From contig JAWQFM010000007.1 of NCBI GenBank assembly GCA_033442325.1, positions 1,600,225 to 1,664,224 of the forward strand: a stretch of 64,000 nucleotides of DNA, given 5' to 3'. The notes beneath the pieces are model-generated. The model was not told the origin of the DNA. It did not search any database and saw nothing but the letters and a program-made list of their open reading frames with translations. Numbering within the stretch: the first letter of the stretch is position 1; every line of letters starts with the position of its first letter. The DNA is from Salpingoeca rosetta (taxonomy: Eukaryota; Protista; Choanoflagellata). Below are positions 1 to 64,000 of this stretch, piece after piece. The translations under genes and the position numbers were made by a program.

Positions 1-544
1 CCGCACAACGCAGCAGACACAACATTGGGCACGGCACTGGCAGTGCAAGTGGTAGCGGACACATACGCGAGTTGGTGGCGCTGATGTGGAGCGGCGTCGA
101 AGCAGCGTCGGTCGCTTCTGCACAGGCGAGAATGGAGACGGTGAGATGTGCCACCCAGATACAAGACACAGGCAGATAGATAGACAGACACACAAGCACA
201 CACACACAGACAGACAGAGAGAGAGAGACACACACACACACACAGATAGATAGACAGACACACATACGCACACAGACAGACAGACAGACAGATAGACAGA
301 CACGTACACACACATACACATAAACATAAACGCAGACAACGGAAGCACCCGTTTACAGGCGCACAGTCCGCACCTTTGGTGCCTGCTCGATAAGATGAAT
401 GCCGCGCAGGGAAACGCGAAACTCAAACGTTTTCGACGCGCTGTACCGCAGCCGCTTCCGGGCAGCAAGGACCTTGAGAGGCAGGAGGGGAAGGGGTGGC
501 ACGTGTGAGAGGATAAGCAATGTAGGGAGGAGAACGAAACAGGC

Positions 545-579
<35 letters not shown>

Positions 580-2151
580 CACACACACACACACACACAC
601 ACATATCCATCTCCAATTACCCCCGCCCTCTCCAATGTCTACACCATGCGCATGGGTTGCACCTCTCTGATGGCCATGAAGAGGAGGTCCTTTGATGGGC
701 GCGGGGGCACATTGAGACTTCCGAGGAAGCGCACGGTAAACGACTCGTGGTCAGGCGAGCTCACCTGGAACGGTGTGGGCGGCGGGCCTGGCGATGATGG
801 TGGCGGTGATGGTGGTGGTGGCTCATGTGAGGAAGGCTGTGTCATGCCAAGCTGTGGTCTCAACCAGCACACGCAGCTAGTGCACAATGCGTGCGTGCAT
901 ACGGCTGAGAAACAGTCGGCACAGGAGTACCACACGCAGACATATGTCCATTCAGTGTACGCACCGACTGGGATTGACGACTCCTGGCGTTGCTGAGCAA
1001 GGGCAAAGAGCCTGTCCTCCTCCTCCTGCAGCTGGCGAGCAAGGTCCTCGTCAGCGGTTGTGGCCATCATGGCAGATGACGTCGTGCTGGCATATTCCGA
1101 CGCACGGCCATCTTGCTCGCCCTCCTCCTCCTCTTCCTGCGCTTGCAGCCGCCGGGCAAGCTCCTCGTCGCCCTGCTCGTCACAGTCGCGCGTACGTGTG
1201 ATTGTGTGATTGTGTGATTGTGTGAGCGTGTGTGATTGTGTGTGTGTGAGGTGAGAGGGGGTTAATAGCCTGCTCACACAAAAAGAACACACATACACAC
1301 AGACAGACACAGACACAGACACACGCAGAGCACACACACACACGCAGAACACACACACACACACACACACACATAGAGCACACACACACACACAGCCTAG
1401 ACAGACAGACAGACAGACAGACAGACACACACACACAACACACCTCTGGTGCCTGGTCGAGGTGAACCACAAAGTTGCCTGGGAAGGTGCCCTGAACGCC
1501 CGTTGTGATGTTGAGGCCAATGTACCAGCCTGCCGGTGTACATAGCATGTCATAGGCACCGCACAGTAAGGGGAAGAGCAAGTTCCGAGAAACACAAAGC
1601 AGAGCAGAACACGAAGCAGAAGCAGCAGCAGCAGCAGCAGCAGCAGAAGAAGAAGAAGCAACAACAAGAACAGCAGCCGTTAGCTTGTTCTGCACTTGGC
1701 ATGTTACGTACCGTCTGGTCCCATTTCAACGACATACAGAAGGTCGCCTTGGGAAGCGATGATCACACATGGGGTGAAGTGCAAGCAGCCACAACACATG
1801 TGAGCAAACACACGGTGTTGTTGCAATGGAATCCTCAGGCAACCATCAGTGTCGAGTGTGTGTTTAGGGTGCGAGTAAGGGGGTGCTTTGGGGCAACAAA
1901 AGGGAGGGCGTCAGGGAGGCGTGAGACGATAAATACCTTTATGAAGATCCACTTCATCAACTTCCCGGGCCGCGTAGTCGTATGCGGCCGTGAAGTTGGG
2001 CACCGCATTGTCCACGTCAATCTCCGGAAAAGGCAGCTCGTCTCCTTCGCCCTCAACCATAGTCAGCTCTGCCAGAGATGCCCTCATCGCAGATGCTGGA
2101 GACAACGGTCTTTGTGTCTGATCATATTGACCTTGTTGACCTTCTTGTCGC

Positions 2152-2235
<84 letters not shown>

Positions 2236-2837
2236 ACAAGAGGTGCAAATGGATTTGACCAGTTTGCAGGCTTTCTTTTCTTCTTCGTCTTCTCGTGTGT
2301 AGCTGCTGTTGCCGTTGATGATGTCGGCTTCTCTGCTTCAGTCGGGTGGTGCGCCTGGTGTGATGTCGATGTACCGTTCGGTTCTGGTGTGTGTGCTTTC
2401 TCTCTGTCGTTGGCGGTGTCTTCTCGTATTCTTCTGTCCACATTGACTGTGTGATTATCCTTTGCGGTCCCGTGGGATTCTCGCCCATTCCGTGTCTGTG
2501 TGCGGGCAACATGGTGAGCAGCGACGTCGCCTTCACCATGGTGAGCGCGCACACCTGTCTCATCGCCATCGTCAAAGTTATCGTCATCACCACTATCGTC
2601 ATCGTCATCTTCATTGTCGTTGCCGTTGCCGTTGATGCCTGGGACACGTGACGAGGGAGGCTGCGCTTGCGCTTTTTGTTGTTGTGCCGAAGAAGATGCT
2701 GTTGTTCTTCCAGCCATCAGGTCGATGACCTCGTCGTCATCATCGCTGCTGCTCCCGCTTCCACTCCTGCTCCCGCAGCTCATCGTCGTCTTGTGGTGTT
2801 GCTCTCGCCGCTCGTCGGAGAGCGCTGAATGCGACAT
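1..2837 (-). CDS. SH3 + two MIU-like ubiquitin-binding motifs + PTB/PID adaptor protein (multi-exon; 3' end runs off the window)
   Basis: Spliced exons (~1937-2837, 1712-1747, 1445-1529, ~960-1173, ~652-860, ~372-472) give the SH3 'FTAAYDYAAREVDEVDLHKG|DLLYVVEMGPDG|WYIGLNITTGVQGTFPGNFV', the motifs 'DEELARRLQAQEE' and 'DEDLARQLQEEE', and the PTB start 'FTVRFLGSLNVP...AIRE|VLAARKR...VSLRGIHLIE'. The start codon is uncertain (2837 or ~2783). Confidence 0.75.
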
Positions 2838-3210
2838 GACAAGGCGCAGCAAAATTTGAGGCTTGAAAACAGCGGAAAGTCTTCCGGCATTTCTCTCTTG
2901 CCCATTTTCCACAAAGACAACCCACGTGCCACACCAACCAACCAACAACTACAAGGTCAGTGGAACACACCTGCTGCTTGCCGTTGCTTCCTTCCTCTCA
3001 CCCTCTCTTTGTCTCTGTCTATATCTCTCTTTCTGTCTATCTCTCTCTCTCCCTCTCTCTCGCGCGCTCTCTCTCTTTGTATCCCTCTCTCCCTCTCTCC
3101 CTCTCTCCCTCTCTCCCTCTCTCCCCTCTCTCCTCTGTCAACCTTTGTATCTTTACGTCTTCCTCCCTTCCTCCCTCTTGTTCGTCTTCTCTGTGCTGCT
3201 TTGACCATGG

Positions 3211-3320
3211 TGGTCTTGTGACGACCCAGGCATTTGGCTTGACGTTTGTCGAACAACTTTCTGTTGTTGGATGACACTGATGAAAATGCTGGCTACCTAC
3301 CAACTTTTCTCTGAAGACCA
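3211..3320 (+). ncRNA. Box C/D snoRNA, snR13-like, copy 1
   Basis: C-like box GTGACGA (3218-3224), guide AGGCATTTGGC plus D'-like TTGA, C' CTGATGA (3277-3283), D box CTGA (3311-3314), terminal stem TGGTCT/AGACCA. The guide is complementary to the conserved LSU rRNA segment GGUAGCCAAAUGCCU. Confidence 0.85.
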
Positions 3321-3615
3321 ACTACCCCATGCGTCACCGTGATAATATTTCTTTTCTTGTACGCACTGTTCATGTGCTTGTGCATTGTTTGTGCTTTGTG
3401 AGTATTTTGAGCGTTGTGCGAGCCTTACGTGGCATAACGTTGTTGTTCATTTGCTTTCTTGCCGTTTTCGTTCGAGCGAGTATGGCAAACGCTTGTCTGG
3501 TTTTGTCCTTCGTTCAGTGTTCTTTCTTTTCTTTCCTTTTCCTCGCTTCATGATGTGACCTTCGTCGTTCTTTCCCTTTGTGATGATGATCGCCCTCTGT
3601 TGTACCGCTGTGCTT

Positions 3616-3725
3616 TGATCTGGTGACGACCCAGGCATTTGGCTTGACGTTTGTCGAACAACTTTCTGTTGTTGGATGACACTGATGAAAATGCTGGCTA
3701 CCTACCAACTTTTCTCTGAAGATCA
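3616..3725 (+). ncRNA. Box C/D snoRNA, snR13-like, copy 2
   Basis: Core identical to copy 1 (GTGACGA 3623-3629 to CTGA 3716-3719), with a different terminal stem TGATCT/AGATCA. Confidence 0.85.
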
Positions 3726-3880
3726 TACGCTCAGCGCCCCTGGTGCATGTTGGCGCTCATTGTGACCTCACGTCTCCATTCTTCCTGTTAGCGCCCTGTC
3801 CCGTTTGTTGTTCCCTCCGTGCTGCTGCAACCGGCAAGAAGCACGAGTTTTGCTTTGCCTTGTCTCGTGCACTGTGTTTC

Positions 3881-3996
3881 GGGCAATCTAGTGACGACCC
3901 AGGCATTTGGCTTGACGTTTGTCCGACAACTTTCTGTTGTTGGATGACACTGATGAAAATGCTGGCTACCTACCAACTTTTCTCTGAAGATTGCCC
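3881..3996 (+). ncRNA. Box C/D snoRNA, snR13-like, copy 3
   Basis: The core differs by 2 nt in the internal hairpin (gtccgacaac vs gtcgaacaac). Boxes at 3891-3897 and 3984-3987; 9-bp terminal stem GGGCAATCT/AGATTGCCC. Confidence 0.85.
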
Positions 3997-4521
3997 TTTA
4001 CACCCCCCCCCCCAAATCTTCTTTGCTGCTCTCCTGTACTCAGCCGATTTTGCACGTCCAACCACGTGACTCACCAATACCTGTATTGACCTATCGTCTC
4101 TTGCACAGAATTGTCGAGGACGGATTACATATAACTAAGGCAGTGTCTACTTCACGATTCAGAAGCGAGGAGCACATACAAGACCAAGATTTGGGGGCTG
4201 ACCATATTTGTCAAGAGGCAGCTCACGCCTGCCCAGTTTCCTACATCTCTATTCTGACGGCTTGCTTTGTTTGTTGGGTTGCTCGTGCGTTGATTGTTGT
4301 GCTTGCCACAAGCACGTCACTTCCGCAATGGCGCGACGTGGTGCTCAATTAAACAGCTCAACAGCGTGTGTGTATACAACGCCAGCAATTGCAACTTGAG
4401 AAACGGGTGCGTGGAGCATACGTGAGCATGATGCGGTGATGTGACTTGTTTGCTTGTTCCACCTGGTTGCTGGTTCGCTTGCCTGCATTTCCTGCCTGCT
4501 TTGTTTATCCGTTTGTGGTTG

Positions 4522-4948
4522 TCATCGTTGCTTGTGAAGGACATACGCATACCCAGTGCCCAAGTGGAAGCTAGCCGCCTTTTCCACACGCACACGCGGC
4601 TGTGGCGACGGTGCAGCACTGGCATTTGCATCTGTCGAGGCATCACAACCGCCCTGCTCGTACTGGCGTGTCGCATCGTCGACGATGGCGCGAATGTCGC
4701 GGTCCCACCAGCAGCCCCAGCGCGCAGCGTGACACCGCGCCCGCCAGCTCAGATACAGGCTCACGGGCGGCAGCCAGTGCGATGTGCCGTGCTCCAGCAG
4801 CAGCACCTGCCATCGTGAGCGAGTGCGTGCGTGCATGCGCGCGCGTGTGTGCGTGTTGTGTGAGGGAGAAGGGTGGGAGGGAGTGGTGGTGTCAGCATTG
4901 TGGGAGTGGGAGCGACAGAGGGAGACAAAGGGAGTCACCATCGTGAGA

Positions 4949-5027
<79 letters not shown>

Positions 5028-6678
5028 CGTGCTTTCACACATACCTTTCCGCCTGGTTTGCACACGCGAAGCATCTCGCGGAGGGCAGTCACGGGGTCAT
5101 CAAAAGAGCAGAGTCCAAATGTGTCGACAACGGTATCAAATGTGTTGGCGGGAAAAGGCAGTGCCTCGGTCCCGCCAGTCAAAAAGTCGACTGCAATATT
5201 CGCTTCAGGCTGCTCACGGCTGCCAGCGTCGTGTACGTTGTCTGAGCTTGCTGCACCTGTCTCTACTGTGTGGTACGCAATGGTGTGGTGCTGTGGTGCG
5301 TGTGTGTTTGTGTGTGTGTGTGTGTGAGTGTGTGTGTGTTTGTGTGCATGGCGGTTGCGAGCGACATGTCAGCGAAAGGTGCACAGCATGAGATCGAGAC
5401 AGCAACACAACCAGTTGCGGTGAGTCAGGTGCATGAAGCGAGGCAGAGACGGCAAGGAGACCTTGTCCAGCGAAGCCAGACACAAAGACACACAGACACA
5501 GACACAGACACAGACGCACACACACATACACACATACACACACACACAACAGACACAGACACAGACACAGACACAGACAGACAGACAGACACACACACAC
5601 ACACATAAATGCTTCCTGAACGCACAGGGTGTTGGGTGTCAAAGTCCTGTACAATGGCCCTTGCCTCCTACACGCGACAAACCAAGGGGAATTGGATCTG
5701 AGCGAAACGAGGCAAGCCGCAAGTACGTGGCGTGTGCTGCACATGCTGATGCAGTGTCGCTCGCACATGCGCGCATGCGTGTAGCAAGCGGACAAAGCAG
5801 AGAGGCAATGCGGCTCTCGTACGTCAATCATGGCTTGGCTCTGATCGCACAGGGTGAGCTGCGACACGGCCGGCGGGTAGAAGGGCAGGTTGCGCGCCGT
5901 GCCAGCCGCCACCTGCGATTGTGCAATGAGAAGTGGGTGGAGGTACATTTGAACGTGTGTGTGTGTTGATGGTTGTGTGCGTGTGTGCGCGTGTTGATGG
6001 ATGTGCAGTACGTGTGCGTGAGTGTGCGTGAGTGTGCGTGTGTGTGAATGGTCACAGATGTGCACGGGTGCGTATGGATGTGGCTGTTCACATATGCAAG
6101 CCGACAAACAGTAGTAACACGTACATGCACACAAACACGGACACTTGGGTGCACAGTGAACGAGCGGAGCACCTCGAGGACGTGGCCGGCTGCGTGCTGC
6201 TGCAGGAGCTGTTGTCGCTGCTTGAGCACGCCCGTCGATCGTTCAGAGCTACACAGGACCGATCGCGGAACAGAAACGCACAGTGCGATGTGTGTGTGTG
6301 TGCGTGTGCATGTATGTGTGCCCCAGTGGAAGGAAAGGCAGAAACAGCAGCCATAAATGGCCGACGCACACTCGGACATGTTCCACGTCCGCTGAGAGCC
6401 ACACAACCCCAGATAACGCTACTCACTCGTGGATATCCTTGTCATAGCTATTGGCAATCGTCTCCCATGTCTCTCGTCGTTCCTGGTCTGTCACCTGATG
6501 ACAGCGTTGATGTGAGGTCACACAAAGCACGCGTTAGCAACTGCAGCGGATGTACAACAAAACGAGAAACAAAGCACATGTGTGCACATTCACACAACCA
6601 ACCACGAAGGCAGCTACGAAGGCAGCCACGAAGGCAGCTACGAAGGCAGCCACAAAGGCAGCCACACAGGAACCCCCC

Positions 6679-6758
<80 letters not shown>

Positions 6759-7062
6759 CAAAGCGTACATCTTTAGCGTTGATCGTCTGGTAGACGAGGA
6801 GTCCTCCAAGGACGCCCAGTGTGTAGATGATGCCAAACGCGACAAACTTGCCAACGGACCGTTCCTGCAGCCCACTTTGCTGCATCACAGCCACCGTCCA
6901 CGGTGACAGCCGGTTCCATCTCCCCTGTTGCTGTGCTAGTTGAGCTGTTTGTGGGTGCAGTCGTACTGGCAGCGACCTCGTTCCTCCTTGCTGCTGCTGC
7001 CGCATGTGTCTTGCCACCACGGACAGCCCCCGCCGTGCGCCATGCATCATCATCATCATCAT
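4522..7062 (-). CDS. SAM-dependent methyltransferase, mitochondrial OMS1-like (multi-exon)
   Basis: Arg-rich presequence plus TM segment '[19 protein letters not shown]'; motif I 'GHVLE|[12 protein letters not shown]'; '[41 protein letters not shown]|VLLLEHG'; 'WGCWWDRDI'; C-terminal 'HLGTGYAYV'. Confidence 0.8.
6602..6668. repeat. 12-bp intronic minisatellite (CCACGAAGGCAG-like, ~5.5 copies)
   Basis: Directly visible tandem units inside an intron of the OMS1-like gene. Confidence 0.85.
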
Positions 7063-7763
7063 CTTTGATGTTGTCGTCGTCGTCGTCACAGTTGCACCGC
7101 GGTGAGGTGGCAGCCGTTGCGGTGCTTGTCTGTTGTCCTCCTTCCAGCCTACGCGCACCACTCAACCCACCAACGCTCAACCACCAGCTTGCTCACGCCA
7201 ACCCAACAAAACCCCAACGAAGTTTGGACGTTTCGCGGATGTTTTCCATAGCATTTCCTCACACTGAAACCACCACAACTGCCTGTGAGTCCACTGATTG
7301 GTACTCCTCTTCCTCTGCTGCTTGTGCCTGCACCTTTTGCGTTTGTTTTCTCTGCCTTCCACAACAACCACCACCGCCTCTCTCACAACAACAAGCATTC
7401 ACCGCACCAACCATTGAAAGCCAAACAGCCTGCGATCAAACCACATCAGGTCAGCCAATATAGATCACGGCAAAGGCAATCCGATCGGATGCCTGCGATG
7501 GTGGAGTTTTGGCGAGGGCTGGGGGACTGTGGTGTGGGTGTGCACACTCTTGTGTTTGTATTTGTGCTGTTTGTATTTGTGGTGTTTGTCACCGACTACA
7601 TTGCATTGACTTGTGCGCTGACCCATGTGTGCGTGTGTTTTTGCCGATCGTTCCTCTTTGATGTGATGTGAACACTTTTTGACCACCCACCAAACTGCCG
7701 ACACACCCACACAGAGCCACCGTTTTTTTTTTCTCTCTCTCTCCAACAAACGAACCAACCAAG

Positions 7764-8388
7764 ATGAGCAACGAGGGCAAGTAAGTACTTCTCTTGTGTG
7801 TGTGTGTATGTGTGTGTGTGTGTGTGAGGATATGGATGTGGATGTGTGTACATGGATGTGTGTGCCTTTGCCACGACTGTTTGTTGTTTGTCGGTTAGCA
7901 CAATAGTGCACGGCTCACCGTTGTCTTTGTTGCCTGTTGTTGTCGTCGTCTTTGTGGTTGTGGTTGTTGTTGTTGTTGTTGTTGTTATTGTTGTTGTTGT
8001 TGTTTCGTGTTTGTTATTGTTGTTATTGTTGTTGTTGTTGTTTCGTGTTTGTTGTTGTTGTTGTGTCGTGTTTGTTGTTGTGTTGTGTTTGTTGTTGTGT
8101 CGTTTGCACTTCGTTTGCGCTTCTTTGCACCAGAGCCGACATCGCCTTGATTGGCCTGGCTGTCATGGGCCAGAACTTCATCCTCAACATGAACGACCAC
8201 GGCTTTGTGGTGAGTTGGGTGTCCGCAACAGCGATGTTGTAACACATGTTTGTCTTGTGGATGTGGTTTGCTGTGTGGGTGTTGTTGTTGTTTGAAGGCA
8301 TCGTTTTTTGTTCCTTCAAAGTGTTGTCATCGTCGTTGTTGAACTTGCTTTTTGAGTGGTGAACAGCAATGCAGCAAGTGTTGCAGTT

Positions 8389-8448
<60 letters not shown>

Positions 8449-10241
8449 ACACACACACGCGCGCGCGCTACACGCTTTCCCGCCGTGCCGCTCACTCAAA
8501 CCCTCTTATCAACCTTCTCCACCTCTTCATACTCTCCCCCCCCCCCCACACACTTGCACAGGTGACTGCGTACAACCGCACCGTTGAGAAGGTGGACCGC
8601 TTCATGGCAAACGAAGCCAAGGGTGCGTCGATGAGAACATTTGTCTCAGTGGGGGGTTTGCCTGCGTGTGCATGTGTATTGGTGCGATGTGTGTGTGTGT
8701 GTGTGTGTGTTTACATGCTTGCGTGTGTGTGTGTGTTTTCTTTGTACCGGTTGCGTGTGGGTGCCGCTTCCCTCATCCGCAGCATCTCACATGTTCTCAC
8801 GTGCGATGTGGGGTGTTGACCCGGTGCAGGCACGAACGTGATCGGCGCCCGCTCGATTGAGGAGATGGTCAAGTCGCTCAAGCGCCCGCGCCGCGTGATG
8901 ATGCTCGTCAAGGCCGGGCCCGTCGTCGACACCTTCATCGACCAGATTGTACGCCACTTGTTTGCTGTGCTCCGTGCGTGCGTGTGTGCCTTTGCGTTGG
9001 TGTGCGCTCTTTGCGTGTGTGCGTGCGTTGGTGTGTGACCCTTTCGTTTGTGTTGGTATATGATCCTTTTCGTTTGTGTTGGTGTGTGTTCTCCCCGCCC
9101 CGGCCCGCTGCCACATCTTTCCTTTCTCACCATGCTTGCATGCAACCACCTTTTGTGCATGCGCACGCCAGGTCCCGCACCTTGAGAAGGGCGACATCAT
9201 CATTGATGGCGGCAACTCCGAGTACGCGGACACGACGCGCCGCACCAAGACCCTCAAGGAGAAGGGCATCCTCTTCATCGGCACTGGTCTGCCTCTCTGC
9301 GGTCGCGCTCGCGCGTGTGTGTGTGTTTGGCGCGCCTGTGTATCTTCTGTGTGTGCACGCGCCTGTGTATGTGCGTGCATGTGTGCTTGTCGGTGCTGTA
9401 TAGCTGTCTGACGCGTCGTGCGAGGCCAGTACTCGTTCCTGACAGAATGAACACACTGTGTTATTGTTTGTTTCTTCCTTCCTTCGTTTGCCTGCAGGCA
9501 TCTCTGGTGGCGAGGAGGGCGCCCGCTACGGCCCATCTCTCATGCCTGGCGGCAACCCAGAGGCCTGGTCAGTTGTTGCGCTTGCGCGTGTGTTTGTGTG
9601 CATGTGCGTGTGTGCACGCCTTTGTCATTGTGTGAATTTGTCTTCATTGACACCGCAGTTATCATTCTTCACACATCACACGCACACGCAAACACACACG
9701 CGCACACGCAAACGCAAACACACACACGCACAAGATACACACACACACACACATCTCACACTGTCTCCTTCGCCACTGACAACCACCGCCAACAACATCG
9801 TTGACGACGACGACAACTGCACACGTCTTACCCCCCCCCCCACTCTCACTCACCGCACGGCTCAGGCCACATGTGAAGGAGATTTTCCAGAAGTGCGCTG
9901 CGCAGGTTGACGGGGAGCCGTGCTGCGACTGGGTTGGCGACGAGGGCGCCGGCCACTACGTGAAGATGGTGCACAACGGCATCGAGTACGGTGACATGCA
10001 GCTCTGCTGCGAGGCCTACCACCTCATGAAGGTCAGCACGCTCACGTACATCATGGTGCTCTTGTTGATGTCTGCAGTCGCGTCGTATGTGTGTGTGATT
10101 GTATGTCTGTGTCTGAGCGGTTTGTGATCGGTTGCACACTTCAATTAAGGCTTCTGACACCAACGCCTTGTTCACACACACACACACGCACACACACACA
10201 CACACACACTTACTTACACACACTTACTTACACACACTTAC

Positions 10242-10274
<33 letters not shown>

Positions 10275-10977
10275 ACTCAACACCCCCTCCCCGTCCCTCC
10301 ACCCACCAGGAGTGCCTTGGCATGTCGTGCAAGGAGATGAGCTCTGTGTTTGCGGAGTGGAACAAGGGCGAGCTCGACTCGTTCCTGATTGAGATCACGC
10401 GCGACATCCTCGCCTTTGAGGAGGACGGCGAGCCCCTGCTGGAGAAGATCATGGACAAGGCTGGCCAGAAGGGCACGGGCAAGTGGACCGCCATCAGCGC
10501 CCTGGACATGGGCATGCCTGTCACGCTCATTGGCGAGTCTGTGTTTGCGCGCTGCCTCAGCGCCATCAAGGACGAGCGCGTGGCTGCGAGCAAGCGGCTG
10601 CCGGGCCCGCCCACCTCCAAGTACGACGGCGACAAGAAGGCCTTTGTGGAGGACATTCGCCAGGCGCTGTATGCGTCGAAGATTGTGTCGTACGCGCAGG
10701 GGTTCATGCTCATGCGGCAGGCTGCCACGGAGTACGGCTGGAAGCTCAACTTCCCCGCCATTGCCCTCATGTGGCGCGGCGGCTGCATCATCCGCAGGTC
10801 AGCGCTGATGCGGTGGCGCTGTGTGTGTGTGTGTGTGCCTGGTGTGTGTGCCTTGTGTGTCTTTTGTCTGTTGTGCGCGCACGTGCGCTTGTTGGTTTCT
10901 ACGCTGTTTTCGTTTGCAATCACCCATAACTCACGCTTCTCTGTCACTACATATGCTCGTTTTTATTTTGTCCCCTT

Positions 10978-11049
<72 letters not shown>

Positions 11050-11414
11050 CATGGTCACGCACACGCTTCAGCGTGTTCCTTGGCAACATCCGTGACGCCT
11101 TCAAGAAGAACCCTGAGCTGACCAACCTGCTGATGGACGACTTCTTTGCCAACGCCATCACCAAGTGCCAGGCTGCCTGGCGCCGCGTGGTTGCTGCAGG
11201 CGTCACCCTGGGCGTGCCCACCCCCGCCTTCTCCACTGCGCTCGCCTTCTACGACGGCTACCGCTCCGAGCGCCTGCCTGCCAACCTCATCCAGGCCCAG
11301 CGCGACTTCTTCGGTGCACACACGTACGAGCGCCTGGACAACCCGGGCAAGTTTGTGCACACCAACTGGACCGGCCGCGGCGGCAACGTGTCCTCCTCCA
11401 CATACAACGCCTAA
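7764..11414 (+). CDS. PGD: 6-phosphogluconate dehydrogenase, decarboxylating (multi-exon)
   Basis: 'MSNEGK|[25 protein letters not shown]|VTAYNRT', 'IIDGGNSEY', '[19 protein letters not shown]', '[19 protein letters not shown]', '[10 protein letters not shown]', 'WRGGCII', '[17 protein letters not shown]'; stop at 11414. Confidence 0.98.
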
Positions 11415-12264
11415 ACCCAGCCCCCCACCTACCCACAGGTGCACGCATGCCCCGCGTACGCTGGCTTCAACTCCAATCTCTCCTTTTGCCCTCCTTCCTC
11501 CCCCCTACCCTTTCTTGCCACTTTCACCGCCACCACCCGTGTTGTCCCAGTCGCCGCCCTGCGCCACCGCTGGGGATTGTGATGGTGCCTGTGGCGTTCC
11601 TGTGGTGTTGTACGCTGGTGGTGTTTTGTTTCCTCTCCTGTGCGCCGTTCTTGTTGCGTGTCTTGCTTGTTCGGCCTCCGCCTTGCTTGTTGCTTGCTGC
11701 AATAGCGCAAGAGCAGTGATGCAACCACACATGTGCCGTGCTTGTTGCCTTTGCCTTTTGGTGTCATGGCTTTCTTGCTTGTGGTGCCCTCTCGTTTTCT
11801 GCAGGCACCACATGCGCACGACCTGTTTGTGTGATGCTGCGCTTGTTGGGTGGCCTGCGTTTCTTCTTCTTGTTCCATCTTCTCCATCTTAACCAACTCC
11901 CGCACATGAATACATTCATTCACGCCAAGCCTGGGGACCAGGACAACACGCGGGGTGACGAGAGCGCGGGAGCTTGGTTGCTTGGTTGTGTGAGCGCATG
12001 TGACAGCATGAACCGCGCAACACACAGAGTTCGCACTCCAATGAGTCATCATCGCATGTCCGCGAGTTTGGTGGATACGTAGCTTATTTCTACGATTCGC
12101 ACCAATTCTACTCTAGCTTTATTTTGGTTTCGTTGCCTTCAAAGTGCGCACTCCAGGAGCAAGAAGAGGACGACACAAAATCGTTGACAGCAACAACAGA
12201 CAGCAGATCGCAGTCAGCAAAAGCAGAAAAGAGGTTGGTTGTGGATGTGAACGGAGTGTGTGTG

Positions 12265-12322
<58 letters not shown>

Positions 12323-12676
12323 AGGGGTGACTGTGACACGGTTGTGTATGCATGTACACTCGTTGTTGTCCTTGTGCATGTGCATGCGAGCAATTCTCCA
12401 CACCACACACACGCACACACACGCACACACGCACATACGACACGCCAACACGACATTCATCGTTGACTCGAAAGGTGCTGACTTGACAACTGACGTGTGA
12501 ACGTTGCGCCCTGTGTCATACACACACTCACAACCGCAGAGGCACACAGCTGACTGAGCGCTTGAGGAAAGGTACCGCTGGAAGGAAGAGCCACCGTCAG
12601 GCACAAGAACAGCAAGCACCAAAGGAAGAAAGAAGGCTGCTGCGGCGAAAAAGAGGAAGAAGAAGAAGAAGAAGAC

Positions 12677-18690
<6,014 letters not shown>

Positions 18691-18935
18691 ACTGTGTGCG
18701 TATGCCTGTCTGCGTGTATGCGTGTATGTATGCGTACGTGTTTGCGTTTATGCGTGTATGCGTCTCCTTGTACGCCCCCTTTTTTGCGTGCATGAGCCGC
18801 TGTTATGTTACACTTCCTCAACTCTCAACACCCACCACCACAACTCTCCAAACCACCACCACCACCATGCGTGTACGACTTTCCTGCCCATCGCCATTGT
18901 GGGCGATTTGTTGAAGTCATCCAATAAAAGTCGAC

Positions 18936-18944
18936 GTTGCCAAG
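18936..18944 (+). promoter_or_regulatory. Candidate RFX (X-box half-site) motif GTTGCCAAG
   Basis: Lies ~35 bp upstream of the ATG of the TEX47/DYBLUF-like ciliary gene and matches the GTTGYCA type of RFX site. Confidence 0.5.
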
Positions 18945-18977
18945 CAGAAGACAACGACGACAAAACAAGAAGGAAGG

Positions 18978-21648
<2,671 letters not shown>

Positions 21649-21654
21649 CGCCCG

Positions 21655-21691
<37 letters not shown>

Positions 21692-22366
21692 GTGTGTGTG
21701 TGTGTGCGTGTGTGTGTGTGTGTGTGTGTGGATGTGTGTGTGTGTGTGTGATTGGTTTGCTTTTGCGCCTCGTCTGCAGCGCACACAAACACCCTCAGCT
21801 CTTTCCTCTGCGTGCCTTCGTTCATGTCCATGACTTCACTCCCCCCCCCCCAGCTGCGCACGTTATGCGCCTGCTTTTCCTGTCCCCTGTCCTGCCCCAT
21901 AAGTAAACAACCACAGCCGCAATGTGCACCCGTCCTATTGCGTCTTTCTCCCGCCATTTTGTGTTTGCAGACCGAACGAGCAGAGCCATGTATGTACATC
22001 ATTAGGCTGGCAAGGGCATGCGATGAGTTGATAGTGTGTGGGTGTGCATGGGCTGTGTATGGGGTTGTTGGGTGTACATGGGGTTTGGGGTGGAGGGGTG
22101 GAAGGCCTGGAGGCGTAAAGGGGCAATGGTTGTGGGATGGATAGCTCCAGACATGGTGTTGGGGCTGACTGCCAGTGTGGGTGCGGGTGTGGGTGCGGGT
22201 GTGGGTGTGTGGTTGGGCCTGCCCACAACACCACTGCCACAAAAATCGAGAAATCAACGATGACCGTACCAACACTTTCAGACTTTCAGCATGAGTAGCA
22301 GCACATCGCTTGTGTTGTCAATCAGTTTGTATTTCTTGTGACAAGACACAAACAAAGAAGCTCAGG

Positions 22367-22443
<77 letters not shown>

Positions 22444-23360
22444 CTGGACAGGCGGGAAAACAAACAACCCAGCGTTACGAGTGAGGGGCAAAGAAAGCAA
22501 CAGAACGAGACAAAGTGCAGGGAAAAGACATCGGTATGAAGACGGGAGACAAGCACACGATGCACGACCAAGTGACCGCTGTTCTCAAGACAGTGTGGCT
22601 CTTGCAGTGGGTCATGGGCGGTGTGCACAATCACCCTGACCAGAGCACCACAGACCCAACAGGCAGCCAAGAAACCCACCAATGCGTACTGGCATGAATC
22701 CATGACTGAACAGCGATCGTGCATGCACATGTGCCTGTTGCTCGTGTCAGAAAACCAGAGAGCTACCAAAGAAAACGCCTGGAATGAATGGGACAGACGT
22801 GCTGATACAGAAAAGCAAGAGATGCATGTAGGCGACAATGAAAAAAACGTAAAGCCAATCGACAATAACACTATAACACGAGCAGGATCATGAAACACAA
22901 GATATACGAAAATTCAACATACATCGCATACTGTCTGTGGAATGGAATCACACACAGAGAAAACACAGAATCGCGCTGATACTACATCAAGCCACCCAAA
23001 CAAACACCATATACACCACATGAACACCGCACGCGTGTGAGTTCAATGACGTGATGAAACTGTGAAGCACCAAACACAACAAGGAAGAAAGCGGCGTAGA
23101 GGGAGGCGTGAAGGCCATGACGTGCATACTATCAGAGAGTGCACTCCGCACTTCTTCAGGGCGCACACGCAGGCTCAGAACACGACTTGGAAAAGCCATA
23201 CGCAAGGGCTACGACGGAAAGTCAATGGAAGAAGAAAACATTTAATGCTGCCATTAGGAGAAAGCATGTGTCTCTGCGCGCACCAGGTTCCCAGCTGATG
23301 CCAGTCCGTTCGGTCAATCAAGTAAGTCTCGGTCAATGAGTCATTGAGTCATTGAGTCAG

Positions 23361-26300
23361 TCATTCATTTCCTGTGTGCGCACCAGCAGACACAGCTGTC
23401 TTGTCTTGATGATCTAGCATGTCCGTGTCAACATGGCTCGTCCTGCCGTTTGAACACTTGTCCTTGCCGTTGCCCACCGCGCTGTCTTTGGCATTAATCT
23501 CATCAGCACGCCCTGTGGTCCTCGCATCTGAGCTCGTGGCCAGCGTCGTGGTCGTCGTCATCGTTGCTGCCACCATCTTCTTCTGCGCTGCCGCCGACTC
23601 AACACCGTCACTGCTGCCACCGCTACTGCTGATGCTGTCGCGAGCACCGTGCCCATCGTTGTTGGTGTTGGTGTTGGTGTCATCGCGGCGGCGGCGGTCG
23701 AGGCGGTTGCTCTTCTTCATCTTGACGGCTCCGTTGTGGGTCTTTGCCGGTGGTCCGCCGTTCACGCGAGTTCCGGGTGGGGATGCTGGAGACGCCTTGC
23801 GCTTCGCGTTTATTGATGTTGGTGCTGTTGCCGCTACTGTTGTTGGCGACTCGCCGCCGCTGTTTGTGGTGTCGTTGCCATTTACAGCCTCTGCAGGCGA
23901 AACGTGGCTGTCGTGGCTTGTGGTTCCATTTGTGGTTCCGTTTGTGGTTCCGTTTGTGGTTCCGTTTGTGGTTCCGTTTGTGGTTCCGTTTGTGCGACGT
24001 GCCTGCGCGTGCGCTTCTTTCCTTCCACTGTGTTTCTGCTTTCCATTTTCGCTATGCAATGCTGCTGGTGCTGCCACCGCTTTCTTTGCCTTCCTGCTGC
24101 CGCCAAGACCACCACCGTTCATCGCCTTTGCCTTGTTGTTGCTGGTGCTGCTGGTGCTTTTCGTGTTGGCGTTGGTGCCGGTGTTGTCATTCATGCTGCG
24201 GTCGTCGCTGGCGTCTTTGGTATCGCGGGCCATTGCGCGTCGCTGTTTTTGCTGTTTCTGCTTTGCGCGGTCCTGTGGGTGCTGCTGCCCGTTATCCTTG
24301 GGTGCGTCCAGTGCCCATGTGCTGCTGCTTTCGCTTGTGGGTGTCCCCTCACGCCTTGCCTTCTTGCTTGCAGGCAAGTCCATACTCCCGTCGTGTTCGG
24401 TCCCATGCACGAAATCCGGCTCAAGGCGCGCCTGTCGCCGCTGCAGCACTGTTGTTCACGATAGCGTAAAGTGGTGGGGGAGTAGTAGGGAAAAGGGTTC
24501 AGGGGAACGAAGCGATGAGGGGATTGTGGGGTGGTGAGCGAAAGGGAGTAGGATGGCGGGAGGAGGAGGAGGAGGAGGAGGAGGAGGAGGAGGAGGAGGA
24601 GGAGGAGGAGGAGGCCGCGAGCAATGCGGAGATGCAGCGAGTGAAGCAAGCAAACAAGCAAGCGATGGACACAAATGTGAAACCACAACAGTGAGGCAAC
24701 GCGTAAGCATCGCAATCGACGGTTTCGGGTTGAAAGCGAACGTACGGTTGTCAATCAGCTCTGGTGCTTCCCGTGCAATGGCCAGTGTGCGGCATTGGGT
24801 GCAGCGCTCATCTAAGTGTGCGTGTGTGTCAAAAAAGGAAGAGAGCGGGTGTGTGTATATGTTTGTTTGTTTGTTTGTTTTTGTTTGTTTGTTTGTTTGT
24901 TTGTTTGTTTGTTTGTGTGCATGCGGGGCCAGGTGAGATGATGGATGCAGGCGTCGAAGCAGAGAGGGTGCACACGGTCCAACGCATGTGGGGCAAGAAT
25001 AGAATGCCAAGTGCACAGCACTGACTTGGTGGTCGGAGGTGGCTGTAGTGGTACGGCTCGCATTGATTGTTGCGCGTGCACCCACGCGGAAGTGCCCGAA
25101 GCGCAGCAAGGAATTCGTCGACGGTTGCGTGCTGACCTTTGATCTTGCACACCTTTGTGATGTCATTGTACACACCGCCATAGCAAGTGGAGCAAATCCT
25201 GGCATGCGTGTGTGCGAGGAAGTTGGTGGATGAGCGGCGAGATCGGGCAGAAGAAAACCTGGACACGCACACACATGTAACACATGTGTAACACACATGT
25301 AACACACACACATATACACACAAGCGCGCGCACACACACACACACATGGATGGACACATGTGGAGAAGAAAACACAACTGCCTGACGCACTTTGAGCGGG
25401 TGTGTCGGCCTGGGCCGGCGCAGATTGGGCACGGCGGTCGCGGCTTCTTCCCGCGCTTGGTGGTCGCATACGGACGCACCCCACCAAGGGTGCCACCACC
25501 ACCACCACCACCACCAGCAACACCACCAGCAACAGCAGCAGCAGCAGCAGTGGTGCCCTGGAGCCCCAATGTCGCGCCGGGCGTGGATGCGTCGTGGGGT
25601 AGGCCCGTCTGCGACAGCTGCGCCAGGGCGGCGGCTGCTGCACTGGGGCCCATGGCGTTTGCAATGTGCGCCATGTGTGCTGAGCCCCCTGCATAGGCCG
25701 GCCAGCCACCCATGTTGTACGGCATACCCGGTACCATATAGGCCGACATTGGCATGGGCATGGGGTAGGGCATGTCCTGGGGAGGGCCGGGGGCTGACGC
25801 TGAGGTGGTGGCTGTTGTGGGTGCCCCTAGGCTCGTTGCCTGGCTAGTCGTGGCGTTTGGAGCAGAACCAGGCGTTAGCGCCGATGAAGGCGCGACGGTG
25901 ATAGACGAGGTCGATGCTGGCGTTGGTGTGTCTGCAGACGGTTGTTGGCCTTGTTGGGCCTGGAGCTGCCTCCAGTACATCATCTGCTGCAGTGCAGCCA
26001 TGTGCGACATGAGTGCGTGCGACTGGCTGGGCAACATGCCGCTGAGCAGCTGGGGCTGCACAGGAATGGCCGATGGCGATGCTGACACGGCGCATGATGG
26101 CGGAGTAGAGACGGCGCCCCCTGCCAACTGCGGCTGGGAGGGCATGGGGATGCCCACCTGGGTCTGTGCTGATGCGCTCTGCGGCGTGGGCTTTGGAATT
26201 GATGGTGTCGATTGCTGCTGGTGCATGGCGGCAAAGTGGCGTGAGAGGTGGGGCAGCACCCCTGTCTGCAGTGCCTCCATTGTCTGCCCTTCTGAAAACG

Positions 26301-26534
26301 CGTATGCACCGGGAGAAAACAACGCCTGTTGCGAGTGCTGTGCTTGCTGCTGTTGTTGTGGGCCGGAGCGTCCTTGGTCTTGACTGTGCTGCTGCTGCTG
26401 CTGCTGTTGTTGCTGTCGCATCTGCTGCAAGTGTAGGAGGAGTTGTTCGTTGTTCAAGGGGACCATCATGTGGGGCGCTGTTGGCGGTTGCTGTGCTTGC
26501 ATGAACGCTGCTGTGCCGGGAGGGAGCTGTCGTG

Positions 26535-26565
<31 letters not shown>

Positions 26566-26724
26566 TTGTTGTTGTTGTTGTTGCGCTGCTTGCGCGTGTG
26601 CTTGGTGTTGCGTCCAATCCATGCTGCTTTGTTGCTGTTGAACCAAAGTCAGCGCTCTGTTGTGTGTGCGTGCGCGTATGGTATGCATTTGCGTGCGTAG
26701 GCAATGGTGTACGGTTTGATCCAT
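23361..26724 (-). CDS. Q/P-rich putative transcription factor with a double C4 zinc finger (nuclear-receptor-DBD-like)
   Basis: Exons 25391-~26638 (plus a probable 12-nt first exon from ATG 26724; alternative ATG 26622), 25026-25198, 24746-24811 and 23361-24448 join in phase through GT-AG introns. Spliced core: KRGKKPRPP CPIC AGPGRHTRSKI CSTC YGG...RG CTRNNQC EPYHYSHLRPPNER CTQCR. Confidence 0.7.
23921..23993. repeat. Coding 12-bp tandem repeat (TNGT x6)
   Basis: (TTTGTGGTTCCG)n in the last exon of the zinc-finger gene. Confidence 0.9.
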
Positions 26725-26858
26725 GTTGGTTGAGAGGTAGGGTTTGTGAGGGAGCAGGAAGAGAGAGGAGAAGCAGCAAGAGGAGGAGGAGGAGGAGTAG
26801 TAGTAGTAGTAAGTGAAGGAATAGGAAGAGGGGGATGGGAAGGCAAGGAAAGTAGGCT

Positions 26859-26901
<43 letters not shown>

Positions 26902-26916
26902 CACACACACACGCAC

Positions 26917-26969
<53 letters not shown>

Positions 26970-28277
26970 ACAAGCAGAAAGGGTGCTGACCTGTCTTTTG
27001 ACGTTGACTTGTATGGGATAGGTTTGGTTTGCGAGCAAAAGGCAATTGCGTGGGGGTTCTGCGTGGGGTGTAAAGGCACATGATATTGTTCGTGAACAAT
27101 CCACCAAGGCAACCAAACGGCAAGAACACCCCACCGACCAACCAACCAACCAACCGACCAACCAACCAACCAACCAACCAACGACCACCACCGACATCAT
27201 TAGTCACCCACACAACCATCTCAACACCAGCAACTTTGTTGGAGTCCACAAGCAAGTCTATCTCCCCCTTGGTCCATTGCCAGGACGAACACGCACCGAG
27301 ATCGGGCGAGCGTTGTTTTGCTGGCGGTTTGTGGTTGTTGTGGGTGTGGTGAAAACGCACGCCGGAAGAGAGAGAAAGAGCGCGCGCTCGAGCGAGGGGC
27401 TTGCTGCGCTGTTGGCGTTGTTCTGTTGTTGTTGTTGTTCTGTTGTGATAGCTGGCTGTCGGTTGCTTTGATGGTGCGAGGGTGGTCCCGAAAGAGAGAA
27501 TGGATGGATGGAGAACGGAAAAGGCAGCTGACAACAGCCAATGCACGAAGTGAGCCAAAAGGGAAAAAAAATGTAGGGCGAGCTTGCGAGGGGAAACCAG
27601 CGAAACGGCAGCAACAGCTCCTTGACCCCCGTAAGTCATGCGTCCTGCACGCCCTCTAATTTTCTGTCGAAAGTTGGAGGGAATGGGGGCACGCCACAGC
27701 TTTGCGGGCAAACACAGCAAAACCGTTTCTGGCCACGTCACGCACATGTTTTCGATTAAATTTTGCGATCGGGGTCAACCAGAACATTTAAGCGCATCAG
27801 CAGCAAGGCGTACGCGTTTCAAAGGCCGGCAACGCAACAGTACGCCACCGAAGCTACGCGACCAGACACGTGAGGTTGAGACGCGTGTGGCGCAGCCGTG
27901 CGAGTTGTGTGCGTGTAACGGCAGCCGTTGCTTGCGTTTGCGTGCGTTGGTTGTGGCGTTGGCGTCGTTGACATTGGGCTGTGTGGGAATTGTGTGCACT
28001 TCGAGCCGGCCACGTCACATCACAAGCAAAACAAGACAGGAAACAAAAAAGCGGCACATACATGAGGCAAGGAACGTTCTTGAAGTGCGCACGACAAAAT
28101 TTGTCGGAACTTGCCAGCAGAACTGACTTTTGCGGTGAGTTGTGCGTGTTTGGGTGTGCGTTTGAAGCGGTGCGTGTGTATGTGTGATGCATGCAAACAA
28201 CAAGGGGGAACAAAGCGGTTCTTTCACCTGCTTGCGACACTCCCACACTACACCATGCATTGCTCGAGCTTTGGCGT

Positions 28278-31914
<3,637 letters not shown>

Positions 31915-32122
31915 TCACGCCCGTCCCGCAGATGTGGAATGTGAGATGTGATGTGATGATAATGTTTGCTTTGCGTTCTTGACCAACACGTGTCTTTCTT
32001 CGATGTTGATGATGATGATGGTGATGAATGGTGTTCATGTGTCTAGACGTGGAAAGTGGATGAACAGAGTCGTCATGTCATGTAATAACGTCACACAGGC
32101 GTGGTGCAAAGCAGCCAGCGTA

Positions 32123-35081
<2,959 letters not shown>

Positions 35082-35157
35082 CGTCGCTGTGTTTGCTGAA
35101 AATCAGCGGGAAACATTCACCAAAGCTCCAAACTTCAAGCGCAGAATCACATCGCAT

Positions 35158-35256
<99 letters not shown>

Positions 35257-35345
35257 CATACACACACACACACACACACTCTCTCTCTCTCTTTCTGTCT
35301 CTGTGTGTGTCTCTCTCCCTCAAACACACACACATCAACACGAAG

Positions 35346-36526
35346 ATGGGCGGGGGAAGTAGTCGGCAGTTGGACGAGCTAGATGTCGCCATCTTCAACT
35401 TGAAACAGACCAGCGAAAGCTTTCGAGAACGTGCAACGGGCGCCATCGACATGATGTCCAACAGAGTGAGTGTGTGTCTGTGTGTGTGTGTGTGTGTATG
35501 TGTGTGTGTATGTGTGTGTGTAAACGTGAGTGGCGGCGGCCTTCAGGTTTTGTGTTTTGTTTGTCACACTCTCTCACATCCTTCTGGTCGCGCCCTTGCT
35601 TCATTCAGTTGGACGATTTGGAGAAGCGGGTGACGCTGCTGGTGCGCCAGGTCCGGGGTGATCCAATGGAGACAGATGACAGCACGAGCAAATACGCCGA
35701 CGCATTACGTACGTTGGCAAGGTCAACTATGTCATCTCTCTTTGCCAGCAGTGGCAATGTGCCAATGCTTGACTGGATCTACAACAGCTGAAACCCACGC
35801 CTTGCACTGCGTGCCCTCCGCCTACATTCCACCACCACATGCTACTCAATGCTCTTTTGTGTGTTGGGCGTGTGTTGTTACATACTTCTCCTTCCTGACT
35901 GCTTTGCTCGCTCCTCACTCCCTCTCCTCACTCCCTCTCTTCTTTGCACCTCGTCCGTCCGCATTGTACCTCCACTACTTCGCGGCTCATCAAACGCAGA
36001 TCAGCTGACGTCGCACGACGATGTACTGCAGTCAGCCATGTACGAGGCGCAGGGCATGCGCTACAACAGCACCCGCTCGCAGCACCACCCGCACCACCAC
36101 AACGGCGCGCAGCAGCAGCCGGAGGCGGCGGAGGACGCGGAGGACTACCAGTTCTTCCGCAAGGACAGCTTCCGCGTGGAGATCTTCTCCAAGCGGCACG
36201 ATGTCACGCTGCGGCGCGAGCCGACAGAGTCGTTTGGGCTGACCATTGTGGCGGCGCAGTCTGCCTCGCGCAGCGGCAACCCTGTCAAGGACCACGCCAT
36301 CTTCATCAAGGCAATCAAGCCGGGCGCCGTTGCGGACAGGGACGGGAGGTTACGCCCGCACGACCGCGTGCTCGCCATCAACGGCATCGACGTTTCCCGT
36401 GCAACACACGAGCAGGTGATGGGCCTGGTGTCTGCGTCGGGGCGGGAGGTGACGCTGACGGTGGCGGCGCTGGTGAAGGTGAAGCGCCGGCGGAAACCAA
36501 ACGACGCAAAGGCATCAAGGCGGTGA
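35346..36526 (+). CDS. Small coiled-coil + PDZ protein with N-myristoylation motif (3 exons)
   Basis: 'MGGGSSRQLDEL...NR|LDDLEKRVTLL...AL|HQLTS...'; PDZ 'VTLRREPTESFGLTIV...IFIKAIKPGAVADRDGRLRPHDRVLAINGIDVSRATHEQVMGLV'. Confidence 0.85.
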
Positions 36527-37124
36527 TGCTGCTCCTACTGCTGATGATGATGATGATGGTGATGGTGGTGGTGGTGAGAGGTAGGGGATGTATTGGAAAG
36601 AGGAGGCCGGTGCTCGTGGATGGACGGATCAAGGAACACCGTTGCACGCGTGCATGTGTGTCGCGTGAACATGCGTGTATTTGCATGGGTGCATATGTCA
36701 ATCGTTGCATTCTGCCACAGCACATGCACGTGCTTGTGCAACTGGTGCCTTCACCTCATGTGTATTTTCAACGCAAGAGCCGCTGTTCAGCCTTGGCGGG
36801 CGCGTGTGCATGTGCATGTGTGCGCGTGCATGTGCTTTTGTGTGACAACTTTGCTGTACATGTGTTGGTAGGAACAGCTCCAGGCCACATTGGTTTGAGG
36901 CGATCACCATGGACGGCTGTCAACTGTTATATTGCCAGTCAGTGGTTGAAATTAAATTGCACAACAAATGAAAAGGGCGTCATGTCGCCATCACAGTGTC
37001 ACTCGCATCCGTCACATCATGTTACACCACGGAGTTAGCGTAACGCACAGCACACGGCCACCACAAACCACATCCCTAACACCAGTCCCCAAATGGACCC
37101 CAGCCAACATTCCTGCTGCTGCTG

Positions 37125-39643
37125 CTATTGCTGCTGTTGCTGCTGTTGCTGCTGTTGCTGCTGTTGCTGCTGTGCTTCGTCGTGGTGGCCGTTTGCAGCA
37201 GTGCCCGTCTGCTTGGTCGGGATGATGGGTCGTCCAAGCGTGTCCTCGGTCTTGGTCCACAAATCGCGTCGCAGCTGCTGGTCGCGCACCGCTGCGTGCG
37301 GCTCGGCCGTGACGCAATTCGCAAAGTAGTCGCCTGCATGCACACCAGCACCGCCGTGCGGTGAGGGTGAATGGCGGTGGGGGTGAATTGGAGGGAGGGT
37401 GGGAGGTGAGGTGCTCGCGCAAGTTGTGGCAGCAACGTCACTCTCTCGTACAGATCGACACAGACAAGTGGGCAAGTGGATACGCACACACAGCCAGCCA
37501 ACCAGCCAACCAGCCAACCAGCCAGACGGGCAGATAGATAGGCAGACAGGCAGGCAGGCAAGCACGCACACGACTTAAGCAAACTTGAGCGCAAGCAATG
37601 GCAACAGCAGAAGCACCTCCAAATCGCTTGTCCAGGGCCGGGTCTGTTGCCACGTGCACGGTTGTGTCGGAACCTGTGTGGGAGTCCATCATGACAAGAC
37701 TCGCCAGGTTCTTGTACGCCCACACAACAACAGGCGGCAGCGACCGCGCCACATCCGTCACAACCGTCCCAGGATGCACCGCAAACACCTGCATGCATGT
37801 GCGATTGGTTGTACGTGTGTGTGTATGGCATGAGATGGAGTCGGGCTTCCTTGAAGCAACAGCAGCAACTGCACACAAGGACGACAACTCACACACAAAC
37901 ACACGCGCGCGCGCGCGCACACACACACATGCACGCACACGTACACATACAAGACGGCTGTGTACCTTAATGTGGGCGTATTGTGGCTGTTTTGCCAGCC
38001 TGTTCTGGAGCTCCTTTGTCATCATCACTTGGTACAGTTTGCTGCGTCCATATGCCTTGAGTGGGCTGTGATCACGCTCGCTCTGCCAGTCATCAAGTGC
38101 TGGCTGCACAAACTTGTGCGCTAACGACGACACATTCACAATCCGCGGCGCCTGCACGACGTTGCCGCCGATGTGTGTGTGTGTGTGTGTATGTGTGAGT
38201 GTGTGTGTGCGTGTGTGAGTTGCATGCGTGTACGTGCGTGCGTGTGGATGTGAAGGTGGCCTCAGCACGTGCTGCCAATGCTGACGAGAGACAGAGAGAG
38301 ACAGACATGCACAGACAGACATACACAGACATACACACACACACACACAGACAGAGACAGACAGACAGAGACAGACAGAGACAGACAGACAGAGAGAGAC
38401 AGACAGAGACAGACAGACAGAGAGAGACAGACAGAGAGAGAGAGAGAGAGAGATTTCGGCAGTCAAGGTGCAGAAAGCACTTGCCACACGACGAAGACAC
38501 AGCACGCACCGGCGCCTTGGCGAGCGTGTCGAGGAGAAGCGAGGTAAGCAGTAGCGGGGCAATGTAGTTGATCTTGAAGAAGAGACATGCACGTGCAGGG
38601 TGACGAAGCATCAAGTGAGTGGGTGAGAGAGAGTGTGTGTTTGTGTGTGTGTGTGTGTGTGAATGTGTATGTATTTGTGTGTGCATGTGTGTGTATAAAT
38701 GTATGTATGTGTGTGTTGGTTTGTGTGTGTGTGTATGTGTGAACAGCATCAGTGAAATTGGAGGCCACCAAGCTGCAGCGAAGCAAGATAGCACGGCATA
38801 CATGTTGGCCTGTATTCTTGCAAGGTTCAAATCACCTGGAAATGAATCTCAAAGTCATCGTCTGTGGTTTGATACTGCGAGATAGGTGATGTTGTGCGTG
38901 AACAGATGTGTGAGCCAGCGCAACCACTCCACACCACGCAACAGCTTCACAGCTGTGCGCGCTGCATTCCCTGACCAAACATCGGCATACGCACGACAAC
39001 GTGGAACAGAACCACCAGTGAAGAAGTTGCAAAAACCCACGCGGAAAATGTATACACACCTCTGACACCATGTCGAAGAGGCCTGCGTTGTGGATGAGGC
39101 AGTCAATGTGGTCTGTGCGTTGCTTGAGCTGCTCTGCAAACTCTCTGACGGAGGCCATGCTGCCCAGATCCAGGTACAAGACGTCTCCAACGATGCCAGG
39201 GTGCTCCTGTGCCCACTCCTGCAAGAGGGCCTCTGCCTTCTTTGTGTTTCTGCACGCCATGATCACGCGGCCTCCACTGAGCAGCAGCCGCTTTGCTGTT
39301 TCCAGCCCGATTCCGCTCGTGCTTCCTGTCACCACATACACCTTCACCCCACGTCCACAAGCAAAACAACAAGTGTGTGTGTGTGAAGATGGGCTAGTGA
39401 GAGGGAGGGACAGGTTGAAACCATAAGGGACCTTTGTGCTCCAATACCACTCACTGTGCTCAGGTTGACATGCACAAACGCAAAGGCACACGTGCAATAC
39501 ACACACACACACACGCGCGCGCGCGCGATGCACACATGACGCACCTTTCCCTTGACGGCAGCGTTTGCTGCGGGCAGCTGGCGGGGGTGATAGACCAAGG
39601 CCATCACCCGTCCAAACAAAACCTCCATCAACACCTCAAACAT
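37125..39643 (-). CDS. Retinol-dehydrogenase-like classical SDR (RDH11-14/WWOX-like subgroup; multi-exon)
   Basis: '[19 protein letters not shown]...VIMACRN', '[13 protein letters not shown]', 'LIHNAG', 'FQ|INYIAP', '[10 protein letters not shown]', 'AYGRSK', 'AVHPGTVVT', 'GDYFANC'. Confidence 0.92.
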
Positions 39644-40264
39644 GATGCTGCGACGTGGTGGCTGCGAAGTGTGCTCCGTCGTGTGTGTGTGTTCTTCTGC
39701 CCTTTTGCTCTTGCGTGGTTTTCGTTTCCTTACAGATGATTCGATGCACACAAGCAACACCTGCTGCTGACAACACCACGCCGCTGCGCTGTCCGGAAAA
39801 CTCGCCACTGGCGCGCGCGCCAAGACAACGACGGCAAACCAAAAAGCCGCCGAACCAGGAAAAAGGCGGGGAACACCACCAGACACACACACCACGAGCA
39901 CACACAGCACGCACAACACAGCACCCGCCCGCTTTATCTATTGAGGCCACAGAGTCGGCAGTCATTTGTTTTTGTTTGCTGCGGCTCAAGCCAGAAAGAA
40001 TCCCACCACATATCAAGCCCATGCGTAGTAGTGGCTTGGCGCCCCTCCTCCCTCTCTTTCTTCTCTGTCCATCGTCAGGCTTGTGAGTGTGGCTTCTGTC
40101 GAGTAGACAACATCATTATTATCACATTCATCGATCGTGCAACTGGATCGTGCCTTCTTCAGACATTCCCCCCCTCCTCCGCTTCAGCGCATCTTTGCTT
40201 CCCCCTTCTTCATCCCAGCAGTGGACACGGGTGTACTGGTACACTATCGACCATAGCCACCATC

Positions 40265-42218
40265 ATGACCCAGATGAAGCCGACCACCAAACCAAGGCGC
40301 CGAAGCATCAGAGAGGTGAGCGCGCCCACGCCGGCCTGGTGTTGCCGCACAGACACAATAGGGGGGGGGGGAGAGTGTGTGTGTGTGTGTGAACATAACA
40401 CATGTGCGCGCCTGTCGACAAGTTCGTGTTGTTGCCACGCGAGTAGTCGCGGAGGTGGCGCCATCCAACTGCTGGATACTTTGTGGGCGCCATCATCTCT
40501 CTCTCTCTCTCTCTCTCTCCCTCTCTCCCTCTCTCCCTCTGTGACCACAATAACACATTCGCGCGTGCTCGTGTACGGCCCTGCGCGCGCTTTCTCATTT
40601 CCGCAATCGACTCTCTCTTCCCCATCTTGTTCAGGTGTTTGAGGCACGTCTTGGACGAAGCAGAACCACCGGCAGAAGAGCTAGCACAGGCAGCCACACC
40701 GGTCGCAGCAGCGATGGCGCGGACCACAACAACAACAGCCCCACCACCAACAACACTACCACCACCACCACCAACAACAACAACAACGACACCATCAACA
40801 ACGGCGTAACGAGGAGTGCAAGAAGAAGTACAAGCGACAGGAGTGATCGGCTAGGCATCGACAGGAATTGGCGCCAACCAGGCCCTCCCACAACCATAAC
40901 CACCAGCACCAGCACCAGCACCACAGGAAGAGCAACAGGCGTGCCAACAGCAGCAGCAGCAGCTGCTGCTGCTACAGAAAACACACAAGCTGCATTGGCA
41001 ACAACCCGGGCCTTGACAACCGAAGAAGGGGACTTGACCCCGAAACGTGCGCACATGTCTGTGTCTGCACTCTCCAGTCGGCCACGTCCACCGGCTCTCG
41101 CGCTTGTGCCGCTGGAGTTGACAACGCCGCGCCACAAGGTCCAGGCACGCATGCACCCCTTGCCCGGTTTGGGTGACAGCAGGCTCGCTGCGTCTCCTGC
41201 AAGTACACCAGCAACCACCCCAACACTAGGATCAGCTACCCCAGCAACCGTAACAGCAACAGAAGCAACAGTCGAAGCATCATCGGCAGTCGCATCATCA
41301 GCTTCATCGTCTTCAACGTCGACAGCAGCAGGAGCAGCAACAGCAACACCAGGCGCACGCTCGCAACACCACAAGATCACTGTCCGTATGGCTGATGCGT
41401 CCTTGCTCACCCGGCGCATGCGGTACAAGCGCAGCGTCAGCCTGGGCGATGTTCCGCTCGCCAGAGCACAGACACCAAAGCCCCTCTCGCTGCAGAACAA
41501 GCCTGGCCGTGTGACAAAGGCAAGCAGCGTCAGCACGGCCCAAGCTGCACCATCGCAGGTTTCGGGTGCCTCATTCAAGCCGTCGTCCTCCAATCCCGCC
41601 ACTGCCGCCACGACAGCCGCCGCTGCCAGCACGTCAGCAGGCAACCGCAGCGTGTTCTTTCCAACACCATCACCGTCTTCGACCTCGTCGCCGTCTGCAT
41701 CTCTATTGCCGTTTCCACTCAAGCAAGCGCCTTCGGCATCGTCCCATCGATCAACCACAACTCACACAGCAACCTTGTACCCGGTGGCCATCAAATTTCC
41801 TGAAGCCCAACAATGTGTGATTGGTGTTGTTGATTGGTTTTGCTGCGTCGCATACTTGGTGTGGTCGCGTCGGCACGTGTGTCTTCTACTTGTCGATATT
41901 TAGTGTACTGTGTCTCGTGGGCGCACTGGTATTGCTCACTCGCTGCTGTTGGCTTTGCATGTGTTGTGTGTGTGTGTGTGCATCCATGTGTGTGTGTATC
42001 CATGTGTGTGCATGTGCTGCAGACTATCGTGTGCTTGAGCAACGACTGGCCTCGTGCGAGGTGTCGATCAATGCTCTCAAGATGCAGCCTTGCATGCCTC
42101 CGCGCCTCCGCGCACGCGTGTTCCACTGGCTCGCCGATGTCTGCGATCGCGCGCGCATGACCCTCGACACACTCTTCTTCGCCATCACCTACTTTGACAC
42201 CTACTGCTCAGGTGCGTG

Positions 42219-42291
<73 letters not shown>

Positions 42292-43219
42292 CTGTTGGTG
42301 CACTTGTTGCTCACGCCTCACACGCCATTCCTGCTGCACGCGAATGTGCATGTGTTCAGTGCGCCATGGTGCCGTGACGGTCGCCAACATGCAGCTGCTG
42401 GCCTGCGCCTGCCTGCGCCTTGCCGCCAAGATTGAGGTGCGATTTCTGTCGCAGTGGTATTACCACTGCGCATGCTCGCTACACCCTCCCGGGGGGGGGA
42501 GAGAGAGAGAGTGTGTGTGTGTGTGTGTGTGTGTTTGTGTGACAGTGAAGAGCACTCATCAACACGGTGTCAAACGTGCGCACTCACGTATCCATGCGCT
42601 TGCATTTGTACACACATACACTCAAACAAACACATACACATACACTCACACTCACACACGTGCGTCAAATAGGAGACGCGTGTGCCGTCGCTGCGTCTGC
42701 TATCGCGCCTGACAGATGGCGCCTGTCAGCCAACGGGCATTGCGCAATTTGAGCTTGACCTTGCTGCGGTGTTGAAATGGCGTTTGATCCGCAGCACCCC
42801 GCTGCACTGGACCCGTTTCTTCATTGGCGTGGCCCTCGGTGACCCTTCCACGCTAGTGGGCAGCGCCCCGAGCTGTGTCGACCCGGCCTGGCTCTTCCGC
42901 TCCTGCCAGGTAGAGGGTGTGGGTGTGTGGGTGTGTGAAGGTGTGTGTGTGTGTGTGTGTGAAGGCAGGTGTGAACGTGTGTGCATGTGTGTACATACAC
43001 ATGCGTGTGAACCAGAGGGAATGGCATCGGTTCTTCCCTTCTCACCTCTTCCACCTCCACCTCCGACTGCTGCGCGATACGTGAACAGGTGCTGCAGCTG
43101 GCCATGTCCGATGCGTGGGCGCTGCGCTTTGATGCGCGCCAGATGGCCGCCGCCGCCGTCCTCCTCTCCGCCACCCGCCCCATCGACATCCTCGCCGTCA
43201 CAGGTAGAGAGAGAGAGAG

Positions 43220-43256
<37 letters not shown>

Positions 43257-44391
43257 CTGTGTGTGTGTGTGCCTGTGTGTATGTGTGTATGTGTGTATGT
43301 GTGTATGTGTGTGTGTGTGTCGATATCACCTCGCACCGTCGCCCTCATCACTCATGCTCGCATCATGCCCGCACGCTGCACATGATACCCTTCCTTGCTT
43401 GTGCACGGTTGCAGGGCTTGACAAGTGCGCCTTGAGGACGTGTTTGCGCTGGATGCACTGCTTTGCACGTGTCATCAGTGAACAGGAGGCGTTTCCTTCC
43501 ACCCTCACCCGCGTCCTGGTGCGACACCGCAATCCCCGCACATGCTCACTGGTCTCCGTGTTGCGCACTGTGCGCATGTGTGCACTCTGTGTGTGTGCGT
43601 GCGTGTGTGTGTGTGTGTGTGTGCGTGTGTGTGCGTGTGTGCGTGCGTGCGTGTGTGCGTGTGTGCGTGTGTGCGTGTGTGTGTGTGTGTGACACGTGAC
43701 TGCAAGCCTTTCCCCTCACATGTTTGTGTTTCTGTTGTGCTTGTCAGGATGAGCCAGGGCGCGTGCACTGCGTCACTTGGATCAGCACTGCCACAACCCT
43801 CCGCAAGGTGTGCGTGTGTGTGTGTGTGTGTGTGTAAGAGTGGGTGGGTGCAGGGCAAGTAGTGAGCGCTCTGACTCACCTTGTATCACGCCCTCCTTCA
43901 CACAGGCACAGGCCCTTGTGAAGACTGCGTTTCGGCAAGAGCCGCAGGCTTGTCCGCCCGCCAACAGCAGGGAGCCTGGTCTGCCGACAACCAGCACAGT
44001 ACTCGTCAGAAGCACGCCTCCAGTCAAGCGCGTCGCTGCGTGCGGTGTTGTTGGCGGTGGGGATGGCGCTGCCAACAGTGCGCTTGACGAAGAGGTGCAG
44101 GCTGCTTTCAGCCAACCGGACGCGAGCGAGGAAGGTGTGGGCGTGGCAGCGACAGCATCGGCGGTCTCGACAGCACCTGCGCGCGCCATCGCAGTTGGTT
44201 TCTGCCATGATGGAAGCAGTTGTGGGGCAAGTGGCCTCAAGCAACGAGGGGCGCTGGTGAGACAGCGTGCCAGTGCCCTGAGCAGCACAGCGAGCAGCAG
44301 CGCCAGCAGCGACAACGAAGGCGATGATGATGAAGACGACGACACGGATGATGACGACGCACTGCTGGTTCGCGCTGCAGGTTCACACTGA
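40265..44391 (+). CDS. Cyclin E-like protein with long S/T-rich N-terminus (multi-exon)
   Basis: Cyclin box 'RLRARVFHWLADVCD...TLFFAITYFDTY...MQLLACACLRLAAKIE|E...LTDGAC...ELDLAAVLKWRL...TPLHW'. 'TDGAC' and 'LKWRL' are cyclin E hallmarks. Confidence 0.8.
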
Positions 44392-44910
44392 CGCCAGAAT
44401 ACTGCCCGTCATGTGTGTGTGTGTGTGTGTGTGTCAACGTGTGTGTGTGCGTGTCCTTCCTTGCACATGCATCGCTTTGCACGTGTGCGTGTGTGTGTGT
44501 GTGTCTGCGTATGCGCGTGCTCGCCACTTGGCTCCAAGCAAACAATGTCTAACATAAAATAAAGTACAGATCTATTGAACTGAACACGACAACTTGCTGT
44601 ATTGGGATCAATATGAGAATGATACACGGCTTGTGGCACTCACATCAGTGCGCATACACTCAAGCAGAAAGAAGTTAACGAAGTAACAACAAGGGGTTTA
44701 TTGTAATTCCGTTACACACACACTGACGGGGGCTCACCTTGATGTCCCCAAGTTCCCCAAAACGCTCATCCCACAAATATAAAGCACAAACGCCGCGCTG
44801 AAGAGCACGGGCACAAACACACAAATAGACAAACACACGAACAGACACAGACTCGCAAACAAACCCCCACAAACGCACGCAAAGCATAATAAGCCTTCTC
44901 TTCTTCAATC

Positions 44911-45123
44911 CTATGCGTCTTCTTCAAGGTCGCGGTTGCTTCGTCGCTGCCATGCAGGGGGTTGGCTCGTGTCCTCCAGCATCTTGTCCTTTCGAAAGTA
45001 CTCCTCCGCCTGTGTTCCGAGAAACCCAATGAGGATGGTCCCTGGCAGCAACAGTACCTTTGTTGCCCGCGTCACTACCACCCGCAGCGGTCCGACGGCC
45101 CCCAGCACTCGAATCCACCACAT
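44911..45123 (-). CDS. SMIM12: Small integral membrane protein 12-like (UPF0767), single exon, 70 aa
   Basis: 'MWW...LLLPGTILIGFLGTQAEEYFR...PAWQRRSNRDLEE' follows the SMIM12 pattern 'MW...P.A.V.G.IG...E...R...ERR..R.L'. Confidence 0.65.
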   Translation of the reverse strand: MWWIRVLGAVGPLRVVVTRATKVLLLPGTILIGFLGTQAEEYFRKDKMLEDTSQPPAWQRRSNRDLEEDA

Positions 45124-45471
45124 TGTTAGGTGTGTGTATGTGTGTGAGTGTTACGTGTGCGTGTGTGTGTGTGTGTTACGTGTGTGTGTTTGTGAGTGAA
45201 TGTGTGAGAGAAAGAGACAGAGACAGAGAACGGGAGGGAGAGCGAGAGGGAGAGAGGGAGAGAGGGAGAGAGGGAGAGAGGGAGAGAGGGAGGAGAGGGG
45301 GTGCGCGATATTGTGTGTGTGTGTGTGTGTGCGTGTGTGTGTGCAGAGGCAGTCCAGCCAGTCGTTCGTTTGTTGTCTTGTGCCTTCTTGCTTGTCGCAA
45401 CAGCCAGCAACCAGTCGCGGTTGTAGAAAATTATAGCGACATGCCCCCAGTTTTCTCCAAACAAGACGACG

Positions 45472-47145
45472 ATGATGATCTCGGAGGTGCGCGCCGCCCA
45501 CTGCTTGAACAACATGACTTGAACCAACATCCATGACGACACGCATCACCACCATGACAACACGCATGCATCATGTGCCCTAACCGCAGTGCCAAGAACA
45601 CTCGTGACATTCATGCACACGTGCATAGAGCCGTCTTGTTACGCTGTTTTTCTCACGCAAATGCATGCAACTGCCTCGTTCAGAATGGGCTGGAGGAAGA
45701 GCAGTCATACCCAGACGACACTCCCGCGCCAGTGGTGCTGAGGCGCAGGGTGGAGGACGACTTTATTGTGGATTGGGCACACCCGCTCGGTGCCGGGCGT
45801 AACGTCGTCACTTGCCGCCACCGGCGAACACACGAGGTGGCTTGCTGACACGACAAAGTGTGGGAGCGGGATGTGATGCTTGTGGGATGATGCAAGCGTG
45901 AGCTGACGTTTACGTCACATCACAGCCACTCAACACCCTTGCTGTCGTGACAATGAGCAGCGAGGGCGTTGTCTTAGCATCGCGAGTGAAGAGCGTCTAC
46001 TGCTGCAGCTTCTCACTCACTCACGTGTGCTCATTCATGTTGCTTGGCACACCACTCTGACACTGCAGCTCGGGGTCCTCAAGTATATGCCCAAATCGGA
46101 CGTGAGCTTGCACGAAATCTTCATGCTCCACTACTGCACCGTGCACTGTCCTGACCACGTGACGCGGCTCATTGCTGCCTATGAGAACGACGTATACTTT
46201 GCTGACAACCCGCACAAGCCAGTTCGTTTTCACCTCATCATTCTCGAGTACATGAACGGTGGCACACTATTTGACCACGCTCGACAGCTCGGCTTTCAGT
46301 ACACAGAACGCGTTGTCAGGTGTGTATGCGAATGTGAATGTGTGTGTGCACATGTGTGACTGTGTGATTGTGTGCGTGTGTGTGTGCTTGTGGGTGGACA
46401 CGTGTGATTTTGTGCACATGTGCGTGTGTGTTTGTGTAAATGTGAACGTGCGTTGTGCGTGTGCGTGTGTGATTGTGTGTGATTGTGTGTGATTGTGTGT
46501 GATTGTGTGCGTGTGTGTGTGCTTGTGGGTGGACACGTGTGATTGTGTGTTTGCGTGCTGCGTGGCATCCTCGCGTGTGAGAGCATCTCTCCTTCCATGT
46601 CTCGCAATGCCTCTCGTTCTTTCTCTCGCTCCCCCCCTCGAAGTACACATCGGGTCACAGCTCTCAAATACGTCCACGGCTTCTTCACGCCTGTGGGCTG
46701 CTCACGTCATTCTTTTCCTGTCGCACCTTCGACGCCCAACTATCCTCAATTGCAGCAACCTGTTTCGTCAGGTTGTTGAGTGCGTGGATAAAATACACTC
46801 CTTGAACATCGCCCACCGGTCAGTGCTCATATCATGGCAAGCATGTTGCTCACCCAACGCATCTCGTGAACGCGGCGCCTCCCCTCTGCTTACTGTGCGT
46901 GTTATTACATACGCACACACTGACCTCTGCCACCCTGCCTACATTGCCGGCCACTGGCTCGCTGCACGCTCCCAACAGTGACATCAAACCCGAGAACGTG
47001 CTGTTGTGCCATGATGGCGACGCAACACGCGTCAAGCTCACCGACATGGCCTTTGCACACTTCGACCGCGGGCACAGCATGGCCAGCGAGTGTGGTCAGT
47101 TGTGGGCACATGCGTATGTGAAAGCATGTGTGTGTGTGTGCATGG

Positions 47146-47197
<52 letters not shown>

Positions 47198-47599
47198 GTG
47201 ATGCGAAATAATCGTCCGTGTGACCGTTTGCACTGCTACGCTCCCCTGAAATGTCCCTACTTGCTCTGCCGAACCGAACCTGCTCTGCTCTTTCTGCCCA
47301 TACCTTCAACCCTGCCCCTTCGCCTCCACACCAACACACCACACCGCGTGCTGCACATGCAGGCACGCCCGAGTATCAGGCGCCGGAAACACAGATTGAT
47401 CACCCGCGCGTGAGTCGACGTGGCGGCTTCTACACAAAGGCGTGCGACATCTGGTCTCTCGGTTCGTTGCGCGAATGGGCATGTTGGCTTCTATGTTCCC
47501 TGTTTTTATGTCATGGGACGTTCAGTCTCACACATTGTGAGCGTCCTATTCGCATCCCTCCGTCTATCCCTCTCTCTCTTTGTCACACACACACACACA

Positions 47600-47633
<34 letters not shown>

Positions 47634-47996
47634 ATCCCCCCTCTCTCTCTATCCCTCTGTCTTTGTCTCTCACTCACTCACTCTCTCGCTCATCTCGTGT
47701 CGCTCATCTCCAAGCATTGCCCATTGTCACCCGGTGACGACCGTATTGTGCTCACTGCACCACATGTTTTTCACAGGCGTGACGCTGTATGTGCTGCTCT
47801 CCGGCACGTTCCCATTCCAGGGGCAGGACGTGCACTCCAAACTGATACAGGTGTGTGTCGGTGGTGATTTCTTGGACCCATAACACACTCACACCAGACA
47901 AATAGCAGCACCACATGGCAAACGTTCACTTCCTTCATCCACACACACACACACACACGCACGCAAACACACACACACACACGCGCAAACACACAC

Positions 47997-48072
<76 letters not shown>

Positions 48073-49404
48073 GCACGCACCAACACCAACACCAACACCA
48101 ACAACATGCCCCGCCTTCAATAAACGCATGCGTGCTCTTCTGGTCTTCGTGTCTGTCTCATCGCTTTTGCAAGGATTATTCGTTCCCACCGGAGGCGTGG
48201 GATGATGTGAGCCAGCGTGCACAGGCGTTCACGTCAACGCTGCTCTGTGCACCGCCGCGACTGCGCCCGACAACTGCACGGCTGCTCGACCACCCCTGGC
48301 TTTGCGATCCTGACACCCTCAACAACGCCACGCTCAGGTGCGCAGTTGTCCCGCTGTTCACGTTCTGTGTTGATTCTATTGCTTTGTAGCCAAGCAGCCA
48401 CCGATATCACAAACTACATGCACGTCGACACATATACAGACACACACAGGCCCACACGCACGCACGCATGCATGCACGCACGCATCCGCACCTTGCACAC
48501 GTTCGTGCGTTCACCCCACCCCATTCATGCACGTGCTTTGCAGTGCTGTTGAGCGCCTCGGCGCACCGCTGAGACGGCCGAGCATTTGGAGAGAGGAGCA
48601 AGGGCAAGGCGAGGGCGGTGCGTTGGTTGGAGACGCGCGTGTTGCCAGGGGTGATGACGATGGTGGCGATGATGGTGATGCTCATCATGTGAATGAGTGT
48701 AGTGAAGGTGGTGATAGTGGCGATGGTGGCATTACGCAGCGGAGACAGCAGCGACGTCGAACGCTTCATACCCCAAAGGCGCCATTCGTCACCATGGCAG
48801 CAAGCACTGTACGTTGTGTTTGTGTGTGGTGTGTGCGTGTTTGTTTGTTTGTTCGTGTGTTTGTGTTTGTGTGTGTGTGTGTGTGTGTCTACTTGTTCGT
48901 TTGTGCATTTTTTGTTCTCGTTTGCTTGTTTGTTTGTTTGTGTTTGTTTGTTTGGCTGGCTGGTTGGTTGAGTGCGCGTCACCGATCGCATATCGCCACG
49001 TGTGTGAGTGGTCCCGTATTGCTTTCGCCAACCGAATGTGCGCTTTGCGTCATGCGTTCGACAGCAACCGCCCTCCCGCCAATCGTCACAAGACCGCCTC
49101 AGTCTGCCAGCAAAGTGCGTTGCTCATTTTGCTCCTCGCGTGTCGTCATGCTGTGCTGTGATGTGCGTTGTGGGATATGCTGTTGTTTGCTGCCAAGCTG
49201 TGATCTTTGCGTGCATCCCTCCACTCACACACATGAACATCTTTGTCGTGCAGATCACGGGCTGCCCAAGTTGCGCGTGAAGCGAGTGTTGGCACCATGC
49301 ACACAAACTCCCACGTCATCGACACGACACTGGTGGGGGCAAGTGGAAGAAGCAACAGGGCGCTTCTGCAACACACACGTGCATGTTATCATGCGTTTCT
49401 CTAG
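45472..49404 (+). CDS. MAPKAPK5 (PRAK)-like CAMK-group kinase, atypical (multi-exon; 3' end uncertain)
   Basis: '[16 protein letters not shown]', 'VLK', '[13 protein letters not shown]', 'LNIAHR|DIKPENVL', '[14 protein letters not shown]', 'GTPEYQAPE', '[11 protein letters not shown]|[13 protein letters not shown]', '[12 protein letters not shown]', 'LLDHPWL'. Confidence 0.85.
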
Positions 49405-50247
49405 GTGCCGCCTTCACATATGCACACACACACACGCACTCACTCACTCACTAACGCACACGCACACACATGCACACGCTCATGCTGGCAGGTTGATACG
49501 TGTGATTTCTGGGAGTCGCCCGTCACGACCGCGTCTATTGACGAATGAAGCTTTGGTGACTTGTATTCCTTTGTCATCTCGTGGGGGTGTCTGCTCGACG
49601 TTAACCGTTCTGTAACCGACGCCACGCGCACGCATAAACGTACACACATCGGTGCGTGGAGGTGAAGATAGAAGCAAGGCAGGGAATTCAACCACACACA
49701 GGCACACACGCACACACACACACACACGCACTTCTGTGTCAAATCGTTCACCATCACGTGTTCCGCTCATCTGGATTGTTTAGACAGAGGGTGTTGCTAG
49801 CATGAAAGCAGAAAGGGGCGCTGGGAGAGGGCAAATACGCACACGCACGAAAGTGCGGTCAGGATATGCAAGGACAACAAGAAGCAGCAGCAACAGCACA
49901 AGTGCAAGGAAGAACTCAAGATGGCGAGAGGCGAGAAGGAAGCCGAGGCGGCCAGGGCTGATACGAGCAAGCCTGAAGAAACTGGCTGAAAATGGAGAAC
50001 CCCATTTCAAATCAGCGCTGGTGATGGACCAAACAACCAACCAACCAGCCAACTAAAGCCACAACACATCAAATCACGCACGCAGAGCGGTTGAGAAAGC
50101 GGTGGAGCAAAGCAGGAAGCAGAAGGAGAGAAAAGATGAAAGAGGCGGGGATGGGGCGAGACGCGTTCACGCATATCCCTTCCCCACGTGCGTCTCTCCC
50201 TTTGTTGGGCTTCATCGGCAGTTCGTGTGGAGACAAAAGAGGATCAG

Positions 50248-51652
50248 TTAGGCCTGCTGCTCGCTTTGACCATCGCCTGAACTGGCGGGAGACGAGGGCG
50301 ATGAGTGCTGTGCTGCGTCGCATATGGACGATGTGCCACAATGGGGGCACACGCGAGGCTGGTCCAGCTGCTGTTCCAGCTGACGTACCCGCGCCGTCAA
50401 CAGCTCAACCTCTGTCAAGTGTGCGTGTGTGCGTTCCATTGTGTTGTGTTAATGGGCAGTTGCTCGCTTGTGGGAAGAAAGCACGCGCGAGACAGGGGGG
50501 GGGAGAGAGAGACAGAGAGAGAGACAGAGAGACAGAGAGACAGAGAGAGAGACAGAGACAGAGAGAGACAGAGAGACAGAGAGACAGAGAGAGAGAGAGA
50601 GAGGACGCATGGACGCGCAGTATGCTTCGGTGAACGCCACCATCGACAGCAATGTCAGCAGCGTCATGATGCACGGCTGCACACTTACTCTGTTCGTACT
50701 GCTTGAGCAGACGCTCTCGCTCTTCCATCTCCTGCTTCTTCTTAATCCGGCATTTACGCACTGCCTCGTTGTTCCGCGCGCGCTTGAGGCGGTAGGCCTC
50801 CTCTGCAGCCGTATGTGACGGCACCTGTGTTTTACGCCTTCGATTCGCCTTGGACGAGCTGCCCGTGGGTGGTGTTGCAGAGGTGGTGGCAGAAGAGGTG
50901 GCCACGTCTTGGGTTGGCGTGGCGGGCTCTGCAGGGGAGACGGACGGTCCGGGCGAGTTTGATGGATTCGAGATGGGCTTGACGCCCTCAACGCAAGGGT
51001 CCGGCATTGGTGCCGTTGCTGCAGTGGATGCAGTGGCGGTACCGGCGTCAACGGTGGCTGTTGTTGTTGTTGCTGTTGTTGTTGCCGTCGTCGCCATCCG
51101 ATTTGAACGCTTTGAAGCACCGCGCGCTGCCCGCGGCGCCCGCTTTGCACGGCGGCCATCGCGCTTGTGCGGTTTGCTCGACTTGGACGCCATTGTCTCA
51201 GCAGGGGTGGTCGACGGCTGCTGCTGCTGTGGCTGTGGCTGCTGCTGCTGCTGTGGCTGTGGCTGCTGCTGTTGCATGGATTGCCAGTGGTGCAGGTACT
51301 GGAGATGGTGAAGGTACGACGCTGCCTGCGCATCAAGTTGAAGCCCAGCTGCGGCCATATGCGGGGGATAGGCCTGGCCCATGAAGCCAGGCTGTGACAC
51401 CAAGTTCTGGTGGGGCGGCAGGGAAGACATCATCTTCGTTGAGGTTGGTCCGAGGCCAACAGGAACCGCCTGGGCTGGCGCGGGTGCGTGGTGGTGGTGT
51501 TTGGGTGGTTGGGGTGTCGACGCAGTTCCAACCTGAGGTGCCACACGGGCCTGGTGTGCTACCTTGGCCATCTCAAGCAGGGCACCCGCAGTGTCGTAAT
51601 CACACGCAGACGGTGCCGCTGTCGTTGTTGTGACGGTGACAGCCGTTGACAT
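50248..51652 (-). CDS. C/EBP-like bZIP transcription factor (2 exons)
   Basis: Basic region 'EAYRLKRARNNEAVRKCRIKKK'; the zipper continues across the intron: 'LLKQYEQ|KVELLTARVRQLEQQL'. Confidence 0.88.
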
Positions 51653-51921
51653 GCTGTTGCTGCTTGTATGTAGTGCTGTTGTTCAGAAGAGAAGGTGAAG
51701 GTGGCAAAGCAGGTAATGCTTGAAGAATGGATGCTTCGCTGGCAAGGGGTTGCGCGGTGGCTGCTGCGCGGTGGTGGTAATGCGTGAGGGCGTGAACGTT
51801 GGCTCGTGTCGTAAGTGCTGTGGCTGCTGCTGTTGGGTGTTGTTGTTGCAGCGATCTTCGCGCTGATGACACAACACGCAGAATGTGTGAATTTGGGTGG
51901 ATTGCGACACTCTTCGCCACG

Positions 51922-51941
51922 ATTGCACAATGATTTCCCGC
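51922..51941. promoter_or_regulatory. Adjacent C/EBP-type (ATTGCACAAT) and E2F-type (TTTCCCGC) motifs upstream of the bZIP gene
   Basis: Exact motifs at 51922-51931 and 51934-51941, ~270 bp upstream of the ATG. Confidence 0.45.
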
Positions 51942-51978
51942 CGCGCAACTTTCAAACGCTTGTCAAAGTTTTGGTTGG

Positions 51979-52074
<96 letters not shown>

Positions 52075-52406
52075 GTGTGTGTGTGAGTGCGTGTTTGTTT
52101 GTTTGTTTTGTGCATGTGTTTGCTTGTTTGGAGTCTCACATCACCTCTTCTCTCACCAAGTCTCAGAAGTCTCTCTCACATCACTCTACACTACTACATA
52201 TCACCAATCCACACACTCACACACTCACACACACTCTCTCATTCATTGCTTTGCTCATTGTATTCTCGACGCTTGGACAAGTGCTGCCATCACCCTTCCT
52301 TAGCGCAGCAACGCAGCAAAAGACATCCCCGTCTTGGTGCCATGCAATGTGTAATGCAATGTAATGTACTTGTAACGTCAACAACAAAATGTAATAACGG
52401 GCACGC

Positions 52407-58778
<6,372 letters not shown>

Positions 58779-58847
58779 CTTCGTTGGTGGTCTTGTGTCT
58801 TCGTGTCTGTTTTGTGTGTGGTGTGTGTGTGTGCGTGCGTGCGTGTG

Positions 58848-58903
<56 letters not shown>

Positions 58904-59346
58904 GTGTGTGTGTGTGTGCGTGCGTGTGTGTGTGTGCGTGTGTGTGTTGTTGTTATTGTTGTTGTTTTTGATGTTGATGTGTATGTTGTGTGTGTGCGTG
59001 CGTTGTGTGTGTGTGTCAGTGGCAGGCAAGCGTCACACTGTTTACACGCTTCGTGCGATCAATATGTCGCACGCATCATCACATCGCGTCCATTAGAAAG
59101 CAGGCAAGAAACAAAGGGAGCAAAGGAAGCATTGTTGCTGCTGAGCACCATGCATGCATGGCAGTCACAGAATCGAGGAGCCACGACCGATCACAGACGT
59201 CCACGTGGTAGTGTCACACCCACGCACAGATAAACGCATATCGCACCACTTGAACGCCCATTCGCATCGCGATTCCCGCCCTCACACACACACGCACACA
59301 CACACACGCACATCTACACACACACGCACACATGTATTCTTGTGGA

Positions 59347-61524
<2,178 letters not shown>

Positions 61525-61598
61525 CGCCGCGTTGTCGTGGAAGAAGAAGAAGAAGAAGAAGAAGAAGAAGAAGAAGAAGAGAATAGTGTGCGCCCAAA

Positions 61599-61716
<118 letters not shown>

Positions 61717-61724
61717 GAGGCACG

Positions 61725-62747
61725 ATGGCTGGTGGACTGCATGGACTGTTAGCGCTGGCGGTGATGGGTGGCACGCTGGCACTGACCACGTATGGGCTGC
61801 TGTGGTGGCAAGGGTTGCTGACGGCGGCTGTGGTCGCTTCGCTCTTTGTGCACTTGGATGTGCTGTACTTTGTACGAACGCTGTCGCTCTTCATCGGGCA
61901 CGCACTCAACACTGCCCCACCATGCGGTACGCGTCGACGCGCGCATATGCGCCTGCTTTGTACAACTACCGACTTGTCCAACTACTTGCTCGCCTTTATT
62001 TGGCTTACAGCCTCTACACGCTGTGCTATTGTAGTGCACCCACTCACACGCACACACACACACACTCACACGCACACACTCACACGTACACACACACACA
62101 CACACTATCACACACATGTGCACACACACACACTCACACACACTATCACACACACACACACACACACATGTGCACACACACGCACACACACACACATCGT
62201 CCCCATGCTCCCCCTGTTCCAACGCAGACCTCTTTGAGACAGTGAACCTGCCAGGTCGACTCTGGCTCACTGATCTCGACTGGAACGTGAGTTGTTGGTG
62301 GTGCTCGGCTACTTGCGCTTCCTCATCAGTGTGCGTGCAATGCACTTGCGATCCCATGTCTCGGACACACACTTGCCACCCGCCTTTCTACCACCTCACA
62401 TGGTGTACATGTCCTTGACGAACCGGTTGGACTTGTGGCTCTTCCCCGCTCCCTCCCTTAACTTGACTCCAGCTTCACATGAACAACGCTCGCGTACGTT
62501 GACATGCGGGTGCGCGCATGGACCTGTATGTGTTGCCTGCATGATGGCAGTACGAGGTGGCTGCCCTATCTCAGCGTCACCTCCCACTTTGTTAACGGTC
62601 TGGATTGCCTTGCACCACCACCACCACCACCACCACCGTTACCCCCACTCACTCAACACAGTACCCTCGGGAATGTGACATCGCCCGTTACAACCTCTGG
62701 AAGCACAACGGGGTGTTTGATGCCCTGAAGAAGCTCGGCGTGAGTTC

Positions 62748-62813
<66 letters not shown>

Positions 62814-63330
62814 GAACATGTGTGTGCGAGCAAATGTGTGTGTGCGTGTGCGTGTGCGAGCGAGCAAATGTGTGTGTGTGTGTGTGTGGGTCCGTAGCAG
62901 CCTTTGACCTCGTAACGCACCACACACGTGCGCCATGTTGCTGGCTGCAGGGATTCATGGTGCTTGGAGCGTGCACGACGCGGTTTCGTCGATCCATTGA
63001 GCCGTTTCAAGCCTACGACCTCACGTACGCAGCGTGCGTGTGTGTGTGTGTGTGTGTGTGTGCGTGTCTGTCTGTCTGTTTCACGCCCTCAGCGCACAGA
63101 GAGCCTTGTTGCATGTTTCGTTGGCTGGGAAGCGTGGGTGTGCTCACCCCGCAACGACACCGCCTTTCATGCCACACGCCATGTCACAGCTCGCAGGTGC
63201 TGTGTTGGGATGAAAGCGCGTTCTATGTTGAGCAGCGCTTCGTCACGAAGGACGGATTTGTCAGGGTGAGGCGATGCCAAGGGAGGGGGCGAGAGTGCAG
63301 GCAGCGGAGGGACTGTACATGTGTGTGTGT

Positions 63331-63385
<55 letters not shown>

Positions 63386-63739
63386 CGTACAAGTGTGTGC
63401 GCGCTTTTGTTGGGCTCACTCACACTCGCTCGATCTCTGTCTGCATGCTGGTTTTGTTTGTACCGCTGACGTGCGTTCATTGCGGTGTGAACACGCGCAC
63501 CAATGCACCATCATTCGTGCAACAGGCCATTTTCTTTGCCAAGCAGGCGATAGTCAAGACCACAACACACGATGTTCTCAAGGAGCTCGGCTTCAAGGTA
63601 TGAGGTGTATGCGCGGGCGTGTATGTGTGCACATGCACATCTGTATGCCATGCGCCAAGTTCTCATCACCGTCCTTGACTCCTTCCCTCCGTCAAACACA
63701 CACACACACACATCCACATACACACACACACATCCACGT

Positions 63740-63782
<43 letters not shown>

Positions 63783-63952
63783 CTACCCACCCCCCCCCCC
63801 CCCCACCACACACACACACATACATACACTCCCTACCCTTGCCCGCGGAGCAGGACACAACGAGCCCGGCGCCGCCAAAGCACTTGGTGGACTGGATGGC
63901 GTTTGACAAGGAGTGCCGCCGCGTCCTGCGGGTGGAGGCAAAGCTCGAGTAG
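61725..63952 (+). CDS. THEM6: THEM6-like hotdog-fold thioesterase (multi-exon)
   Basis: TM segment plus 'LDVLYFVR'; 'TDLDWN|LHMNNAR|YPRECDIAR'; 'RFRRSIEPF'; '[19 protein letters not shown]'; stop at 63952. Confidence 0.9.
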
Positions 63953-64000
63953 ACTCAACACACAAGACGCACCCACGCAGGCATGCGCACGCACGCACGC

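Follow-up and report, generated by a model that had tools for sequence, protein, structure and literature searches.

A predicted, triplicated box C/D snoRNA with an snR13-style D' guide for a conserved AAA site of LSU rRNA in the choanoflagellate Salpingoeca rosetta

Introduction

Methylation of the universally conserved AAA site of large-subunit (LSU) rRNA is known from yeast, human, Arabidopsis and Dictyostelium (PMC3511168, PMC8817022). In yeast, L2280 and L2281 are both methylated from the single D' guide of snR13. The D' box acts as UCGA (4 nt) for L2280, at position 5, and as CUCGA (5 nt) for L2281, at position 6, and extra base-pairing is required for efficient methylation of the two sites (PMC5389607). 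The guide of snR13 is among the shortest, and the rRNA targets of the guide and of the extra pairing overlap (PMC3116282).

The same conserved site is targeted by SNORD15/U15 (RF00067; human U15A/B, Arabidopsis U15), an RNA of about 146 nt. Two sites are served by this RNA, the third A by the D guide and a G further downstream by the D' guide, as described for the dual-guide U15 of Arabidopsis (PMC8053127). For U15, too, extra base-pairing is on record (PMC3116282, PMC8053127). Furthermore, U15 is multi-copy in some species; the chicken survey found three copies in RPS3 introns, and predicted that the same A is served both by a 3'-guide U15 and by a distinct 5'-guide RNA (PMC2653536). Published accounts of how these families are related differ: Hoeppner and Poole placed AtU15, U15a, snR13 and snR75 in one Rfam clan (PMC3511168), whereas the Neurospora survey paired U15 with snR75 only (PMC2780460). 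In the open literature searched, no description or catalogue of choanoflagellate snoRNAs was found.

Here, a stretch of 64,000 nucleotides of the Salpingoeca rosetta genome (the window) was analysed. A first-pass annotation made from the sequence had proposed that it holds an snR13-type guide, kept in a holozoan, homogenised and amplified three-fold.

Results and Discussion

Anatomy of the Triplicated RNA

A 97-nt core running from box C (GUGACGA) to box D (CUGA) was found on the plus strand of the window at 3218-3314, 3623-3719 and 3891-3987. The cores of copies 1 and 2 were identical, and that of copy 3 was changed only at the adjacent positions 3924-3925, from GA to CG. The three-fold core had been described in the first-pass annotation, and it was borne out both by the sequence and by a genome search. 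In the S. rosetta assembly (55.4 Mb, 68 contigs), the core matched the three copies and nothing else. Similarly, the motif GGCATTTGGCTYGA occurred genome-wide at the same three sites only, and its reversed control gave 0 matches.

The features of the units are listed in Table 1. All three copies had a box C with one deviation, a box D CUGA and a closing stem of 6-9 bp, and the terminal stem directly adjoined boxes C and D. In addition, an internal C'/D' pair (UUGA and CUGAUGA) was bridged by a hairpin, and an rRNA antisense element of 12 perfect pairs ended at D', with position 5 on the target. From these features, the three units are predicted to be copies of a box C/D snoRNA. When kink-turn geometry was applied, boxes C and D could give the tandem G.A/A.G pairs, a C.U mismatch where U.U is normal, and a G-C pair.

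Table 1. Features of the snoRNA cluster, its surroundings and the related loci. Positions without prefix refer to the window; nt, unit numbering with 3211 = nt 1.
Feature	Position	Strand	Remarks
snoRNA copy 1	3211-3320	+	6-bp terminal stem UGGUCU/AGACCA included
snoRNA copy 2	3616-3725	+	6-bp terminal stem UGAUCU/AGAUCA included; core as in copy 1
snoRNA copy 3	3881-3996	+	9-bp terminal stem GGGCAAUCU/AGAUUGCCC included; core variant at 3924-3925
Variable base before box C	nt 7	+	U, G, A in copies 1-3; first loop base of kink-turn
Box C GUGACGA	nt 8-14; 3218-3224, 3623-3629, 3891-3897	+	one base off RUGAUGA (fifth base C, not U)
D' guide AGGCAUUUGGCU	nt 18-29; 3228-3239, 3633-3644, 3901-3912	+	12 Watson-Crick pairs with LSU 2927-2938
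D' box UUGA	nt 29-32; 3239-3242	+	5-nt form CUUGA from 3238
Internal hairpin joining D' and C'	nt 38-62; 3248-3272	+	predicted fold
C' box CUGAUGA	nt 67-73; 3277-3283	+	from sequence directly
D spacer, 27 nt	nt 74-100	+	from sequence
Accessory guide UGGCUACCU	nt 80-88; 3290-3298	+	9 perfect pairs with LSU 2923-2931
Box D CUGA	nt 101-104; 3311-3314	+	preceded by spacer ACCAACUUUUCU
Long ORF-rich gene	ends near 2800-2950	-	divergent from cluster
CT-rich compound microsatellite, ~170 nt	2977-3150	+	directly upstream of copy 1, between it and the divergent minus-strand gene
Methyltransf_11 gene	exons ~4522-5182	-	other flank of cluster
LSU rRNA gene	L007:5834-9824		located in S. rosetta assembly
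5.8S rRNA gene	L007:4772-4953		located in S. rosetta assembly
SSU rRNA gene	L013:1501-3596	-	located in S. rosetta assembly
U15/SNORD15-type snoRNA	C27:544239-544377 (= L033:1501-1639)	-	RF00067, 47.6 bits, E 2.5e-8

Guide and rRNA Target

The first-pass annotation had described an element antisense to LSU rRNA, placed by the D'+5 rule on the A equivalent to yeast Am2280. In an exhaustive ungapped scan of SSU, 5.8S and LSU rRNA, nt 18-29 formed the sole perfect duplex of at least 12 bp, with LSU 2927-2938 (AGCCAAAUGCCU), confirming the antisense element on the rRNA of the organism itself. The guide target in S. rosetta LSU rRNA reads GCCAAAUGCCU. Counted from UUGA, position 5 fell on A2932, the middle A of the AAA, and position 6 on A2933, the third A. 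By the register given in PMC5389607, A2932 is the equivalent of yeast A2280, in agreement with the earlier assignment; A2933 is the equivalent of yeast A2281 and human A3764.

A snoscan-like script was run over both strands of the 64-kb window. It recovered the three units and one weak unrelated candidate, indicating that the combination of boxes, stem and guide was not background. The weak candidate (44324-44391, plus strand) was a 68-nt box C/D-like sequence closed by a terminal stem of 4 bp. Next to its box D, the 10-mer GCAGGTTCAC was antisense to SSU 2074-2083, close to the 3' terminus of the 18S rRNA; the match may be due to chance.

The D spacer contained a second antisense element, the accessory guide. 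Its target overlapped that of the D' guide by 5 nt, and the match was the sole 9-mer match of the D spacer anywhere in LSU rRNA. When the spacer was shuffled, 9 bp within 25 nt of the target was reached in 61 of 20000 shuffles (p ~0.003). The rest of the D spacer (ACCAACUUUUCU) formed no duplex of at least 9 bp in SSU, 5.8S or LSU rRNA, the rDNA spacers, U2 or the U6 fragment. The U6 snRNA model had its sole genome match at C9:815095-815166 (L040), covering model positions 1-68 of 105; the U6 gene may be interrupted, or this copy may be truncated.

Two further observations concern the rRNA just 3' of the target. The segment LSU 2939-2957 (L007:8772-8790) reads CGTCATTTAACTGGTGACGCGC and differs at three positions from what we take to be the yeast and human sequence. 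Box C GUGACGA was itself complementary to LSU 2939-2944, which adjoins the guide target on its 3' side. With the consensus GUGAUGA, pairing at this place would also be possible, through a G-U pair; with the unusual C, the pair is Watson-Crick. This complementarity of box C is probably a by-product of the rRNA sequence.

Comparison with snR13

The RNA shared several features with snR13 (RF01223). In both, the guide next to D' was directed to GCCAAAUGCC and put the last two adenosines of the AAA at positions 5 and 6. In both, the D' box lacked the 5' C and was preceded by C, being UUGA/CUUGA in S. rosetta and UCGA/CUCGA in yeast. Moreover, the rRNA target of the accessory guide overlapped the guide target, and the D spacer was without a methylation target. 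With the (C)UUGA that answers to the yeast (C)UCGA and the overlapping accessory guide, the likeness to snR13 was stronger than the first-pass annotation had claimed. The two RNAs were also different in several respects. The second position of D' was U in S. rosetta but C in yeast, and box C in S. rosetta was GUGACGA. S. rosetta had three tandem copies, whereas snR13 is a single independently transcribed gene, and a U15-type guide coexisted in the S. rosetta genome.

No support for family homology came from Rfam. Models for snR13, SNORD15 and snR75 were absent from the results at the gathering threshold for the window, and at E<=10 for 1.6 kb and for the 117-nt unit. Furthermore, the snR13 covariance model RF01223 (gathering score 47 bits) gave no match at E<=10, whether the window, the 117-nt stretch alone or the genome was searched. 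The matches obtained (purD, Tombus, SNORD38 and SNORD74) were attributable to chance. Since no Rfam model matches, those of snR13 and SNORD15 included, homology with snR13 is unproven. Of the proposal that an snR13-type guide was kept in a holozoan, the layout (register, C-UUGA, accessory guide) is supported and the family homology is not. Moreover, given the separate U15-type gene, "kept" may mean an old snR13-type lineage or convergence.

Metagenomes were scanned with the pattern GTGAYGAN{1,12}GGCATTTGGCTYGA. The 18 loci obtained were all chance-like and lay in bacterial-type coding DNA, with about 20 chance matches expected by a rough estimate. None of the 18 had a stem-closed D box or the accessory element.

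Alternatively, the RNA may be specific to its lineage and have reached the snR13 design by convergence, without descending with fungal snR13 from a common ancestor; this is a serious possibility, somewhat short of an even chance. The silence of RF01223 suits it, and all shared features are determined by the target, GGCAUUUGGCU and UGGCUACCU being simply antisense to rRNA. Since the rRNA sequence dictates the guide, the D' context and the accessory element alike, common ancestry with fungal snR13 is not required. The internal hairpin and the 3' ACUUUUCU are segments of the RNA that are not complementary to rRNA. In the Neurospora survey, U15 was paired with snR75, and snR13 was without plant or human homologues (PMC2780460), which is also in line with convergence. 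Against convergence, however, the match to snR13 involves several features together: the register, a D' box without its 5' C following a C, and an overlapping accessory element in the D spacer (PMC5389607, PMC3116282). The first-pass annotation also gave yeast snR13 a GCTACCT element and an ACTTTT..CTGA end as likenesses; a shared 3' segment of this kind, not determined by the target, would likewise speak against convergence.

Methylation Guide or Other Function

Judged from its anatomy and complementarity, the triplicated RNA is likely to be a functional methylation guide for the conserved AAA site. The C at position 5 of box C and the lack of a matching Rfam family weigh against it.

The RNA might instead bind rRNA without methylating it, acting, for example, as a chaperone of folding or as a competitor that sets the timing of access for the U15-type guide and the neighbouring m5C enzyme. 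Its target does overlap that of the U15-type guide. In addition, the accessory and guide targets overlap, making full simultaneous pairing impossible, as noted for snR13 (PMC3116282). However, the guide adjoins D' in the canonical register, the C' box and the bridging hairpin are present, and the yeast counterpart of the RNA has been proven to guide methylation (PMC5389607). A purely non-methylating role is thus improbable.

Terminal Stems and Conservation of the Copies

The terminal stems were perfect in all three copies (Table 1). In a gap-free alignment, the three inner pairs were invariant, and the next three pairs varied on both sides with pairing kept. Structure cells were paired in 89.5%, against 25-58% when the 3' partners were slid by 1-3 columns. 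The probability that 12 of 12 non-shared outer pairs would be Watson-Crick by chance was ~6e-8. Furthermore, the folding z-scores of the units ranged from -2.9 to -5.2. In the 150 nt on each side of the cores, the similarity between copies was at the level of shuffled sequences. The earlier description of unrelated flanks, with each copy closed by its own perfect stem (6, 6 and 9 bp), was therefore correct. The independent maintenance of the outer stems argues that each copy is under selection for processing.

The core changes had been said to fall in an internal hairpin that still pairs, as covariation evidence. The two substitutions of copy 3 turned a G.G mismatch into C-G and an A-U pair into G-U, so the hairpin still pairs, and better than before. 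They do not compensate each other, since both lie on the 5' arm. The covariation evidence comes from three paralogues of one genome, and it is limited to these because no orthologue from another species was retrieved.

The copies would be decaying or silent duplicates, or a functionless short repeat, on a reading that the one-base deviation of box C could favour. This is very improbable, as the boxes, guide and accessory element were intact in all three copies, each of which holds a different yet perfect terminal stem, and the cores were 98-100% identical while the flanks were saturated. The identical cores between saturated flanks suggest that gene conversion has acted on the snoRNA alone, or that constraint is very strong. 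The first-pass annotation had called the cores homogenised, which is reasonable, and we infer that they may have evolved in concert. Retroposition as the origin of the copies was rejected; A-tails were absent and the stems differed among the copies. The triplication in itself is unremarkable, and the gene is of an ordinary kind.

A Separate U15-Type Gene

A separate U15-type gene on the minus strand of C27 had been missed in the first-pass annotation. The RF00067 match there was below the gathering score of 75 bits and covered the full model. In this RNA, the D' guide after GUGAUGA, AAAUGACGAG-U-CUGA, is complementary to LSU 2937-2946 and places position 5 on G2940 (the yeast Gm2288/snR75 site). 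The D guide GAGGCAUUUG-U-CUGA pairs with LSU 2930-2939, with position 5 on A2933 (the yeast A2281/human A3764 site). This was the dual-guide layout described for Arabidopsis U15. An internal 10-mer was complementary to LSU 2981-2990, and it may serve as an accessory pairing like that of Arabidopsis U15. The D' guide AAAUGACGAG fitted the local variant of the LSU sequence, a small case of guide-target agreement.

Compared with U15, the triplicated RNA targets the same AAA site, is multi-copy as U15 is in some species, and has an accessory element as a counterpart to the extra base-pairing of U15. However, it uses a D' guide for the site, whereas U15 uses its D guide for the third A and its D' guide for the downstream G. 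RPS3 is the host of U15 in vertebrates; in S. rosetta, RPS3 is on C3 and the U15-type gene on C27.

With a U15-type dual guide on another contig, the triplicated RNA is taken as a second, snR13-style guide and not as the U15 orthologue. That it is the choanoflagellate SNORD15/U15 orthologue after all is largely refuted and scarcely credible: the AAA site is shared and databases equate snR13 and U15 by target (PMC3511168, PMC2653536), but RF00067 misses the triplicated RNA even at E<=10 and matches the C27 locus instead, the U15 layout (D' guide to the Gm2288 equivalent, D guide to the third A) is found at C27 and not in the triplicated RNA with its D' guide, and the two RNAs have nothing in common beyond the boxes and the antisense guide.

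On the strand of the U15-type gene, and 300 nt upstream of it, lay a SNORD96-like box C/D snoRNA (L033:1943-2026, minus strand; 30.6 bits, E 0.0045). The two are separated by a GTGAGC that resembles a splice donor, suggestive of a host gene whose introns carry one snoRNA each.

Genomic Context and Possible Host Transcript

The snoRNA cluster was on the plus strand in an intergenic gap, and the nearest recognisable genes were both on the minus strand (Table 1). The CT-rich tract upstream of copy 1 may be a pyrimidine-rich promoter or first-exon region, as far as its composition and position suggest. Candidate splice sites were present on both sides of the cluster, AAG|GTCAGT at 2955/2956 for the 5' site and TTGCACAG|A at 4108/4109 for the 3' site. 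With these, the whole cluster would lie within a single intron of a non-coding host, which is unproven. In spacer 1, the sole GTGAGT was at 3398-3403, and by eye no AG was seen between copy 1 and this GTGAGT. A separate intron for each copy is therefore unlikely.

The arrangement was similar to that of the tandem snoRNA clusters of plants and green algae, which have near-identical head-to-tail copies on one strand with short unrelated spacers. Those clusters lie in a single intron or a non-coding host, whereas in S. rosetta the host is only a candidate and the protein genes on either side are encoded on the other strand.

Proposed Mode of Action

The three units would be active as one box C/D snoRNA of about 100-110 nt. 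The copies would be co-transcribed from the plus strand, in a non-coding host transcript or a polycistronic precursor, and each unit would be freed from the precursor with the help of its own terminal stem. Boxes C (GUGACGA) and D (CUGA) would then form the terminal kink-turn, the internal hairpin would bring D' (UUGA) and C' (CUGAUGA) together, and the copies would assemble into box C/D snoRNPs. Once the 12 nt ahead of D' have paired with LSU 2927-2938, fibrillarin would 2'-O-methylate A2932. The 9-nt accessory element would boost the short primary duplex by pairing with rRNA that starts slightly upstream of the target and extends into it.

The D' box has no 5' C and follows a C, which is also the case in yeast snR13, and A2933 would, on this analogy, probably be methylated too. 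On the other side, there is a U15-type guide for A2933 in the same genome, and the role of the triplicated RNA at A2933 may therefore be redundant or absent. Methylation of both A2932 and A2933 by the triplicated RNA is possible and is proposed tentatively.

Conclusions

The locus is a clean and well-supported snoRNA example in the closest living relatives of animals. An snR13-style solution, with a short guide, a D' box without its first C and an overlapping accessory guide, is seen outside fungi, beside a conventional U15-type gene. It may be that S. rosetta keeps two guide lineages for one rRNA patch, a U15-type dual guide comparable with plant and animal U15 and fungal snR75, and an snR13-type D' guide that has an extended D' box and an accessory guide; on the present sequence comparison we advance this with reserve. 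No general principle is altered by the locus. If the snR13-style guide is truly homologous to fungal snR13, the design and the two-site trick would predate the split of fungi and holozoans, and the snR13 design would later have been lost or replaced in animals. The main point of interest is the coexistence of snR13-style and U15-style guides for adjacent adenosines in a close relative of animals. It bears on the relations of snR13, snR75 and U15 (Rfam clan CL00045), and on how adjacent nucleotides become methylated. If the second guide is indeed of the snR13 lineage, the way in which two snoRNPs share neighbouring adenosines could be tested directly in the genetically tractable S. rosetta.

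What the first reader, a model, noticed from the sequence alone, without database searches (positions are those of the whole stretch)
24746..25460. Nuclear-receptor-like double C4 zinc finger hidden across three exons
Seen: phase-consistent splicing (25391|25198, 25026|24811) yields basic KRGKKPR, then C-x2-C-x11-C-x2-C, a 34-aa linker, then C-x5-C-x14-C-x2-C-R ('CTRNNQC...ERCTQCR'). It is flanked by a long Q/P/M-rich N-terminus and a basic low-complexity tail. Known: the nuclear receptor DBD is C-x2-C-x13-C-x2-C-x15-C-x5-C-x9-C-x2-C-R, with a D-box like C.RN..C and 'RCQ.CR', and nuclear receptors are regarded as animal-specific. Differences: no 'HYG', no 'FF.R', longer spacers, no ninth Cys and no ligand-binding domain. 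Inference: possibly a pre-animal relative of the NR DBD, or a new C4-C4 transcription-factor family.
Basis: partly seen in the sequence, partly recalled or inferred. Interest (0 to 1): 0.85.

Follow-up and report, generated by a model that had tools for sequence, protein, structure and literature searches.

The report
Choanoflagellate nuclear-receptor-like double zinc finger
An expressed, spliced gene of the choanoflagellate Salpingoeca rosetta encodes an eight-cysteine, probably two-zinc domain from an unnamed family of about 17 genes. The domain is predicted to fold like the DNA-binding domain of animal nuclear hormone receptors but shows no sequence match to it, which makes it a testable candidate for where that animal domain came from.

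Summary
Stranded RNA-seq shows exactly the claimed junctions (25391|25198, 25026|24811) and the next one (24746|24448). The spliced 852-aa product reads KRGKKPRPP, then C-x2-C-x11-C-x2-C-x34-C-x5-C-x14-C-x2-C-R.

The genome is Salpingoeca rosetta. The domain is not an isolated chance pattern. At least 17 loci in this genome carry the same four motifs (CPxCxGxGR, CxxCYxGVYNDIxK, LPRGCx5C, CT[RQ]CR). S. infusionum and a marine eukaryote also have it. All eight Cys are invariant and the domain is basic (pI 9.2-10.3).

No sequence method links it to zf-C4 (PF00105) or to any other Pfam family. AlphaFold2 models of two paralogs, 58% and 24% identical to the window's domain (pLDDT 94.6 and 85.4), nevertheless place nuclear-receptor DBDs at the top of three independent fold searches:
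- Foldseek against PDB
- ESM Atlas

No LIM, GATA or PHD domains appear in those lists.

The scores are moderate and the window's own spliced domain could not be folded here. Homology to the NR DBD, as opposed to convergence, is unproven (about 30%).

The scan flagged paralogs of this family before on other DNA of this genome: two notes reached this reading and two called it an orphan.

The parts
26991..27058 (-). Short upstream exon (5' UTR or N-terminal extension). It is joined to an exon ending at 27297 and to the main exon at 26656.
   Evidence: RNA-seq joints 27058->27297 and 26656->26991
25391..26656 (-). Large exon. The first in-frame ATG is at 26622. It encodes the Q/A/P/M-rich low-complexity N-terminus (aa 1-388), the basic patch KRGKKPRPP, and the first zinc knuckle CPIC (Cys398 at 25431-25429, Cys401 at 25422-25420).
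   Evidence: Translation; RNA-seq coverage and joints
25199..25390 (-). Intron 1: 192 nt, GT..AG, TG/CA-repeat rich, in frame and without a stop codon. It separates Cys1-2 from Cys3-4.
   Evidence: the 972-aa read-through ORF; 15 junction reads, zero intron depth
25026..25198 (-). Exon encoding CSTC (Cys413, Cys416), motif YGGVYNDITK (predicted helix 1), the 34-aa linker with the predicted extra helix, LPRGC-x5-C (Cys451 at 25080-25078, Cys457 at 25062-25060), and the loop up to PP.
   Evidence: matched by paralogs and orthologs
24812..25025 (-). Intron 2: 214 nt, GT..AG, with a (CAAA)n run.
24746..24811 (-). Exon encoding (N)ERCTQCRTLAIAREAPELIDN. It holds Cys472 (24803-24801), Cys475 (24794-24792), the invariant Arg476, and predicted helix 3.
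24449..24745 (-). Intron 3: 297 nt, GT..AG, with a (CCT)n run.
   Evidence: 17 junction reads
23361..24448 (-). Last coding exon. It encodes the basic helix LLQRRQARLE that directly continues the domain, then a long basic, S/T/N/G-rich tail with NLS-like KKARR and KRKASP. The stop codon is at 23361-23363.
   Evidence: highest RNA-seq depth

Best explanation
The window holds one member of an undescribed choanoflagellate gene family. The family is defined by a ~100-residue, eight-cysteine domain that most likely binds two zinc ions as two successive treble-clef modules: Cys398/401/413/416 and Cys451/457/472/475.

Each module probably pairs a CxxC or Cx5C knuckle with a CxxC at the start of a helix. 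The two helices pack on each other, which is the architecture of the nuclear-receptor DNA-binding domain. The differences are an extra helix inserted between the modules and a basic helix after them.

The 852-aa protein is most likely a nuclear, sequence-specific DNA-binding transcription factor. Its probable layout is:
- a Q-rich low-complexity activation region
- a basic AT-hook-like or NLS patch (KRGKKPRPP)
- the zinc domain, which contacts DNA
- a basic tail

Shown here: expression, the exact splicing, conservation of the domain and of all eight Cys across at least 17 paralogs and two other species, basic charge, and the predicted fold with its best matches.

Inferred: zinc binding, DNA binding, the transcription-factor role, and any evolutionary tie to nuclear receptors.
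For: - Splicing and expression.
- Gene model.
- Organism: a paralog is S. rosetta PTSG_00329, and the genome is 55.4 Mb.
- Family: exon-by-exon matches at 17-18 loci with motifs A-D, plus S. infusionum P0004 and marine P0006.
- Conservation: 17 invariant columns in six full-length domains, including all 8 Cys, and pI 9.2-10.3.
- Selective conservation: the domain is 54-58% identical between the window protein and P0001 or P0006. By eye the Q-rich flanks look unrelated; they were not aligned.
- Models: P0001 domain pLDDT 94.6, pTM 0.86; divergent intronless paralog on C25, pLDDT 85.4, pTM 0.77. In both, helices begin at Cys3 and Cys7.
- Foldseek against PDB: the first 24 ranks are all NR DBDs, probability up to 0.93, TM by target up to 0.69.
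- ESM Atlas: the two best rows are zf-C4 clusters, TM 0.56 and 0.53.
Against: - No sequence-level support. Pfam gives nothing for the spliced window domain or for the paralogs, only sub-threshold zinc-ribbon and DnaJ CXXCXGXG hints.
- The family profile finds no NR among PDB sequences.
- A PF00105 scan of the whole genome does not touch any family locus.
- The predicted 'recognition' helix (CYxGVYNDIxK) lacks the basic residues of the NR P-box helix and carries an invariant-like Asp, so DNA reading by that helix is uncertain.
- Both models share much of one shallow alignment, with four to five full-length rows.
Its fold is inferred from paralogs 58% and 24% identical.
- AlphaFold may be drawn to the best-known double-C4 fold.
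Confidence: 0.6

Rival explanations
1. True homology. The family and the animal NR DBD descend from one double-C4 domain of the choanozoan ancestor. Animals fused it to a ligand-binding domain, while choanoflagellates kept and expanded a stand-alone, divergent version.
For: - NR DBDs are the specific best structural matches in three searches and for two divergent members, covering almost the whole NR DBD.
- The order of ligands is the same: C-x2-C, C-x2-C, C-x5-C, C-x2-C-R.
- The Arg after the last Cys is invariant, as in NRs (my knowledge of the family).
- Structure-based identity is 16-25%, against 3-14% for unrelated rows.
- Choanoflagellates are the sister group of animals, and zf-C4 alone has been reported in choanoflagellates (PMC6792448).
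Against: - No HMM or profile signal.
- hhalign probability is 0.2 against the zf-C4-like locus on C23 of the same genome.
- Loop lengths differ: x11 against x13, x31-47 against x15-17, x13-16 against x9.
- NR hallmark motifs are absent.
Confidence: 0.3
2. Convergent or unrelated zinc module. A lineage-specific pair of zinc knuckles or ribbons (the first half looks like a DnaJ-type CxxCxGxG hairpin) happens to be modelled like an NR DBD. It still serves as a nucleic-acid-binding domain of a transcription factor.
For: - Motif A is a perfect CxxCxGxG.
- There are sub-threshold Pfam hints to DZR_2 (E 0.01-0.02) and DnaJ_CXXCXGXG (E 0.39).
- There is no sequence link to zf-C4.
- The structural scores are moderate.
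- Archaeal small proteins also appear in the Atlas list.
Against: - Zinc ribbons, DnaJ, LIM, GATA and PHD domains do not appear among the top structural matches, whereas every NR cluster does.
- The helices starting at Cys3 and Cys7 are treble-clef features, not ribbon features.
Confidence: 0.4
3. The domain does not bind DNA. It is a protein-protein or RNA-binding zinc module in a low-complexity nuclear protein.
For: - The predicted helix 1 carries Tyr, Asn and Asp rather than Lys and Arg.
- Many treble-clef domains mediate protein contacts (my knowledge).
Against: - The domain is basic in all members, pI 9.2-10.3.
- It is flanked by a basic patch, a basic helix and Q-rich regions, the usual transcription-factor make-up.
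- The family has expanded to about 17 copies, as transcription-factor families do.
Confidence: 0.2

Closest known systems
Nuclear receptor DNA-binding domain (Pfam PF00105 zf-C4, 'double treble clef zinc finger, C4 type')
   Same: - Eight Cys in the order C-x2-C ... C-x2-C ... C-x5-C ... C-x2-C-R.
- Predicted helices begin at Cys3 and Cys7 and pack together, followed by a C-terminal basic helix like an NR C-terminal extension.
- It is the best structural match in Foldseek-PDB, VIA-align and the ESM Atlas.
- The domain is basic.
   Different: - No PF00105 match at E<=10.
- Loop lengths are x11, x31-47 (with an extra helix) and x13-16, instead of x13, x15-17 and x9.
- There is no CEGCKGFFRR or P-box basic residues, no ninth Cys or GM, and no ligand-binding domain.
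- It is found in choanoflagellates, not animals.
Stand-alone zf-C4 hits reported in choanoflagellates (Lopez-Escardo et al. 2019, PMC6792448), and the zf-C4-like locus on S. rosetta contig C23 (L028)
   Same: - A pre-animal, LBD-less, double-C4 domain in choanoflagellates.
- L028 lies in the same genome, also within a Q-rich protein.
   Different: - Those were found by the Pfam zf-C4 model.
- L028 scores 16.8-17.5 bits and carries NR-like motifs (C..CIKFF, CFGCLYQRCLDVGI).
- The window's family has no such sequence signal, and hhalign finds no link to L028.
DnaJ-type CXXCXGXG zinc fingers and double zinc ribbons (PF00684, PF18912)
   Same: The first knuckle is CPxCxGxGR and a second CxxC follows 11 residues later. 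Pfam scores are weak and sub-threshold.
   Different: Scores are far below the cut-offs. The predicted structure is helical after each second CxxC (treble clef), and these folds are not among the structural matches.
GATA and LIM zinc fingers (the same 'glucocorticoid receptor-like' fold class in SCOP, from my knowledge)
   Same: C4 treble-clef modules, with two consecutive modules in LIM.
   Different: There are no Pfam hits. No GATA or LIM structures appear in the top 50 of any fold search. The spacing and motifs differ.

Membership tests
Nuclear receptor DBD (PF00105 zf-C4) | Sequence match to the Pfam zf-C4 model at or above the gathering score (21.1 bits) | tested here: not met
   There is no zf-C4 hit even at E<=10 for the spliced window domain, its exons, paralog domains, or P0001, P0004 and P0006. 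A PF00105 scan of the whole genome hits only the C31 and C23 loci, and no family locus.
Nuclear receptor DBD (PF00105 zf-C4) | Eight conserved Cys forming two C4 sites in the order CxxC, CxxC, Cx5C, CxxC | tested here: met
   All eight Cys are invariant in six full-length domains and are present in the exon fragments of the other loci. Zinc binding itself was not tested.
Nuclear receptor DBD (PF00105 zf-C4) | Canonical spacing C-x2-C-x13-C-x2-C-x15-17-C-x5-C-x9-C-x2-C | tested here: not met
   The observed spacing is x11 (x10 in C25), x31-47, x4-6 and x12-14 in the aligned domains.
Nuclear receptor DBD (PF00105 zf-C4) | Fold: two treble-clef modules whose helices (from Cys3 and Cys7) pack perpendicular to each other | tested here: met
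Nuclear receptor DBD (PF00105 zf-C4) | Recognition-helix motif C-E/G-G-C-K-G/A-F-F-K/R-R with basic DNA-contact residues, and C-x2-C-R-x2-K-C with a ninth Cys | tested here: not met
   The family has C-x-x-C-Y-x-G-V-Y-N-D-I-x-K and C-T-R/Q-C-R-S/T-I/L-A. Only the Arg after the last Cys is shared. The NR motifs are from my knowledge and from the alignments.
Nuclear receptor (whole protein) | Ligand-binding domain (PF00104) C-terminal to the DBD | tested here: not met
   There is no Pfam domain in the downstream exon or in the full-length paralogs. The tail is low-complexity.
Nuclear receptor DBD (PF00105 zf-C4) | Binding to hexameric half-sites as a monomer or dimer | not testable with these tools
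   This needs PBM, SELEX or DAP-seq.
New choanoflagellate 8-Cys family (this report) | Motifs CPxCxGxGR / CxxCYxGVYNDIxK / LPRGCx5C / CT[RQ]CR[ST][IL] in this order | tested here: met
   The window protein carries all four motifs. The family profile hits its exons at E 8e-21, 2e-3 and 2e-2.

The most novel reading that the evidence does not exclude
This family is the surviving pre-animal lineage of the nuclear-receptor DNA-binding domain. The choanozoan ancestor would have had a stand-alone double-C4 transcription factor, and animals created nuclear receptors by shortening its loops and fusing it to a ligand-binding domain. On this reading, S. rosetta's ~17 genes would give an experimental system for the ancestral DNA-binding mode.
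Probability: 0.3. Interest if true: 0.9.

Novelty: new variant of a known kind. Interest (0 to 1): 0.7.

Why it matters
Nuclear receptors are counted among the transcription-factor classes that arose with animals (PMC8061703), and how they evolved is described as unresolved (PMC8942334). One study reported Pfam zf-C4 hits without a ligand-binding domain in choanoflagellates (PMC6792448).

The family found here is different. It is invisible to the Pfam model, has expanded to about 17 genes in the main choanoflagellate laboratory species, is expressed, and is predicted with high confidence to adopt the NR DBD architecture.

If the fold and DNA binding are confirmed, one of two things follows. 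Either the history of the NR DBD extends before animals and the fusion scenario becomes testable, or this is a clear case of convergence on a double treble-clef DNA reader. Either way, it adds an unannotated, probably large transcription-factor class to choanoflagellate gene-regulation studies.

Tried and rejected
- Pfam on single exons and on the 972-aa read-through ORF gave nothing relevant.
- The search for homologous proteins with the read-through ORF, restricted to exon 2 or to the Q-rich region, found nothing. The window's own annotated protein was not recovered, so no protein id exists for it.
I sent it to no further tool. I used exon 2 by reference and intact paralogs as proxies, so the window's own domain was not folded.
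- phmmer of exon 2 against 1.84 billion proteins gave only 4 hits. Two are real (P0001, P0004). A Magnetococcales giant protein (P0002) and a repeat protein (P0003, whose sequence looks jacalin-like to me) I take as chance matches.
- ESM Atlas feature searches gave no usable hit for exon 2 and scores <0.8 for the P0001 domain.
- PDB sequence searches with exon 2 and with the family profile gave only chance-level CECR2 and PRP38 rows.
- The DNA search of the genome with the finding's span matched only TG-repeat introns.
- MAFFT misaligned fragments ending in motif C, so alignment A1 was dropped.
- hhalign of the family against the C23 zf-C4-like locus gave probability 0.2.
- I considered LIM, GATA, PHD and zinc-ribbon readings and rejected them, because they are absent from all fold-search lists.
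- RNA-seq 'joints' at 23679/23680 to 24134 and similar places carry inserted repeat letters. I read them as low-complexity artefacts.
- Literature searches found no description of this family.

Full report
**1. The observation**

The finding lies on the minus strand of a eukaryotic window (GC ~55%, short TG/CA-repeat-rich introns).
- The proposed donor and acceptor sites are canonical: GTGCGT/..CAG, GTCAGT/..TAG and GTACGT.
- Stranded RNA-seq from three 2026 runs of the same species, laid on 23200-27800, shows the claimed junctions. These are 25198|25391 (192 nt skipped, 15 reads), 24811|25026 (214 nt, 4 reads) and 24448|24746 (297 nt, 17 reads).
- Two upstream introns are also seen, 26657-26990 and 27059-27296. 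All joints have minus-strand GT..AG ends, and no reads lie inside intron 1.
- Joining the exons gives an 852-aa ORF, with ATG at 26622 and stop at 23361-23363.
- The N-terminus is Q/A/P/M-rich. The tail is basic and S/T/N-rich with NLS-like stretches.

**2. Organism and family**

The window is contig C7:1600225-1664224 of a 55.4-Mb, 68-contig genome.
- phmmer with exon 2 (57 aa, by reference) against 1.84 billion proteins returned four hits. The best, P0001, is PTSG_00329 of Salpingoeca rosetta. Another, P0004, comes from the S. infusionum transcriptome.
- P0001 maps to contig C1 of this genome, so the genome is S. rosetta.
- A word-based search with the P0001 domain added P0006 from a marine eukaryote catalogue.
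- Six-frame searches of the genome with exon 2, with an intronless paralog and with a family profile found the domain, exon by exon, at 17-18 loci. These are C7 (the window), C1, C3 (two), C8, C13 (three), C18, C20, C25, C28, C30 (two near-identical copies), C33 (three) and C36.
- All share four motifs in order:
  - A: CPxCxGxGR
  - B: [ILV]CxxCYxG[VLI][YF][NH]D[IV]xK
  - C: [LM]PRGC-x5-C
  - D: [KR]CT[RQ]CR[ST][ILV]
- In an alignment of six full-length domains, 17 columns are invariant, including all eight Cys.
- The window domain is 58% identical to P0001, 54% to P0006, 39% to P0004, 36% to C13a and 24% to C25. By eye the Q-rich flanks look unrelated; they were not aligned.
- Every domain is basic, with pI 9.2-10.3.
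- This is a real, selectively maintained domain family, not a chance cysteine pattern.

**3. Sequence-level identity**

Pfam finds nothing.
- This holds for the spliced window domain, its exons, paralog domains and the three database proteins.
- The only traces are sub-threshold hits to double zinc ribbons (DZR_2, E~0.01) and DnaJ_CXXCXGXG (E 0.39), which reflect motif A. zf-C4 never appears, even at E<=10.
- A PF00105 scan of the whole genome hits two other places, C31 and C23, and no family locus.
- The family profile finds no NR among PDB sequences.
- By sequence the family is unclassified.

**4. Predicted structure**

- P0001:497-610, with a 27-row family alignment, gave pLDDT 94.6 and pTM 0.86. 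Helices lie at 27-40 (starting inside the Cys3-x2-Cys4 knuckle), 50-58, 86-96 (starting at Cys7) and 98-113.
- The most divergent member, the intronless C25 paralog (L029:1522-1896:-, 31% identical to P0001), gave pLDDT 85.4 and pTM 0.77 with the same order of elements.

Fold searches:
- **Foldseek against PDB.** The first 24 ranks are all NR DBDs (RXR, USP/EcR, ERR, TR4, COUP-TF, ER), with probability up to 0.93 and TM by target 0.5-0.69. E-values are only 0.26-3.
- **ESM Atlas shape search.** The two best rows are zf-C4 clusters, TM 0.56 and 0.53, with 80-84 residues aligned.
- LIM, GATA, PHD, RING and zinc-ribbon structures are absent from all lists.

**5. What it probably is and does**

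The simplest reading is a two-zinc, double treble-clef domain with the NR DBD architecture.
- It has a 31-47-residue insertion that forms an extra helix between the modules. A basic helix follows (LLQRRQARLE in the window, LLEKRRQRLE in P0001), in the position of an NR C-terminal extension.
- With the basic patch KRGKKPRPP just upstream, the Q-rich N-terminus, the NLS-like tail and the expansion to ~17 genes, the protein looks like a sequence-specific transcription factor.
- Zinc binding, DNA binding and nuclear function are inferences.
- A caution: the helix equivalent to the NR recognition helix carries Y, N, D and K rather than the NR's K, K and R. If DNA is read, it may be read differently.

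**6. Relation to nuclear receptors**

The membership tests fall into three groups.
- Not met: the Pfam model, the canonical spacing, the hallmark motifs and the ligand-binding domain.
- Met: the number and order of Cys ligands.
- Met by prediction only: the fold.

I therefore do not file it as an NR DBD. I describe it as built like one. I put homology at about 0.3, and convergence or a more distant treble-clef relationship at about 0.4.

The literature treats nuclear receptors as an animal innovation (PMC8061703). One study reports stand-alone Pfam zf-C4 hits in choanoflagellates (PMC6792448; cited in PMC8942334). I found no paper on the present family.

S. rosetta also has a separate locus on C23 with sub-threshold zf-C4 similarity and NR-like motifs. 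hhalign shows no link between it and this family.

**7. Earlier notes of this scan**

Paralogs in this genome were flagged before.
- Two follow-ups (s1-435326, s1-435915) reached the same reading as mine.
- Two others (s1-434371, s1-432425) called their loci orphan modules with no NR link.

My own fold tests agree with the first pair. My sequence tests agree with the second pair's statement that no sequence method links it to NRs.

**8. Limits**
- The window's own domain was not folded.
- Both models share one shallow alignment.
- Residue-level structural alignments and zinc geometry could not be inspected.

Noticed in passing
L028 = G000:C23:206372-209533 (match at C23:207872-208033, minus strand): A different S. 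rosetta locus, in a 653-aa-plus open frame with a Q-rich context, encodes CGAC-x19-CTYCIKFFLTAI...C-x11-CFGCLYQRCLDVGI. It scores 16.8-17.5 bits on Pfam zf-C4 (cut-off 21.1) and weakly hits SF-1, RXR, VDR and GR DBDs in PDB (E 0.15-1). It may be the kind of stand-alone zf-C4 reported for choanoflagellates, and it deserves its own follow-up.
   Followed up: partly
L027 = G000:C31:208811-211972 (match at C31:210311-210472, plus strand): This locus scores 23-24 bits on PF00105, over the cut-off, in a 134-aa open frame (..SCTANTVFLRRSFKDGRSGVEC..). It lacks the paired cysteines, so it is probably a chance hit or a decayed exon.
   Followed up: partly
window 25199-25390: Intron 1 is 192 nt, in frame and free of stop codons. 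Retaining it would insert 64 Cys/Val-rich residues between the two halves of the first zinc site. RNA-seq shows no retention.
   Followed up: yes
G000:C13:1454006-1454383 (+) and C13:1455835-1457099 (-); loci L015, L034: Two family members lie tail to tail about 1.4 kb apart. One is intronless across the domain and the other is split into at least four exons.
   Followed up: partly
G000:C30:460356-460529 and C30:485096-485269; loci L022, L023: Two matches with identical scores lie 24.7 kb apart. This is either a recent segmental duplication of a family member or an assembly duplication.
   Followed up: no
window about 21200-21350: There is a run of N (an assembly gap or withheld stretch) inside a (GA/CT)-rich repeat. 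It shows up as X runs in the ORF list.
   Followed up: no
window 23660-24154: Many RNA-seq reads show 'joints' such as 23679 to 24134 with inserted GTGCTGG-type letters, and loose ends at 24154. I read these as cross-mapping of reads from other transcripts with similar AGC/ACC low-complexity repeats, which would also inflate depth over the last exon.
   Followed up: partly
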